The notes below the pieces were generated by a model, which worked only from the letters and a program-made list of their open reading frames with translations, was not told where the DNA came from and did no database searches. The position numbers and the translations under genes were made by a program. This document shows positions 1 through 64,000 of a stretch of DNA of 64,000 nucleotides, in pieces (within the stretch, counting starts at the first letter, position 1; each line of letters begins with the position of its first letter). The DNA comes from a virus: IMG/VR virus record IMGVR_UViG_3300046779_000879, positions 99,643 to 163,642 of that record; one strand, 5' to 3'.

Positions 1-717
1 ACCATCATAATCTAACTGATATCTTTTATTAAAAACTTCTTTTCCAAGATTGTAACCTTTAACATTTAGATGAATGCGATTGTGAAACGAGTCTAATATA
101 AAGTTATCTGTTTGAGTGCGTAAATCATTATAATCATGTTTCCACTTTTCTTGGAAATACATCTCACCAACAATCACCATTTTGTCCAATTGAAATTCAA
201 TATTCTTTATATCAAAGGCAATTGCTTTACTTCTATTATTAACTTCTTTGATCGCTAAATTTCGTTTCTTTTCATTCTCAATTTTTGCTTTTAGATGATC
301 ACGTGTTTCTTGAGTGACATTGGCAGAGTTTGTATTAATTTTATTAGATCTTGAGACTACCTCTGCTTGTATTTCAATAGTGGTGCATTCATTGCGAATG
401 ACTTTATAAGACTTAATAAGTCCACCACTATACTCAACTATTCGTTCTTTGTAAACGTCTTGATCAACTGTTTTCTCACCAGACATCCAAACACCTACTG
501 CCTTTTCTATAGCAGTAACCTTAGCATTTTCTAATGCCTGCTCACAAGTCTTACCCTTGCCAATAGCAGTCACAGTAACAGAAGATGTTCTATCAAATTT
601 ATCTTCTCGTGAGAGCTCAGTGATTATTGATGGGACTATTGCTTGTATCCAAGCAACAGGATTCGCATGAACAGAAGTAGCCACCAGTGCAGTGGCTACT
701 AACATTAGCTGTTTCAT
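1..717 (-). CDS. Exported protein with LPP20/FlgT-N-like domain (3' end runs off window)
   Basis: Not in the ORF track because it is truncated. Manual translation from the ATG at 717 (TAATG overlap with the upstream stop): MKQLMLVATALVATSVHANP... signal peptide, then VTVTAIGKGKTCEQALENAKVTAIEKAVG...GLIKSYKV. Frame is open to the window edge. Confidence 0.6.
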   Translation of the reverse strand, partial: MKQLMLVATALVATSVHANPVAWIQAIVPSIITELSREDKFDRTSSVTVTAIGKGKTCEQALENAKVTAIEKAVGVWMSGEKTVDQDVYKERIVEYSGGLIKSYKVIRNECTTIEIQAEVVSRSNKINTNSANVTQETRDHLKAKIENEKKRNLAIKEVNNRSKAIAFDIKNIEFQLDKMVIVGEMYFQEKWKHDYNDLRTQTDNFILDSFHNRIHLNVKGYNLGKEVFNKRYQLDYDG

Positions 718-1259
718 TACTGACCCATCGACGCACGAATCTGACTTGCAGCACGAATAGATTTTTTATCGACTTGAACAGTTACAGAAACAACACGAGT
801 GTCAGAGGATATTTTACGTTCTTTGATATATGAACCACGGACGATACCGTTTGATTCTTCTACCATTTTCTCTGTGACTTTGGTTGCAATATTTGCAGCA
901 CGCTCTTTAGATTTCTGATCATTATCAGAAACTTCTTTTGCCAAAGAGTTTGTGATTACATCTACTGTCTTATTGTTCTTTAAATCAGTATTCATGAACT
1001 CAACAATGTTACGTTTTGCTCGCATGGTTGCGATATTCATCGCTTGCTCAAGACCAGCATCGTCATTGATAGGAATTGCTGCCGTGGCAGTGGACTTAAT
1101 CTCTGTCCAAGTATCATCGTTAAATGTCACCTCAACTTTACCAAAGTCTTGAGTATACTTAACTGCGTCTTTAGAAACAGGGTCAACTTCAGCTAACTTG
1201 GTTGTGCTACATCCTGATACAGCAAGAGCGAGTACAGCAATTGATAAAATCTTTTTCAT
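717..1259 (-). CDS. Lipoprotein, LPP20-like
   Basis: Signal peptide with lipobox (LAVSGC); 'EQAMNIATMRAKRNIVEF' and 'GIVRGSYIKERKIS...VSVTV' resemble the LPP20 pattern. Confidence 0.6.
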   Translation of the reverse strand: MKKILSIAVLALAVSGCSTTKLAEVDPVSKDAVKYTQDFGKVEVTFNDDTWTEIKSTATAAIPINDDAGLEQAMNIATMRAKRNIVEFMNTDLKNNKTVDVITNSLAKEVSDNDQKSKERAANIATKVTEKMVEESNGIVRGSYIKERKISSDTRVVSVTVQVDKKSIRAASQIRASMGQ

Positions 1260-1265
1260 AATATA

Positions 1266-1556
1266 TTACCTCACAGTGGTTGAATAAACTACTACATCGT
1301 CACGCTTGTATAACGACTGCATCCTTTCTCTTAAGACTGGATCACTTACATGATTACCCAATCTTTCTGGAGCCTTCGGGTCTACAAGTTTTAAATCAGC
1401 ATCAGTTACAGGAACTGAATTTACAGGAACTGTTGCTGAATTGGTTTTGGCTTTTAGTTTAACAAATTCATTCTTAAACTTAGCCCATTCTGTATCAAAG
1501 TCTAGTGCCATCGCATTGGTTGACACCAAAACCATCATAATAAAAAGTTTCTTCAT
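1266..1556 (-). CDS. Hypothetical secreted protein
   Basis: 96 aa with Sec signal peptide MKKLFIMMVLVSTNAMA. Confidence 0.7.
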   Translation of the reverse strand: MKKLFIMMVLVSTNAMALDFDTEWAKFKNEFVKLKAKTNSATVPVNSVPVTDADLKLVDPKAPERLGNHVSDPVLRERMQSLYKRDDVVVYSTTVR

Positions 1557-1678
1557 TTTACATTCTTTATAATAATTTCTTTTGCTTGATTAACATGATA
1601 GTCTGTAAAACTAAGTAAGTTACCAACACCTACCGTAGCTACAACAAACCCTAATATAAAACTAATCAGTAGTTTCAT
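1553..1678 (-). CDS. Small membrane protein (41 aa)
   Basis: Manual translation MKLLISFILGFVVATVGVGNLLSFTDYHVNQAKEIIIKNVK; ATGA overlaps with both neighbours. Confidence 0.6.
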   Translation of the reverse strand: MKLLISFILGFVVATVGVGNLLSFTDYHVNQAKEIIIKNVK

Positions 1679-2991
1679 TTAATGTCCTTACTAGCATCAG
1701 CTACATCTTTATCATCACGTAGTTCTACAAAAATTGGAAGAAATAAACTCTCTTCACCTTGTTTGTTTTTAATTCTAGTATTATACTTCACTGCAACGAT
1801 TTTGTCAAGTATTTCTTGTTTGATGTGCCACAAGTTGATTCGATGTTCGTCATTCAAGCCAGAGCCAACAGATACCTTTACAACTCCATCTGACGATTCG
1901 CAAATTATTGCACCGAGCATTCCTGCATACTTACCAGATCCTTCTTCAACTGCAACAATCTTAAGATCGCATTCCAATTCACCTTTGAATTTAATCTGGT
2001 GCTTTGCACGCTTGTCTTCCCAAACACCTGAACCATCTTTGAGAATGATACCTTCATGCCCCAAAGACAAATACTCTTGAAACATTTCTTGTGCTTCTTC
2101 GATTGTTTGCACGATCTTGCTGGAAACTAACCAGACTTTTTTATTTTTAATACTTTGTTTCTGAACCAGTTGTTCTAAACTAGAAAATCGTTTTGAGTAT
2201 GGAACTGGACAATGCCCATCTGTAAAGTAAGCATAAGGAATAACATCCCATACAGAAGCATGAACCATTGCAGCTTCTTCAGCTGAGATTGTACCCTTGT
2301 TTGCTTTGTTTAGAATACCATTACCTGTCTGACGATCCGCAAACTGGATATCATCTGGAAACATAACAAGCAACTCACCATCAAATACGCAATCTACTTC
2401 TCCTGCCATTGCGATAAATTGTTCATCTAGATTACCCAACAGCTGAATCTCTTTACCATTGCGACTACGATATTCAACCTTACCATCACGAACAATTGCA
2501 TTAAATCGCATACCATCCATCTTCATCTGAGCATAGGCTGGGAATTTAATTTTGTCAATCAGCTTCTGTTCAAACTGTGAGCAAAGCATCACAGGATATT
2601 CTCTAATTAGACCAGACCAAACTGCATTGGCAGTTGATACTTGAACACCACAATCAAGACTTTTGTCAATGATTCTTTCAATGACCTTTGCGTCATCTGG
2701 ATCTAGAGATGAAAGAAGATTGCGTAAGAATTCAATTGCAGCATTTCCTGTTACTTCTCTACTTGAAAGACTATACAGTTGCTGCATGGCAAATCCAAGA
2801 GTCATCGTATTGAATTTTGGATCTCGAGTGTATGCTGGAATCTTACGCTGATAGAACTGAGTGAATGGACATAGTGCCAAACGAACAACCTCACGCAAAA
2901 TCTCATTGTCAGCATATTTTTCCAACTGCTCGATCTTGTAGTTACGTGATGGGTTTGCAGCAAGAGTGTTTAGGAAGGCATTAATATTCAT
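1675..2991 (-). CDS. gp30: ATP-dependent DNA ligase
   Basis: Motif I KMDGMR, VFDGEL, EGIILK, C-terminal LFLPIFVELRDDK. Confidence 0.95.
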   Translation of the reverse strand: MNINAFLNTLAANPSRNYKIEQLEKYADNEILREVVRLALCPFTQFYQRKIPAYTRDPKFNTMTLGFAMQQLYSLSSREVTGNAAIEFLRNLLSSLDPDDAKVIERIIDKSLDCGVQVSTANAVWSGLIREYPVMLCSQFEQKLIDKIKFPAYAQMKMDGMRFNAIVRDGKVEYRSRNGKEIQLLGNLDEQFIAMAGEVDCVFDGELLVMFPDDIQFADRQTGNGILNKANKGTISAEEAAMVHASVWDVIPYAYFTDGHCPVPYSKRFSSLEQLVQKQSIKNKKVWLVSSKIVQTIEEAQEMFQEYLSLGHEGIILKDGSGVWEDKRAKHQIKFKGELECDLKIVAVEEGSGKYAGMLGAIICESSDGVVKVSVGSGLNDEHRINLWHIKQEILDKIVAVKYNTRIKNKQGEESLFLPIFVELRDDKDVADASKDIK

Positions 2992-3194
2992 ACTTCTTTC
3001 AATCCTTTTTGAATAATCTTAAATGTTCTGTATCGTTTATCGAAACGAATTGGATTTTTAAACATAGTAAAATCTTTTGGATTATTCCATTTGAAGTATC
3101 CATAAATCTTACTCATACTATCTGACATTAGATATGTATGATTTGGTTGTCTGTGTTCACAATTCCAGACAGTAGTTTCTCTGGCGAGAATCAT
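2988..3194 (-). CDS. Hypothetical protein
   Basis: 68-aa ORF translationally coupled to both neighbours. Confidence 0.65.
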   Translation of the reverse strand: MILARETTVWNCEHRQPNHTYLMSDSMSKIYGYFKWNNPKDFTMFKNPIRFDKRYRTFKIIQKGLKEV

Positions 3195-3526
3195 GCAGCA
3201 TCCAATACTTTTGCAGGATAAGTAATCTTACCATCGTACTCCAGCTGACTAATCTCAAACTCAGTCATGAAGTCATCGGCAACAATACCATAACCGATGA
3301 TGTACTGACGACTACCAATATCATTCCACTCAATTTTGTCACGTACTGAGTCAACAATCATCTCAAGATTCTTCTCAGCGAACTCGTGTTCAGCATTGTA
3401 ACCATCAAGAGACATGAAGTAATCTTCTCCACCCTTCATCTTCCAATACTGAGGACACTCACCCTCGCCATCCCAATCATGAGCACCATAGTTTTCCATG
3501 TACTGCGTGATGATATGTAGTTTCAT
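3191..3526 (-). CDS. Conserved phage hypothetical protein
   Basis: 111 aa; TQYMENYGAHDWDGEGECPQYWKMKGG motif recalled from T4-like phage hypotheticals. Confidence 0.7.
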   Translation of the reverse strand: MKLHIITQYMENYGAHDWDGEGECPQYWKMKGGEDYFMSLDGYNAEHEFAEKNLEMIVDSVRDKIEWNDIGSRQYIIGYGIVADDFMTEFEISQLEYDGKITYPAKVLDAA

Positions 3527-3543
3527 AATATAGATCCTATCAA

Positions 3544-3789
3544 TTAAACAAAAGTCCTGCGTGGATAACCAGTGGCGAATCCACTAGTGCCACCCATAAA
3601 GCCACGTGAGGACTTACCAGACATTTTAGTCTTAGGCACTTTACGTTTCTTCTCGTCAACCTGAATAACTCCACCCTTCTTCAAGAATGCTTTCATCGCT
3701 TTCTCGCTTTCAGCACGTGCCTCAGCTTTTGTCATGACAGGTTTGTTGTAAATTGTTGCAACAATCAATTTCTTCTCCGACTTCTTCAT
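3544..3789 (-). CDS. Small basic hypothetical protein
   Basis: Lys-rich ORF; start taken at MKKSEKK (TAATG overlap at 3789). Confidence 0.65.
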   Translation of the reverse strand: MKKSEKKLIVATIYNKPVMTKAEARAESEKAMKAFLKKGGVIQVDEKKRKVPKTKMSGKSSRGFMGGTSGFATGYPRRTFV

Positions 3790-4097
3790 TATGCACACTC
3801 CTTCATATCAATTTTATCGAATCCAAAACTAGCCACCACAAAAGTCTCATCTGTCTCTAGGTTGTGAACAATGTCACCGACCGACAGACTATGCATCTTA
3901 CCAACAACTTCAATCAGTTCTGCGTCCGACTCACACACAAAGTTTGCAATTCGGAAGACTTCATCCATCGTTCGTGCTTCCACATGAGCCACCATTTCAA
4001 ACTGATCAGAGATATCTTCAATCTGTTTGGCATTCATGAAGTGCAGGTCACGAGAATTTTGGTTTTCAAAGGGGAGTTGATAGATTGCGTATTTCAT
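3789..4097 (-). CDS. YodL-like domain protein
   Basis: MKYAIYQL...DEVFRIAN...MHSLSVGDIV...FVVASFGFDKI matches the YodL-like pattern; start moved to MKYAIYQ, downstream of the promoter and AAGGA SD. Confidence 0.65.
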   Translation of the reverse strand: MKYAIYQLPFENQNSRDLHFMNAKQIEDISDQFEMVAHVEARTMDEVFRIANFVCESDAELIEVVGKMHSLSVGDIVHNLETDETFVVASFGFDKIDMKECA

Positions 4098-4127
4098 TAC
4101 ATTTCCTTTTCTCATCATAATATAACT

Positions 4128-4156
4128 ATTATGCCCTAAATCGGAATTAAAGACAA
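4128..4156 (-). promoter_or_regulatory. Sigma70-type early promoter
   Basis: TTGTCT-17 bp-CATAAT on the minus strand, preceded by TTGCAAATA. Confidence 0.75.
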
Positions 4157-4173
4157 CAACTATTTGCAAATGA

Positions 4174-4216
4174 CCCTACACGTCTGAGGGGATTAGATCC
4201 CCTGTAGATACAAGGG
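4174..4216. repeat. Two CCCT-N9-AGGG palindromic boxes
   Basis: CCCTACACGTCTGAGGG (4174-4190) and CCCTGTAGATACAAGGG (4200-4216); the second is identical to 11702-11718. Confidence 0.7.
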
Positions 4217-4227
4217 TTTAGAATGAC

Positions 4228-4252
4228 AAAAACCCTCTACGAGAGAGGGTTT
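4228..4252 (-). terminator. Intrinsic terminator after the Sm-like gene
   Basis: Minus strand AAACCCTCT-CTCGT-AGAGGGTT followed by TTTG. Confidence 0.6.
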
Positions 4253-4275
4253 GGAGGGAGGTTTAGCCCTGTAGA

Positions 4276-4581
4276 TTAGGGCATCTGGAGTCCAGCTAGA
4301 GCGGATGCTGGAGCCACTTGGATACCAGAACCATATAATCGGTTATATTCGTTCACCATATTAGCGGATGGGGTTGCTTCGGTGGCAATAGATTGACTGA
4401 ACAACTTCATCTTTCCTTCTGCATAAGGCATGTATGGCATCAAAGCCAAACCAACACCTTCTTTTGTTTGTTGCATAAGAATAGTTGCTGGTGATTCTAT
4501 TGTATATCCAAGTCCAGTAACTTCTACTTTGGCAATTAGTTCTTCACCACTAATCAATTTAAATACTTTAATCTCGTTCAT
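4276..4581 (-). CDS. Sm-like domain protein of T4-like phages
   Basis: IKVFKLISGEELIAKV...LMPYMPY...EYNRLYGSGI; usual neighbour of hsp20. Confidence 0.7.
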   Translation of the reverse strand: MNEIKVFKLISGEELIAKVEVTGLGYTIESPATILMQQTKEGVGLALMPYMPYAEGKMKLFSQSIATEATPSANMVNEYNRLYGSGIQVAPASALAGLQMP

Positions 4582-4582
4582 T

Positions 4583-4789
4583 TCAATCCTCTATAACAAG
4601 TAGTTCAATAAAATCTGCTGCTGCATTTGAATCTGAAAAACAACGGATAATCATTTTTTCCAATTCATAACAATGTTGTGCAATAACCATAATCTGTTTA
4701 CTTTTATAAACAGAAACTTTGAGAATCCATTCTCCTCTGCGAACAGTGACGAATGAGATTAAATTTTGTGATAGTTTTGCTTTCATCAT
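4583..4789 (-). CDS. Hypothetical protein
   Basis: 68 aa, directly downstream of late promoter CCTAAATA (4795-4802). Confidence 0.65.
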   Translation of the reverse strand: MMKAKLSQNLISFVTVRRGEWILKVSVYKSKQIMVIAQHCYELEKMIIRCFSDSNAAADFIELLVIED

Positions 4790-4798
4790 ACAAGTATT

Positions 4799-4822
4799 TA
4801 GGGAGAGCCGAAACTCTCCCTA
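4799..4822 (-). terminator. UUCG-capped hairpin overlapping a late promoter
   Basis: TAGGGAGAG-TTTCGG-CTCTCCCTA; no long U tract, so it may be a stabilising or processing hairpin. Confidence 0.45.
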
Positions 4823-4831
4823 CCTGCATGA

Positions 4832-4909
4832 TTATTTTGGTTGGGGTACTGGTAGTTTACCGTTTACCCAATCCCAATCATCATCTGTCATCGGGATCCA
4901 GTTATTCAT
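4832..4909 (-). CDS. Micro-ORF (25 aa)
   Basis: MNNWIPMTDDDWDWVNGKLPVPQPK; ATGA-coupled to the upstream ORF. Confidence 0.45.
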   Translation of the reverse strand: MNNWIPMTDDDWDWVNGKLPVPQPK

Positions 4910-5040
4910 TTGCATTCCCCATACTTCGCCATTAATGCTTGTGCTTCTTTATGTTTACCATTTCTGGCGAGGTTTGCTGCTGCTTTTGCGTAACCTAAAC
5001 CCTTTAGGCAGATATAAACTTTGCGGAAAAACGATTTCAT
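4906..5040 (-). CDS. Small protein (44 aa)
   Basis: MKSFFRKVYICLKGLGYAKAAANLARNGKHKEAQALMAKYGECK; TAATG overlap with the hsp20 stop, GAGGAG SD. Confidence 0.6.
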   Translation of the reverse strand: MKSFFRKVYICLKGLGYAKAAANLARNGKHKEAQALMAKYGECK

Positions 5041-5516
5041 TATTTCTCCTCAGTCAATAACTGCTTCTCACCTGTTGACTTAACTGCGATTTTCTTTGGT
5101 TTCTTTGCTTCTGGAATTAAACGCTCCAAAGCAATTTTTAGCATACCATTAAAAATCTCGGCATCTTTAACTTCTACTTCGTCATTCAATACGAATGAAC
5201 GAGTGAAAGCACGATTAGCGATACCTTTGAACAAGAAGTTATCTTCTTGGTCTTCAGTTTTAATATTACCACGGACAACTAATTTACCACCATCAATTTC
5301 AATATCAATATCTTGCTGAGCAAAACCTGCAACAGCAATCTCAATGGTATAATGGTTTTCGTCATTCTTGCGAATGTTGTATGGTGGATAGTTTGGAATA
5401 TTTTTTGTTACATCATCATGTAGTTTTTGAAGAGTTTTAAACTGTTCATCAAAACCAACAAAGAATTTATCCAAGTCTTTAGTTCCCCAGAATGTAGGGA
5501 TGAAATTGTTTGTCAT
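5040..5516 (-). CDS. hsp20: Small heat shock protein Hsp20 (IbpA-like)
   Basis: NYPPYNI, IEIAVAGF, FKGIANRAFTRSF, NGMLKI. Confidence 0.95.
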   Translation of the reverse strand: MTNNFIPTFWGTKDLDKFFVGFDEQFKTLQKLHDDVTKNIPNYPPYNIRKNDENHYTIEIAVAGFAQQDIDIEIDGGKLVVRGNIKTEDQEDNFLFKGIANRAFTRSFVLNDEVEVKDAEIFNGMLKIALERLIPEAKKPKKIAVKSTGEKQLLTEEK

Positions 5517-5525
5517 GTTATCTCC

Positions 5526-5711
5526 TTACTTAACTACAATAGCTGTGAAGAAATCATTAGTAGATTTCGCTACAGTTTTTGCGAAAGATGCTTGTGCATC
5601 AATATAAGTTTGGAGTTGTTTTGCGATCTTTTCGTCTTTAACAAATGTCTTAACGAATTGAGTCTTTACACCAGAAATGGTGTCGATGGATGTATTTACT
5701 GCTTGTAACAT
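5526..5711 (-). CDS. Small helical hypothetical protein (phasin-like amphipathic pattern, uncertain)
   Basis: 61 aa with AGGAGA SD; first gene of the hsp20 transcript. Confidence 0.65.
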   Translation of the reverse strand: MLQAVNTSIDTISGVKTQFVKTFVKDEKIAKQLQTYIDAQASFAKTVAKSTNDFFTAIVVK

Positions 5712-5900
5712 ATAGTTCTCCTATTAAGCGAGATTAAATAAAAACTCTATCCCAAATGGGCATAGAGGGTTTGCTGGTTACTGGTTCCAGCGACAGCTTA
5801 ACGCACTGTCAGCTTTATGCGATTCGTAACTTAGTGGTCCTAAGGTGAATTCTTGGTAGTGATTGAATAGGTTACCAGCCTATCTTCCCATCCCTGAGAA
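5712..5900 (-). ncRNA. Candidate structured RNA / 5' leader of the hsp20 operon
   Basis: Six stem-loops in ~190 nt of non-coding DNA directly after a late-type promoter (CATAAATA, 5902-5909); see findings. Confidence 0.55.
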
Positions 5901-5904
5901 TTAT

Positions 5905-6075
5905 TTATGCTGCTGGCGATTGAGCAGACTTTTCTACTTCAGCCATTGCTGCAACTTGCGGTTCGCCTTGTTGCTTAATCTTGTTGATAACAGAGACTAC
6001 TTCTTCAAATGGATGTTTACCCAATACACGAAGAATCATATTACACTCTTCAATACTCAATTCAAGTTTAATCAT
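5905..6075 (-). CDS. Small hypothetical protein (56 aa)
   Basis: MIKLELSIEECNMILRVLGKHPFEEVVSVINKIKQQGEPQ...; ATGA overlap with the regA stop. Confidence 0.7.
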   Translation of the reverse strand: MIKLELSIEECNMILRVLGKHPFEEVVSVINKIKQQGEPQVAAMAEVEKSAQSPAA

Positions 6076-6491
6076 TTTGCTTTCTTTCCTATGTTATATT
6101 TTGGAACTAATTCCCACTGGTCTTTTTCTTTATAAGAGACCACCTTAATTTGAGATAGTGACGCTTTCTGTTCTGCTCTAACATTATCTAGGATCTTAAG
6201 TAGATCCCAGTCTTGTAGCAGACCAGCGATAGCATTTCGTCTCTCGATATCTCCGCTAGTGATGTTTGATTCTTTACCATCAAGAGCGAATAATTCTTTA
6301 AAGTGCACAATGAAATACCTACCCTGTTTATGAAGGATATGGCATGATTGGTACAATGTGTTTTCTTTTCTGGAAGCGATGCCGATGCGAGTTAGGGTCT
6401 CACGGACTTTTAGAAAGTTGTCTGGTTCTGGCAGACTCACTTCAAGCATCGACTCTGGTGTCCAGTCGTAATAAATCATCTCTACAGTCAT
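6072..6491 (-). CDS. regA: Translational repressor RegA
   Basis: FLKVRETLTRIGIASRK, LYQSCHILHKQGRYFIVHFKELFALDG. Confidence 0.95.
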   Translation of the reverse strand: MTVEMIYYDWTPESMLEVSLPEPDNFLKVRETLTRIGIASRKENTLYQSCHILHKQGRYFIVHFKELFALDGKESNITSGDIERRNAIAGLLQDWDLLKILDNVRAEQKASLSQIKVVSYKEKDQWELVPKYNIGKKAK

Positions 6492-6868
6492 TATTTTCCA
6501 CCTTTGTATAATTTTTCTTTTATCATATTCAACTGTTCTTCAGATAAGATGCTTAGTGCTTCATTAGCCTTCTCGGAAGAATATCCAAAGTACTCTTTTA
6601 CAAGAGTAAGATCCATCGTATCGGCTTCTTTCTTATGCCATTTCGAGAATCTCTTTTTCTTTGATATAGTATTTAGGAAAAAGGAAAACTGCCAGTCCTT
6701 GGGTATGCTCGAGTTACGATTCATCTCGTTTGCATATAGGACTGTATCGGGGAAATACGACAAACCACGATTGACTAGGAATGGTGTATAATCTTTGTCA
6801 GCCTGTGGTTCTTCGAATAGGTTTTTCTTTGTAAGATTGATTGCGTTGATAAAGTCAAAAGGTGTCAT
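6491..6868 (-). CDS. gp62: Clamp loader small subunit
   Basis: YTPFLVNRGLSYFPDTVLYANEMN, KKRFSKW, VKEYFGYS. Confidence 0.92.
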   Translation of the reverse strand: MTPFDFINAINLTKKNLFEEPQADKDYTPFLVNRGLSYFPDTVLYANEMNRNSSIPKDWQFSFFLNTISKKKRFSKWHKKEADTMDLTLVKEYFGYSSEKANEALSILSEEQLNMIKEKLYKGGK

Positions 6869-7050
6869 CGTCCTGCTCTCAATACCCAGTCTTCTGCAAA
6901 TTCTTCTGCAAGATCAATAGATGGAAAGGATTCGAATTCATTATAGTCATTTTGAGCATCAAAGACAACAACAGAGTATTGACCATTGGCATCTTTATAA
7001 ACTTTTGCGTTACGTGTTCCTTCTTGGTAATTACTTAGAATAGGCATCAT
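6865..7050 (-). CDS. Hypothetical protein
   Basis: 61 aa ending AEEFAEDWVL; coupled to neighbours. Confidence 0.65.
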   Translation of the reverse strand: MMPILSNYQEGTRNAKVYKDANGQYSVVVFDAQNDYNEFESFPSIDLAEEFAEDWVLRAGR

Positions 7051-7370
7051 GATGTAAATCCTATCTCAATTAAATTCTTTGGTGTAACTCCAAATGTTTT
7101 TCCAGGAAATAACTCTGCCAATTTCTTTTCAAGTTCTTTTCTATCATTGGCTTGTGTGATAAACTGACTACTATCTTTATGATATGCGAATAGTATTCCA
7201 TTATCCTTTTCAATAGTAATCTGTATAACTTCTTGGTTTGTATCTTGATCAAGTTCTTGTTCGATCTGAGCAAGAAGTTTGTTTGTTTTAATAATAGCAA
7301 GTTTTTCTCGAAGATTCCATCCGAGAGAAAAACCTATAATCATTACTCCAAATAAAATAAGAATATCCAT
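7047..7370 (-). CDS. Hypothetical protein with N-terminal TM helix
   Basis: MDILILFGVMIIGFSLGW; GAGG SD. Confidence 0.7.
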   Translation of the reverse strand: MDILILFGVMIIGFSLGWNLREKLAIIKTNKLLAQIEQELDQDTNQEVIQITIEKDNGILFAYHKDSSQFITQANDRKELEKKLAELFPGKTFGVTPKNLIEIGFTS

Positions 7371-7377
7371 ATTAGCC

Positions 7378-8331
7378 TCATTTGAATTTACACTGAGCCA
7401 TAATCTCAGTTAGTGCTGCCATAATATTTAGTTCATGGTCAGCAACAAATGCTGCTTTATATTGATAGTCTGCCAAAATAAGAATCATTGGTGGAATGCT
7501 ATTGGAATCCATATTGACACTTGCGGTATCATATAACTCACGGAACAATGCAGTAGTATCTGCATCAGAGTTTTTGGCAACCCACTTACGAACCTCAGTG
7601 AAGTCTTTATCTTTCATCAGTTTAACCAAACCTTTGAAAGACTCTTGTGACATATTCACTAGGATACCTGAGTCGATCTTACCTGAAACAGAATAGCGTT
7701 GAAGTTCGTTTAGAATACGACGATAATCAGGGAAGTGTTTCGTAACAAGTTCAGCCACGACTTTAGGATCGAACTCGATATTCTCTTGTTTGAGAATGGT
7801 GGTTGCTCGTTTGAAAAATGCTGCAGCGATCTCTTGCTTTTCTTTATTATCGATCTTGAATTCAATCACAGCACAACGACTGTGGATGGGTTCAATGATA
7901 CGATTCTTATAGTTCGCAGTAAAAATAAAGCGACAGTTAGCCGAAAACTCCTCCATGTAATTACGGAGTGCTGGCTGAGTAGAGTTAGCCTGTAGATAAT
8001 CTGCTTCGTCTAAGATAATAACTTTCTTAGCATCAGTCAAAGATACAGATGTGGCAAAACCCTTAATGGTAGTACGGAGAGTATCAATGTGACCACCAGT
8101 ATCCGATCCGTTAAGAATCACATACTCTGCACCGATCTCATTACACAATGCTTTGGCTACAGTAGTTTTACCTACACCTGCAGTACCACAAAGTAGAAAG
8201 TGTGGTAGTTCACCCTGTGCAATATAATCTTTAAAAGTCTTTTTTAAAGATTCTGGAAGGATACATTCATCAATTTTCTGTGGGCGATACTTTTCTACCC
8301 ACAGAAACTGTTCATCACGACTTTCAATCAT
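7378..8331 (-). CDS. gp44: Clamp loader large subunit (AAA+)
   Basis: LWVEKYRP, Walker A GTAGVGKTT, Walker B IILDEAD, SRC motif; start taken at MIESRDEQ. Confidence 0.95.
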   Translation of the reverse strand: MIESRDEQFLWVEKYRPQKIDECILPESLKKTFKDYIAQGELPHFLLCGTAGVGKTTVAKALCNEIGAEYVILNGSDTGGHIDTLRTTIKGFATSVSLTDAKKVIILDEADYLQANSTQPALRNYMEEFSANCRFIFTANYKNRIIEPIHSRCAVIEFKIDNKEKQEIAAAFFKRATTILKQENIEFDPKVVAELVTKHFPDYRRILNELQRYSVSGKIDSGILVNMSQESFKGLVKLMKDKDFTEVRKWVAKNSDADTTALFRELYDTASVNMDSNSIPPMILILADYQYKAAFVADHELNIMAALTEIMAQCKFK

Positions 8332-8383
8332 ATAAATCTCCAAACATAACAAAGAATAGAGAGGGATTATACCCTCTCGTCAT

Positions 8384-9043
8384 TTAGAATTCAAATGTAG
8401 AATCAGCTTCTACTGCAACATAATATACCAAGTCACTAGATGGAGATTTAAAACGAGAGATTTTCTTACTTGAAATTGATACTTCATAATCGCCTGGAAG
8501 CATCTTTAGGTTTTCTACTTTCAGATTAACTTTGAATGTCTTATCAGTAGCACCGACAGATTCGCTGAAAGAGTTGCCAGTGGCATTCTTCTTGTCACCA
8601 ACAACTGCGGTAATCTTACTACCATCACCAACGATTGATACGTCAGATGCACGCAGAACAGATGCAGTCTTATTAATCATATTCAACATCGCAGCAGACA
8701 TCGTGAAGTTGATTTCTGCTTCAGGAAATGTAATCGCTTTTTGCGGTGCGACCAATACAGATGCGTCTGCAGCAAAGAACTTAATCTTCATACTACCTTG
8801 ACTAATTGATACATACTTGTCTTGGAAGTCTAATTCAGGATCGTCAAACAAAGACATAGCACCCAAGAACTCATTGAGATCGTAGATTCCAAAGTCAGGG
8901 AATGTTTCTGTTACTGTCGCATCAGCCATCACGTTTTTCTGTGATGAGATTGTTGCAAGTTTGTTGCCACTCTTTAAAAGCAGATTACTGTTAATGCCAG
9001 CAAAGTTTTTAATTAGGGCAGTGGTTTCTTTACTAAGTTTCAT
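8384..9043 (-). CDS. gp45: Sliding clamp
   Basis: MKLSKETTALIKNFAGIN, FGIYDLNEFL, YYVAVEADS. Confidence 0.95.
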   Translation of the reverse strand: MKLSKETTALIKNFAGINSNLLLKSGNKLATISSQKNVMADATVTETFPDFGIYDLNEFLGAMSLFDDPELDFQDKYVSISQGSMKIKFFAADASVLVAPQKAITFPEAEINFTMSAAMLNMINKTASVLRASDVSIVGDGSKITAVVGDKKNATGNSFSESVGATDKTFKVNLKVENLKMLPGDYEVSISSKKISRFKSPSSDLVYYVAVEADSTFEF

Positions 9044-9084
9044 TACTTTCTCCATTCAAATGATTACATTACTATGTATAAAAC

Positions 9085-9113
9085 ATTATACCTCAGAACG
9101 AGGTTTTTGACAA
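9085..9113 (-). promoter_or_regulatory. Sigma70-type promoter of gp45
   Basis: TTGTCA-17 bp-TATAAT. Confidence 0.75.
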
Positions 9114-9115
9114 AT

Positions 9116-9445
9116 TTATTTTGAGTACTTGACATCGTGTTCATATAAGAACATCAAGCAACACATTGCATGTGCCAAGTGATTCTTACCACTCTCGGGA
9201 TCGTTTTGCTCTCCCTCTTTCCATGCCCAAAGATGTCTTTGCATTGCGTCAAAGTATCTACGTTTGGAATCTGGTACGTACTTCCAATTATCTGGTTCGT
9301 ATTTCTCCGCACCAAATGTTAGAATTTCTACAGTGGCTTTTAATGCCAGTGGTGGTAGCAAACCATATTGTAATTTACCACCATCAAATTTACGACCACC
9401 TGTTGTGGCATTCTGCGACTTCTTAATATCTTCTTTGGTTGCCAT
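9116..9445 (-). CDS. dATP/dGTP diphosphohydrolase domain protein (DUF5664)
   Basis: GRKFDGGK..YGLLP, GAEKYEPDNW, RYFDAMQRHL, DPESGKNHLAHAMCCLMFL. Confidence 0.85.
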   Translation of the reverse strand: MATKEDIKKSQNATTGGRKFDGGKLQYGLLPPLALKATVEILTFGAEKYEPDNWKYVPDSKRRYFDAMQRHLWAWKEGEQNDPESGKNHLAHAMCCLMFLYEHDVKYSK

Positions 9446-9503
9446 ATTATTCTCCAAATGAAACGACAAATGGACACTCAGAGAATGTCCATTTATAACT
9501 CAC

Positions 9504-9764
9504 TTAGGCAGTGCGAGTAAACGCTGAAGAACCAGCAACAGCATTAGCTAAAGCAACCATTTTACGAGTTGGACGACCAATACGATACTTAACAACTTCG
9601 CTACCGTTTACAACTGCAGGGTTTGAGTAAACGCAGTAACCTTGTTCACGCAAATCACGAATAGCAGAAGCTGGATGAGCAATACCGAAAGAGGACTTGA
9701 TCTGCTTAGCAGTAAACTCTTTACCTTTTTGTAGATGCTTCAATAGCATTTCTTGTTTAGACAT
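9504..9764 (-). CDS. Winged helix-turn-helix DNA-binding protein
   Basis: LLKHLQKGKEFTAKQI...IAHPASAIRDLREQGYCVY; start at MSKQEML with GGAG SD. Confidence 0.75.
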   Translation of the reverse strand: MSKQEMLLKHLQKGKEFTAKQIKSSFGIAHPASAIRDLREQGYCVYSNPAVVNGSEVVKYRIGRPTRKMVALANAVAGSSAFTRTA

Positions 9765-9797
9765 AATAATATCTCCATAATTAACAACCATCAAATG

Positions 9798-9833
9798 AAA
9801 AAAATCATCTGGGAGATGGCAAACCCCAGATGA
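9798..9833 (-). terminator. Intrinsic terminator
   Basis: TCATCTGGG-loop-CCCAGATGA followed by T7 on the minus strand. Confidence 0.65.
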
Positions 9834-9848
9834 CAAGTAAAACTCTAA

Positions 9849-10337
9849 TTAAACAGTGATGCCGTTTTCACGTAGGATGGCATTGAAGTCTTCAGTATCG
9901 CCATCAACATCAACAGAATCATCGATGATTCGCTGAAGACGTGACATCTCCATCTGTTCATCTTTCTCGACTGCAGTTTTTGCAGGAGTCTTGGCTTTTA
10001 CAGTCTTAGCCTTAGCAAGTTTCGCAACTTTGGCTTTTGCTTTAGCGACTGGAGCAGTCTGTTTGTCTGCAAGTTCTTTTGCAAAGGCAGACAACTCGGC
10101 ATCAGTAGGAACTGGCAACTGATACACACCACGCTCTACTTTGTTCTTGTTGAACAACCAGTTAGGATAACCAATCTTCTCACCCTTAGTGCCAGTACGC
10201 TGGTCACGCAAAGTGTAATAGATTGCAGCACATTCCTTCAGAGTAATCTGAGGATCTTTTTTGTATTGAGGATTAGATTCAATCACTGCAACAACAAATC
10301 GTTTTTGAGACAAAGACAAAGCATTAAATTTCAACAT
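9849..10337 (-). CDS. Hypothetical DNA-binding-like protein sharing a motif with the CobS N-terminus
   Basis: YPNWLFNKNKVERGVYQL plus an Ala/Lys-rich linker. Confidence 0.7.
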   Translation of the reverse strand: MLKFNALSLSQKRFVVAVIESNPQYKKDPQITLKECAAIYYTLRDQRTGTKGEKIGYPNWLFNKNKVERGVYQLPVPTDAELSAFAKELADKQTAPVAKAKAKVAKLAKAKTVKAKTPAKTAVEKDEQMEMSRLQRIIDDSVDVDGDTEDFNAILRENGITV

Positions 10338-10386
10338 AATATATTTCCTTAAAAGAAGTTTTCAAATTTTCAACACAACAAGTTCT

Positions 10387-10449
10387 ATTATACAACAAGA
10401 TGAGATTAAAGGCAAGTCTTATTTGCAATAACCCCATAAGTTGTAAGGG
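10387..10449 (-). promoter_or_regulatory. Sigma70-type early promoter with upstream palindromic box
   Basis: TTGCCT-17 bp-TATAAT (10415-10387), TTGCAAATA element, box CCCA-N9-AGGG at 10433-10449. Confidence 0.75.
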
Positions 10450-10450
10450 A

Positions 10451-11614
10451 TTAGAATGGAACCTCATCTGAAGGACTTGGAGCAGGTGCTTCTACAACTG
10501 CTACAGGCTCAGGTTGAGGGTTTGCAACTTTATCGAACAAGTCAATGAATGCAGCTTTTGTTGCAGCATCGAAACGATTGCAACACAACTCGACTGCTTT
10601 CTGCTGATTCTTGAAAATCGCAAACGCACGAACAATGTGAATCATACGACGAGTCGTAATTGTTTCATCCACACCACCATCCTCGAAAGTGCGACGAATT
10701 GCTTCAGCCCACTTCACGAGTGTCTCTGCAAACTCGGCATCTAGACAGCCATAAGTTTCCATGAGATTCTTAATAATCTTAACTTCGATCTTAGCATTAG
10801 GATATTCTTGTTCGAATGTAACAGCGAATCGCTCCAAGAATGCTTCGTTCAGTACGTTAGTACCGATGTAACGACCATCGTCTGACCCTTTACCCTTAGT
10901 GTTTGCTGTTGCAAAGATGTTGAATCCTTCAGCTGGAACAATCATCTCATTCTTGAGTTTGAAGTAGTATGGTTTACCCTCGAGAATCGGCTGCAAACAA
11001 AGTAATGTATTGGCTGAACCTGCATCGATCTCGTCAAGCAAGAGTGCAGTGCCATTGCGCATGGCGATAAGAACTGGACCCTCCACGATCTCCACGTTAC
11101 CATCTTCCAAAGTCTTGGAGCCAATCAACTGCTCTTCGTCTGTCATCATGTTTAGGTTGACACGAATTAGTGGACGTTTGTGTTTGGAACAGATCTGCTC
11201 GACCATGGTTGACTTACCATTACCTGTTGGACCAGAGATGTATGCAGGATAAAAGATGCCAGACTTGATAATGTTTTCCAAATCGTTGTAATTACCGAAT
11301 GGAACAAAGTTTGGATCTTTCTTTGGAACTAGGGCTGAGATATCAGAGTAGTCTACCTTAAACGATTCTTGTTTCACAGGTTGTGCCTTCAATGCAGTGT
11401 TTCCAATAACAGGGGTTGCACTACCATCAATAGCGTACAAGCCACGACCAACTTTATTCTTCATGAGCCACAGAGGATACTTCTCTGTCTTCATTGCTTT
11501 CATAACACTCAAAAGTTCTGGACGACTCACAGTGCCTTTAGTGGCAGTGTCAGGGTACATTTCTTTCATTTTCGATTCAAACGAATCACGGAACTGGTTA
11601 TCAGTTTTTGCCAT
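10451..11614 (-). CDS. cobS: MoxR/CobS-like AAA+ ATPase
   Basis: Walker A GPTGNGKS, Walker B LLLDEID, ATANTKGKGSDDGRYIGTNVLNEAFLERF. Confidence 0.9.
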   Translation of the reverse strand: MAKTDNQFRDSFESKMKEMYPDTATKGTVSRPELLSVMKAMKTEKYPLWLMKNKVGRGLYAIDGSATPVIGNTALKAQPVKQESFKVDYSDISALVPKKDPNFVPFGNYNDLENIIKSGIFYPAYISGPTGNGKSTMVEQICSKHKRPLIRVNLNMMTDEEQLIGSKTLEDGNVEIVEGPVLIAMRNGTALLLDEIDAGSANTLLCLQPILEGKPYYFKLKNEMIVPAEGFNIFATANTKGKGSDDGRYIGTNVLNEAFLERFAVTFEQEYPNAKIEVKIIKNLMETYGCLDAEFAETLVKWAEAIRRTFEDGGVDETITTRRMIHIVRAFAIFKNQQKAVELCCNRFDAATKAAFIDLFDKVANPQPEPVAVVEAPAPSPSDEVPF

Positions 11615-11661
11615 CACATTCTCCATAATAAAAACTACACTTTCACAATTTCACAGTGACT

Positions 11662-11718
11662 ATTATACTGCAATTAGCAATAAAAGTCAACACTTATTTT
11701 TCCCTGTAGATACAAGGG
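11662..11718 (-). promoter_or_regulatory. Sigma70-type early promoter with upstream palindromic box
   Basis: TTGACT-17 bp-TATAAT (11690-11662); box CCCTGTAGATACAAGGG at 11702-11718. Confidence 0.8.
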
Positions 11719-11720
11719 TC

Positions 11721-13907
11721 TTAGGCTACTAATGCAACGAATCGGTTAAGTAGGACTCGGGAAGTCTTCTTTACATTCAAATACTTACCGAAATTTTTTG
11801 CAATTGCTTTAGCATTAGCATTTGCATTCACATCAAATTCACCCTCTTGAATCTTGGTAGAAGATTGTGGAATCAAGAACAACTCATCACGACCAGTGTT
11901 TTTGATAGAAGCAAATCCATTTACTCGAAATTCTTTTTTCCAAGTTTCAACTAATGAATACACATCACCATTGTAGTTAGGTAGATTTGAATTCAAGACA
12001 CCACGTAAATCACGACCACGATTAGCACAAATATGAAATCCAACCATTGCAATATTATAACGATCTTTCATCATTCGAAGAATCATTTCAGTCTGCTCAC
12101 CTGCTCTGCGACTAATCTCATAGGTTTTCTTAGTAACTTCATCTTTGATAAAGTTCTTAATCTTAATTCGTTTGTAGATATTATTAACAACTTCAGTACG
12201 AGTGTCCTCCAATCTACCACGAGAGTACGAATTTAATTGACCACCTTCACCATCAGTAAGAGTGATAAAAGTAGTTTTCTCGACGTTGTTGTTCTTGATA
12301 AATGCACCCAATGTATTATAGCAATATACCAATGCTTCATTTAAGGGAGTGCCACCAGTATTATATCCATCATTCCATTGAAAACGATAATCAAGAATAC
12401 GACGTGACATTGAATTGAATTCGCTGGTAGTCATTTTGTTACTGAATAATTCTAATAGATGAAATCTGTCTGCACAGTCAATCAAGTCATTTTCTTCTCG
12501 CCTTGCAGATCTCCAAGCATGATACGCTTCACGTTCTTCTTGAGATTTAGCTAACTTGTCGTCATAGTCAGTGGTGAATGCATACACACGATATGGAATC
12601 TGAACACGATTGCAGAACATAGCCAAGTTAATAACTTGCTTCATTGTATCTTTCAATACATCATTCATTGAACCAGAATAGTCAACAAGAAGAACCATAC
12701 CATGATTTTTACCTTGCGGTAAAGAAGTCACACGTTTAAACAAATCATCTTGCAGTTTATATGCATAAACTTTCTTCATGTCCAACGAACCAATCTTTGA
12801 TACTGTTGCACGCTTATGCATCTGTGCAGACTTCTTCATCTCGAATTCTTTCACGAGATAATTTACAGTACGAATAGATTCTGTTTTAAATTTAATGAAA
12901 TCAGCTAACTCGGCAGTTTTAAAATTAGCCTTGTCTTCTTCAGACATGTAGCGAGTGCGATAATCAGTCAATTCAGGATTGTCATCATCCCACTGTTCAG
13001 GTGCTTTAGTTTCGTTGAGAACTTGTTTGTAACCAATAACTGGATCTCTGAAATAGTCTGTATCAAATTTCCAATATTTGTATTCGGTAGAATCATCAGC
13101 AAGGTCTTCCAATTTGTTTTGGAATGCTCTTTCTGTTTTTGATTCTAAGTCATCACCCTCTTCTGACTTTTCGTCATTTTGAAAAGCAGATTGTTTGTTT
13201 CGTTTAGCTGGTTTCAGATCTTCGACATCACCATCTTGTTCTTCAAAGTCATCATCATTATCGATGTCAAAGTCACCATAAATTGGATCTTCGTTTTCAT
13301 CTTCGCCATCATCATCTTCCAGTTCTTGGAAGTTGGCATTTTGTTTACGCTCTTCGGCTACTTGTTTAGAATATGCATAGATATCGTTTGCCAATGCAAT
13401 AATGTCATCGACAGTCTCAGTGCGTTCAGCACGATTCACAAATACCTTTTCATCAGGTGTGAATGTTACACCACACTGGAAACCAGCTTTAAAGTAAAGA
13501 TTGATTTTGTCAATAAGTAACAAGTCATCGAAAGACTGGACTTGTTTCGTGCCAAAGAAGTCACGATCATTGAGTTGCTTATATCCTTCGTTCATGCGTT
13601 TACGCAATCCTGGATATTTGCGTTTGATAAGTTTCTCGATACGAACATCTTCTAGGACATTCATGTATGAGTGTAACTTAGGGGTATTCTTTAGGGGTTC
13701 AAGATATTCATTGTTGGTGTAAAGGGCATGACCCACTTCGTGACCAATTAACATATCTTCAATTTCGGGAGTCATATCTTTCCACATCGGCAAAGTCAAC
13801 ACACGTGACTTGATGTCGAAAGATGCAGTGCGAGTTCTTGCTCTAATAACTGAAAGATTTTCAGTGGCAAGAAGACGTGCGGAGAGGTCTGTTGCTTTCA
13901 TTTCCAT
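11721..13907 (-). CDS. CobT-like protein: HEXXH metallopeptidase-like domain, acidic linker, vWA domain
   Basis: HEVGHALYT, NVLEDVRIE; MIDAS DYSGS, GGTPL, LTDGE. Confidence 0.85.
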   Translation of the reverse strand: MEMKATDLSARLLATENLSVIRARTRTASFDIKSRVLTLPMWKDMTPEIEDMLIGHEVGHALYTNNEYLEPLKNTPKLHSYMNVLEDVRIEKLIKRKYPGLRKRMNEGYKQLNDRDFFGTKQVQSFDDLLLIDKINLYFKAGFQCGVTFTPDEKVFVNRAERTETVDDIIALANDIYAYSKQVAEERKQNANFQELEDDDGEDENEDPIYGDFDIDNDDDFEEQDGDVEDLKPAKRNKQSAFQNDEKSEEGDDLESKTERAFQNKLEDLADDSTEYKYWKFDTDYFRDPVIGYKQVLNETKAPEQWDDDNPELTDYRTRYMSEEDKANFKTAELADFIKFKTESIRTVNYLVKEFEMKKSAQMHKRATVSKIGSLDMKKVYAYKLQDDLFKRVTSLPQGKNHGMVLLVDYSGSMNDVLKDTMKQVINLAMFCNRVQIPYRVYAFTTDYDDKLAKSQEEREAYHAWRSARREENDLIDCADRFHLLELFSNKMTTSEFNSMSRRILDYRFQWNDGYNTGGTPLNEALVYCYNTLGAFIKNNNVEKTTFITLTDGEGGQLNSYSRGRLEDTRTEVVNNIYKRIKIKNFIKDEVTKKTYEISRRAGEQTEMILRMMKDRYNIAMVGFHICANRGRDLRGVLNSNLPNYNGDVYSLVETWKKEFRVNGFASIKNTGRDELFLIPQSSTKIQEGEFDVNANANAKAIAKNFGKYLNVKKTSRVLLNRFVALVA

Positions 13908-13914
13908 AATATAT

Positions 13915-14079
13915 TTATTCCCCAAATGCAAATTCATGTTCAATAAGAGTCAACTCATCTTCAATCTCTTTACGATTGATAAGACTCAAGTCACCTGCAA
14001 AAAGTAAGCTGTCTTCAATGCCATACTTTCCAGCCAGTTCTGCAATTTCAAAATCACTAAAGTCTTTCCACATATTCAT
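13915..14079 (-). CDS. Small acidic hypothetical protein (54 aa)
   Basis: Manual translation MNMWKDFSDFEIAELAGKYGIED...; AGGAG SD, directly after an early promoter. Confidence 0.6.
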   Translation of the reverse strand: MNMWKDFSDFEIAELAGKYGIEDSLLFAGDLSLINRKEIEDELTLIEHEFAFGE

Positions 14080-14098
14080 CTCCTATCCAATAGAGTGA

Positions 14099-14183
14099 AT
14101 TATGCATCAAAACTGAATAAAAGACAACTGTTTTATTTTTCCCTGTAAAATCAACAACTTACAAAGCCCTACAGAACTGAGGG
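14099..14183 (-). promoter_or_regulatory. Sigma70-type early promoter with palindromic box
   Basis: TTGTCT-17 bp-CATAAT (14127-14099); half box CCCTGTA at 14141, full box CCCTACAGAACTGAGGG at 14167-14183. Confidence 0.75.
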
Positions 14184-14185
14184 GA

Positions 14186-15904
14186 TTACGAGACTGCAAT
14201 AACGCTGAAGTCGTTTCGTTTTTCAAACTTAATGACAGATCTGAATTTATCAAACAGCTGATCACCTTTGTGAGAGATGACAAAGATGTTTGTGTTCTCG
14301 CCAAAATGATTCATCAGATTTAAGAAGTAATCTGTTCCTGCAGTATCAAGAGAAGAATCAAAAATCTCATCGAGTAGTAAAAGATTAGTATTGACGGAGT
14401 TTTTCATTTTAGCAATTTGTCGCCACGTGAATAGAATCGATAAGTCAATACGCATCTTCTCACCTTCAGAGAAACTTGCATAAGTAAAATCATCACGATG
14501 TCTTGACTTAACAATCTCGTTAAATGCTTCATCCAACTCAAAGTGAATATATGCATCCATTGCTTGGAGATACTTGTTAATTAACTTATTCATGGCAGGT
14601 AAATACTCACGAATGATGGCAGTCTTAATACCAGTATCTTTTAATAGAATGCTCGCCACTTCTTCAAGATTACGTTGTTCTTGTAAAGTTGTTTTGGTTG
14701 CTATCTTTTCCATAGCTGATTTAGCCAACTCTTTTAGCTTACGCTTTTCTTCATCGATATTTGTCGTATCAGTTTTCGTGCTTTCAACTTCAGCCTGCAT
14801 TTCTTTAACTTGTTTATTGAGCAAGGTGACTGTTGAGTTTTTTGTAGATAGTTCAATATTCTTATCGGTAATCTTCGATTGTATTTCAGTAATCGCAGAT
14901 AACTTTTTGTTAAGGTTGGAGAGGATAGTTTCGAGTTCACCAACTTTTGTGTTTTGTTCCAACAACTTTGAATTAAGGTCTTCGACAATCTTTGACTTGT
15001 GTTCCTCTGGGATATTCTGGTCACATGATGGACAAACATCGTGCTCGTTAAAGAACTCTGTGTGACTCTCACAAGTTTCGATTTTCTGGAGTAACTTGGA
15101 CTTGATTGACTTTGCTTTTTCGATGTCTTCATTAACAACTTCTTTATCATTGATGCTTGTTTTAAGAGTATCGATCTCCGAAAGAATAAGTTGGATCTCG
15201 CCCTCTGCCTGTAAAATTTCAGCATTGTTAGCAGAAATCTTGGATAGGATGTTGTTGATACTCTCAGTTTTGGCTTCCGTGATGGCTTTAATAAGTTGTG
15301 TCTGGGAATCGACTTGAGTTTTTGCTGTGGCAATTTCCGCTTCAGCTTTAGCGATTTCATCTTTTGTCTCATTAATCTTTTCTTTCAACAGAGTATTCAT
15401 TGTAGAGAAAATACGAATATCAAGAATGTCTTCAATAACCTCACGTCTTTGTAGAGAGGACAACTGCATGAATGGGACAAACGATGCTGAACCAAGAATA
15501 ACAACTTGTGTGAATGTCTTGTAGTTTAACTTTAAGATTTGTTGCTCAAGAACTTTTTGATAATCTCGAGATGCTGCATCTTGATTGATCATCTCACCAT
15601 TGAGATAGATCTCGAAAATGTTTGGTTTGATACCACGAATGATTTTGTATTCACGACCAGAAATAGAGAACTCGATAGTAACCAAACATTTTTTACCATT
15701 GATACTATTGATAAGTTGGTTCTTGTTAATGTTACGAAATGGTTTGCCAAATAGCGAAAAACACAATGCGTCTAAGATTGTGCTTTTACCTTCACCATTC
15801 TTACCAATAATAAGAGTTGTGGGTGATTTGTTTAATAGAACTTTATTCGGTGAATTACCAGTTGATAGGAAATTCTGCCAAGCGATTGAGCGGAAGGTTA
15901 TCAT
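14186..15904 (-). CDS. gp46: Recombination endonuclease subunit (Rad50/SbcC-like)
   Basis: GKNGEGKST, zinc hook CPSC, FSEGEKMRID, LLLDEIFDSSLD. Confidence 0.95.
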   Translation of the reverse strand: MITFRSIAWQNFLSTGNSPNKVLLNKSPTTLIIGKNGEGKSTILDALCFSLFGKPFRNINKNQLINSINGKKCLVTIEFSISGREYKIIRGIKPNIFEIYLNGEMINQDAASRDYQKVLEQQILKLNYKTFTQVVILGSASFVPFMQLSSLQRREVIEDILDIRIFSTMNTLLKEKINETKDEIAKAEAEIATAKTQVDSQTQLIKAITEAKTESINNILSKISANNAEILQAEGEIQLILSEIDTLKTSINDKEVVNEDIEKAKSIKSKLLQKIETCESHTEFFNEHDVCPSCDQNIPEEHKSKIVEDLNSKLLEQNTKVGELETILSNLNKKLSAITEIQSKITDKNIELSTKNSTVTLLNKQVKEMQAEVESTKTDTTNIDEEKRKLKELAKSAMEKIATKTTLQEQRNLEEVASILLKDTGIKTAIIREYLPAMNKLINKYLQAMDAYIHFELDEAFNEIVKSRHRDDFTYASFSEGEKMRIDLSILFTWRQIAKMKNSVNTNLLLLDEIFDSSLDTAGTDYFLNLMNHFGENTNIFVISHKGDQLFDKFRSVIKFEKRNDFSVIAVS

Positions 15905-16489
15905 TCACTTACCTTTACTAATGTTTTCTTTCCACGGTAACATCTGAAGATTTTCTTTAACAGCAATTTCTTCTGGTGGAATGTTATTATCAAATCCATA
16001 TCGAATAGAGACAATATGATCTAAGTGGTAGATTCCAGCTTGACCAGCTAACCCTCTTGGATAATTGTTTGGGTTAATCTCTGTGTGATGCTCTTCGTAT
16101 ATTTTTCTAGTTAAAACATGCACTCTATTTGAGTATCTACGATATTCTGGAGTGCTTTCCTTTTTCAAGGTATTTCTATATTCTTCAGTTTGCATATAAG
16201 ATTTATCAATGTTCTTACTACCGCAACTCTGAGAACAATATCTTTTAGTGTCAGATGGAGTGACCATAAAAGATGCTCCACAATACAAGCAACTTCGTTC
16301 TTCTTGTTTAACCTGCCATGGTCTTTCTTTCCCTTTCTTGCTGCCTTTTGGAACAGTGACCCCAAGTTTGGATCTCCATCGTTGGGCAGTAGCAGTTCCT
16401 ATACCAAGAACTTTAGATATTTCTACTAAAGTCTTAGATGGATTAGTTAAAATCAAAAGTTGTTCTTCTGTTAGTTTATGGAATTTCAT
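15905..16489 (-). mobile_element. Free-standing HNH endonuclease (putative homing endonuclease)
   Basis: N-terminal HTH, CLYC..YCSQSC zinc ribbon, YHLDHIVS...NLQMLPWKENISK HNH motif; own late promoter CCTAAATA (16505-16512). Confidence 0.75.
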
Positions 16490-16551
16490 AAATCCTCCTA
16501 ATTTTATTTAGGAGTTTTCATTTTTCTATTGTGGGTTATTAAATACAATCA

Positions 16552-17064
16552 TTAAATAAACCCAGCTTCAGTTTGTGGAGGTGCTGGTGGCTCGGCATCA
16601 GAGTAGCGATATACATACTCTGGTTCTTTCGGTACAGTGTATGGGAAAGTCACTGGTACTCGTGATTCTCTACAGGTATAGTATGATTTGAATGGTTCAC
16701 CTGTATCATAGGACTTAGCCCACTCCCAAAACACTTTACCATCGATGTCGTAGCATTCACCAGTGGCTTTATCCTTGAATACATGGGATGCTCGCTTGTT
16801 CTGATAAACATCATGCCCAGTATCGCTCCACTCCCAGTCTTCACCAGTTAATGGAGCGATCGGTTCAAACTTCGCTAGTCTTGAGAATAGATTAATAGCA
16901 TATGGTGCAGAAGAGCCAGAGTGCCCCTCACCTTCAAAAACTTCCAACAATTTCAGAACATGTTCACAAATCATCCCCTGCATCTCATCAGTGAATTCTC
17001 CGTTTTCGTTTACCCAACCTGCTGCTCGGAATTCTTCACGAGCGTGTTTTTCATAATTATTCAT
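16552..17064 (-). CDS. Conserved phage hypothetical protein
   Basis: GHSGSSAPY, PLTGEDWEW, YQNKRASHVFK motifs. Confidence 0.75.
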   Translation of the reverse strand: MNNYEKHAREEFRAAGWVNENGEFTDEMQGMICEHVLKLLEVFEGEGHSGSSAPYAINLFSRLAKFEPIAPLTGEDWEWSDTGHDVYQNKRASHVFKDKATGECYDIDGKVFWEWAKSYDTGEPFKSYYTCRESRVPVTFPYTVPKEPEYVYRYSDAEPPAPPQTEAGFI

Positions 17065-17351
17065 TTAGCCTTCCATTTCACTCCCATAATCTTATAGAGA
17101 TATCTTCTAAAGATATTGGGTTTAGTTTTAGAAACCACTGTTAGTGGAGTCTGGTCGATATCAATTTGAAACGATGGTTCAATATTACTGACAGTCGCCA
17201 ATGTAGTTCCAGTTCCACCAGCAATCAATACAGAACCAGCAATCATATCTGCTCGTTTCTTTGCCTCATAGTCATAACTTGGTCGAAAGTCCAAGTCAAG
17301 AAGGATCTGTTCCGTCAGTGGAAAGAAATACTGGATTTGAATTTGCTGCAT
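17061..17351 (-). CDS. Hypothetical protein
   Basis: 96 aa, coupled to gp47 and the next ORF. Confidence 0.65.
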   Translation of the reverse strand: MQQIQIQYFFPLTEQILLDLDFRPSYDYEAKKRADMIAGSVLIAGGTGTTLATVSNIEPSFQIDIDQTPLTVVSKTKPNIFRRYLYKIMGVKWKAK

Positions 17352-18404
17352 TTATACCTCGACATTAACAGCTTCAGTGTATAATGTTCTCATGAATGTT
17401 TTAATCTGTTCTTTGTCAACGTCTGTTTCAATAGAGTCAACATAGTTAGATAAAACAGATACGGTATCTTCAAGATTAATTTCTTCATCGATTTGACCTT
17501 CTTCAAATTCAGAAAAGTCTTCAATAATCTTAATCTCGTAGCATCCTTTATTATACAACTTTTGAATGAACTTGTCAAATTTATAATAGTCAGTCTTATT
17601 AACTACAACTAACTTTACATACTTACTAGTTAAATCAATTAGATCGAGGTCGATGGGATCGGATTCTTTGTCGTCGTATTCGACTCTTTCAAACATAGTA
17701 TTTGGATTTGATATGAACTCGAGTTCTCTTCGCTCGAGATCAAACAAGTGGAATCCTCTAGTGTCTTTGTAATCCTGCCAAGTAAGTTCATAGGGATTGC
17801 CGAGATAGTAAATATGACCATCATCTGAACGATGATGATAATGACCAGAAAAAACCATATCAAACTTGTCAAATATTTCTTTAGAAAGACCCTCATGGGA
17901 TTCCATTCCTCTGTGCATTGCAAAACCTGCGATCTCAAAGTGACCCATACAGATTTCTGCTTTAGTGTTTTTCATTTCATCAAGAGATTCTTGATAGTTT
18001 TCAGGACAAATCCAAGGCATCATACAAATGCTAGTTCCATCAATGACAATTGTTTCTGGAGAATCAATAACGTCAATGTTATTATACTCACGCAACAATA
18101 AGTCTGGAGAGTTTACATCGTTAGTGTTCTTGTAGTATGTGTCGTGATTACCTGCAAGCATATGAACACGAATACCACGTTCTTCTAATTTGTCAAAGAA
18201 CATTTTTTTGGCACGATCCAATGCATAGAAGTTTACATATTTACGTCTATCAAAAGTGTCACCAAGAATAAGAACAGTATTAATACCAGCTGCATCAAGA
18301 CTAGGAAAGAAAGTATCGTCATAAAATTTTTGAAAGAAATCTAAGAAAGCGATACTATCATTTCTAGCACCGAAGTGCTGGTCTGTAATAATTGCTACCT
18401 TCAA
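17352..18404 (-). CDS. gp47: Recombination endonuclease subunit (Mre11/SbcD-like)
   Basis: ITDQHFG, LGDTFD, GNHD, SGHYH metallophosphoesterase motifs. Confidence 0.95.
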   Translation of the reverse strand: MKVAIITDQHFGARNDSIAFLDFFQKFYDDTFFPSLDAAGINTVLILGDTFDRRKYVNFYALDRAKKMFFDKLEERGIRVHMLAGNHDTYYKNTNDVNSPDLLLREYNNIDVIDSPETIVIDGTSICMMPWICPENYQESLDEMKNTKAEICMGHFEIAGFAMHRGMESHEGLSKEIFDKFDMVFSGHYHHRSDDGHIYYLGNPYELTWQDYKDTRGFHLFDLERRELEFISNPNTMFERVEYDDKESDPIDLDLIDLTSKYVKLVVVNKTDYYKFDKFIQKLYNKGCYEIKIIEDFSEFEEGQIDEEINLEDTVSVLSNYVDSIETDVDKEQIKTFMRTLYTEAVNVEV

Positions 18405-19579
18405 ATGAACCCTACCTTTCTATTCACAGAGGAAACACCAGCGTGTGTTTGTTTATTAAAGATCTCAGCCAAGCTGTAATCTTTTTTGTCTTTGTCAACT
18501 TCAACACCAAGTTTTGCAGCAAGTTTATTTGCATCAGCGTAAGATAATGTATCAAAAGTTAAGATGTCAAAGCAACGACCTGGACGAACCAACGCAGAAT
18601 CAATATCACGAATGCTTGGAAGGTTAGTAGAGAAAATCATCTTCTTACCTTTGGTCGTAACAAGACCATCACCCACATTCAAGAAACGATGCATCATTGT
18701 GTTACCATCGCTACGTGACTTTAAGAATGCATCACTGTCTTCAAGAACCATAATCTCTGCATCATCCTCGATGAACTTTGCGAAGAAACCATCTTTCTCA
18801 AGAATACCAGCATCGTATGTTACGATTGCAGAGCAGTTACGATGAGCCAATAGACCACGAATGAATGTAGTCTTACCAGTTCCTGGAGGTCCAATTAATA
18901 GGAGAATGTTGGCGGAAGATTCCATGTAACGATCGTAGTAATCATTAAGAGATTCACCATTAAGGAATGGATACATTTCTTCAACAGGAAGACGATCTCG
19001 ATTGAGTGGTACGTTCACAGAATTCCCATCGCTGGAATAGATCCATTCGATATAAGATGTGACAACATCAAAAGACGCTTCAACCATCTCAATCATATCT
19101 TCAGCGTATTTTACATCACCATATGCACGAACAGTGGTCGTGTTTGAATTTACATCAAACTTAACAAAGTTGTTTGTTTCCTCTTCGATAATCATACCAG
19201 AAGAAGAATTATTTTGAATGTAGAGTTGTTCGCTGAAGATATCTTCTGCCCACTTCTTCCAGCGTTCACGATTGCAAAGAACTGTAGTCTCACGCTGAAC
19301 TGTAGGGTTGCCAGTATCTGCACGACGCTTCATAATTTCTGCAGTGATTAGATCCTCAACATCTGATACACCCAAGAAAATTTTGTTATCATTATTATTC
19401 ATAATCTCTTTCAAATTAAACTGATTGTCAAACGCATCCCATGGAAACTTACGAAGAAGTCTTTTAGTATTAGATTTATTTGCTCTTTTAAATCTATTTC
19501 TTGTTCTTGCTAATGCTGGTGTAAAGTTTGGAGTGCTTGAACTTAGTTCACGAATCAAGTCTCTTATCGAGTTGCTCAT
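18401..19579 (-). CDS. AAA ATPase (BCS1-like classic AAA clade)
   Basis: GPPGTGKT, MVLEDSD, FSTN, DSALVRPGRCFD, C-terminal KVGF; start may be 19579 or 19402. Confidence 0.85.
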   Translation of the reverse strand: MSNSIRDLIRELSSSTPNFTPALARTRNRFKRANKSNTKRLLRKFPWDAFDNQFNLKEIMNNNDNKIFLGVSDVEDLITAEIMKRRADTGNPTVQRETTVLCNRERWKKWAEDIFSEQLYIQNNSSSGMIIEEETNNFVKFDVNSNTTTVRAYGDVKYAEDMIEMVEASFDVVTSYIEWIYSSDGNSVNVPLNRDRLPVEEMYPFLNGESLNDYYDRYMESSANILLLIGPPGTGKTTFIRGLLAHRNCSAIVTYDAGILEKDGFFAKFIEDDAEIMVLEDSDAFLKSRSDGNTMMHRFLNVGDGLVTTKGKKMIFSTNLPSIRDIDSALVRPGRCFDILTFDTLSYADANKLAAKLGVEVDKDKKDYSLAEIFNKQTHAGVSSVNRKVGFI

Positions 19580-20111
19580 CAATATCACCTTCTATAAAAT
19601 CATCTAAATTGGTCAACTTCTTTTTCTTCTTATCTTTTTTACGATCCATGAACGTATCATCGAACGTATGATTTTGTTGCATGAAATCTAGATAAGCATT
19701 TTTATATTCACCAGTATCATCTTGTTCTTGTAACTCAAACATCTCAAACGGCATGTCTTGTATCAACTTACCTTTAATATAACTTTGTTTCTTTTCCTTG
19801 GCGATCCTGCGTAAGAATGCATAGTAGATAATCTGTGTGAAGTAAGCGAAAGGATTACTAGACTTATCTGGATTAAAGTTATCAATATACTGAATGCAAT
19901 TTTCTACACCATCAAGAATCATATCATCTCGATAAGAGTAGTTTATAAAATTGGGTTTGTATGACAGGTGGGTTGCGATTTTAAGAATGCATTCACCGAT
20001 GTAGTTGCTAACGATTGGTTTTGGTAAACCTTTTTCTTCAGCTTCTTTGGTCTTTTCTTTCCACTCGATAATTGCAGCTAGAAAATCTTTGTTGTTTACA
20101 TAATGTGCCAT
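19548..20111 (-). CDS. gp55: Late transcription sigma factor
   Basis: HYVNNKDFL, YIGECILKIA, NPFAYFTQIIYYAFLRRIAKEK. Confidence 0.95.
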   Translation of the reverse strand: MAHYVNNKDFLAAIIEWKEKTKEAEEKGLPKPIVSNYIGECILKIATHLSYKPNFINYSYRDDMILDGVENCIQYIDNFNPDKSSNPFAYFTQIIYYAFLRRIAKEKKQSYIKGKLIQDMPFEMFELQEQDDTGEYKNAYLDFMQQNHTFDDTFMDRKKDKKKKKLTNLDDFIEGDIDEQLDKRLDS

Positions 20112-20149
20112 ACCATGGGGGTTCTTTCTTATAGTTCAAGTTATTCATA

Positions 20150-20178
20150 AGTATACATCAACTTCATACATAAGACAA
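20150..20178 (-). promoter_or_regulatory. Sigma70-type promoter of gp55
   Basis: TTGTCT-17 bp-TATACT with upstream TTGCAAATA. Confidence 0.7.
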
Positions 20179-20214
20179 GTTTTATATATTTGCAATATTG
20201 CTACTAAAATATAT

Positions 20215-20243
20215 TTGCTTTTTTATTTGTCTTGAGACATAAT
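20215..20243 (+). promoter_or_regulatory. Divergent plus-strand sigma70-type promoter with no downstream sense gene
   Basis: TTGCTT-17 bp-CATAAT on the plus strand. Confidence 0.5.
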
Positions 20244-20271
20244 CACGGTGTTAGGGTTTATGAGTGATAGA

Positions 20272-20673
20272 TTAGTTTATCGTATCATTTCCTTCAACAA
20301 AGGTAGTAAAACTCTCTTCTATCTTTTCCTCTTCCCAAGTAAGATCTTCTGCAGTTTTTCTTTCTTCTGTTTCCATCAAACCTAACTTCTCATGCTCATG
20401 TACGATTCGTAAATAATGAGGAATAAAAATATGATGCATCTTTTTAATGAACATCACATCTTTTTTATCTAACACGTATTTCACATCATCAGTAAATTGA
20501 CAAAGAGGATGAGCAGTGATATGCTCTTTGTTTGTTGCAACAACAGGGATAGTGCGAATGCACATTGGTGATTCAACCTCAACAAACATCTCGTCTTCAG
20601 AACGCAAGACTGCCATAACTTGTTCACCAGAAACAAGTTTTAGAACTACAAATAACTCGTTACCACTTAACAT
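20272..20673 (-). CDS. Conserved protein downstream of uvsW (Sm-like)
   Basis: VVLKLVSGEQVMA resembles the Sm-like gene at 4276. Confidence 0.7.
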   Translation of the reverse strand: MLSGNELFVVLKLVSGEQVMAVLRSEDEMFVEVESPMCIRTIPVVATNKEHITAHPLCQFTDDVKYVLDKKDVMFIKKMHHIFIPHYLRIVHEHEKLGLMETEERKTAEDLTWEEEKIEESFTTFVEGNDTIN

Positions 20674-22148
20674 AATTCCACCTCTACTATTTTAGTTTTA
20701 AAGTCTTCTTCAGCATAGGTTTTGTAACGCTCTGCTGCATGATTTAGAGTATGGTTTTTCCATGACTTCCAATGTAGGTCATCTGCCAAATCAAAAAGAT
20801 TACAAGTAGTCTTGCCATCTTTCATTCTTAACCCACGTCCAATACTTTGCAAATTACGGATTTTACTTTTTGATGGGCTTGCGAAAATAACATTCTCAAT
20901 CGAAGGTATGTTGATACCTGTCGAGAATGTCCCGAAAGAAGCAATGATGATAGCATCTTCCTCTCCCTCTGTGATATGTCTAATTGACTCACGATCAGAA
21001 GTTTCTGTTCCTCCGTACACAAAGAAAATTTTCCTGGTATCATGTGCCTTTTCTTTTATCATTTCGTATAAAATTTTGCCATGCTTTTCAACATACTGAA
21101 ATAATACAAGAGTGTTCCCAGTTGATTTAATCGCAAGATTACGTATAAACTTATTTCTTGGTTCAAATCCTACAATGAAATCCATTTCATCTTGATAGGT
21201 ATTATTCTTTCTTACTTTACGAATCTCTTCTGAGTATTTCAGAATTACACACATTATATTTAGGTTAGCCAGTTTATTGGAGTCCATCAATGCTTTAGTA
21301 GTAGTCACTCTATGTACTGGACCAAAGATACCCTCAAGAACCAAACGATGAATCTTTTTGTTATCCAGAGTACCTGTAGTTCCAATACGATAACGAATGC
21401 TGTCCATCTTTTCCATAATAGTAGTCAAAGACTTTGCTTTAAACTGATGGGCTTCGTCACCAAAGATAACATCAAACTGTTTAAACCAAGACTTGGGTTG
21501 TAGATAGCTTGAATGCCAAGTTGTAATTAAAACATCCTTAGTGAACTCTTTTGTAAAACCACTGTATAGTTTTTGTACGTGAGTAGATGTTTTCCAACCA
21601 TTGGCAGAAGAATAGTCTTCGAAGTCAGTATACAACTGTTCAACAAGAGATGTAGTTGGAACAATGATGATACACTTTCTACCTGCATCTAAATGATAAC
21701 GTAAAGTGGTATAAATTATAAATGACTTTCCAGAAGCAGTCGGAGATAATAGGAGTGTCCGCTCTTTATCGAGAGCAGTCTTTACTGCTTCAACTTGATA
21801 GTCACGAATCTCAATAGGATTACCACGACCATGTGGTTTTAGCGATGCAGCATACTGCTCAATCTGTTCATGAGTGATGCCGTTGCTTGTTGTGATTTCT
21901 GTTTTAAAAGTTAATGGATAACCATTTCTTTCACAGAACTCTTGCACGTAATTTAATAAACCAATGTAAAGAGTTTTTCTTACTTGGTCATAAAGACGAA
22001 CTTTTCCATCCCAGAGTCTGGCACGAAATTGTGGCGTAAATCTTGCACCTGGATATTCATACGTAAAGAACTCAGCCAGTTCTTGTTCAATACTTGGCTC
22101 AGCGAAAACACGCATGTATACTTCATCTAATTTTTCAATGGTTACCAT
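20667..22148 (-). CDS. uvsW: UvsW DNA/RNA helicase
   Basis: RDYQ, SPTASGKS, DEAH, STGINI, QSIGRGLR. Confidence 0.95.
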   Translation of the reverse strand: MVTIEKLDEVYMRVFAEPSIEQELAEFFTYEYPGARFTPQFRARLWDGKVRLYDQVRKTLYIGLLNYVQEFCERNGYPLTFKTEITTSNGITHEQIEQYAASLKPHGRGNPIEIRDYQVEAVKTALDKERTLLLSPTASGKSFIIYTTLRYHLDAGRKCIIIVPTTSLVEQLYTDFEDYSSANGWKTSTHVQKLYSGFTKEFTKDVLITTWHSSYLQPKSWFKQFDVIFGDEAHQFKAKSLTTIMEKMDSIRYRIGTTGTLDNKKIHRLVLEGIFGPVHRVTTTKALMDSNKLANLNIMCVILKYSEEIRKVRKNNTYQDEMDFIVGFEPRNKFIRNLAIKSTGNTLVLFQYVEKHGKILYEMIKEKAHDTRKIFFVYGGTETSDRESIRHITEGEEDAIIIASFGTFSTGINIPSIENVIFASPSKSKIRNLQSIGRGLRMKDGKTTCNLFDLADDLHWKSWKNHTLNHAAERYKTYAEEDFKTKIVEVELC

Positions 22149-22585
22149 CACATCCCTGCTAGAAACTTCTTCCATTCAACTGCTGTTTTAATAGTCCAAT
22201 CACGAGATTTAATTTGACCAAGAACAGACTCAAGAAAATAAATCATCGTCTCAAGATAATCAATCTTGACTCTTAATGTATTTAGATCTGAATCACCAGA
22301 AAGGAATTCATCCATCTCATTCTTGAGTGGTTTGATACCTTGCCACTGTCCCCAGTCAAGTGCTTGTAATTCTTCACGTGATAGTTCGCCACGATAGTAA
22401 CGAAACTTATTTTTACGTAGAAGATTATAATCTGATTGAAGTTTAGTGTGCTTGAGTTTTACATTGATTAAAAATCGAATGTACTTAGCGTGAAGTTTTG
22501 GAGTTTTTGTGGCATGTTCTCCGAGATAGTTGTCATCAATCTCGCAGTCTTTATCCCACTCTTCTTGCAATTGTTCAATATTCAT
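22148..22585 (-). CDS. uvsY: Recombination mediator UvsY
   Basis: WDKDCEID, PKLHAKY, IKTAVEWKKFLAG. Confidence 0.92.
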   Translation of the reverse strand: MNIEQLQEEWDKDCEIDDNYLGEHATKTPKLHAKYIRFLINVKLKHTKLQSDYNLLRKNKFRYYRGELSREELQALDWGQWQGIKPLKNEMDEFLSGDSDLNTLRVKIDYLETMIYFLESVLGQIKSRDWTIKTAVEWKKFLAGM

Positions 22586-22610
22586 AATAACCTCAAATTT
22601 AGATACTGCT

Positions 22611-22639
22611 ATTATACAGTAATCTTACAAAAAAATCAA
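22611..22639 (-). promoter_or_regulatory. Sigma70-type promoter of uvsY
   Basis: TTGATT-17 bp-TATAAT. Confidence 0.7.
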
Positions 22640-22646
22640 GTTTGTC

Positions 22647-23180
22647 TTACAAGAATTTGTAATATCCGTAGCGGAATGTAGCGTTGCCGATTAGATATTG
22701 CACGTCAGTATTTGTTCCTGCAAATTGTAATGAGTCTATTGCAATTGGAAACAAATCAATAAATTGCACAGTTTTTACAATTTGATTATTACCAGAAAGA
22801 ATTTGTAATGTTGCGTCAGAGTAGTTTGTCGCTAACTCTGAAGTTATACCACGATTGTCTGCACCAATAAATGTTGTATACTGTTCATAATCATTTGGAA
22901 ACCCAAGAGCAACGATCCAGTTATAAATCGCTTGATAATTCGTCATGGTCTCATCAATTAAAAACTGCACTGTTAATTGATCGTATGTTAATGATTCACC
23001 TGGAATTGGTTGTGTTTGAAATGGGTTACCATATTCAGGAGAACCTAATGTAATTCCTGGAAGATTAACGGACTGAGCAAAGAAGTTTAACTCAGGTAAT
23101 TTTTGAATGGTAAACATAAACCCATTAGGTGATAATGGATTAATGTTGCTTGGAATTGGACAAGTAATAGTAGTATTCAT
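22647..23180 (-). CDS. gp3: Tail completion / sheath stabiliser
   Basis: NPLSPNGF.F, VNLPGI, YSDATLQIL; typical position after gp23; late promoter at 23186-23193. Confidence 0.88.
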   Translation of the reverse strand: MNTTITCPIPSNINPLSPNGFMFTIQKLPELNFFAQSVNLPGITLGSPEYGNPFQTQPIPGESLTYDQLTVQFLIDETMTNYQAIYNWIVALGFPNDYEQYTTFIGADNRGITSELATNYSDATLQILSGNNQIVKTVQFIDLFPIAIDSLQFAGTNTDVQYLIGNATFRYGYYKFL

Positions 23181-23196
23181 ACAATTATTTAGGAAT

Positions 23197-23225
23197 AAAA
23201 AAAGAGGATCCGAAGATCCTCTTTT
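23197..23225 (-). terminator. Intrinsic terminator of gp23 (C-UUCG-G loop)
   Basis: AAAAGAGGATC-TTCG-GATCCTCTTTTTTT. Confidence 0.85.
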
Positions 23226-23267
23226 AAATTACCGCTTCTTTGTCGGCTTCGTAGCCAACTCGATGGA

Positions 23268-24575
23268 TTACATCAAGTTAGAAACCTTAACACGACGGTA
23301 GTAGTAGTTAGCGTTAGCTGTCAAGTTGTCCTGGCCAGAAGTGCCGTCATCCAAGTTAACGAATGGGTTAGCAACTAGACCATAACGAGTCTTGAAGCCA
23401 ATTTTTGGCTGGAAGCTGTTAGGATCAACTGCACGAACCAACTGGAGTGGAACGTATGGGCAATAGAACAAACCAGCATCAAATGCTGACTGACCTTTGT
23501 AACCAACAACGAAGAACTGAGTGTTAGATACGTTTGAAGTATATGGATCAACATACACTTTGTACTTACCATTCAATACACCAGCGAAAGTAGTGCTTGT
23601 GTCATCGATGTTTAGATTGCTGTTACCTTGTAGAGCAGGAGTGTAGTCAAGTACACCAGCCATCGCTAGAGCAGACGCAACGTCAGCTGAAGTGATGATG
23701 AAGTTACCACGACCACGACGTGTTTGTTGACCGATTGCATTGGCTTCACGTTCGATTTGGAACATTAGACCCTTGAACTTCTCAACAGACCAACGACCAT
23801 TAGAGTCAGTGTCTAAGTCGAAAGTACCAGCAGTAGTAGTACCAACTGCAGCACCAGCTTTAGCTGTCTTGTAGATTGTACGGATAACTTCACGGTTGAT
23901 TTCAGCAAGGATCTCTGTTGAAAGGATGTTGCTCAATTCACCTTCAGCGTCAAGACCATGAACAGATTTCATATCTTGAGCTAATTCGATTGAGTACTCA
24001 GCTTTCAAAGCACGAGTCTTAGCAGTTACAGAAGTCTTCTCGATAGAGAAAGCCATTGCACCGAAAGAACCATCACCAGATCCGCCTTGACCTAAACGCT
24101 CTGCATCAGCAGTAGCGATACCAGTACCAGTAGTTTCAGAACCACCGAAATCGTATGCGCCAGAGTGTGTACCTGTACCAGCGAAGTCTGTATCAGCTTC
24201 GTTGAATAGAGCCTCAGTACCACCTTGAGTTGAATAACGTGACTTCATTGCGAAAATCAAGCCAGTTGGTTGAGTCATTGGCTGAACACCAGCAACGTCA
24301 TAAGCGATCATCTGTGGCATTGCACGACGGACTAAAGAGATAAGAACTGGATCGAACTTAGCGAAACCATTGGTATCGCCATAGCTACCAACAGCGTTAG
24401 CTGGAGCAGCTTCGTTCAACTCACCCATAGCTTCGTGACCACGACGGATCTCACGCTCTTGGTTCTCTAGAAGAACAGCAGTAACTTCTTTACGATAGTT
24501 ATCTTTGATTGGTGCTACTGATTCTGATTCAAGAATCGGAGCCCATTTTTTAACTAAATCTTGACGAATTGTCAT
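23268..24575 (-). CDS. gp23: Major capsid protein
   Basis: GVQPMTQPTGLIFAM, RALKAEYSIELAQD, EINREVIR, FQPKIGFKTRYG. Confidence 0.98.
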   Translation of the reverse strand: MTIRQDLVKKWAPILESESVAPIKDNYRKEVTAVLLENQEREIRRGHEAMGELNEAAPANAVGSYGDTNGFAKFDPVLISLVRRAMPQMIAYDVAGVQPMTQPTGLIFAMKSRYSTQGGTEALFNEADTDFAGTGTHSGAYDFGGSETTGTGIATADAERLGQGGSGDGSFGAMAFSIEKTSVTAKTRALKAEYSIELAQDMKSVHGLDAEGELSNILSTEILAEINREVIRTIYKTAKAGAAVGTTTAGTFDLDTDSNGRWSVEKFKGLMFQIEREANAIGQQTRRGRGNFIITSADVASALAMAGVLDYTPALQGNSNLNIDDTSTTFAGVLNGKYKVYVDPYTSNVSNTQFFVVGYKGQSAFDAGLFYCPYVPLQLVRAVDPNSFQPKIGFKTRYGLVANPFVNLDDGTSGQDNLTANANYYYRRVKVSNLM

Positions 24576-24593
24576 TTTATTTTCCTTTTAAAT

Positions 24594-25577
24594 TTATTTG
24601 TTGAGTGCTGATAGATAAGCTGACATAACTGGATCTAATTTCTTAGACTCTGTCAGTGCCTCTACTGGAGCATCAGTAACTACAGATTTAACTTCTGCAG
24701 TTGCTTTGGTTGTGAAATAATTTTCACGGATAGTCTTAACTTTTGTCTCAAAAGTTTCAGCATCTTCGTAAGATAATTCTTCAACAAGACTCATAAACTT
24801 TTCAGTTTCTGTATCTGTCAAACCTTCGCTTACTGTCTTAACGATTTCGCCACGCTTTGCTTCAGCAAGAGTCTTGCTTAATTCAATGTTAGCAGCAACT
24901 TGTTCGTTAAGTTTTGCTTCGAGTTCTTCCATCTTAGCTTCCATTTCACCAAGAACGTCAAAACGCTCTTCAGGAACATCGATGTAGTGCTCTTCAAATA
25001 GACCTTTCAATCCATTCACGAAACCTTCTAAGATTTCTGACTTCATACCACGCTCAAGGGCAATTTCATTCTGTGCAATCCACTGCTCGGCTACATAACC
25101 GAGATATCCATCAACTTGTTCAACGAGACCCTCTACATTCTGCGCAATGCTCTCTTGGAGCTTTGCTTCGAATTCTTCTTCTAAGCGAGCGACTTCCGTT
25201 TTTACACGGGTCATCACTGCTGCTTCAAAAATTGTTTCTGCTTTCTGTTTAAATTCTTCAGAAAGATCTTCACCATTCAATAGTGCGTCAACATCTTCTT
25301 TGACACTTTTGATAACTGACTGGTCACCAGCTTCTGCTTTTGCAGTAGCAACATTAGCTTTCTTAGATGTAGCATTTGCAGCTTCATCTTCGTCATCCAC
25401 GTTGTTACGAGCATTGTCTGGATTAGGTGTTTCACCACCATTTGGTACTGGGTCACCAGTACGAATTACTGACTGGTCACCAGCTTGTGCGTTTTCAGTA
25501 GTAGTCTTGCTACCACCTTCAGCACCTGCTAGTTTTGATTCTGCTAAAATTTCAGCGATTTTTTGTTCGATTGACAT
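24594..25577 (-). CDS. gp22: Prohead core scaffold protein
   Basis: LSEEFKQKAETIFEAAV, GLKGLFEEHYIDVP, IRENYF; late promoter TATAAATA at 25612-25619. Confidence 0.93.
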   Translation of the reverse strand: MSIEQKIAEILAESKLAGAEGGSKTTTENAQAGDQSVIRTGDPVPNGGETPNPDNARNNVDDEDEAANATSKKANVATAKAEAGDQSVIKSVKEDVDALLNGEDLSEEFKQKAETIFEAAVMTRVKTEVARLEEEFEAKLQESIAQNVEGLVEQVDGYLGYVAEQWIAQNEIALERGMKSEILEGFVNGLKGLFEEHYIDVPEERFDVLGEMEAKMEELEAKLNEQVAANIELSKTLAEAKRGEIVKTVSEGLTDTETEKFMSLVEELSYEDAETFETKVKTIRENYFTTKATAEVKSVVTDAPVEALTESKKLDPVMSAYLSALNK

Positions 25578-25621
25578 CGTTTTCTCCTGTAACTGGATAG
25601 TTCTATTAAATTATTTATAAC

Positions 25622-26275
25622 TTATCTGATTTTACTCAGAAAATGTTGGAATGCCTTAATCTTGGCTTCCTGTAAATTCTTTGATGAAGTTTTCTTAATA
25701 AAAGACTGAACTTCTTCAATATGTTTTTCCACAAACTTTCCATCAACAAAAACCCACTCTTTTGACTCCATGATACCACGCACAAATGCGTCAGGAGCAG
25801 AAGGGTCGGCAACGATGTCAGCTGCAGTGGACAGCATAAAATCGTCTTGAACTACTTGAACACCCTCATTATTTGTTTTGAGAGATCCAAGTGCTCTGCT
25901 AGAAACACCAAGATTTGCACCGCCATCTAAAAGACCACGTGCAATCATACCCATTGGGGTTTCTAGAATCTTTGCCTTACCGATATAATTTGTGCCTTCT
26001 TTTTTCAAAGAAACGATCATGTGAGATACTCTATCAAGGTTAATTGATGGGGTATCTGGGTGACCTAATTCACCATATGCACGATTATTATCAACAGATT
26101 CTTTCATGTAACGAGCAACTTCACGATCCATAACTGATTCTGGATACATGCGACCATTACGATTCTTGAGTTCAGATTGAAGGAAAATACCTTCAATAAA
26201 ATATTCTTTACCTTTGCCGAGTTTGTTCTCAACAATAAGGTTAGTAGATTCGGTTACTTCTCTAATGAGTTTCAT
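25622..26275 (-). CDS. gp21: Prohead protease
   Basis: NRNGRMYP, AYGELGHP, GVSSRALGS, DIVADPSAPDAFV. Confidence 0.95.
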   Translation of the reverse strand: MKLIREVTESTNLIVENKLGKGKEYFIEGIFLQSELKNRNGRMYPESVMDREVARYMKESVDNNRAYGELGHPDTPSINLDRVSHMIVSLKKEGTNYIGKAKILETPMGMIARGLLDGGANLGVSSRALGSLKTNNEGVQVVQDDFMLSTAADIVADPSAPDAFVRGIMESKEWVFVDGKFVEKHIEEVQSFIKKTSSKNLQEAKIKAFQHFLSKIR

Positions 26276-26284
26276 TTTTATACC

Positions 26285-26749
26285 TTATGGTTTATCTGGA
26301 CTACCTGAAAGTGTAGTGCTTGCACCGACTTGGGTTTCATCATCGTATGCACCATAAACAGCAGTCTCAACCTTAGTAGTGTATCCACTTACTTTACGTA
26401 GTGTAAGATAACATTGTGCTTCTGCACCAGCAATTGTTACAACAATGTCGCTGGCATTTTCAATATTATCAACAAAACCAGAACCTGCCGCAAATTCAAT
26501 ATAGTCAGCACCGCCACCTGGAAGTGTTAAAATATTAACTGAGTTTCTAGTGATAGTAATTGTAGCACCAGGTAAACCGACCCATTGTACACCAGCAATA
26601 TTAACTCTTGAAGTTGGAGGTGATGTAACTGCTTGAGTAGAAGCTATGAGATCTGTTGATAAAGTAATCGTAGCAGATGCAGCAGTACCTGCTATTTTAA
26701 CCACAGATTCTTGGTTTGTATTTTTAAGAATTGTCTTAGTGACTGCCAT
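26285..26749 (-). CDS. Head-cluster hypothetical structural protein
   Basis: 154 aa, beta-rich, between gp67-like and gp21. Confidence 0.7.
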   Translation of the reverse strand: MAVTKTILKNTNQESVVKIAGTAASATITLSTDLIASTQAVTSPPTSRVNIAGVQWVGLPGATITITRNSVNILTLPGGGADYIEFAAGSGFVDNIENASDIVVTIAGAEAQCYLTLRKVSGYTTKVETAVYGAYDDETQVGASTTLSGSPDKP

Positions 26750-26751
26750 CT

Positions 26752-27297
26752 TTATTCCTCTATTTGTTCAAGCACATGAAAGAAGTTCTCTTTTGACTCT
26801 CTCATATACTCGATAATTTCTGTTTGGTTCTGTAATAAGTTATTTAGGCGACTTTGAGTATGCTCACTAATTGCTACAATTGTGTCGTCTTTTAATACGT
26901 AATGAAGTTTACCTTCAACAAGACGATCAAGTTTGTTCAAAGCACGAATGTCTTGAACAACTGGGTCTACACTAAACATGTTAGAAGAAGCAAGTTGTAT
27001 ATAATTTTCGATTAATGTATCTGTAACTTTAATATCGTGATATTCTTTAATAATATTAGCGACAGTATGCTCAGATAGTTCTTCGTATGTTTGTTTTGAT
27101 ATTTGTTCTTCTAATTGATGCGAAATGTAGTCTTGTTTAATGTATTGCCTTGCTTCTTCTATACTTTGTAATTCTGTTTCTAATCCATTAATTAAGATTT
27201 TACCATCTTCAGTTCTTTCGATTAACTGACGATAAGACCTAATGCTTTCAACCACATTAGGTTTCTTTAAGGATTTAGAAAACTCTGAGTAGAACAT
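26752..27297 (-). CDS. Head-cluster hypothetical protein
   Basis: 181 aa in the gp68 position. Confidence 0.7.
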   Translation of the reverse strand: MFYSEFSKSLKKPNVVESIRSYRQLIERTEDGKILINGLETELQSIEEARQYIKQDYISHQLEEQISKQTYEELSEHTVANIIKEYHDIKVTDTLIENYIQLASSNMFSVDPVVQDIRALNKLDRLVEGKLHYVLKDDTIVAISEHTQSRLNNLLQNQTEIIEYMRESKENFFHVLEQIEE

Positions 27298-27509
27298 TAT
27301 TCTGTTTCTTGACTCTCTGGTTCAACTTCTTGTGTTTCTTGTTCAGCAACAGGTTCTTGTGAAGAGAACATGCTTTTTGCAATACCAGTACGCATGTCGT
27401 CTAGTTTAACTGCTAGTTTCTCAGCCATTGCAGCACCAAAAGCCTGTTCAGTTTCTAACGCATCTCCGTTAGCCATCGCTTGAATTAAATTGTATGTAGT
27501 TTCACTCAT
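27297..27509 (-). CDS. Prohead core protein (gp67-like)
   Basis: Small acidic protein immediately after the portal. Confidence 0.65.
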   Translation of the reverse strand: MSETTYNLIQAMANGDALETEQAFGAAMAEKLAVKLDDMRTGIAKSMFSSQEPVAEQETQEVEPESQETE

Positions 27510-27521
27510 GTCATTCTCCTA

Positions 27522-29177
27522 TTAATTTGGCCAACCAGTTGGTGGTGTTTGTTCATCTTGTTGTGCAGCTGGTACTGAATCATTTTGTGTTTCTTGTGGT
27601 GCTTGCCCATCAGCAGGTGCTTCTTGTGCTTGTGGAGCATTCTGTTGCAAGTAGTTCTGTTGTGCAGCTTGTGTAACACCAGCCAACGTACCAACTTGCT
27701 CAGCATCTTCAATACGATCTTCTTTTTCTTCTTCAATTTCTTTTTCGATCTGCTCAATGTCTTCGTCATCAAGACGTAAAACATTTTTACGGATCCATGC
27801 TTGAGAGTAATATTTACCAACAAACGGATCTAACTGTTGAAGAATCTGAACACGCTGGGTCAAAATCTCTGCATCTTTTAATTCTGAGTAATGATTGTCT
27901 TCTAGATAATCATATTTAATCTTAGAAGAAATATCATCCCACTCTTCTGGTTTGATAATATTTTTTGCAATTAGTTGTACTCTTAATGCTTGAGAGAACA
28001 ACATGCTAAATTTCTTACGAAGTCTAACAATAAATTTGTTAAACTTAACTTCATCACGACTAATCTCTGTTGAACGACCAATCGAGAATCCTTGCTGTTG
28101 TTGCAAGCGAGAGATTGGAACATTCAATGCATGATAAAGTTTTTGTTGGAAGTATTCGATATCCTGAATCTCGCCAAGGTTTTGTCCACCTGGAAGAGTA
28201 GTTATCTCTGTGCCTTTACCACCCTCACGACGTGGCATCCAGAAATCTTCCATCATTGATAAGTGACGACGATCGTCTCTTGTCTCACCAGTTGTTGCAT
28301 CGTAAACAATTTTGTTACGGAACTTATTCATAATGTCCGAAACATACTGCTCAGCTTTCAACTTAGGTAAATTACCTACATCAATGTAAAAAATTCTACG
28401 TTCAGGTGCACGGCTAATGCGATAAATGACCAAAGCATCTTCGATCATCTTTAACTGATTTACTGGTTTGATTGCCTTATGTAAATAAGACATCATCATT
28501 CCAGTGTTTTGTTCTACATATCCTGATGGACAGTAAACAACTGAATCTAATGCAAGTTTAACACCTTGTGTCGTTTGCTCTGTAATACCTTTGTCATTGT
28601 AAAGATAATACTCTTCGATCTCTTTTACAACTTCAATGCCAGTAGCACCTTGCTTTTCTTTTTTAATATTTTTAATACGACGGATTTTACGAGGATCAAT
28701 AAATCGTAACTCTACAATACCGTCTTTAATATTTTCTTGATTAATAAGAATTTGGTAATACAATCGACCATCGATATACCAAGTTCGGAAAGTCTCATGC
28801 GCTCTTTCGTCAAACTTAAGAAGATCTAAAATATTACTAAATTCTTCACGAATCTTTTTCTTAATCGGTTCAGAAACTTTAACTTCGTCTAGAACAATCT
28901 CAACTGGTTTCTTATCTTCATCTGCAACAATAGCTTCATTAACAATATCCTCAATGGCACCATCGCAATCGCTATATTGCGACACTTCACGATAACGTCT
29001 AATAAGATCGTTTTCGTTTTTGATGACACCTTCAAGATCCATGACCATACCGTAATAACCACCAGCATTTACGCCAGTGTTTATTACAGTAGATCCATCA
29101 GCTGCAGCATTTGGAGTGACTACACTCGGTAAATCCTGTGCTTCTTTACGCTTTATTTCAAAGCCAAATAATTGCAT
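27522..29177 (-). CDS. gp20: Portal vertex protein
   Basis: IYRISRAPERRIFYIDVGNLPK, EDFWMPRREGGKGTEITTLPGGQNLG. Confidence 0.97.
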   Translation of the reverse strand: MQLFGFEIKRKEAQDLPSVVTPNAAADGSTVINTGVNAGGYYGMVMDLEGVIKNENDLIRRYREVSQYSDCDGAIEDIVNEAIVADEDKKPVEIVLDEVKVSEPIKKKIREEFSNILDLLKFDERAHETFRTWYIDGRLYYQILINQENIKDGIVELRFIDPRKIRRIKNIKKEKQGATGIEVVKEIEEYYLYNDKGITEQTTQGVKLALDSVVYCPSGYVEQNTGMMMSYLHKAIKPVNQLKMIEDALVIYRISRAPERRIFYIDVGNLPKLKAEQYVSDIMNKFRNKIVYDATTGETRDDRRHLSMMEDFWMPRREGGKGTEITTLPGGQNLGEIQDIEYFQQKLYHALNVPISRLQQQQGFSIGRSTEISRDEVKFNKFIVRLRKKFSMLFSQALRVQLIAKNIIKPEEWDDISSKIKYDYLEDNHYSELKDAEILTQRVQILQQLDPFVGKYYSQAWIRKNVLRLDDEDIEQIEKEIEEEKEDRIEDAEQVGTLAGVTQAAQQNYLQQNAPQAQEAPADGQAPQETQNDSVPAAQQDEQTPPTGWPN

Positions 29178-29200
29178 TATATAAAAACCTCAGTTAATTA

Positions 29201-29788
29201 TTAAAGTGGGAAAGATCCAACTGGTGTGTCGATAGAAACATTGACACCAAATCCAGATGATGCTCCCGTATTTGAAGTGAAGAAGTTGTAAGTAAACTCT
29301 ACGTCAAATTGTTCAATTGCGTTTTGTTGCTCGTAATCCAAACCAATAGCAGAAATTTGAGTTGGGAATGCGTCAACGAACTTGTAACTCTTAATGATTG
29401 CTCCGTTACGATCTAACTGATGCACATTTAAGTCAACTTGGTAGTCAGTAGGATTAACACGACCATTAGTGCTATTATAGTTCTGAATACCAGATTGCCA
29501 CTGTTCTAATGCATTGCGGATACCAAATGTGGTATCGTTATAGATTGATACAGTCCATGGTTGAAATGTACGTTCACCAGCAAAGTTAATTGGACGACCA
29601 CGATACAAAACTGGTAAAGTTTCGATAGTGGAAGCTGGTAACTGAGCAGCTTTACACAAAAACTGTGCACGCTGTCCTGCCACTACACCCAATGTAACGT
29701 ATGCAGGGAATACTAGTTCGACACGGAATTGATTAGGGCGAGCACCGCCACCAATCATTTGTGCCTTAAAATCAGCAATATTTGCCAT
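29201..29788 (-). CDS. gp19: Tail tube protein
   Basis: GGARPNQFRV, CKAAQLPAS, AGERTFQPWTV; late promoter GATAAATA at 29812-29819. Confidence 0.95.
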   Translation of the reverse strand: MANIADFKAQMIGGGARPNQFRVELVFPAYVTLGVVAGQRAQFLCKAAQLPASTIETLPVLYRGRPINFAGERTFQPWTVSIYNDTTFGIRNALEQWQSGIQNYNSTNGRVNPTDYQVDLNVHQLDRNGAIIKSYKFVDAFPTQISAIGLDYEQQNAIEQFDVEFTYNFFTSNTGASSGFGVNVSIDTPVGSFPL

Positions 29789-29824
29789 TTAAATCTCCTT
29801 GTGTTCTTTCTTATTTATCCTAGA

Positions 29825-32011
29825 TTACGCACCGATTTCTGAGAAGTTAATCGCAGAACGAGCAGCAACGAAAGTCAAAGTGATAAAGTTGATAGAACGA
29901 TTTGGCTTAACAAAGATATCTGCAACAAACTCGTTACGATCGATAACTTCACCAGTGTTGTTAGACTCATCGCACTTAACAACGAAATCAGTAATACCAC
30001 GACGACCTTGTACATCACGTAGGAATGGCTCTACTAAGTTCTTAAACTGAGCACGAGTGAATCCATCGTTGAATTCAAATAACTGGAACTTAGCAGCAGT
30101 AGCAATTGCTTTTTCCATAACAATGAATAAACGACGCACATTGATACGATCAAATGCAGATGGTTTAGCCAACAAAGTCTTATCACCGAAAAGAACAGTA
30201 CCTTCTCCTGGGAATGTCACAACAGGGTTAACACCTTTCTTATAAAGTGCATCACGCTGTGTTTTAGTTGGTGTTATTGCAAGACGTACAACATTCTTAA
30301 TCTGACCACGATTCAAACCACCTGGAGAGAACCACGGATCGTTAGTAAAGTCAGTACGAGCACAAAGACCAGCAACGTCACCATTCAATGGAATATAACG
30401 GTATTGATCGTTATAGCGATCGTATTGATACTTGTAACCAGAGTCAAGAACTGCATAAGAAGTGCTTGATAGCAAATCACGGTAAGCAATAATTTGATTA
30501 ACCTCAGTAGATGTAGAACCGATGATAACATCACCACTTGTTACATTTTCTGGAGATATTAAGGCGATACAGTCAAGACGTGTTTCGCAGATGTTGCTAA
30601 TTACGTACTGTGCAGTTGTAGCAGATGCTTTACCTAACATAACTAGGCTAATGTCATACTGTTCAGCATTTGCAAATAAAGCAAATGCACTTTGTTTTTC
30701 TGCATCAGTTATTGCGTAATCGTCAGTACCACCTGATAAACTTCTATTAACAGCAGATGTTAAACTCCTAAACGTACTTGCTGCTGCTTCAGCACCCCAT
30801 AAAGCACCACTACCAACTAAATTGGTTGGGTGATCCATCCAGTAGATCCACTCAGATCTTGTATTAATAACATTTTTATAATAGTTATTAGTACCATCTG
30901 GTTTCTTTCCATCTGATGCTTTAGAAGCAAATGCAAATTTTTCTAATACAGAATTAACAGTTCCAGTAATTAATCCATCTTCATCTAATACAATGACATG
31001 AACCTCATCATTAGAACCACCTACGCTTGCTGCGTATACTGAAGTTCCTGGTGCAGCATCGAATTCATCTTTATATGTCCATGTGCTAAATGTAGCACTA
31101 TCAGCCATAGAAACTTTTAGAGAGTTACCTAAGGATCCTGGATATTTGGCAGCAAATTCACCAACAATAGCTGAACCATTAGCGTAATTTAATGTATAAT
31201 TTTCAGCATTCGTAATTTTAATACCAATAGTGCTGCTGATAGTTGACGTTGCAGTAGCTGCAGTACCAGAAGGTGGGTTTGCGATAGTAATTGATGGAGC
31301 AACTGAATAACCAGTACCAGCGTTTACAATAGCTAAACCAGTCACAGTAGAAGTGCCAAGAGTAACAGATGTAACAGTAGCACCAGTTCCATCACCACTA
31401 ATTGTAACAGTTGGGGTTGCTTTGTAACCAGATCCACCATTTGTTATTACGATATTAGTGATAACTCCACCTGATACTGTTGCAGTAGCAGTAGCACCAG
31501 AACCACCACCAGCTCCAGGTGTAATGGTTACGCTAGCAGTAGTATAACCAGACATAGTACCACCGACAACGATAGCACTAACAGCACCACCAGAAATAGT
31601 TGCAGTTACAGTGGCTTGAGTTCCACCAGCTAAATCAGGTGCAGAAACTGCAACTGTTGGAGCAGCAGCTGTAGAAACATAACCACTACCGTTTCCTGAT
31701 AAAGTGACTGTAGCTAAACCACCAGTAGCTGCTGATACTGCATTTAAATGACCAGCGTCAGCACGAACTAGTAATAAGTTGTTAGTATAAGATAGGAAGT
31801 TCGCAGCTGTGAAGAAAGATTGGAAGTTGCTATCATTTGGTTTACCGAAGCGACGAACTAAATCGTTTTCTGAACTAACGGTAACAGGTTCCATTACTGG
31901 ACCCCATGGGAATGCTCCAGCAAAAGCACCAATAGATGATGAGACGGCTGGCACGATAGAAGTGAAATCTTTTTCTACGACTGCAACGCCTGGAGATAAT
32001 TGAAACGGCAT
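29825..32011 (-). CDS. gp18: Tail sheath protein
   Basis: [40 protein letters not shown]; late promoter ACTAAATA at 32064-32071. Confidence 0.97.
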
Positions 32012-32085
32012 TGTGTTTCTCCTTGTTAATAAGTTTACTTAGACAAAATCTATGTCTACATTTTATTTAGTTTTTGTGAGTTTTC

Positions 32086-33663
32086 TCAAAAGTTTAGGGG
32101 TGGTTTTTCTGGACCACCATCATCATAGAACCCAAATGGTGTTAATTCCTCTTCAATCGCTTGCATTTGTTTCTTGTACATAATTTCTCTAAGATTTACA
32201 TTATTTAGGTCTTTAAAATACGAGTTAGTCGTTAGCCAACTAAACAAAACTAACGGCATAACCAAGTCATCGTGATATCCTTCATCTGCCTCATATGAAC
32301 CCTTCTTTTCGATAAAAGTCGAGATCTCAGAAATAGTGTCGGCATCGTTAATAATAAGTTTGTTTTCTTCAACTAATGCTTTAAAATTGTGACATCCGAT
32401 ACGTTTAATTTTCTTATCAGTCATCACACCTAATTGCGTCTTACCTCCACCAAAACCGCCAGATACGGTTTGTCCATTAGTATGTCTTGTTACAAATAGT
32501 ATGTTTTCATATTCCATTTCAGAGTATAAAATATGTCCAACTTGTTCTGAGATGTTAATCTCAAGTAAAATATAAGCCTGATTATATTCCTTACCCACTT
32601 TATAAATCACACTTGGATAAAGAATAGGGCTAATTTGATTGTCACGATATTTCCCCACCATACGATAAGGAACTTCCGTAATATCAACGATTGTAAATGA
32701 CGAATAGTCGCCACCGACACCCTTAGCCACGTCACATACCATTACATATGTATGTCCTGCGCTTGGTTTTTCATAAATGTCCAGTCCATCTTTCGAGTGG
32801 ATAATAACATCTGGACTCATCTTAGCAATTACGTCTGCTTTAATAAGTGTTAAAGAAGAACCAAGAAATTTACAAAGAACTTCTTGAGTATATTTAAGTT
32901 CACCAAGTTGTTTCTTTTGTTCCTCTGCCCACGCTTCATCTCTTCCAGGAATCTCCCAGTATGGAATGAATAGCGGAACGAATCCGTTTCTACCTTTTTC
33001 GGCATCATTCCAAAACTTCCAGAAGTGATTATAACCAAGCGGTGTAGAACTTAAAAGAATCTTAGAAGTTTGTCCAGCAGAAATTGTAGGATAAACTGAT
33101 GTAAAAAATTCTTCTGCTACGTTGTTTGGGATAATTGCAGCTTCGTCAACATAAAGTAAGTTTACTGTCTTACCACGAATACCAGATTTGCCAGTTGCTG
33201 CAGTAAATACCTTTGAACCATTTTCTAGTTCGATGTCACCTTTATTCCAAGTAGTGACACCTTGTTGCATCCATTGTGGAAGCATCTCATACATTGTTTG
33301 GTAACGATCTAGAACTTCTCGTGCAGCAGTTGCTTTGTTGGCTAGAATCGCTACGTTTTTATTCGGTTGAAACAATGTGTACCAAAGAATGTATGCAGCA
33401 GATGTAGTTGTCTTACCTTGCTGACGACCTTCCATAAGGATCACACGACGATTATTATGGATTACGTTTACTTTATTCTTTTGGCAATCGTATAATTTAA
33501 ACAGTTGAAGACCATGGTCGATCGTTACAATATAGCAATAGTTTTCAATAAAGTAAATTGGATCTTGTGAACATTTAATATACTCTTGAATATTTTCAGG
33601 AGTAAACTCAACTGTAACACCAGCAGCCTTTAAATTCGAATTCGCATTATAAATTTCAGCCAT
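32086..33663 (-). CDS. gp17: Terminase large subunit
   Basis: GRQQGKTT, YVDEAA, SSTPLG, DVAKGVGGDYS, HDDLVM. Confidence 0.97.
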   Translation of the reverse strand: MAEIYNANSNLKAAGVTVEFTPENIQEYIKCSQDPIYFIENYCYIVTIDHGLQLFKLYDCQKNKVNVIHNNRRVILMEGRQQGKTTTSAAYILWYTLFQPNKNVAILANKATAAREVLDRYQTMYEMLPQWMQQGVTTWNKGDIELENGSKVFTAATGKSGIRGKTVNLLYVDEAAIIPNNVAEEFFTSVYPTISAGQTSKILLSSTPLGYNHFWKFWNDAEKGRNGFVPLFIPYWEIPGRDEAWAEEQKKQLGELKYTQEVLCKFLGSSLTLIKADVIAKMSPDVIIHSKDGLDIYEKPSAGHTYVMVCDVAKGVGGDYSSFTIVDITEVPYRMVGKYRDNQISPILYPSVIYKVGKEYNQAYILLEINISEQVGHILYSEMEYENILFVTRHTNGQTVSGGFGGGKTQLGVMTDKKIKRIGCHNFKALVEENKLIINDADTISEISTFIEKKGSYEADEGYHDDLVMPLVLFSWLTTNSYFKDLNNVNLREIMYKKQMQAIEEELTPFGFYDDGGPEKPPLNF

Positions 33664-33666
33664 AGT

Positions 33667-34413
33667 TTAAAATCCGTCTAACCAACTTTCAGAATCAACT
33701 GTTGCGGTAGTAACATCACCTTCTGCTGTGTAAATTCTATTTGGGCTGCTAAAGTTTTCATTAGTTCCAACATTAGCATTAACAGTGTCAATAACACTTT
33801 TACCAGTAATTGGTCCAAACAGATTAACTTTCATTTGGAAGTTAAGAGTATGAGTCACAAATCTTCTAGTTTGAAAATCGCCATCATACTCATCATTTAC
33901 TGCAACGCTATTTAAAATAATAGGAACGTCCAACTTAACATTCATATCTGGAACAGCATTGATAGTCATTGTATATTCAGGTGTGAATGTAGGAAGAATT
34001 TGTTCAACAATCTGCAATCCATCTTCTTGTGTTTTAGTTAGAATGTATAAAGAGATGTCTATATTATATGGGACAGGAGTATACATTGTAGAAACCGAAC
34101 CAGTACCATCACCACATTTAATCTGTTGCATACGATTTACTTTACGAGCAGGATCGTAGTTATATGCAAGAATTTCAAACGACATTCTTGGTAAAGAAAT
34201 ATAGGTATGATTCTCTAGGGTTGGATCTTGCTCTAAACGAACTAACCATTTTTCTTTTGGGGCATATGCCAGTGGAATTTGTAGACGTTGAATGGTTGTT
34301 CCAGTAACAGAATCTCCAGATTTACGATCAATATAAATGTCGCTAAACAAACGTCCAAATGCTACAATACTCTTACGAATAATGCCATGATAGAATACAT
34401 TATTATTAAGCAT
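33667..34413 (-). CDS. gp15: Tail sheath stabiliser / completion protein
   Basis: IPLAYAPKEKW, LPRMSFE, QIVEQILPTFTP. Confidence 0.93.
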   Translation of the reverse strand: MLNNNVFYHGIIRKSIVAFGRLFSDIYIDRKSGDSVTGTTIQRLQIPLAYAPKEKWLVRLEQDPTLENHTYISLPRMSFEILAYNYDPARKVNRMQQIKCGDGTGSVSTMYTPVPYNIDISLYILTKTQEDGLQIVEQILPTFTPEYTMTINAVPDMNVKLDVPIILNSVAVNDEYDGDFQTRRFVTHTLNFQMKVNLFGPITGKSVIDTVNANVGTNENFSSPNRIYTAEGDVTTATVDSESWLDGF

Positions 34414-35327
34414 TACTCACCAACCTCTCCAAATGGATTCGTTTCACTAAACACAGTATCTTTAGCTTCTTCTTTAAATGAGTTGTTGTCACCAAATGAT
34501 TCGACTTTGTCAATATCAATTTCTAAAGTTGCAGTAGCTGCAGCACCTGTTCCACCACCACCAGAAAAGGTTATTGCTGGAGCAGTTTGATAATTTTGAC
34601 CATCTTCTGTGACTGTAACAGAAACTACTTTGCCTGCATTTACGCCAGTTCCAAGAACCGCTGTAGCAGTGGCACCAAATCCAGTGGCACTAGTAAATTG
34701 CACTGTTGGCGCAGATGTATATCCAGAACCTCTATTTGTGACATTTACTTTTAGAACTCTTGATGTTGGATTTCTAGTAGAGTTTGTGCTGAATGTTTTT
34801 AATGATTCAAACGCATCAATTTCAGAAATACCAGTATCAATTCTTTCAGAGCTATACTGAAACAATTCTATTTGTAATTTGTAAACATAAAGTTTTCCTA
34901 ACTGGTAGAAAGGATCCTGATGTTTCACAAACTTAATTTCAAACAATCCCTTTGATAATGGGAAATAAATTAGATCTCCCTCGCATGGTCGATTTGGGAT
35001 TATTGTTTGACCATAACGACCAACAAGCTGATCCCAACGTCTACGTGCAACTACCAATGTAGCTGACTGTTCCATCATTAAACCAAATTTTTGAATAAAT
35101 GCACCCTGACCATCTAAAGAGTCTACGTTCTCAAAGTACATTTCTATTGGGAATGATGATTTAAATTCTGAAAGGCGATCTTCGCCTAGAATATTATCTT
35201 TTGATACCAATGTTCTTGGAATGTAGAAGAACTCATTACCGTAAATCTTTAACGATTCGATAATAAGATCTTCAATCAGGTACTGTTCGTTGCGAGTACC
35301 ATGAGAAAAATACACATTGGTTGGCAT
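34413..35327 (-). CDS. gp14: Neck protein
   Basis: EQYLIEDLIIESLKIYG, PCEGDLIYFP, PFYQLGK, FSETNPFG. Confidence 0.93.
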   Translation of the reverse strand: MPTNVYFSHGTRNEQYLIEDLIIESLKIYGNEFFYIPRTLVSKDNILGEDRLSEFKSSFPIEMYFENVDSLDGQGAFIQKFGLMMEQSATLVVARRRWDQLVGRYGQTIIPNRPCEGDLIYFPLSKGLFEIKFVKHQDPFYQLGKLYVYKLQIELFQYSSERIDTGISEIDAFESLKTFSTNSTRNPTSRVLKVNVTNRGSGYTSAPTVQFTSATGFGATATAVLGTGVNAGKVVSVTVTEDGQNYQTAPAITFSGGGGTGAAATATLEIDIDKVESFGDNNSFKEEAKDTVFSETNPFGEVGE

Positions 35328-35329
35328 TA

Positions 35330-36295
35330 TTAACCTATAAAAAAGTCTAGTGGTGCAGACTTAGACATCAATTCATCTTCTAATTCTTTAATTTCTGTAG
35401 TAGCTTCATCATATAGTTTATCACCATCTAAGGTAACACCACCTGGAAGTTGAATGCCAGAAAATTTTTTAAGATTGGTTGCCCATTGTTTCTTAAACAG
35501 TGCAGTAGTATAATGTTTTAACCAAGGCTCATTCCATACTTTAGTAAACTGTGAAGGATCTAATGCACGATATCCTTGAACAATAATATAATCGCCAAAT
35601 GAAACATCAGTGTCCCAATTTATATCTAGGTACAGACGATTCATACGACGATTAAATCTAAACAATGTATGTCCATTTAATTCTAAATCTAACAACGCTA
35701 ACTGCCCCATAACAGTTTTATAATAGATGATAGAAGTAGAAGTTAAATCATACAAGTCATTTAAACGTAACTGGTACTGTAAATCAAAGATATTCTTTGA
35801 AGAAGATGCCATACCAATCGAAAGAATTTTTGTAACACCATAAACTAAATCTGGAATATCAATATATTGAAGATCATATTCACGGAGAACTACTGGAGTT
35901 GCACCTAAAATTGCAGTTTGTCCAGATACAGAGCCAGTAATAGTTTCACCAGCCACAAATGTTCCAACTACTTTTTTAACTAGTAGGAGTGTTCCTGTAG
36001 AAACTCTAGTTGATTCACGAGTGACTTCAGCAATCGCTCCAGAAGTACTGCCAGTAACTTTTTCTGCAAGAACAAAGTTTGCTGCAACAGAGGTTGTGAG
36101 ATTAATTTCAGAAGCACGAATTTGTGCTTTCATGTAGATTTGTTCTACACCATCTGAATGATACTGTCTCCAATATTCTAACGCTTCATCTAAACGATCT
36201 TCTAGTTGGTCTTCGTCTACGTTAATTTCAAGTACAGGAGCACCCAATGCACGAAGTGCATATTGTTTTAATTGGTCTCTAGAAGCAACAGCCAT
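35330..36295 (-). CDS. gp13: Neck protein
   Basis: YALRALGAPVLEINV, WLKHYTTALFKKQW, LPGGVTLDG. Confidence 0.93.
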   Translation of the reverse strand: MAVASRDQLKQYALRALGAPVLEINVDEDQLEDRLDEALEYWRQYHSDGVEQIYMKAQIRASEINLTTSVAANFVLAEKVTGSTSGAIAEVTRESTRVSTGTLLLVKKVVGTFVAGETITGSVSGQTAILGATPVVLREYDLQYIDIPDLVYGVTKILSIGMASSSKNIFDLQYQLRLNDLYDLTSTSIIYYKTVMGQLALLDLELNGHTLFRFNRRMNRLYLDINWDTDVSFGDYIIVQGYRALDPSQFTKVWNEPWLKHYTTALFKKQWATNLKKFSGIQLPGGVTLDGDKLYDEATTEIKELEDELMSKSAPLDFFIG

Positions 36296-37920
36296 TAGAA
36301 TTCATCCCCTAAAGCAAGTCCAAGAGCAAGAACATCATCACCACCAGGAGTATTACCGTAAACCATCCAAGTAGAACCATTGTAGATAAAATCTACTTTA
36401 GTTCCCGCATATGATAAGATTAAATTAGTAGCAGAACCCATAATTGTATTACCATTTCTAGCAATAGTTAATGGGTTCGCACTCCAGTTACTACCATCAG
36501 CAATTGTAATTTGAGCACCTGATGATGCACTTGATGGTAATGTAATTGTAAATGCTCCACCGCTAGTATTGGCTAGAATAGATTCACCTAAACTAGCAGT
36601 ATGATTAGCAGTCTTAACTAACCAACCACCACCCCCTGCAGAGAATGTTACAGTTTTAGCATTACCATCAGTAGCAATTGCTACGTTTGGACCAGCAACT
36701 AATGTAAATGTGTCATTGTTACTGTTAGCAGTAACAGTCGTTTGCCCAGCAACTGCGATATTTTTAAAAATATTTTGAGTAGAACCTTTATCACTATTGG
36801 CAATAGTAACTGCAGTACCACCATTATAAGAACCGCCTGATAAACCACTACCAATCGTTAAAGTTGCTAAATCTTGACCCAGCGAAATACCAGAAATTGT
36901 TGAATTTGCTAGTTTGGTGATTGCAATAGCAGCATTTGCATTAATGTCAGCGTTGACAATAGTGCCATCTGCAATCATTGTAGAAGTAACTGTACCAGTA
37001 TCATCAGAACCAACTAATGTGCCAGTAGCTGGAACAGTTACAGAAGAACCGCCTGCAGGAGCAGTAACTGTTAGATTACCAGTGTTTAATGTGATTGTTC
37101 TAGAACCATTATTAACACCAGTACCACCATATGTTGGGTTAACGATAGTACCTTGCCAAGTACCAGTAGAAATAGTACCTACAGAAGTTAAAGAAGAATT
37201 AACTACACCAGATCCAAGAGTAGTTGCATTTAAAACCGAATTACCAGCAATATAATATGCTTTGCCAGTTAATAAATTGAAATGTTCAGAAGATGTCCAA
37301 GCATCAGTTAAGTCTATCCAGTGAATTGTTTTATCAGTCGTACCTTTAAGTCTAATACCACCTTCATTTGCAGTAATATCAGTTGGTGTAGTTACAGAAC
37401 CTAATTCAATTTCTTTATCGGCAATAACTTTTATTGTTGAGTTAATTGTAGTAGTTGTACCATTTACAGTAAAGTCTCCAGTAACAACTAAATCTTTATT
37501 AACAGTTACAGTTCCGCCATCATTATCACCAAGATTAATATTGGTTGTAGAACCAGAAGCTCCACCAGTACCAATATTAACAGTTTTAGTTTGACCAGAA
37601 GCAACTGCTCCAGTAGAAATATTTGTAGTGGATGACGAAGTGCTAGCATAACCTATTGTTAGTGTTGTAGGAGTAGCAAACGCTGTAAAAGTCGCATCAT
37701 TAGAATCTACACTTGTTCCAATAATTGGTGTAGTTAAAGTTTTATTTGTAAAAGTTTCAGTGCCAGCTAAAGTGGCTAGTGTACCAGTCGCAGTAGGTAA
37801 GGTTAATGTAGCACCATTATTATAAATGCCACTACTTGTTAAATCTAAATTATCACCGACTGCAAGTTCCCTCACAGTTTCTGAAACTGCGTTAACGATT
37901 AAAGGAAAACGATTTGCCAT
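36295..37920 (-). CDS. Fibre-like virion protein
   Basis: Thr/Gly-rich beta repeats (LATLAGTETFTNKTLT), NTSGGAFTITLP C-terminal module. Confidence 0.7.
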   Translation of the reverse strand: MANRFPLIVNAVSETVRELAVGDNLDLTSSGIYNNGATLTLPTATGTLATLAGTETFTNKTLTTPIIGTSVDSNDATFTAFATPTTLTIGYASTSSSTTNISTGAVASGQTKTVNIGTGGASGSTTNINLGDNDGGTVTVNKDLVVTGDFTVNGTTTTINSTIKVIADKEIELGSVTTPTDITANEGGIRLKGTTDKTIHWIDLTDAWTSSEHFNLLTGKAYYIAGNSVLNATTLGSGVVNSSLTSVGTISTGTWQGTIVNPTYGGTGVNNGSRTITLNTGNLTVTAPAGGSSVTVPATGTLVGSDDTGTVTSTMIADGTIVNADINANAAIAITKLANSTISGISLGQDLATLTIGSGLSGGSYNGGTAVTIANSDKGSTQNIFKNIAVAGQTTVTANSNNDTFTLVAGPNVAIATDGNAKTVTFSAGGGGWLVKTANHTASLGESILANTSGGAFTITLPSSASSGAQITIADGSNWSANPLTIARNGNTIMGSATNLILSYAGTKVDFIYNGSTWMVYGNTPGGDDVLALGLALGDEF

Positions 37921-40900
37921 TAAACTAGTACCCCTATATTTTGTGTTCTACCATAGACTGTTAATTGACCACTAGAAATGACAATTGAAGTAGCACTGCT
38001 TGGCGCAACATCACCTCTCTTATATACTAAGAATTTAGATGATGAAGCTGTACCCTCAATAGTAATTGTGTTTGCATCAGTCCTTGTAATATTTATGTTT
38101 GACCCTGCAGCAAGTTTTACATCATCAATGGATGAGTCAGATCCAGAGATTTGAATTTTAGCACCACCAGTAGCTGTTTCTGCTGAAATAGAATATGTTG
38201 TGTTTGAAACAGTTTCACTTGCAGTACTATAAGATTGAACATGACCATATGTATCAAATGTCAATCCTGTAACATAAGTTCTACTTGTTGCCGTTAAATT
38301 GCTAACAGAAGAAGTATCTGCGTGGGCTACTGTGAAAGATGTTCCTTCACCAGCTGTACCAGTTACAGTTATTCCATTACCTGCAACTACCTCTGAAGCA
38401 TAATTGCCAGTAGTATCAGTACCAAGAGCAACAGAGTTTGCTGCAATAGTAGCCGTTAATGTTCCACCTGCTAAATCAGTTAACGTTAATGATCCAGTTA
38501 AATCTCCACCTAATGTTATAGTAGGAGAAACTCCAGTTATAGTAGGAGAAACTAGAGTTTTATTTGATAAACTTTGAGTACCGCTGGTAGTAACAACTGG
38601 AACTAGATTATGAGTTAATGTTCCAGAAATGATATTGTAATCACCATTACCTTGAGTTCCATTGCCACCACTGGCATTAACTCTTACATCAAATGCAGTT
38701 GGTGTTGATCCAGTATTATAATTAATAGTGGCAGTAGAACCTGCTGCAGAATAAGTTGTTGCTCCAGTTAATGTAACTGCAGATAAAGTTTTATTTGTGA
38801 GAGTTTCAGTACCAACTAGAGTGACTAGTGTATGAGCACCGCCACCGATTGGAAGAACTGTAGTATTAGTACTATGTGTGAATACTATACCAGACGCATG
38901 CGTTTGCATACCAGTCTGATTTAAGAATAGACTCGATCCAGAAAGATATAGATCTTTAAATTTGTATCCAGCAGAACCTAGATCATAAGTTGCATCAGCA
39001 CTTGGAATTAAACTGCCAGATATTGTAGCACCAGCAATTGTTTTATTTGTTAATGTTTCTGTTCCAGCAAGAGTTGCTAAAGTGCCAGTAGTAGGCAATG
39101 TTACAGAAGTGTTTGCTGTTGCTGTTAGTGTTGTAGTGAAAGCACCAGAGGTAGTTAAGTTACCACCCAACGTAATTGTTTTACCTGAATTATTTACACC
39201 AGTACCACCGTATTGACCATCAATAACTGTACCATTCCAAGTACCAGTACCAACAGTTCCTAAAGTTGTAATAGAAGTTTGACCAACATAAGTTGATGCG
39301 ATATCAATACTATTTGCATTTGCAGTGATTCTATCTGCAGTTCCAACTACATCAAATTGATTTCCAGTAAGTGTTAAACCAGTACCAGCAATGTATAAAT
39401 TTTGACCAGCAAATTGTTCCCAAATAACATTATCTGTACCAACAGTAATTACTTCAAATGTTTGAACCCAGCCAGTTTTACCAAATAAAGTACCTTCTTC
39501 AATGAAAGTGAAATCACCACCACCGATCTCTGCAGCGGTGTCGAAATCAGTTGCACGAGTAAGTACTGTTGCACTAGTGCGAACATACATACCGTTATGT
39601 GCTTGATTCGTTTGATTCTTAACAAGGATACGATCGCCATTGGCAAGTGTAACACCATCAAGTGTTGTTATACCAACAGAAAGAGTAAGAGTTGCACCCA
39701 CACCTGCAGTACCATTAGCATATGTTACCGTACCACCTGATAAAGTTGCTAAAGTATCAGTTGTCGCAACTCGAGCAGCTTCGTGAACGTGTAAGCCTTG
39801 TGCAATAGTATCAACATATGATTTTGTTGCAGCATCTGTTGGATCTACTGGCTCATTAAGACCAGTAATAATAGAACCAGACACATCAACTTTACCAGTA
39901 CCATTTGGGGAAATAATAATATTTCCATTGGTATCTGTTGAAGAGATTGTATTACCGTTAACATTAATATTATCAACAGTTAACTCAGTAATACCAGCTA
40001 GTGATGTAGATGTTGCACCAAGAGCAACAGTTGTGCTACCAATAGTAACAGAACTATTAGTGAGAGAAGAATTACCAATATTACTTAAAGTATTACTTGC
40101 GCCAGAGATAGTCTTATTAGTAAGAGTCTGTGTACCATTTAATGTAGCAACAGTGCTATCAATATTAAAAGTGATAGTGTTGTTTGATACAACTGAATCT
40201 AAACCAGTACCGCCAGTAAATGTTAAAGTATCAGTGCCAAGAGCAACCGAATCAGCAGTTCCAGAATCAGCTGCAACAGTTAATGTAGTAGAAATTGATG
40301 CTGTACCAGCTGCAGTTAAACGTCCTTGCGCATCAACGGTAAATGTTGGTATTGCTGTTGCTGATCCATAAGATCCAGCAGTTACTGTAGTGTTGTCAAG
40401 ATTTAATGTTACATTATTATTTGTTACAGCAGAAGATAAACCAGTACCACCAGAAATAGTTAGTGTATCTGTTAGCATGCTAACAGAATCGGTTCCAGTA
40501 TCACCAGCAATACTTAAACTAGATGCTACAGATGCAGTAGAAGCTGCAGTTATTTGACCTTGCGCATTAATTGTTAATACAGGGATCTGAGTAGCAGATC
40601 CATAAGCAGCAGCAGTTACACCTGTATTTGATAGAGCGATTGTTACTGCAGATGAACCATTATAAGAAGAACCAGATAAACCAGTTCCAATGGTAAGAGC
40701 GTTTGTTGCTGTAGCAGTAATTGTTGTAGAACCACCTAATGAGACAGACTGTCCATTGATAGTTACAGAACTATTCGCTAGTTTAGAATTTAAAATTGCT
40801 GAGTCTGCTAGATTCGCTAGATCTTTTCTAAGAATCTCGATACCACCAGCTGTAGACCCATTATGAAGTCTTAAGGCATAGTTAGTTGTGTCAACTGTGA

Positions 40901-40973
40901 GTTCAGCATTCACACCAACAAATGATGTATGTTGAGCAGCTGTTCCTCGTCTAAGTTGAATTTGAATTGCCAT
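37920..40973 (-). CDS. Long fibre-like virion protein with Mtd-N-like N-terminus
   Basis: IQLRRGTAAQH...ELTVDTT...HNGSTAGG; DAATKSYVD; GDRILVKNQ...NGMY; TLTNKT repeats. Confidence 0.75.
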   Translation of the reverse strand: MAIQIQLRRGTAAQHTSFVGVNAELTVDTTNYALRLHNGSTAGGIEILRKDLANLADSAILNSKLANSSVTINGQSVSLGGSTTITATATNALTIGTGLSGSSYNGSSAVTIALSNTGVTAAAYGSATQIPVLTINAQGQITAASTASVASSLSIAGDTGTDSVSMLTDTLTISGGTGLSSAVTNNNVTLNLDNTTVTAGSYGSATAIPTFTVDAQGRLTAAGTASISTTLTVAADSGTADSVALGTDTLTFTGGTGLDSVVSNNTITFNIDSTVATLNGTQTLTNKTISGASNTLSNIGNSSLTNSSVTIGSTTVALGATSTSLAGITELTVDNINVNGNTISSTDTNGNIIISPNGTGKVDVSGSIITGLNEPVDPTDAATKSYVDTIAQGLHVHEAARVATTDTLATLSGGTVTYANGTAGVGATLTLSVGITTLDGVTLANGDRILVKNQTNQAHNGMYVRTSATVLTRATDFDTAAEIGGGDFTFIEEGTLFGKTGWVQTFEVITVGTDNVIWEQFAGQNLYIAGTGLTLTGNQFDVVGTADRITANANSIDIASTYVGQTSITTLGTVGTGTWNGTVIDGQYGGTGVNNSGKTITLGGNLTTSGAFTTTLTATANTSVTLPTTGTLATLAGTETLTNKTIAGATISGSLIPSADATYDLGSAGYKFKDLYLSGSSLFLNQTGMQTHASGIVFTHSTNTTVLPIGGGAHTLVTLVGTETLTNKTLSAVTLTGATTYSAAGSTATINYNTGSTPTAFDVRVNASGGNGTQGNGDYNIISGTLTHNLVPVVTTSGTQSLSNKTLVSPTITGVSPTITLGGDLTGSLTLTDLAGGTLTATIAANSVALGTDTTGNYASEVVAGNGITVTGTAGEGTSFTVAHADTSSVSNLTATSRTYVTGLTFDTYGHVQSYSTASETVSNTTYSISAETATGGAKIQISGSDSSIDDVKLAAGSNINITRTDANTITIEGTASSSKFLVYKRGDVAPSSATSIVISSGQLTVYGRTQNIGVLV
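39547..39608. repeat. 62-bp perfect direct repeat (second copy 42066-42127)
   Basis: tcagttgcacgagtaagtactgttgcactagtgcgaacatacataccgttatgtgcttgatt occurs in both long fibre genes; a 46-bp perfect repeat lies at 39431-39476 and 41950-41995. Confidence 0.9.
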
Positions 40974-40982
40974 TAGTATTCC

Positions 40983-41234
40983 TTAAGCTATTGTTCCGCC
41001 ATCGAGCAGAGCATCCATATTTACTGCTTCTGTTATAAAACCTGCATCTAGATAAGGGGATCCACTACTTCCGCCACCACCACCTTGCGAAAACGCTTGA
41101 ACTTGATTGTTGGTATTTTTAAAGTATAGTTTTCCATCAGCGTAGTTAATTGCTAACTCACCGTAATCTAAGTCTGATGGGACTGGAATCTTCGCTGGAA
41201 CTGAAGATTTTTTAAGTAAAACTTTATTTGCCAT
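40983..41234 (-). CDS. Small fibre-associated protein
   Basis: LKKSSVPAKIP...DYGELAINYADGKLYFK, ends LDGGT. Confidence 0.7.
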   Translation of the reverse strand: MANKVLLKKSSVPAKIPVPSDLDYGELAINYADGKLYFKNTNNQVQAFSQGGGGGSSGSPYLDAGFITEAVNMDALLDGGTIA

Positions 41235-41287
41235 TCTATACCTTAAAAAAGGAATTCACAAAGATAGGGAGTAAGAACTCCCTTTAT

Positions 41288-44200
41288 TTAGTATGTACCG
41301 CCATCGATGTTAAAACCATCAAGGGTAGATGTTCCTGCACCAGCACCAGTAATGTTAGTACCAATAAACATTGCTTTAGCAACAGATAAACCACCAGAAA
41401 GAACCACCGCTCCATTACCAACAGCAGAAGTATCAGTAGTGTTAGTAAATGTTACTGCACCTGAAGCTGCAAGAGTTGTAAACGCACCAGTGTTTGCAGT
41501 TGTATTACCGATTGGAGTGTTATTAATCGAACCACCAGTAACAGTTGGTGATGTAAATGTCTTGTTGGTGAATGTTTCTGCACCATCAAGAGTTGCAACA
41601 GTTCCAGTTGTTGGAAGTGTAATGTTAGTATTTGCAGTGGTCGTTAATGTTAAAGTATGTGCACCACTGTGAGTGAAGTTACCACCAAGAGTGATAGTCT
41701 TAGAACCATTATTAACACCAGTACCACCATAAGTTGGACCAACAATGCTACCCTGCCAAGTACCAGTAGCAATAGTACCTAAAGTAGTGATAGAAGTTTG
41801 ACCAACATAAGTTGCTGCAATATCAATACTATCAGGATTTACTGTAATTCTATCTGCAGTACCTACAACATTAAATTCTGTACCAGCAATCGTTAAACCA
41901 TTACCAGCAGTAAATGTACCAGAACCAGAGAACTGACGGAAAATTACAGTATCTGTACCAACAGTAATTACTTCAAATGTTTGAACCCAGCCAGTGCTAC
42001 CGTATCTAGTACCATTTTCAACAAAAGTAAAGTCACCACCAGCGATCTTAGCACCAGTATCAAAGTCAGTTGCACGAGTAAGTACTGTTGCACTAGTGCG
42101 AACATACATACCGTTATGTGCTTGATTTACTTCATCCTTAACAAGGATTCGATCGCCATTAGCTAATGTATGTCCATCAAGCGCAGATAAACCAGCAGAA
42201 AGAGTAAGTGTTGCGCCAACACCAGCAGTGCCGTTATTGTATGTTACTGTACCACCAGAAAGAGTTGCGAGAGTATCAGTAGTTGCGCAATGTGCAGCTT
42301 CGTGAACATGCAATCCTTCAGCAACAGTATCAACATAGTTTTTAGTAGCTGCATCAGTCGCATTTACAGGTTCATTTAATCCTGTAATAATAGAACCAGA
42401 AACATCAATTTTACCTGTACCATTTGGAGATAAGATAATATCGCCATTAGTATCTGTTGAGATAATTGTATTACCATTAAAGTTTAAATTATCTACTGTT
42501 AATTCAGTAATACCAGCGATAGAAGTTGTGGTAGAACCAAGTGTTAAAGTAGAAGAACCAAGTGTAATATTTTTAGCAGTAACAGCACCAGAACTAACTG
42601 TAAAGTTAGCGTTATCAAAAGATGCTACACCTTTATTAGAGGTAGACGCATCCTCACCAGCAACAGTGATTGTTGACCCAGCGTGAGTTACATCGATTCC
42701 TTCACCACCAAGAATTGAGAATCCATGAGTGGCAGGAGTTAATGCACCAGAATCTGTAGTAACAGATTTAACAACTGTGTCTTTTAATTCAACCGCACCA
42801 GAAGTTACATTAAAGTCATTAGTGTCAAAAGATGCAACACCTTTGTTGGTAGTAGAAGCATCTTCAGCTGTAATGGTAACAGTATTAGTAGAAGCATTGA
42901 TAGAAGTATCAATACCTTCTCCACCAGCGAATGTTAGTGTATCAGTTAAAAGAGAAATTGAATCTGTGCCTTGACCAGCGTCAGCTGCAATACCAAGAGA
43001 AGTTGCAACTGAAGCTGTGCTTACAGCAGTAACAAGACCTTTACCATTAACAGTAACAATTGGTATTGCTGTACTAGAACCAAACTGCCCAACATTAGAG
43101 TTTACTGTATCTAAGGTAACTGTAATAGTTGTGTTACCTAAGTTGGTCATTGTAGCGTTACCGTCTACGTCACCATCAATAGTAATAGTAGGATCGTTTA
43201 CATCAAAGTTTAACTTACCATTTGTGTCATCATATGTCACTGAAATTCCAGATTCAGTGTTAGAAGAAACCATATCTCCAACAAGATCTTGAATATATTC
43301 AGTATTTACAGCAACTGTAGAAGTATTACCAACATCAGAGTTTGTAATATCAATACCATTACCACCAGTTACTGCACCACCGACTGTGTCATAAATGAAC
43401 TCAGCAAGAGTATCAGAAGTACCATTGATATAAACATTATTGAGAACTAATTTACCAGTACCATTTGGTGTAAGTGTAATATCACCATTAGTATTAGTTG
43501 AAGTAATTGCGTTACCATCAATACGAATATTATCAGTATCTAACTGTGTAAATGCACCAGTGCTTGCAGTTGTATTACCAATTGGGGTATTATTGATACT
43601 TGAAAACGTAGCAGATTGTGCAGAAATTGCAGAACCAACATACAACGCACCAGCAATACCAACTCCGCCATCAACAACTAAAGCACCTGTAGTGGTGCTA
43701 GAAGAAGCAGTAGTTGCGTTAATATTAACAGTTGTAATTTTTGAAGCGATGTCTAGACTATCTGTGTCTAGAGACATTGCTTCAGAACCATTCGTTACAA
43801 ATGATAGAGTGTCATTAGAAGCACCTGGAGATGATTCAGCAGTAATGTAAGTTAATCCATCAACTGATTTAACACCACCTAATGAACCCCAAACAGTACC
43901 AGAGTAACCTTCGAAAGAAGAACTGTCAGTATTATAACGGATAGTACCTTGAATTGCTGGACCACGTTGTAAGTCAGTACCAACTGGGATTACTAAACCA
44001 TTTGTTCCAACAATTTGAACATATCCAGTTCCATTAGGATCTAGTGTAATATTCCCATTGGTATCAGTAGAAGAGATTGTATTACCATTAAGGTCTAAAT
44101 TATCAACCTTAAGATTATCTAATTTACTAGAAGCATCAGTAACTAAAGCAGACGATGCAGTTAGAACACCTTTAGTGTGATCCAACATGTCAGTGAAATA

Positions 44201-44383
44201 CTTACCACCGATTACAAAGTGGTTTGCAGCATTACCTGAGGTTTCTGAACCTATACCAATGTATAGTCTATCACCACCATTTGATCCGTTGTCGGTTAAT
44301 GCTGAGTACGCTAATTCACCAGCACCCAGCGTTGCTGGATTTCCTGATACTGACGAGCGTTTAATTCTTATAATAGATGCCAT
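41288..44383 (-). CDS. Long fibre-like virion protein
   Basis: IRIKRS...GELAY N-terminus, beta repeats, ends IDGGTY; shares a ~300-aa segment with 37920..40973. Confidence 0.75.
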   Translation of the reverse strand: MASIIRIKRSSVSGNPATLGAGELAYSALTDNGSNGGDRLYIGIGSETSGNAANHFVIGGKYFTDMLDHTKGVLTASSALVTDASSKLDNLKVDNLDLNGNTISSTDTNGNITLDPNGTGYVQIVGTNGLVIPVGTDLQRGPAIQGTIRYNTDSSSFEGYSGTVWGSLGGVKSVDGLTYITAESSPGASNDTLSFVTNGSEAMSLDTDSLDIASKITTVNINATTASSSTTTGALVVDGGVGIAGALYVGSAISAQSATFSSINNTPIGNTTASTGAFTQLDTDNIRIDGNAITSTNTNGDITLTPNGTGKLVLNNVYINGTSDTLAEFIYDTVGGAVTGGNGIDITNSDVGNTSTVAVNTEYIQDLVGDMVSSNTESGISVTYDDTNGKLNFDVNDPTITIDGDVDGNATMTNLGNTTITVTLDTVNSNVGQFGSSTAIPIVTVNGKGLVTAVSTASVATSLGIAADAGQGTDSISLLTDTLTFAGGEGIDTSINASTNTVTITAEDASTTNKGVASFDTNDFNVTSGAVELKDTVVKSVTTDSGALTPATHGFSILGGEGIDVTHAGSTITVAGEDASTSNKGVASFDNANFTVSSGAVTAKNITLGSSTLTLGSTTTSIAGITELTVDNLNFNGNTIISTDTNGDIILSPNGTGKIDVSGSIITGLNEPVNATDAATKNYVDTVAEGLHVHEAAHCATTDTLATLSGGTVTYNNGTAGVGATLTLSAGLSALDGHTLANGDRILVKDEVNQAHNGMYVRTSATVLTRATDFDTGAKIAGGDFTFVENGTRYGSTGWVQTFEVITVGTDTVIFRQFSGSGTFTAGNGLTIAGTEFNVVGTADRITVNPDSIDIAATYVGQTSITTLGTIATGTWQGSIVGPTYGGTGVNNGSKTITLGGNFTHSGAHTLTLTTTANTNITLPTTGTVATLDGAETFTNKTFTSPTVTGGSINNTPIGNTTANTGAFTTLAASGAVTFTNTTDTSAVGNGAVVLSGGLSVAKAMFIGTNITGAGAGTSTLDGFNIDGGTY

Positions 44384-44397
44384 CTTTTATTCTCCGA

Positions 44398-44646
44398 TTA
44401 AAATTCTCCACCTTCCATGTTTTGCGCATCGAGGGTGGTGGTGGATGTCCACTTGTTTGTTGTTGTTTTATATACTAGGACTGATCCATTAATTTTAGTA
44501 GTTGTATCAACATCTCCAATACTTGAAATTGATTCTACTATGGCTGGATTAGCCAAATTAGTTGAAGTGTTGAGTACATATGTACCCTCTGACACGGCAA
44601 CAGTTAGTGCTTCATCAGGTTCTACGACTGCTGTAATATCTGTCAT
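44398..44646 (-). CDS. Small virion-associated protein
   Basis: GDVDTT...NGSVLVY...KW, ends MEGGEF. Confidence 0.65.
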   Translation of the reverse strand: MTDITAVVEPDEALTVAVSEGTYVLNTSTNLANPAIVESISSIGDVDTTTKINGSVLVYKTTTNKWTSTTTLDAQNMEGGEF

Positions 44647-44647
44647 A

Positions 44648-44983
44648 TTATATTTGGGTAATTTGAGGATTTACTGTAACGATACCTTCTACGACTCTGG
44701 TTTTTGTGCCAGTAGAAGAAGTAATTTCCACGTCATACAACCATCTTCCAGCTGGAATCGTTTCAGATTGAGTAGAAGTTAATTGTAAACGAATTTTGCC
44801 TGTGGTTGCATCAAAAACAGAAGCTGTGAAAGGATAAGCTGTGCTTGATTGATAAGACTTTCTCATCTGAGAAGCGACAGTATATCCCGTCAAATTTAAT
44901 GCTTGTCCGTTAGAGGCAGTTACAGTGATGATATTACTGTAAGTTGCTCCAGCGTCTACATAAAGATTACTAATAGTTGCCAT
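44648..44983 (-). CDS. Conserved virion structural protein
   Basis: NLYVDAGATY, LTGYTVASQMRKSY, GRWLYDVEI, TRVVEGIVTVNP; late promoter TATAAATA at 45012-45019. Confidence 0.8.
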   Translation of the reverse strand: MATISNLYVDAGATYSNIITVTASNGQALNLTGYTVASQMRKSYQSSTAYPFTASVFDATTGKIRLQLTSTQSETIPAGRWLYDVEITSSTGTKTRVVEGIVTVNPQITQI

Positions 44984-45038
44984 GTTCTGGAATCCTAAAT
45001 TCTATAATTCTTATTTATAATACCAGAGACTGCAAACT

Positions 45039-45065
45039 AAAAACCCCTCTAGAAGAGGGGTTTTT
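45039..45065. terminator. Bidirectional intrinsic terminator
   Basis: AAAAACCCCTCT-AGA-AGAGGGGTTTTT. Confidence 0.8.
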
Positions 45066-45084
45066 AATTATTATTTTAGATCAT

Positions 45085-45348
45085 TTATTCAGCTAATGGC
45101 TCAGGTCCATTATCTTCATCTTCAGGTTGAACTAAATCAATTCTTCCCTCTGTTGTGCTCCAAACATAATTAAAGTCTGCGTTAGAAAATGTTCCTTCAG
45201 AATATTCCCAGCCAATTCCTACTGGTGCATCTTCAATTGCAACAAACTCTAATCCTTGACTATCAATGCCAGTTTGTGTAGGTAAAGTACTCCATACAGT
45301 TACATTTTCTACAACACCATTTTTAATATGCGCTACGTTATGTGCCAT
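45085..45348 (-). CDS. Small tail-fibre-associated protein
   Basis: AHIKNGVVENV...VGIGWEY..GTF pattern typical of genes next to glycine-rich fibre genes. Confidence 0.65.
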   Translation of the reverse strand: MAHNVAHIKNGVVENVTVWSTLPTQTGIDSQGLEFVAIEDAPVGIGWEYSEGTFSNADFNYVWSTTEGRIDLVQPEDEDNGPEPLAE

Positions 45349-45362
45349 TTGTTTTCTCCTTT

Positions 45363-46109
45363 TTATACCAATCCATAAATTTCTTCTACAATTACAGAAC
45401 CAGTTGATCCTGAATTGTTTGCTCCACCACCAGATCCGTAAATTCCTTTAGCAGCAGCATTCCATGCGCCACCGCCTGGACCACCACCAGAACCAGCAAA
45501 GGCATATGATACTGGGCTAACAGGTGTACCACTTTCACCTTGTGGTTGAAAAAATCCACCAGCTGAGAATGATGTTCCACCAATACCACCTTGACCACCG
45601 ATAACTATGGTATTGGTTCCACTACCTGATCCACCAGTGCCACCTTGATTACCGCTACCAGCACCACCACCTGTTGAAGCAACGTATGCGCCAAATGATG
45701 TTGTACCACCACCAGAACCTACACCACCACCAGAACCAACTGTAACTGCTACTGTTGTAGTAATTTCAGAAATATCTAATGTGCGAACAGTTACGCCACC
45801 TTGACCGCCACCACCAGCATTACTTCCAGAACCTCCGCCACCGCCACCACCGTAACAAGTAACACGTAATCTTTTTAAGTTTACTTTACCAGTGGTAGAG
45901 TACGTAGCAGCACCTGCAGTAGTAAAATATTCTACTCTAGTAAAGCCACGTGCACGATCTTCTCTCGCTGAAGGAAATCCACCAGCAGTGGAACCATTAT
46001 GAACTACTGTAACATCTTTATCAGTATCCATAGTCACTTCACCTAGTGCGCCCGTGAATGCTGCGTGTTGAGCAGTCGTTCCTCTTCTAAATCTAACTTG
46101 TTTTGACAT
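45363..46109 (-). CDS. Mtd-N + glycine-rich adhesin-like protein (paralogue 3)
   Basis: MSKQVRFRRGTTAQH N-terminus, poly-Gly domain, ends VEEIYGLV. Confidence 0.75.
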   Translation of the reverse strand: MSKQVRFRRGTTAQHAAFTGALGEVTMDTDKDVTVVHNGSTAGGFPSAREDRARGFTRVEYFTTAGAATYSTTGKVNLKRLRVTCYGGGGGGGSGSNAGGGGQGGVTVRTLDISEITTTVAVTVGSGGGVGSGGGTTSFGAYVASTGGGAGSGNQGGTGGSGSGTNTIVIGGQGGIGGTSFSAGGFFQPQGESGTPVSPVSYAFAGSGGGPGGGAWNAAAKGIYGSGGGANNSGSTGSVIVEEIYGLV

Positions 46110-46118
46110 ATCTATTCC

Positions 46119-46826
46119 TTATACCAATCCATAAATTTCTTCAACGATAACACATCCATGTGTTCCAGATGCACCACCACCACCGCCACCACCACGAATA
46201 CCATTACCGCCAGAACCATGTGTGCCACCACCGTATCCACCACCAGTGTTACGACCAATTGCTTGATAAGTTGGTCTAAATGGTTGAGAACTTTGCTCGC
46301 TTTGGCAAGCACCTTGGCCACCTAGTATATAGACACCACCACCAACTGGACCACCAGCACCACCACCAGATCCACCAGCACCACCATTTAAACTTGATCC
46401 AGAAGAACCACCAGTTGCATTAATATAAGATCCAAAAGATGTTGTGCCACCAGTGCCACCAGAACCTGCACCAACTGTAACTGCTACGTTAGTGGTTAAA
46501 TCCAATCGATCTAATATAACTTGAGTTATTCCACCACCGCCACCACCTGAACTGGCACCTCCACCACCGCCACCATAACAAGTGACACGGATTCTTTTTA
46601 AATCTGTTTTATTGGTTAGTGTCCATGTACCATTACTAGTAAAAACTTCCATTCTAGTCATACCACGTGGGCGATCTTTTCTTAATAAAGGAAATCCACC
46701 AGCAGTCGAACCATTATGAACTACTGGAACATCCTTATCTGTATCAACAGTAACTTCGCCTTCAATTCCAGTAAATGCTGCGTGTTGCGCAGTCGTTCCT
46801 CTTCTAAATCTAACTTGTTTTGACAT
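46119..46826 (-). CDS. Mtd-N + glycine-rich adhesin-like protein (paralogue 2)
   Basis: Same architecture, ends VEEIYGLV. Confidence 0.75.
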   Translation of the reverse strand: MSKQVRFRRGTTAQHAAFTGIEGEVTVDTDKDVPVVHNGSTAGGFPLLRKDRPRGMTRMEVFTSNGTWTLTNKTDLKRIRVTCYGGGGGGASSGGGGGGITQVILDRLDLTTNVAVTVGAGSGGTGGTTSFGSYINATGGSSGSSLNGGAGGSGGGAGGPVGGGVYILGGQGACQSEQSSQPFRPTYQAIGRNTGGGYGGGTHGSGGNGIRGGGGGGGASGTHGCVIVEEIYGLV

Positions 46827-46841
46827 TTTTGTTATCCTCTA

Positions 46842-47522
46842 TTAAACATAACCATAAATTTCTTCAACGGTGATCATGCCACCGCCACCGCTAGCACCAC
46901 CACCGCCACCGCCACCACCAGTTTTACCTGCTTGGCCATGACATCCACCAGTATCTGGACCACCTCCACGTCCATTACCACTACCTGCCTGATTACCACT
47001 AGCACCAGCTTGAGCACCTAAATTTATAGCTCCAGTACCAGATACACCTCCACCAGCAGGAGCTGCTGCACCAGGGTTATTATTTCCACCAGCACCACCA
47101 GTAGCTGAGATAAAAGAACCAAATGATGTTGTACCACCAGAAGAACCTGCACCACCACCAGAACCGATTGTTACAGCAGTTGATGCTGATAAAGATGTTG
47201 CTTCAATGATAATCATTCCTTGACCACCTTCACCACCGCCAACACTACCAGAACCACCACCGCCACCACCAGATACATGAACAATAACACGTTTTAAATC
47301 TGTTTTACCAGAAATACTATATGTGCCATTGGAGGTAAAATTTTCAACTAGCGTAAAACCACGTGGACGATCTTCTCTTGCAATTGGAATACCACCAGCG
47401 ACAACACCATCATGAACAACGAGTGCATTTTCAGTAGTATCAACTGTTATTTCTCCAGCTGGACCAGTAAAGACAGCATGTTGTGCAGTTGTTCCTCTTC
47501 TAAATCTAACTTGTTTTGACAT
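46842..47522 (-). CDS. Mtd-N + glycine-rich adhesin-like protein (paralogue 1)
   Basis: Same architecture, ends VEEIYGYV; late promoter TATAAATA at 47545-47552. Confidence 0.75.
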   Translation of the reverse strand: MSKQVRFRRGTTAQHAVFTGPAGEITVDTTENALVVHDGVVAGGIPIAREDRPRGFTLVENFTSNGTYSISGKTDLKRVIVHVSGGGGGGSGSVGGGEGGQGMIIIEATSLSASTAVTIGSGGGAGSSGGTTSFGSFISATGGAGGNNNPGAAAPAGGGVSGTGAINLGAQAGASGNQAGSGNGRGGGPDTGGCHGQAGKTGGGGGGGGASGGGGMITVEEIYGYV

Positions 47523-47552
47523 TTTAAATTTTCCTGTTCTATTATATTTATA

Positions 47553-48515
47553 TTACTTACCAATAAATTGGATAGTCATTTGAGACAAATTTGGATGGTT
47601 GTAGTCGGAAGCTCTAACAGTTCTGTTAACTAATGTTCCAACACCATCACACATTGCATATAGTCTTAGGGTCTCGTATTTTTGTAGATATACTACACGA
47701 TTTGCATAAACTTCATTGTTTGCAAATGTTGTTGTAGTATTATCAATAGGAGATTGACTACCACCTAGCATGAAATAAACATCATTGTCAGCAAAAATAG
47801 AAAAATGTACTAAATACCAACCTTCAAAATTAGTAGTAAAGTATCCTCCAGAGAATGTTCCTAATCTATTATCAATTATTCTTGCGCTACTAAATGGAAC
47901 AGCGGTTGGAGTACCCTGTGGAATAAATGTATCAGATGTTTTTAGTAAATGAATTAACCCTTGCTGAGAAGAATTCATATTCTCAAAATCTAAGTTATTT
48001 CTAGACGCAGCCATGTGTTTAACACCAGCACGAGTAACACCATCGTAAATTGTTAGTGTAAAAAATGTTGGGTCAATATAAATATCGCCTTGTGAACCTT
48101 TATTAACTAAAGATAATTGAAACCAATCTTCAGTGGCATCTACTGGACTAGTGATCAAATCCCAATCTTCTGTTGTAACAACAGCAGCTGTTATTGACAA
48201 GAAATCATCTGACTCTAAAGTCTCAACACCCAATGTATTAATAGAAAAATTAGGGTTTTGTGCAGTAGACAATGTAACCCATGTAGATCCATTAGAATAA
48301 TAAATTAGTTGATTGTCTTGTACATATGCAACTCTACCTGTATTTCCAGCAGCTGCAGGAAGTGATGCATATGAAGAGTATGTAGTCATAACACCATTAT
48401 CTAATGACTCTAGTGCTTTTGCTAAATAAATCACTTCTTTACTATCACTATTAGAAGTGAGAGCGTTTAATTTAGCTTGAATAACTGTTTCTAGTGATGA
48501 AATGTTAACTGGCAT
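47553..48515 (-). CDS. Fibre protein with putative C1q-like C-terminal head
   Basis: Internal Mtd-N-like GDIYID...IYDGVTRAG; VPFS...GYFTTNFEGWYLVHFS resembles the C1q F-T-x3-G-x-Y pattern. Confidence 0.55.
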   Translation of the reverse strand: MPVNISSLETVIQAKLNALTSNSDSKEVIYLAKALESLDNGVMTTYSSYASLPAAAGNTGRVAYVQDNQLIYYSNGSTWVTLSTAQNPNFSINTLGVETLESDDFLSITAAVVTTEDWDLITSPVDATEDWFQLSLVNKGSQGDIYIDPTFFTLTIYDGVTRAGVKHMAASRNNLDFENMNSSQQGLIHLLKTSDTFIPQGTPTAVPFSSARIIDNRLGTFSGGYFTTNFEGWYLVHFSIFADNDVYFMLGGSQSPIDNTTTTFANNEVYANRVVYLQKYETLRLYAMCDGVGTLVNRTVRASDYNHPNLSQMTIQFIGK

Positions 48516-48540
48516 TTGATGTTCTTCCTTTTTATTTTAT

Positions 48541-48822
48541 TTATAAACTCATGATTGCTATAGTTAAGGCTTCGTCCAATGCTGGACCAGCAACGCTGTC
48601 CCATTTTGTACCATCATAGCCCATGAATAAATTCCCTACAAATGCAATCATACCTGTTTGTGGGGAAGTAATCGCTGCATCTCTGAGGGATGCGTTAGCA
48701 TAAAAGGGGACTTTTATGTAAGATGCGCCTGTATTCCCTGCGTTTTGTTCTACAGAGAGGCTTAGAAGTGTGCCGTTTTTATTATCGTCAACGACAGTGA
48801 CATTTTGAATTTTTAGTGCCAT
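48541..48822 (-). CDS. Small fibre-associated protein
   Basis: RDAAITSPQTGMIAF...GYDGTKW; late promoter at 48857-48864. Confidence 0.65.
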   Translation of the reverse strand: MALKIQNVTVVDDNKNGTLLSLSVEQNAGNTGASYIKVPFYANASLRDAAITSPQTGMIAFVGNLFMGYDGTKWDSVAGPALDEALTIAIMSL

Positions 48823-48865
48823 CTTCGCTCCCTTATGAACTCGGCTATTATAGAGTTATTTATAA

Positions 48866-49579
48866 CTATTTATTTTTCAATAGTTCAATTTCTTTATCTA
48901 GTTGTTTTACAGCATTTATTAAAAACGCAATTAAACCAAGATAATTAACTGATTTTTCGTCTTGTTCCTCTTGAACTAACTGTGGAATAACAAGTTCTAG
49001 TTCTTGAGCCATAACACCAAAAGAGTCCTTACCAGTTTTAATCCAAGTAAAGGATTTTCCTTCTAGTTTTCTAACTGTTTCTAATGCATTTTCAATCGGT
49101 GCGACACTATGTTTTAGTCGCATATCAGAAGAAGAGTTTAAGTTAGCTGCAGTAATATCACCACTAAAAACATTACTTGATGCATTTAAACGAGGAATAT
49201 TAGAACCAAGAGTGACTGAAACATCACCAACGATTCCATCTGCATTACCAATAATAACTTCGTTAGTGGCACCTGTTAAAGATCGAGTAGTAGCACTTCC
49301 AGTGCCTGTTCTAACTAAAATTCCGTTAGTCGTTAAACTAGAAATTGCAGCTAAATCAGAATCATAGGCTTGAACATCTGAACCTATTGCAACTCCCAGA
49401 TTTGATCTAGCAGTTGTTAGATTTGTTAAATCAGAAAGATTACTAGATCGCTCTAATTTGTTAGAACTTAAACTGATAAAGTTATTATCAATTTCTGTAT
49501 TATTTAATGGCGCATCTTTTCTTGTTACACCATCTACACCTGTTGTACCTGTTTGTCTTGTTGTAATTGCGGTTGGCAT
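48866..49579 (-). CDS. Tail fibre protein with C-terminal intramolecular chaperone (peptidase S74)
   Basis: SSDMRLK, GVMAQELE, VNYLGLIAFLINAVKQL. Confidence 0.85.
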   Translation of the reverse strand: MPTAITTRQTGTTGVDGVTRKDAPLNNTEIDNNFISLSSNKLERSSNLSDLTNLTTARSNLGVAIGSDVQAYDSDLAAISSLTTNGILVRTGTGSATTRSLTGATNEVIIGNADGIVGDVSVTLGSNIPRLNASSNVFSGDITAANLNSSSDMRLKHSVAPIENALETVRKLEGKSFTWIKTGKDSFGVMAQELELVIPQLVQEEQDEKSVNYLGLIAFLINAVKQLDKEIELLKNK

Positions 49580-49581
49580 TT

Positions 49582-50031
49582 TTATACCTTGATATTAAGG
49601 TTTTTTAGTTTATCTAAAATTTCATCTATATTAGAAACATTATCAACTATTTTAGTTAAATTTCGCAAACGATCTCTTTCTTTAGTAGCTGCTTTCAATG
49701 TGACTTGATCGTTAGTTATCATTGCATCTCGAATGACAATATCATTCGATTCATATAATTTAGTTCTGTAGTCACGAATTTTATTTTTAGCGACATTTTT
49801 TGCTTTTTCTAAATCTATTTTAACATTTGGTTGACCTGGACTATCAAAATCTGCTGTTAAAGCATCTCTAAAATGTTCTAAATGAACACTAGATGGAAGT
49901 TGTTCTGAATCAACAATTATTGATGGTAAGCCAACTGGAACTTGTTTTTTTAATTCTGAAATAGAAATATTATTTGCTCCAGACATGATAGCAACTAAAT
50001 TGTTTTCTTGCAAATATAAAATATGTTTCAT
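49582..50031 (-). CDS. Putative tail-fibre assembly chaperone
   Basis: KQVPVG...FRDA, IDLEKAK..IRDYR...RDRLRNLT; located between fibre genes. Confidence 0.6.
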   Translation of the reverse strand: MKHILYLQENNLVAIMSGANNISISELKKQVPVGLPSIIVDSEQLPSSVHLEHFRDALTADFDSPGQPNVKIDLEKAKNVAKNKIRDYRTKLYESNDIVIRDAMITNDQVTLKAATKERDRLRNLTKIVDNVSNIDEILDKLKNLNIKV

Positions 50032-50038
50032 ATATCCC

Positions 50039-51253
50039 TTAGTTAAACATTGCTATTCTTACAACACCATTATTAACACCAGCAGTCGTACCACCACCAA
50101 ATGCAGGTGCTAATGTAAATACAACTAATGACGTGGAACTGGCATTAACGAATGTACAGAATCTACCACCAGTAGTTCCACCACCACCACAAAGTCCAAA
50201 TGCGATGTAATTAGCTGTGCTAAAAGTTCCATTTGTTATATTAATAGTGTATTGTCCTAAACCATTCGATGTTACACTACTAACATTACTGCTACTTAAA
50301 ATAGTTGATGTAGATCCATCAAATATAACCCACGCTTTGGCCAAACCAACTACTGTATTAAACTTATTATCAGTATAAGTTTGTTGAGTTGTACCAACAG
50401 TATCTACTGCAGTTTTAACAAAAGCTGTTGTTGCAATTTGTGTAGTATTATTTCCTGCAGCTGCTGTTGGTGCGGTAGGTATTCCTGTTAATGCTGGATT
50501 GGAAGTTAAAGATATTGTTGGGTTACCAGTAGTAAAATCTGTATTTGTAATACTAATATTATCACCAGCAACTAGACTAGCAGTTAATGATGTACCAGAA
50601 CCAGTTTTAACAACAACACCATTATTTGTTAATGCAGATATTGAAGATAATATAGGAGCAAAACCCTGCACATCTGAACCAATATTTAAACCTAAGTTCA
50701 CCCTTGCTGATGTGTTATTATTAGCACCAGTTCCACCAGCAGAAACTGCTATAGGATTTATTCCTGTTATTGTTCCGCCTGTAATATTTACACTAGAAGA
50801 ATTTTGTGTAGATAAAGTTCCTAAACTAAGTAATGTTTTAATATCATTTACACTGGTCGCACCTGTACCACCATTTGCAACAGAAACAACACCACTAATA
50901 TTTGTAGCTGTTCCTGTCCAGGTTCCAGTGCCATTGCCAACTATATTTCCTGTAATGTTTCCTACAAAACTATTAGCTGTAACAGTCCCTGCAGAAAAAT
51001 TACCAGATGAATCTCTTAATACTACCGTATTAGGAGTATTAATAGAAGCAATATTTTTGTTTTGAATTCTATCCGCATCTAAACCAGAATTAAGTCCATC
51101 AACTGTTAATAGTTTCGCAAGGACATCGACAGGGGTATATGAAGTTATGTTTAACTTACTACCTAATTCTGAGTTTAGGTTGTTAATATTAGCATCGGCT
51201 TCTGCAATCGTTAGTGGACTACCTTTTACAGATCTTAAAACGATATCTGCCAT
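50039..51253 (-). CDS. Tail fibre protein
   Basis: KGSPLT.AEAD.N, SGLDAD, LTGIPTAPTA..GNNTTQIATTAFV, AKAWVIFDG...NVSSVT..G.GQYTIN tip domain. Confidence 0.8.
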   Translation of the reverse strand: MADIVLRSVKGSPLTIAEADANINNLNSELGSKLNITSYTPVDVLAKLLTVDGLNSGLDADRIQNKNIASINTPNTVVLRDSSGNFSAGTVTANSFVGNITGNIVGNGTGTWTGTATNISGVVSVANGGTGATSVNDIKTLLSLGTLSTQNSSSVNITGGTITGINPIAVSAGGTGANNNTSARVNLGLNIGSDVQGFAPILSSISALTNNGVVVKTGSGTSLTASLVAGDNISITNTDFTTGNPTISLTSNPALTGIPTAPTAAAGNNTTQIATTAFVKTAVDTVGTTQQTYTDNKFNTVVGLAKAWVIFDGSTSTILSSSNVSSVTSNGLGQYTINITNGTFSTANYIAFGLCGGGGTTGGRFCTFVNASSTSLVVFTLAPAFGGGTTAGVNNGVVRIAMFN

Positions 51254-51504
51254 TATTTACCCTTTTGTGTTAATGAGAACAACATTTGTTTTATCTCTCT
51301 AATGTCTTGTTTTAAAAAATCTAGTTCAGTTTGTAATGAATTTACTGTTAGTTTAGTTGTAGATATCTCTTCAATATTTTTTAAAGCAATAGTTTTTGAT
51401 AGTTTGTGTTGTTCATATGCTTTTTTATCAACATTAATAACACCACCATTCTGAAGGTCTTTTGCAAGACCTCCATATCCGTCAACTTTAGCTATTTCAA
51501 CCAT
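51253..51504 (-). CDS. Small coiled-coil protein
   Basis: KVDGYGGLAKD...GVIN...LKQDIREIKQML; follows the DUF4815 gene. Confidence 0.75.
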   Translation of the reverse strand: MVEIAKVDGYGGLAKDLQNGGVINVDKKAYEQHKLSKTIALKNIEEISTTKLTVNSLQTELDFLKQDIREIKQMLFSLTQKGK

Positions 51505-54500
51505 TATGAGTGAGCAATCATTCTTAAATTTTTAATTTGTGGAACTTTTGATGGTTCCGTAGAACGCATAACTATTTTAAGAGATACATTGGTAAATTCT
51601 GTTAAACCAGATAAATCAATAGTTCTTTCACTAAAGTTTTCTTCTGTATTAATATCAGTATTACCCCATCCAGTATCTTGCCATGGTAAATATCTTAGAT
51701 CAGTATCACCACTCCAGGTTCTATAATAAACATTAACTGATGTTCTTGCAACGATACAAGCATCAAATATAATTTTTAATGAATCGGCAGCAGTTGTTAA
51801 TGAAAGAGTTCTAGTGATATAGTTTGCTAAGTTTGTAGAACCAATCGGAGCAAAGTCTTCAACATATTTATCTTTCATAACGATAGTGAAATCACTATCT
51901 GTTATCATATCAATACTTGCTGATCCAGTGAAAGCAGGAGAAACAATAACATTAATTTTATCTAACTCGCTATTTCCTGCAAATGTATCGGTATTGGTTT
52001 GATTAATAATGTCTTTAATAACATATGTACCATTAACATTTGCATGTGCGTTCGAAATCGTAATATACTTACCAATAACTCCGTTTGCCAATAAATTATC
52101 TGCAGTATCAATATTAGTACTAATAACTCCAAATGAACCGCTGTTGGTAAATGATAGAGTAGGTGCTGACATAATGTTGTAAGAGGCAGCACTAGAGATA
52201 GTTATGGAAGCATTACCAGTTAATGTTATACTTGTATTACTATTAACAGTAGCCACTGTTCCAATAGTAGCACCATCACTTACTCGTTTTAATATATTAC
52301 CAGCTTTCACTTGAGTTAAGAACTGAGTACTTGTTCCAGTTATTGCAGTAGAAGAAGTAGAACTAGTTAAAGAACCAGTTCCAGTAACAGTAACATCTCC
52401 ATCAACTATACTTCCAAAACCAAGTAAAGTTCTATCATCAATACCAGTTACGTTAATGTTTGTTTGATTATCATTAGAAATCATGTTGGCGATCGCATAA
52501 GCAGTAATTTTTTGCAGATCAATAACTGGAGATACGTTAGGATTCTCTGAAGAAATATTTGCTCTAAAACGTAAAGAAGATTTCTTCAGTAGAGGGCTGG
52601 ATGTTATAATTGTTTGATTTTCGTAAGATTTAAGATGTTTTCTAGAATTAAATGCATAATTTGAATTTGCAACAATTGGAGTGTAACCTGTATATGTTCC
52701 ACTTGCATCTTGAGCATCAACTGCATATGATAAAGAAGTGTCTTGGAAAGACAAATCTGATGTTTTTAAGTAAACTGCATCTGCAAATAGTCCACGAGTA
52801 CATCTAATAGTTGAACCACCATATTCACCCTTGATAAAATCAGCAGTGGTACCAATTAATAAATTATTGCTGTTTGCATCCTGTGTAGGAATTTCAATAA
52901 TAAACGAATCTTTTTCTAACCCTGTAGAAATAATAGTATGAGAAGCATTAATTAGTGAAGACGGAATACCAGTAGAAGAAGTTGCAGTACCGTAGTTACC
53001 AGAAGGTAATCCAGATAAAATAACTGTATCACCAGAAATAAATCCATGGTTTGGTGCAAAAACACGAACCTTATTAGTGTTTGGTGTTATTTCTAATGGA
53101 TTTAATGGTAATGCATATGTTGCTGGAGGGACAGCCTTTAAAGGCACTTGAACAATAGTATTTGTAGTAAATACAGCTTTTCTTAAATTAAATTTAAGAT
53201 CAAACAATGGATTAATCTCAAACTCTTGACTGTTCTGTGACATGTAAAGAGAACCAGTTAGTGGTTGACGAGAAATAACATTGTTTGTTGCCAAATCTGT
53301 TTGACCCAGTTCAGATATAAATGCTTGACATCCTGGCTCATCAGTTTTTAATACAAGAGCATATGTTTCGCCATCTTGCAAATAAACAGGTGCTTGGAAA
53401 TCAAATCTAGTAGGTACTGTTCCCGTTTCTGAAACTTTAATTTCTGAAGAATCTTTTACTACGCTTGATAGTGGTATAATTTTAGTTGACGGAACACCAT
53501 TGCTAGTAGTTCTTAGTTCAATAATAACTGGTCTTTTGCCAGCTTCTGAGAAGAACAAATCTACAGAAGTAACAAAAGCACCGCCAGCAGAAACAACGCT
53601 AAATGTTTGTGCTAGAGGATCATGTCCACCGCCACCATCATTAACTGGTGTTGGTGTATTATCAATAGTGTATATCAATCGATTTGATACAGAAGTGCGA
53701 CGAACTGGAAGTGTTTCATATAAACGATCTTGTACAAATTGCGCTTGACGGCTGCTAACAATAGTTCGTTCTTTACTTAATGTAATACCTTGTGAGTAGT
53801 ATGTAGCAGTTCCATGAGAGTCAAAAGAAGCATCAGTATTACTGATATTATCAATTAGCTTAAATGCTCTTTCGCCAGTTCGGAAACTAATTTCGTCATT
53901 ATTAGGTATGTAGAATACAGCAACAGCGTCGCCGACTTCGTTAGTTCTAATATTTGAACCAAGAACAGATACTGTTGGTGCTGCAGTGGTACTAGTGCTA
54001 CCATTATATGCAGCAATAGTAACTGCATTTTTGTTAGAAGAAGTTCCAATATTAGTAGAACCAAGTAATTCTTCTCCAACAGCAAAACCATTTCTAATAT
54101 TTACCAAATTGATATCTATATCAGTTGGATTTCCAGTAGAATCTATTGAGTATACAACACCATTGCAAGGAACTACTGCAGATGCTTGCAAGCGAAGTAG
54201 TTTACCACGATTACTACCAGAGTAACTTGCTGTGCTATAAGCATCGAACGCAGAGATGTTAGATCCATTAATATTACCTAAAGTAATAGTAGTTCCAGAA
54301 ACAGCAGTAACTTTAAACTTACGAAGGTTTAATTGTTTTGATGTAGAAGTAGTAGATGTGATCCCTACACTAGCTGGAACATTTAAATTATCATACAAAC
54401 TGTTAACATCAATTGCGTTGTGATAATCTAAATTGTAAAGATAAACATGATGTCCTGGTCGAATACCAGAAGCACTTGCAACAGTTAATTGGAATGTTGC

Positions 54501-57500
54501 TGCAGCAGAAGTTAAATGAGTGATTGCTGTAATATTTGTAGCAGTATGCGTAGAGTTCTTTAGAACATCACCAACAGTAAATGCTGGCTCAATTTGTCCG
54601 TTATATGCACGTGCTGGATCATCATACAAAATATTATTCTGCAATGTATTAATATTAAATGAGGTGATTGAAGAACCAGTTGTTCTAGTTACACGCACGA
54701 CATCGGCAGGAGTAACATACTCATCAACATATGTAGCATCAAAGAATGGATAAAAAATTGTATCAGGTTTTAAGTTCTGACCAATAACAACCACAGGTCG
54801 TGCACGCATTAATGGTGTAAACGAAACGTCTACAACTCTATCACCGTAATCAACAGAATTTACAGTGCTCGTTAATGATGTTTGAATACCTGTACGAGAT
54901 CGAAGACCAGTATCAGTAGTAATAGTTTGTTGAAACCCTTGTGTTACCCAACCGCTAGTAGTTTCAAATGTTGTGCTGGTTGAAGATGAACCAGTCCAGT
55001 TTGTTTGCCATTCATTCCACTGAGCACCAGTAACACCAAGTCTTTCAGCCATAAAACGGATAGCATCAAAGTTATTGTCATCAACAACATTAAGATTTGG
55101 GCGACGATCAGTGTCTTTCCAGTTATCACCTTCAGGAATTAAGTAAACTTGTCCACGGAATGCACCAATTTTATATGGATTAACGTCAACAGTTCTAGAA
55201 CCATTTGGATTAAATACAAATAAAGTTTCAGTATATGGAAGTGTAATTAAGTCATTAGTCTTTTTATATGGAGCAGATGAACGAGCAGCACCAGAAGGTA
55301 ACTCTTCAACAACGTCAACTGCTGATGTAAAATGCATTGGTCGCAATACTCTTGCGCCAGAGTCTACAGCAACTTTATAGTCTGGATGGCGAACATCTCC
55401 GATACCATGCCCAGTAAATTGGTCAACTATAAATCCATTTTTAAAACGATCTAAACCAGTAATAGCATCTTTAATTTGTAATGTCTCAGTATCTTTTTCT
55501 AAAAGATTTAGAGTTACATAATATTCAAGATTTGAAACACGACGATCGATCTTACCAATATCTTTCATGGTATAGCGACGATTGTCACGTTGATAGATTT
55601 TAATCTGATCTAATGTTTTTGTATATGGTGGTACAAAAACTGTTGCTAGAACCATTCCTTCTTTTGGATCTTCTGGTTCTTTTGGAATTTTTGCAGGAAC
55701 ACCTTTGATCACATTAAAGCGACCAATAGAATCTAAAACTACTTTATCTCTACGACCAACATAATAAGCAATTGGGGCATTTGCATCAACACCACGAACT
55801 GGTAATTCTGGATAGAATGTATTAGTTCCAGCTAATACTGGACGAAAATCTAGCACGCATGATAAACAAATTTCAGTCTTTTTACCAGTGTTTTCATCAG
55901 TTACGAAATAATTAGGAATCGCTTCATATTCTAGAGGATAGTATGAATCTACAGAAAAATAGTTGCCACTACCTGATGCTTGAAAATAATCATAAACAAC
56001 TTTAATTGCTCCAGAAGGAACTTGGTATCCAGGTTTTAATATTAATTTAGCATTAGTGTAATAAGTTGGACGTTGACCATCATCTAAAGTAAATCTATCA
56101 GTAATATCAACTTGGTTAGTTGAACTAAATGTAGTATAATTACCTGGATTCATATACACATTTTTAATTCTTAGGACATCAGCTTTTGCTAATTCAATAA
56201 TACTTCCAGTTAAGTTTCTGGAACCAGTGATAATATCAAGAGCATAGTCTTCGATTAAAGTTTTAGTTTTCTCTTGAGCAGCATTTTGAATTTGTAATAC
56301 AGAAGCAATTAATGTGTATGCTCTTGTATTGGCCAAGCCAGAAATACTAACAATTTTTCTATCAGTATTATTATCAAATGTTATATTAGATTCGTTGATA
56401 TTTACTGGAAGATTTGTAGTTTCATCGATTAGTAGATAGTTACTTAAAATAGAATCAGATAAAAAGAACTCTTTTAAGTTAGTTAATTCAGCACTATAAA
56501 CCCCAGAAGCGTTGGAAGAAAGACCAGAAAATGTTCTTTTAACAGTAACTTGAGAACTCTTAAGAGTATCTGCTGTTCCATCGAAACCTTTAAGGGTTTT
56601 TGTAAATTGGAAACCAGTTTTAAAAATTAAAGAATCATGTTCAGGTTCTTGAATTTGTGCACGGAAAACAGAAACTTGCCCACCAGCAACTGTTAGTGCA
56701 GCATTTGCAGCTAGTGTTAGTGATAAGTTGTTAGACACAGAAAGCACTCTACCAACTAAAGTATTATTAACAAAAAGAACATCTCCTGCGCTAATACTTT
56801 GTTGGAAGTTTGTTCCAACTCCAGTAACAGCGTCACTAGAAGATGATGTGGTGGCAGAACCAGAAAGTGGTAGTAATGTAGGAACTATATCACAACTAAA
56901 ATTATTAGAAGTTGCACGACCTACTATTTGTTTAACATCTTTCTCAAAAGAGTAACCACTGTTAAGATTAATGTCAAATAATCCTAACTTATATTGAGTA
57001 GAAGTTCCACCAGAGTAGTCTGATGAGTGTAAAACGATATACTTAATTCTAGCGGAACCGATAACATCAGCAGCAGTTGGTGCTGCTCCTGGAGTTGTAT
57101 TTAATTTATTAACTAAAAATACTTGATCGAAGTTAGAAAGATTTGGATATTTGTATACGTTTTTAACAAGAACGTAGTTACCCATTGATAGACCAATAGG
57201 CTGGTCATCGAGACGAAGAATATGCCCACCTTCATCACCAGTAATAGAATTTTCTCTTGCTTTATCTAAAGGAATAAATTGTGTATCAATTGATTCAACT
57301 TCATATCCTTGAATGTATGCTTTTCCAGGTTCAATTGCTAAAACAAATTTATCTATATCACCATATATGTTACGTGCAGCTGCACCACTATTGTTTTCTG
57401 GGTATACTCCACCATTAGATCCATTGTCTAAGTGTTCACGAGTACCTAGTTTAAATTTGTTAACTTCATAATTACCAGATTCATCATACGTGCGACGTGC

Positions 57501-58457
57501 TAAAGTTTTTTCTAATTCATTATATGAAGCCTTTGCAATAACATGTTGGACTCTACCATTTACAACACGAAGTAGTTCAACGAAACGAATTGAATCTGTA
57601 GATTGTAAAGGTAGTTTTACTAACTCAACTGAAATTTTATAACGACTTGCTCCTGGAGCTGCGAAGTTAAATGAGTTTTGAGCATTGTCTAATAAAGACT
57701 CATCATCTTGAGGGGTGACAATTTCTTCAATAACTTTAAAACCAACACGTGCTGTTGGAAATCTAGTAAAACGACCAACATATAAATGAACTTCTGGATT
57801 TCTAACAAAGTATCCGTCAATATAGTAAATACCTGCTTTAACATCTATCTGGAAAGCAAGACCTAAAACGTCAGATGATGCATTATCAGTATAAGTTGTT
57901 GCTGTTTGCCCTGTGTCACCTAAGCTACGAATAGTTACAAAAATATCACCAGTTTGATCTACTGTTAATTTTGGATTATTAGCAACAGTATTATCAGCTT
58001 CAAGAGCGACGAGGTCTTCTCCTGGAATGAACCTATTAGTTATACCATTTGTTGCAGTACCAATAACTTTACAGTATAGGGTAGCAATATCAAGAGATTC
58101 TGTGACGCATCCGCAAGCAGAGGTATCAATTACTTGGAATTTAACTCCACTTGTAACACCAGTAATAATTTTATCTCTAAAAGTAGTTAGATATGTTAGA
58201 ACATTTTGATTATTGTATGTAGATTCTAACTTTACGAAATGTACGAAGGGATCATAGTTAACAGAACCTGGAACTACTTGAGAGCCATTTTTAAAAACAT
58301 GGTCTCCAAATCGAGAAACTTGATTCTGCAAAATGGTCTGCATCTGTGTAAGTTCTCTAGCTTGCACAGCATAACCTGGACGGAACAAAATTCTATAAAA
58401 GTCTTTTGCTGCGTCGTAATCATCATAGTACGGTTCGGTATTAAAATTGATTGTCAT
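51504..58457 (-). CDS. Giant virion structural protein (DUF4815/VrlC-like)
   Basis: PYYDDY..KDFYRILFRPGYAVQARELTQ, RRYTMKDIG, DRFKNGFIVD, DPLAQTF; late promoter at 58487-58494. Confidence 0.88.
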   Translation of the reverse strand: MTINFNTEPYYDDYDAAKDFYRILFRPGYAVQARELTQMQTILQNQVSRFGDHVFKNGSQVVPGSVNYDPFVHFVKLESTYNNQNVLTYLTTFRDKIITGVTSGVKFQVIDTSACGCVTESLDIATLYCKVIGTATNGITNRFIPGEDLVALEADNTVANNPKLTVDQTGDIFVTIRSLGDTGQTATTYTDNASSDVLGLAFQIDVKAGIYYIDGYFVRNPEVHLYVGRFTRFPTARVGFKVIEEIVTPQDDESLLDNAQNSFNFAAPGASRYKISVELVKLPLQSTDSIRFVELLRVVNGRVQHVIAKASYNELEKTLARRTYDESGNYEVNKFKLGTREHLDNGSNGGVYPENNSGAAARNIYGDIDKFVLAIEPGKAYIQGYEVESIDTQFIPLDKARENSITGDEGGHILRLDDQPIGLSMGNYVLVKNVYKYPNLSNFDQVFLVNKLNTTPGAAPTAADVIGSARIKYIVLHSSDYSGGTSTQYKLGLFDINLNSGYSFEKDVKQIVGRATSNNFSCDIVPTLLPLSGSATTSSSSDAVTGVGTNFQQSISAGDVLFVNNTLVGRVLSVSNNLSLTLAANAALTVAGGQVSVFRAQIQEPEHDSLIFKTGFQFTKTLKGFDGTADTLKSSQVTVKRTFSGLSSNASGVYSAELTNLKEFFLSDSILSNYLLIDETTNLPVNINESNITFDNNTDRKIVSISGLANTRAYTLIASVLQIQNAAQEKTKTLIEDYALDIITGSRNLTGSIIELAKADVLRIKNVYMNPGNYTTFSSTNQVDITDRFTLDDGQRPTYYTNAKLILKPGYQVPSGAIKVVYDYFQASGSGNYFSVDSYYPLEYEAIPNYFVTDENTGKKTEICLSCVLDFRPVLAGTNTFYPELPVRGVDANAPIAYYVGRRDKVVLDSIGRFNVIKGVPAKIPKEPEDPKEGMVLATVFVPPYTKTLDQIKIYQRDNRRYTMKDIGKIDRRVSNLEYYVTLNLLEKDTETLQIKDAITGLDRFKNGFIVDQFTGHGIGDVRHPDYKVAVDSGARVLRPMHFTSAVDVVEELPSGAARSSAPYKKTNDLITLPYTETLFVFNPNGSRTVDVNPYKIGAFRGQVYLIPEGDNWKDTDRRPNLNVVDDNNFDAIRFMAERLGVTGAQWNEWQTNWTGSSSTSTTFETTSGWVTQGFQQTITTDTGLRSRTGIQTSLTSTVNSVDYGDRVVDVSFTPLMRARPVVVIGQNLKPDTIFYPFFDATYVDEYVTPADVVRVTRTTGSSITSFNINTLQNNILYDDPARAYNGQIEPAFTVGDVLKNSTHTATNITAITHLTSAAATFQLTVASASGIRPGHHVYLYNLDYHNAIDVNSLYDNLNVPASVGITSTTSTSKQLNLRKFKVTAVSGTTITLGNINGSNISAFDAYSTASYSGSNRGKLLRLQASAVVPCNGVVYSIDSTGNPTDIDINLVNIRNGFAVGEELLGSTNIGTSSNKNAVTIAAYNGSTSTTAAPTVSVLGSNIRTNEVGDAVAVFYIPNNDEISFRTGERAFKLIDNISNTDASFDSHGTATYYSQGITLSKERTIVSSRQAQFVQDRLYETLPVRRTSVSNRLIYTIDNTPTPVNDGGGGHDPLAQTFSVVSAGGAFVTSVDLFFSEAGKRPVIIELRTTSNGVPSTKIIPLSSVVKDSSEIKVSETGTVPTRFDFQAPVYLQDGETYALVLKTDEPGCQAFISELGQTDLATNNVISRQPLTGSLYMSQNSQEFEINPLFDLKFNLRKAVFTTNTIVQVPLKAVPPATYALPLNPLEITPNTNKVRVFAPNHGFISGDTVILSGLPSGNYGTATSSTGIPSSLINASHTIISTGLEKDSFIIEIPTQDANSNNLLIGTTADFIKGEYGGSTIRCTRGLFADAVYLKTSDLSFQDTSLSYAVDAQDASGTYTGYTPIVANSNYAFNSRKHLKSYENQTIITSSPLLKKSSLRFRANISSENPNVSPVIDLQKITAYAIANMISNDNQTNINVTGIDDRTLLGFGSIVDGDVTVTGTGSLTSSTSSTAITGTSTQFLTQVKAGNILKRVSDGATIGTVATVNSNTSITLTGNASITISSAASYNIMSAPTLSFTNSGSFGVISTNIDTADNLLANGVIGKYITISNAHANVNGTYVIKDIINQTNTDTFAGNSELDKINVIVSPAFTGSASIDMITDSDFTIVMKDKYVEDFAPIGSTNLANYITRTLSLTTAADSLKIIFDACIVARTSVNVYYRTWSGDTDLRYLPWQDTGWGNTDINTEENFSERTIDLSGLTEFTNVSLKIVMRSTEPSKVPQIKNLRMIAHS

Positions 58458-58494
58458 TATAATTTTCTTATTGTTAGTGGCTGTTCTATTTAGG

Positions 58495-61161
58495 TTAAAA
58501 CTTGATAATTGTTCTTAATGTTACTGTTTCTGCAGAAGATGGAGTAAATCCATTTTTATTATCAATAAACAACATCTGTCCAGAATATTTATCTACGTTT
58601 GGTGGACCAATAGTAGATATAGTAAAAGACTGTAAATTACTATTATAAAAAGTATCATTAACTAAGGGAGTATCATTATCTAATGATTGGAGTAATATCG
58701 CAGTTGGAGTAACCGTAACTACTCTATACATTTTAGTGACTTGCACCGTAGTATTAGTTAATCCATTAGTCACTACTACACTTCGATTAACAAAGACATT
58801 ACTATCTTTTGGAAAATTATTAATATTAACATTGCACCCTACGATAAAACATGCAGAACCTAAAGCTGAATTATAAAAAGCTGTGCTATTAAATGCTCTT
58901 GGATTTTTTATAATACCGACTTGACGATAGTCATTGTTAATCTGGAATCCCTGATTTAAGTCTGTTGATACATTCCCGTAAAACATAAGAGTTCTAGAAA
59001 ATAGTTCATCTGGTGCATTTTTACCATGACCACCATATGGTGACATAATTGCTCTTGCTGTTGCAGCACTACCGTTACCCAAAATAGTAATGTTAGCGTA
59101 TGTATATCCAGACCCTCTGGCTATAATGTTTATTTTTGATATACTTCCCGTCACAGGATTTATCACTGGAACAGCTCTTGCGCCAGTACCATCACCTTCG
59201 ATTCTAACGGAAGCGGTAGCATAACCATAACCTCGACTAACTACTTTAATAGCATCAATTGTTCCAGAAATAGTTAACATTTCATTATTTGCTTGTAGTG
59301 AATCAATATTACCAATATTTAAATCAGCTGCCAGTTCTGCGCCTGTTCCTCCACCAGCATTAATTATGCTCAATTCAGCAAAAGTATATCCAACACCTGG
59401 ATCTTCAATAATAAGTGAACTTATTTGTCCATTATCAATAACTGGAATTATTTTAGCATCAGATAAAGAAGTGAATGTTGTAAACTCTGGTTCTGCAGTT
59501 CTAGTTCCAATAATTGTAATTTCTGGAGCAGATTTATATCCAGATCCGTATTTTCTCACTGCAGTAGCAGTTGCTGCGTTTCCAGCTACTGTTAGAGTTG
59601 CGCTACCATTTGTTGCTGAACCACTTTGATGAGATGGGGCGACTGATCCTGTAGTTCCTGCAACAGTAACTGTATATAATTTATTTGAGTAAAATATTTG
59701 TTGGTTTAAAGTAACAGCTGTTGTAGCAGTCCATTCTGTTCCTACTGTAATCGTTGGAGTGCTTGTATAATCTTTTCCTTGGTTAATAACAGTAATGTAT
59801 AATAGACTACCAGCATGTATTTTTGCGATTGCTGCTGCACCTGTTCCACCACCACCAGAAAAAGTTATTGTTGGTTCAGAAGTATAACCAGAACCAGGAT
59901 TAACAACAATAGCATCTCTTACTGAGCCAATAAGATTAACTCCAGTAATAGCACCACTAGTTACAGTTAAGGTCGCTTTTGCAGTAGACGCAATATATTT
60001 TAATACTACAGTTCCATTTTTAACAAGACCTTCTCTGTGAGTTGGTTCATTTAACCCTAAAGTACCTGGAGTTATAACTTCATAAAAATCTTTATCAGCA
60101 TTATAAATTTTTTGTCCTAAAAATACTGATGCTTGGGCAATAAATGGAGACGTGTTACTAACTGGATCAGATAGAGTTATTGTCGGAGTTGTAAAACCAC
60201 TACCACCAACAATTGGTGTTATTTGTTCAATATAAATTGGATCGGATTCTTTATATCCATCTCCATTCACTAAAATAGTAGCAGAAGTATATCCACTTCC
60301 TTTATTTAAAATAGAAATATTATTTAAAGAACCATTATTATAAAATTGATTTGTTAATGCACTAGTTACTGGAATTTGATCTCCAGTTAAAAACTTATTT
60401 CTTAAACCAATTGGAACATTATACATATATTTCCAAATATATCCATCACCAAGAACAATTGGTTCTAGTTGAGTTCCAATAGGTTTTAATGTGGAAGGAG
60501 CATTATTGTTATTATCAAGACATTTGTATATGTTAAATTCATCAGTCATTACATAAAATATAGCGTCTTCTAGTTTTTGAGAACCAGATGGTGCAATATT
60601 TAAAACTGGAGCAATAACAGCACCTGATCCACCGCCACCAGTAACTGTAACAGTAGGAGGAGAAGTATAGCCAGAACCTCTTGATACTTGTTCAACACCA
60701 ATAATTCTTTCTGTTAAACCATCAACGACAGCAGTATATACTGCACCAGTTCCTCCACCACCTGTTATAGTTATAGTCGGTAAACTTATATAACCAGTTC
60801 CACCTGAAATAATATCTAACCCAATAATTTGAGTGTTATACTCATCATCATACATATCATATACTGTATTGATAGTCCAATTATGTCTAGGGACAACAAA
60901 TTGAACATCAGTTGGATTAATTTGTTTAAATGTTATAATTTCATTTCTTACATCTTGTTCATATGAAAAACTGTCAATAGGAAATGGTGGTTCTCCAACT
61001 ACATTAGAATTTTGATATTCTTGATTAGTCCATTCTAATGTTTTACCAAGAAAATAATAATAAGATGAATTTTTAGTAACAATATCACGATAAACCCCTT
61101 CTGCAAGAGATTTATGTAAAATTGTTTTAATTAGCGATGATTCGCCAATAACATTTGACAT
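58495..61161 (-). CDS. gp8: Baseplate wedge subunit gp8 (expanded)
   Basis: YYFLGK, VPRHNW..NTVYDMY, FYVMTDEFNIYKCLDNN, DGYIWKYMY, NDYRQVGIIKNP, DKYSGQMLFIDN. Confidence 0.88.
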   Translation of the reverse strand: MSNVIGESSLIKTILHKSLAEGVYRDIVTKNSSYYYFLGKTLEWTNQEYQNSNVVGEPPFPIDSFSYEQDVRNEIITFKQINPTDVQFVVPRHNWTINTVYDMYDDEYNTQIIGLDIISGGTGYISLPTITITGGGGTGAVYTAVVDGLTERIIGVEQVSRGSGYTSPPTVTVTGGGGSGAVIAPVLNIAPSGSQKLEDAIFYVMTDEFNIYKCLDNNNNAPSTLKPIGTQLEPIVLGDGYIWKYMYNVPIGLRNKFLTGDQIPVTSALTNQFYNNGSLNNISILNKGSGYTSATILVNGDGYKESDPIYIEQITPIVGGSGFTTPTITLSDPVSNTSPFIAQASVFLGQKIYNADKDFYEVITPGTLGLNEPTHREGLVKNGTVVLKYIASTAKATLTVTSGAITGVNLIGSVRDAIVVNPGSGYTSEPTITFSGGGGTGAAAIAKIHAGSLLYITVINQGKDYTSTPTITVGTEWTATTAVTLNQQIFYSNKLYTVTVAGTTGSVAPSHQSGSATNGSATLTVAGNAATATAVRKYGSGYKSAPEITIIGTRTAEPEFTTFTSLSDAKIIPVIDNGQISSLIIEDPGVGYTFAELSIINAGGGTGAELAADLNIGNIDSLQANNEMLTISGTIDAIKVVSRGYGYATASVRIEGDGTGARAVPVINPVTGSISKINIIARGSGYTYANITILGNGSAATARAIMSPYGGHGKNAPDELFSRTLMFYGNVSTDLNQGFQINNDYRQVGIIKNPRAFNSTAFYNSALGSACFIVGCNVNINNFPKDSNVFVNRSVVVTNGLTNTTVQVTKMYRVVTVTPTAILLQSLDNDTPLVNDTFYNSNLQSFTISTIGPPNVDKYSGQMLFIDNKNGFTPSSAETVTLRTIIKF

Positions 61162-61181
61162 TTAGAATCCTAAGTCTAAAA

Positions 61182-61643
61182 TTAGCTGATTGTGATAACC
61201 CAAGTGATAGCAATTGTATCGCCTGAACCTTTAGTCACAACAGGAAATGTGGTGCGACATAATAATACAGCACCAGGAGAAGTTGCTCCATTAAAAATAC
61301 CAGCTTCAGTAATAGCACCATCACCAGTACCAGCAGGGAAAGTCGCTGTGTAAGTAATTGTATTATTTGTAACTGAGGATCCTGATAAGGTAACACGCCC
61401 AGTTTGTGTAACCAACTGTGTATCGGTTAAAGCTGGTGCAGTCGTTCCTGTTCCAATAGCCATATGTGTCATAGATGCTGGGGAATTGGTTGTTGCAACT
61501 ATTTTTGACGCAATGTAATTTTTCCCAACAGTAACAACTAAGTTAGGAACTTCAAACTCTTGGGTGATTTGACCAAGAGAATTTTTCTTGACAACTTTAA
61601 CTAGACCAGTTGCCTTCATGTTTTCTGCGATTGTTTGAATCAT
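61182..61643 (-). CDS. Baseplate-cluster structural protein
   Basis: PNLVVTVGKNYIA, HMAIGTG, ITEAGIFN, KGSGDTIAITWVI; start taken at MIQTIAE. Confidence 0.75.
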   Translation of the reverse strand: MIQTIAENMKATGLVKVVKKNSLGQITQEFEVPNLVVTVGKNYIASKIVATTNSPASMTHMAIGTGTTAPALTDTQLVTQTGRVTLSGSSVTNNTITYTATFPAGTGDGAITEAGIFNGATSPGAVLLCRTTFPVVTKGSGDTIAITWVITIS

Positions 61644-61653
61644 AAGATCTCCT

Positions 61654-63543
61654 TTAACTGCTAAAAATAGCATCTCTGTTGTTTAAATAAATTTCCGAGA
61701 AGTAGTTTCCTTCTTCATATGGATCTTTCACTACATATCCGAATTCAGTTTCCGTTATATGTTGTATAGGTAGAATCATATATTTAGTACCGTTCATTTC
61801 AAGCATTAAATTAGTTTCTTCAATCAATTCTTCTGGGGATTGAAGGGATGTAGAAACATCTTTAAAAATATTATCATCATTAACAAGTTCATCATCTACA
61901 ACTTGTGTAGTAAGTAAAGTTATCCCCAGAACAACAAGAAGGTTATTATCATCAATAACAACTAAGTCTGTTTTTCCAAAAGAAAACAGTTTTTGTGGGT
62001 CTGATAAAACAACCAATGTATCGGATGGATCAGATACACTCTTATTAAATACACTTGTTATTACAGATGTTTGATTATCTACAAAGTTGTTTGTAGTTAA
62101 CTCTTCTACAAACACTGGTAAGTTATCTAATCCTTTAACAAAGTAGTAAGTATCTGCATCAGTAACAATAATTTCTGGCTCTTCAACACCAATAGCCAAA
62201 GACTTAATAAGAGATTCTAATTCAATTGCTAAGTTAAAATTATTAAAAATTTCAAATTCTCCAAACAAGGCTACACCTGCTGGATGTATCATAGTTTTTA
62301 CTGCGTCTTTATATGTAGATAATCTTTCATTAATTTTTAAAACATATGAATAAATTTGATAATAATTGCTATCTTGTATGTAAATAGAATCTGACAAAAA
62401 TCCGTTATTAGTTTGAAAATATCCAGGATATTCTGCAATAGCATTGAGTTTAATTTCAACAATAGCAGGTTTTACATTAGCAGTGGTAATAATAGTTTCA
62501 ACGTCAGACGAAAACTCTTTTAATATAGTTCCTGAATAAGCACCATCAACATATGTAGGTGTAACATAATCTACAGTATTAATAAATCCTAATTCTGAAA
62601 TATTTATTGTTGGTTCAACACCAACAATAAGAGGACCACTACCAGAATCAATAGTAACAACAGAAAGTAATTCATCTGTTTCACTAATTGATCTGGAAGT
62701 TAAAGAACTAGAAGGTAATATTGATGAAGTGAAATCAGCAATATATCCAATGCCAAATCGAATAATTTGAGCATGAACTATTCCACCAACTGAATTAATC
62801 TTTGTGACTTTAATTAAAGTACCTGTACCTGTACTACTTTTAACTTCAAATACTTGGCCAACTCGAAACCCCTGCCCTGCATCATATATGCTAACATTAG
62901 AAGTTGTAGGTAATATTGTTGCTTTAAATAAATCTTGATATTTTACAACATTTCCAGGACTTATAGATCCTTGAATATTTCGATCTAGATAAATTTCATA
63001 AACATCATTACCAATAGCTACAATTCTATCTACTTCTCCTTGAATCTCACTTGTCTTTTTTACCTCAACTCGAATAATCCTATCACCATCTTCTATATCT
63101 ACAACCTCTCCGATAATAGTATTAATATCACCATAAGTCACTTTTACAAAAATAGATCTATCTTGACTCCATCTACCATCTGATGGTCGCAACATTTGTT
63201 GTCCAGGATAGGACACTTCAACTTCTTTACCAAAAAGTAATCTAAACAAAAGTTTGTATGATGCTTCTGATCCTTTAGAAAGATATAAATCCTTTATATT
63301 CTTTAATGAAAACCTCTCATCAGATTGGATAGTAGTTGGTAGATTGTACGATAACTCTTTTTTAAACTGATCAATAAAAGATTCAAGGGTTTGGTCAATA
63401 TCCTTGACTGTAGAAAAATCAACACCTCGTGTTTTTAAAAATTCATAATATGCTTCAACGAAAGCAACAAATGTAGGATAATCCTCCCTAATATGCTCAG
63501 GGAGTTGTCTTGAAACGACAGCAGAAAGATTAGTTCTTGACAT
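61654..63543 (-). CDS. Baseplate wedge subunit (gp7-like)
   Basis: QLPEHIREDYPTFVAFVEAYYEFL, LYLSKGSEASYKLLFRLLF, IQDSNYYQIYSYVLK, HPAG. Confidence 0.8.
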   Translation of the reverse strand: MSRTNLSAVVSRQLPEHIREDYPTFVAFVEAYYEFLKTRGVDFSTVKDIDQTLESFIDQFKKELSYNLPTTIQSDERFSLKNIKDLYLSKGSEASYKLLFRLLFGKEVEVSYPGQQMLRPSDGRWSQDRSIFVKVTYGDINTIIGEVVDIEDGDRIIRVEVKKTSEIQGEVDRIVAIGNDVYEIYLDRNIQGSISPGNVVKYQDLFKATILPTTSNVSIYDAGQGFRVGQVFEVKSSTGTGTLIKVTKINSVGGIVHAQIIRFGIGYIADFTSSILPSSSLTSRSISETDELLSVVTIDSGSGPLIVGVEPTINISELGFINTVDYVTPTYVDGAYSGTILKEFSSDVETIITTANVKPAIVEIKLNAIAEYPGYFQTNNGFLSDSIYIQDSNYYQIYSYVLKINERLSTYKDAVKTMIHPAGVALFGEFEIFNNFNLAIELESLIKSLAIGVEEPEIIVTDADTYYFVKGLDNLPVFVEELTTNNFVDNQTSVITSVFNKSVSDPSDTLVVLSDPQKLFSFGKTDLVVIDDNNLLVVLGITLLTTQVVDDELVNDDNIFKDVSTSLQSPEELIEETNLMLEMNGTKYMILPIQHITETEFGYVVKDPYEEGNYFSEIYLNNRDAIFSS

Positions 63544-64000
63544 TATGATCTAATAGATTGGAATTTATAGTTATAACCAGCCTGTAAATCACCATTAACA
63601 CTATTATCAGCTATCGCTTCAACAGTTAAAAGATCTGCTGGAATAGTAACAATTTGATTTAATGCGGATACAATGTCATTTGATTCTGGTTTAATTTGCA
63701 TCTCAAAAACTGAACCAGCAAGAGAAACAATATTTAAATTGTTCACTACAACAGTTCCAGCTTTATAATCAATAACACCAATTGTTGGATTTACAATAAT
63801 TTTATCAAAGTTTGAATTAAGATAATATAGACGAATATTCCCTAAAGAATCATCATCTAAGTAATGAATTTCTGATTTGTTAGGAATAAAAAATCCTGTG
63901 GTAGAAAACACATCACCTTGTTTACCACCATCTTCAGAGATTGGAGAAATTAAATTTAAACGATATTCTGCACTAATATTATAATTAGGTTCAAATTCTC
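63543..64000 (-). CDS. gp6: Baseplate wedge subunit gp6, C-terminal part (5' end outside window)
   Basis: Frame open to the window edge; STTGF..YLDDD..GNIRLYY..GVIDYKAG..KPESNDIV. Confidence 0.8.
   Translation of the reverse strand, partial: EFEPNYNISAEYRLNLISPISEDGGKQGDVFSTTGFFIPNKSEIHYLDDDSLGNIRLYYLNSNFDKIIVNPTIGVIDYKAGTVVVNNLNIVSLAGSVFEMQIKPESNDIVSALNQIVTIPADLLTVEAIADNSVNGDLQAGYNYKFQSIRS

Follow-up and report, generated by a model that had tools for sequence, protein, structure and literature searches.

A non-coding gap of 193 nt on the minus strand (5904–5712) of an uncultured, T4-like lake phage encodes a conserved, highly structured and pseudoknotted RNA that lies in front of the gene of an IbpA-like small heat-shock protein. 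Positions refer to the window, the whole 64,000-nt stretch of phage DNA that was analysed. The RNA is interpreted, at about even odds (probability roughly 0.5), as the cis-acting leader of a message for a small ORF and hsp20, built in modular fashion from a ROSE-type translational thermometer and phage-specific pseudoknot modules. A large clade of uncultured T4-like freshwater phages carries the putative ROSE-type thermometer together with an ibpA-type chaperone gene, which suggests that phages may time or dose the holdase by temperature or proteostasis state during infection. The domain upstream of the thermometer hairpin is the more interesting part, as a widespread, strongly co-varying triple-pseudoknot RNA without a catalogued relative. 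Being short (85–170 nt), it is easily synthesised, and it is a concrete candidate either for a new module of RNA-protein or RNA-ligand recognition or for a structure that blocks decay.

Genomic setting and conservation of the fold

The gap extends from the stop codon of a 56-aa ORF (5907–5905) to the ATG of a 61-aa ORF (5711). A first-pass annotation of the locus had named regA and hsp20 as the flanking genes, and both assignments are borne out by profile matches (PF01818 and PF00011, respectively); the best NCBIfam models for the hsp20 product are IbpA and IbpB. The 61-aa ORF matched no family in Pfam, PHROGs or NCBIfam, and the label 'phasin-like' for it is unsupported. A peptide encoded across the core of the RNA was considered and rejected. 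Downstream of its TAG, the FTLGPLS... frame lacks a start codon, the length differences of 1 and 2 nt in the linker and the H4 loop are not multiples of three, and the substitutions in the helices are compensatory.

A candidate late-promoter-like box is found at the upstream edge of the gap (Table 1). Relatives have TATAAATA or CTAAATA at the same place, ending 6–12 nt before P1 or just before H0, and the TATAAATA box at 6–12 nt before P1 recurs in about 24 unique contexts. The predicted transcript start was placed by the spacing of T4 late promoters. Because the box lies just before P1 or H0, a stem begins within a few nucleotides of this predicted late start. About half of the relatives have no promoter-like box, and the core there comes directly after a stop codon.

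Table 1. Features of the leader and the genes behind it, with their positions in the window
Feature	Position	Strand	Basis
Late-promoter-like box CATAAATA (candidate)	5902..5909	-	sequence; overlaps 56-aa ORF stop codon
H0, degenerate (UCUC / GGGA, loop AGGGAU)	5886..5899	-	comparison by eye
PK1, H-type pseudoknot	5854..5884	-	seven sequence versions in relatives
P1 + H2	5821..5850	-	covariation (P1), invariance (H2)
PK2 + H3	5792..5821	-	covariation, mutual information
PK3 + H4	5773..5813	-	mutual-information scan, pair counts
H5, stable hairpin + U-run	5736..5767	-	folding, comparison
H6, SD-masking hairpin	5717..5733	-	folding, -4.1 kcal/mol
61-aa ORF, first gene behind leader	5526..5711	-	ORF list; no family assigned
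hsp20, IbpA-like small heat-shock protein	5040..5516	-	PF00011 at 6.6e-20

All six hairpins that the first-pass annotation had drawn are present at their positions and are recovered by ViennaRNA, with a minimum free energy of -49.4 kcal/mol (z = -2.1) that is modest on its own. The comparison of relatives, more than 100 of them unique and all taken from IMG/VR contigs, confirms the fold. In an unbiased set of 25 relatives, retrieved via the downstream protein and not via the RNA, 98% of the cells pair, and the covariation score amounts to 0.31, compared with 0.13 for shuffles (0/500) and no more than 0.15 for slid partners. Across 91 unique cores, 98.6% of the cells are paired and 14 of the 26 pairs change on both sides. 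RNAalifold independently predicts the same nested helices. Compensatory changes are found among the more than 100 unique relatives in P1, H3, H4, H5 and the CGCA/TGCG pseudoknot, so that the covariation proposed as a check in the first-pass annotation is present, including TGCG/CGCA; it is absent for CTGGT/ACCAG. The RNA is read from the minus strand, since G-U pairs of that strand are kept (e.g., G5813-U5780 in 82/91).

Architecture of the pseudoknotted domain

The core comprises 85 nt (5854–5770), in which the loops of two neighbouring hairpins hold a single linker strand through PK2 and PK3, and contains about 30 invariant loop and junction nucleotides. It is entered through P1 (AUUC 5850–5847 with GAAU 5825–5822), which encloses H2 between the conserved junctions ACC and UUAC and has pair counts of A-U 60 / C-G 30 and U-A 85 / A-U 3 / U-G 3. 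H2 (CUUAG 5844–5840, loop GACCA, CUAAG 5834–5830) is present as originally drawn and never co-varies; it is invariant, apart from two mismatches that L008 and L017 show. In classes B and C the 5' half is built in another way, with H2 absent and ACCUUA retained in a hairpin loop. The P1/H2 module is found again in another phage type (L091, L134), as part of a different RNA.

PK2 pairs the linker CGC (5821–5819) with GCG (5804–5802) in the loop of H3. This is the CGCA/TGCG pseudoknot that had been suspected from the letters of the source phage, and two of its three pairs change on both sides (C-G 77 / U-A 13; U-A 75 / C-G 9). The fourth pair of that proposal, A5818-U5805, was rejected, as U5805 co-varies with A5798 instead. 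H3 (GACAG 5810–5806 with CUGUC 5796–5792) is extended by U5805-A5798, next to the invariant bulge G5797; both-side changes occur in five of the six pairs of H3 and in four of the five of H4. The 54–61 pair of the PK2/H3 module was found by mutual information. The linker continues with an invariant UAAA (5817–5814) and then with GCU (5813–5811), which forms PK3 with AGU (5782–5780) inside the loop of H4. H4 itself consists of GCUGG (5791–5787) and CCAGC (5777–5773), and its loop ends in an invariant GUAA. PK3, discovered by a mutual-information scan, is paired in 91/91 unique sequences with three pair types at one position (U-A 46 / G-C 38 / A-U 7), and in the protein-retrieved set with 10/9/3. 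Together with stem 2 of PK1, it adds to the pairings of the first-pass list.

PK1, located 5' of the core, is an H-type pseudoknot. Its stem 1 (GAUAGG 5884–5879 with CCUAUU 5871–5866) corresponds to the hairpin first drawn as H1, its stem 2 is formed by the loop UGGUA (5877–5873) and UACCA (5858–5854), and its loop 3 is A-rich (5865–5859). Both stems are kept in seven sequence versions among the relatives (versions include GGUAGU/ACUACC, UUGAUGG/CCAUCAA, GACGG/CCGUC, GGCUGU/ACAGCC, GGGGG/CCCCC and UGGAGG/CCUCCA), and the case for PK1 is based on these co-varying versions and not on pseudoknot-finder scores. A generic pseudoknot finder was discarded as a test, with 34% of the shuffles scoring too, and a position-constrained finder gave 27% versus 9% in shuffles. 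The kissing interaction proposed between the H1 and H4 loops did not survive the comparison. The two loops are complementary in the source phage and, over 5 bp, in three relatives (L049, L082 and L065), but the other PK1-bearing relatives retain no more than 2–4 bp, and both loops have other co-varying partners, that of the H1 loop being UACCA 5858–5854.

The remaining parts of the 5' region are variable. PK1, H0 and a module X are optional or transposed among the relatives: PK1 is missing from many and sits downstream of the core in class D. In L045 and L055 only H5 and H6 are retained. By eye, H0 appears in relatives as UCCC-N6-8-GGGA with an invariant GGGAUGGGA. In the source phage, a 4-nt deletion with respect to L049 brings H0 very close to the promoter box, and its 5' arm may here be outside the transcript.

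Terminal hairpins and the link to hsp20

The core is followed by H5, CUCUAU(G)CCC-AUUU-GGGAUAGAG (5767–5745), and the tract UUUUUAUUU (5744–5736), which together are terminator-like in the source phage. In 89 unique relatives the sequence of the outer stem differs and its pairing stays, whereas the apical part is conserved (GCC-UUCG-GGG in 59). At least five U within 8 nt after the hairpin are found in 47/89 of these relatives; the U-run is strong in the source phage. A simple terminator scanner did not call H5 in the source window. H5 (-7 to -15 kcal/mol, with a co-varying stem) precedes H6 in 89/89 unique segments.

H6 is formed by UCUC(G)CU (5733–5727), a UAAU loop and AGGAGA (5722–5717), with G5729 bulged in the minimum-free-energy structure. 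It had been drawn before as TCTC/GAGA masking the Shine-Dalgarno (SD) sequence; the masking of the SD, AGGAG, holds, and the helix is better drawn as UCUC(G)CU/AGGAGA. In ROSE elements, U(U/C)GCU pairs imperfectly with the SD in the 3'-proximal hairpin, with a bulged G (PMC3669281). This signature is present in 103/103 unique leaders (CUCGCU in 102, CUUGCU in one), 2–9 nt before AGGAG, and the E. coli ibpA leader contains an identical UCUCGCU...AGGAG. The loop of H6 is UAAU in 78 of the 103, GAAA in eight and longer in 17. The predicted unpaired probability of the SD increases from about 0.05 to 0.14 between 5 and 42 °C, a gradual rise that is neither switch-like nor diagnostic, so that no switch is evident in the natural temperature range of the phage.

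Hsp20 (IbpA-like) is the next product behind 100 of 101 unique leaders, either directly or after an ORF of 61–78 aa: 56 leaders lead to the Hsp20 homologue directly and 44 to a homologue of the 61-aa ORF and then hsp20. Each complete genome has one copy of the leader, which is absent from the other genes of the phage. An RNA thermometer controlling a phage heat-shock operon, as the first-pass annotation had offered among its readings, would fit the ROSE signature in all leaders and the position of hsp20 behind nearly all of them. In four relatives no hsp20 lies behind the core. Their core, located between the regA stop codon and a hairpin with a sigma70-like promoter, is 95–99% identical, compared with 71–88% at synonymous sites of regA. 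The core is thus kept under selection there, which implies a role for which hsp20 is dispensable in cis.

The phage RNA resembles bacterial ROSE elements such as that of E. coli ibpA and the short two-hairpin element of Pseudomonas ibpA (PMC3669281) in its place in the leader of an IbpA-type sHSP gene, in the pairing of U(U/C)GCU with a bulged G against the SD, and in the more stable, GC-rich hairpin just upstream (H5). In contrast to the bacterial elements, it is phage-borne and does not score with the Rfam models ROSE, ROSE_2 and ROSE_3, even at E <= 10 (801, 141 and 81 nt searched). Its thermometer hairpin is shorter (5–6 bp, 4-nt loop) with a temperature response that is predicted, its first cistron is the small ORF and not hsp20 in 44% of the leaders, and 85–170 nt of pseudoknotted modules stand in front of the hairpin, beyond the usual two to four hairpins.

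No named family was recognised in the first-pass annotation, and the Rfam searches, one of the whole window at the gathering score and three relaxed ones, agree: they returned chance fragments (snoRNA, E > 1; PutA, Xist) and no known ribozyme class. Among GenBank phages, blastn matched regA only, and in HTVC008M and Melnitz regA is not followed by hsp20 and the core model finds no match. An exact 18-nt pattern of the core, which misses more diverged copies, gave four chance matches in unrelated sequence of bacterial species genomes and no full core. The main text of a catalogue of 8,495 IMG/VR candidate RNAs (PMC10690425) mentions neither hsp20 nor thermometers, and a search of the literature on phage ROSE or hsp20 leader RNAs yielded no ROSE-type thermometer in a phage.

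Proposed mechanism and alternative functions

In the proposed leader mechanism, the ribosome-binding site would be hidden at low temperature by the anti-SD strand of H6, and warming, or the loss of a bound repressor, would open the hairpin and allow translation. H5 would act as the heat-stable 'hairpin I' of short ROSE elements and may also terminate part of the transcripts in the source phage. PK1 and the 85-nt core would be the phage-specific addition, most likely a compact and self-contained 5' domain that resists nucleases, makes the message more stable and keeps the weak thermometer hairpin from misfolding. The invariant loops may dock a protein, for which the IbpA-like Hsp20 is the obvious candidate. 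The roughly 30 invariant loop and junction nucleotides argue against a mere stabiliser or insulator, for which they would be superfluous, and the position of the core, which in about half of the relatives is not at the transcript 5' end, argues against a 5'-end domain.

5'-terminal stem-loops stabilise mRNAs, as in the E. coli ompA leader, and C(UUCG)G hairpins occur in intercistronic regions of T4; neither is known to need conserved loop sequences or tertiary pairing. The phage RNA is similar to these elements in the stem near its predicted transcript start and in the UUCG-type loop that caps H5, and differs from them in the invariant nucleotides of its core. The pseudoknot in the leader of T4 gene 32 is an autoregulatory operator, associated with control of translation and with a message of unusual stability. 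Like it, the phage RNA has an H-type pseudoknot close to the 5' end of the mRNA leader in a T4-type phage; it differs in gene and sequence and in its three pseudoknots, of which two have a linker strand in common.

It is possible, albeit unlikely, that the leader is a feedback operator, in which the phage IbpA-like Hsp20, or else the host IbpA, binds specifically to the core and the ROSE hairpin is the point of repression. Free chaperone would bind the leader and repress it, and chaperone occupied on aggregates would release it. The precedent is E. coli IbpA, which represses its own translation and that of ibpB via the structured 5' UTR (PMC10474464, PMC10410725). IbpA binds its own 5' UTR through R93 and Y34, and the repression strictly requires R93 and an aromatic amino acid at position 34 and needs K98 as well (PMC10474464). 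The phage Hsp20 is 44% identical to IbpA, and its Y43, R102 and R106 align with Y34, R93 and R97; the invariant loop nucleotides imply a sequence-specific partner, and the core is nearly always linked to hsp20. As in the IbpA autoregulation described by Miwa and Taguchi, a structured sHSP leader is thus combined with an IbpA-like protein in which Y34 and R93, the residues that bind RNA, are conserved. By contrast, the phage protein has S107 in place of K98 and is a candidate RNA binder as judged from its residues, and the E. coli UTR has plain hairpins, no pseudoknots and no similarity to the phage core. Moreover, IbpA seems to recognise structured RNA and not a sequence (discussion of PMC10474464), and the core persists at the four loci without adjacent hsp20, where a copy elsewhere or the host IbpA could serve. 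With the phage leader, it can be tested in a natural setting whether phage chaperones, too, exert the feedback on structured leaders that among sHSPs is so far known from gamma-proteobacterial IbpA.

A function of the core (5854–5770) that is independent of the ROSE hairpin and hsp20 is likewise doubtful. The core would then represent a new functional RNA class, either a sensor of a stress ligand or sHSP, or a self-cleaving or processing ribozyme; such a function would explain both the selection in the hsp20-less phages and the recurrence of the P1/H2 module. A related reading, in which the core with or without PK1 works on its own and is placed before hsp20 mainly by synteny, seems rather improbable. 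The RNA could be an sRNA that runs from the late promoter to H5 (ending at about 5736, about 165 nt), an RNA derived from the 3' UTR of the regA operon, or an element whose self-cleavage or processing parts the regA message from that of hsp20. Such forms would agree with the purifying selection on the core in the four hsp20-less relatives, with P1/H2 in the RNA of another phage type, and with the late-promoter-like box and the strong terminator-like H5 of the source window. Small ribozymes have double-pseudoknot folds with invariant junctions, which the core resembles. However, hsp20 lies behind the core in all but one of the 101 unique leaders and is missing from one lineage only, H5 is a poor terminator in half of the cases and is read through in an RNA-library contig, and no known ribozyme family matches.

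A riboswitch or attenuator, in which the core would be an aptamer for a small molecule or ion that decides on termination at H5 or on the SD hairpin, is quite improbable: the compact, covariation-supported architecture with two pseudoknots and about 30 invariant unpaired nucleotides, followed in the source phage by terminator-like and SD-masking hairpins, would suit it, but by eye there is no conserved alternative pairing of the core with H5 or H6, the linkers between these parts differ in both length and sequence, a U-tract follows only 47/89 of the H5 hairpins, classes B and C rebuild the 5' half, and the motif is tied to one gene family, a chaperone and not a metabolic pathway, being absent from other phage genes and having only chance matches of its 18-nt motif in bacterial genomes. 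Pseudoknot aptamers (SAM-II, preQ1-II, fluoride) and double-pseudoknot ribozymes (HDV-like, twister) are small, with A-rich crossing strands and invariant junctions. The phage core shares their small size, pseudoknots, A-rich crossing strands and invariant junction nucleotides; it differs in the order of its helices, and Rfam gives no match.

Transcription of the region was examined in metatranscriptomes, where 20 RNA runs share 7–18% of the words. In four studies, RNA-library contigs span the leader and continue across H5 into the ORF, which is weak evidence of transcription, as these are contigs that may include DNA. One contig ends at 5772 and alignments end at 5781, in both cases where strains diverge.

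Locus and anatomy of the leader

The leader belongs to a minus-strand gene series of a 163.6-kb IMG/VR virus record that reads gp45, gp44, clamp-loader small subunit, regA, a 56-aa ORF, the non-coding gap, a 61-aa ORF and hsp20. By regA, the closest cultured phages are Pelagibacter phage HTVC008M, Methylophilales phage Melnitz and T4-like cyanophages; the genomes of HTVC008M and Melnitz were both examined, and contain neither the RNA nor an hsp20 unit behind regA.

Features of the leader and its surroundings (window coordinates unless a relative locus, L followed by a number, is named)
Feature	Position	Strand	Remarks
regA	6491-6072	minus	PF01818
56-aa ORF	6075-5905	minus	between regA and leader
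Leader gap, 193 nt	5904-5712	minus	
CATAAATA box	5909-5902	minus	
H0, degenerate hairpin	5899-5886	minus	
PK1 stem GAUAGG/CCUAUU	5884-5866	minus	H1 of the first-pass annotation
PK1 second helix	5877-5873 / 5858-5854	minus	H1 loop UGGUA with UACCA
P1 AUUC/GAAU	5850-5847 / 5825-5822	minus	encloses H2
H2	5844-5830	minus	inside P1
Linker CGC-A-UAAA-GCU	5821-5811	minus	
H3	5810-5792	minus	
H4	5791-5773	minus	
H5	5767-5745	minus	then U-run 5744-5736
H6	5733-5717	minus	SD within
AUG of 61-aa ORF	5711	minus	
61-aa ORF	5711-5526	minus	first cistron; MLQA.NTSIDTISG.KTQFVKTFV...
hsp20	5516-5040	minus	PF00011; top NCBIfam models IbpA and IbpB
PqqA-like peptide gene	L023, about 2470-2545		also L028, L029, L034, L042-L046, L067, L072, L097, L125, L126, L138, L142, L146, L161, L170, L174
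P1/H2-like module	L091:7838-7897	minus	
P1/H2-like module	L134:9279-9355	plus	

The 56-aa ORF is found in most relatives, with a conserved motif (GKHPFEEV...KIKQQGEPQ) and an Ala/Pro-rich tail, and matches no family in Pfam or PHROG. The 61-aa ORF, whose homologues measure 74-78 aa in most relatives, is likewise without a family in Pfam, NCBIfam and PHROGs. Directly 5' of the leader, many related phages carry a gene of about 23 codons with its own SD, for a peptide resembling PqqA (MWTKP..EMR.GFE.TMYV.NR), that stops 3-5 nt ahead of P1, the place taken in the window by the 56-aa ORF. Of the words sampled from window 5000-6500, 7-18% recur in each of twenty freshwater, lake and estuary metatranscriptome runs (14 studies). 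In four of these runs, contigs from relatives both near and more remote extend over regA, the core, H5-H6, the small ORF and hsp20.

A conserved RNA with three pseudoknots

All stems listed in the first-pass annotation were found in the sequence and in the minimum free energy fold. The energy of the leader (-49.4 kcal/mol, z = -2.1; opposite strand, z = -1.6) is merely suggestive when taken alone, and it is the comparison with relatives that settles the question. Searching with the 61-aa protein encoded downstream, which involves no selection on the RNA, yielded 55 loci, the upstream regions of most of which display 72-91% identity. In the alignment of 25 unique sequences of class A, one of the classes (A-D) of the RNA, 98% of the cells are paired, with a covariation score of 0.31 as compared with 0.13 after shuffling (0/500) and at most 0.15 with the partners slid. 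The invariant H2 region, used as a scan pattern, revealed more than 119 additional viral contigs. An alignment of 91 unique cores, the 85-nt segment (5854-5770) that includes P1 to H4, displays 98.6% pairing with changes on both sides in 14 of 26 pairs, and RNAalifold independently predicts identical nested helices. The G-U pairs (G5813-U5780, for instance, occurs in 82 of the 91 sequences) assign the RNA to the minus strand, as had been proposed. The structured RNA noticed in the gap is thus real and widespread.

The pseudoknot first proposed between CGCA of the linker and the H3 loop holds for three of its four nucleotides: the linker CGC pairs with the loop GCG (5804-5802; PK2) and exchanges C-G for U-A at two positions, but the pair A5818-U5805 does not form part of it. 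A mutual-information scan pairs U5805 with A5798 instead, which extends H3 and leaves the invariant G5797 bulged. The scan also found a contact absent from the original list, between U5811, directly 5' of H3, and A5782, ahead of GUAA in the H4 loop (U-A 46, G-C 38 and A-U 7 of 91). Together with C5812-G5781 and G5813-U5780, the latter replaced by A-U in class D, it constitutes a 3-bp helix, PK3, which forms in all 91 sequences and in the protein-retrieved set too. The loops of two neighbouring hairpins, probably stacked on each other, therefore clamp a single linker strand. By contrast, the suggested kissing of the H1 and H4 loops amounts to just 2-5 bp in relatives and is unconserved. The partner of the H1 loop is a strand located 8-11 nt beyond H1 on its 3' side, and together they make an H-type pseudoknot, PK1, kept in seven versions (UGGUA/UACCA, GGUAGU/ACUACC, UUGAUGG/CCAUCAA, GACGG/CCGUC, GGCUGU/ACAGCC, GGGGG/CCCCC and UGGAGG/CCUCCA), all with an A-rich third loop.

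PK1, H0 and another pseudoknot, module X (in L038, L068, L162 and class D), can be absent or moved to another place. Module X is located upstream of PK1 in L038, L068 and L162 and downstream of the core in L159, L060 and L103; it comprises a stem, (C/A)GUC...GAC(G/U), and a loop strand, CCUAG/CUUGG, that pairs with downstream CUAGG/CCAAG, with compensatory changes between lineages in both helices. In classes B (L026, L033, L051) and C (L038, L042, L050), H2 is missing and ACCUUA sits in the loop of a short hairpin that co-varies; in class C this loop is complementary to the H4 loop UAAGGU. L045 and L055 retain H5 and H6 alone. In about 24 unique contexts, a TATAAATA box ends 6-12 nt ahead of P1; in others it is found just ahead of H0. 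As a putative promoter, with the usual spacing between box and transcript start of T4 late promoters, it would place a stem within a few nucleotides of the transcript start. In about 46 contexts the box is absent, and 3-5 nt separate the core from the stop of the ORF that precedes it.

A ROSE-type hairpin ahead of an IbpA-type hsp20

ROSE-like thermometers are defined by a U(U/C)GCU element that pairs imperfectly with the SD, and so blocks it, in the hairpin nearest the 3' end of a small heat-shock gene leader, with at least one hairpin upstream (PMC3669281); in short Pseudomonas ROSE elements, hairpin I is stable and GC-rich (PMC3669281). Among 103 unique complete leaders, the hexamer 5' of the SD is CUCGCU in 102 and CUUGCU in one, followed by a loop of 4 nt (UAAU in 78, GAAA in 8) or longer (17), AGGAG, and a start codon 5-9 nt on. 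H6 folds through C-G, U-A, C-G, a bulged G, C-G and U-A, to which the window phage adds U5733-A5717 (-4.1 kcal/mol). The E. coli ibpA leader (NC_000913.3) ends in UUCUCGCU-GAUUUC-AGGAGCUAUUGAUUAUG, and its UCUCGCU and AGGAG are identical to those of the window. H5 is the counterpart of the stable hairpin upstream. In 89 unique relatives the outer stem of H5 varies yet stays paired, and its tip is conserved (GCC-UUCG-GGG in 59). Because the Rfam ROSE models give the region no score, we use "ROSE-like" by the defining motif and do not claim membership by covariance model.

The 3' module is a known type of thermometer in a phage-borne form, and this likeness would explain the thermometer half of the RNA. 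The 5' core has no Rfam match, consistent with the earlier failure to assign a named family, although the IMG/VR bulk catalogue of candidate RNAs might include it as an unnamed entry; a literature search for ROSE elements in phages, or for leader RNAs of hsp20, found no paper.

The tie between the leader and an IbpA-type hsp20 is almost obligatory. Of 101 unique leaders having enough downstream sequence, 56 have directly behind them an Hsp20 homologue (39-74% identical to that of the window) and 44 a homologue of the small ORF, with hsp20 within the next 200-270 nt in all 44; one ORF is truncated. E. coli IbpA and the phage Hsp20 share 44% identity. Complete genomes contain one copy of the core. 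Searched exactly across bacteria, at one genome per species, an 18-nt motif of the core returned four chance matches and the full core in none. The initial reading of a thermometer controlling a heat-shock operon is thereby supported in its SD hairpin and its gene, but the predicted SD exposure rises only gradually with temperature.

Cores without hsp20 and the proposed role of the 5' domain

In four class-D loci (L160:1264-1400, L169, L073 and L144), which lack H5, H6 and hsp20, the core lies between the regA stop and a short hairpin with the sigma70-like promoter (TTGCC..N..TGTTATAAT) of the next gene, which is either a metallophosphoesterase gene or a small ORF together with dCMP deaminase. 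Among themselves these cores reach 95-99% identity, compared with 71-88% at regA third codon positions; the 18-nt search pattern fixes 17 of 86 core positions, and the others are still 94-98% identical. The core is therefore under selection even where hsp20 is missing in cis, and these loci count against a pure hsp20-leader reading.

By analogy with bacterial ibpA and hspA leaders, H6 would act as a temperature gate on translation initiation of the first cistron. H5 would aid its folding and may end some transcripts in the window phage; metatranscriptome contigs that span H5 weakly suggest read-through. The 5' domain would form a compact structure that shields and insulates the message, and may also dock a protein. 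The many invariant nucleotides in its loops, and the copies without hsp20, speak for a role of the core beyond passive stabilisation.

The most concrete alternative is feedback of the phage Hsp20 on its own leader. R93 and Y34 mediate the binding of E. coli IbpA to its own 5' UTR (PMC10474464); the phage protein keeps both, as R102 and Y43, but K98 of IbpA is missing. A ligand-sensing riboswitch is possible, but inspection by eye showed no conserved switching element, and this and the association with a single gene disfavour one of the classical type. A separate small RNA or a ribozyme is also possible. The original interpretation is partly supported: it stands for the thermometer-type leader and the CGC/GCG pseudoknot and falls for the loop-loop kissing.

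Phages of a different type (L091, L134) have a P1/H2-like module (CCACC-UUAGGACCGCUAAGG-NAC-GGUGG) at the start of another non-coding RNA that is conserved and has no match in Rfam. Further elements of that RNA are GCGGCUGCUGCC, a hairpin that co-varies and has AUCGCUAC as its loop, and ACAAAGUGAGCA.
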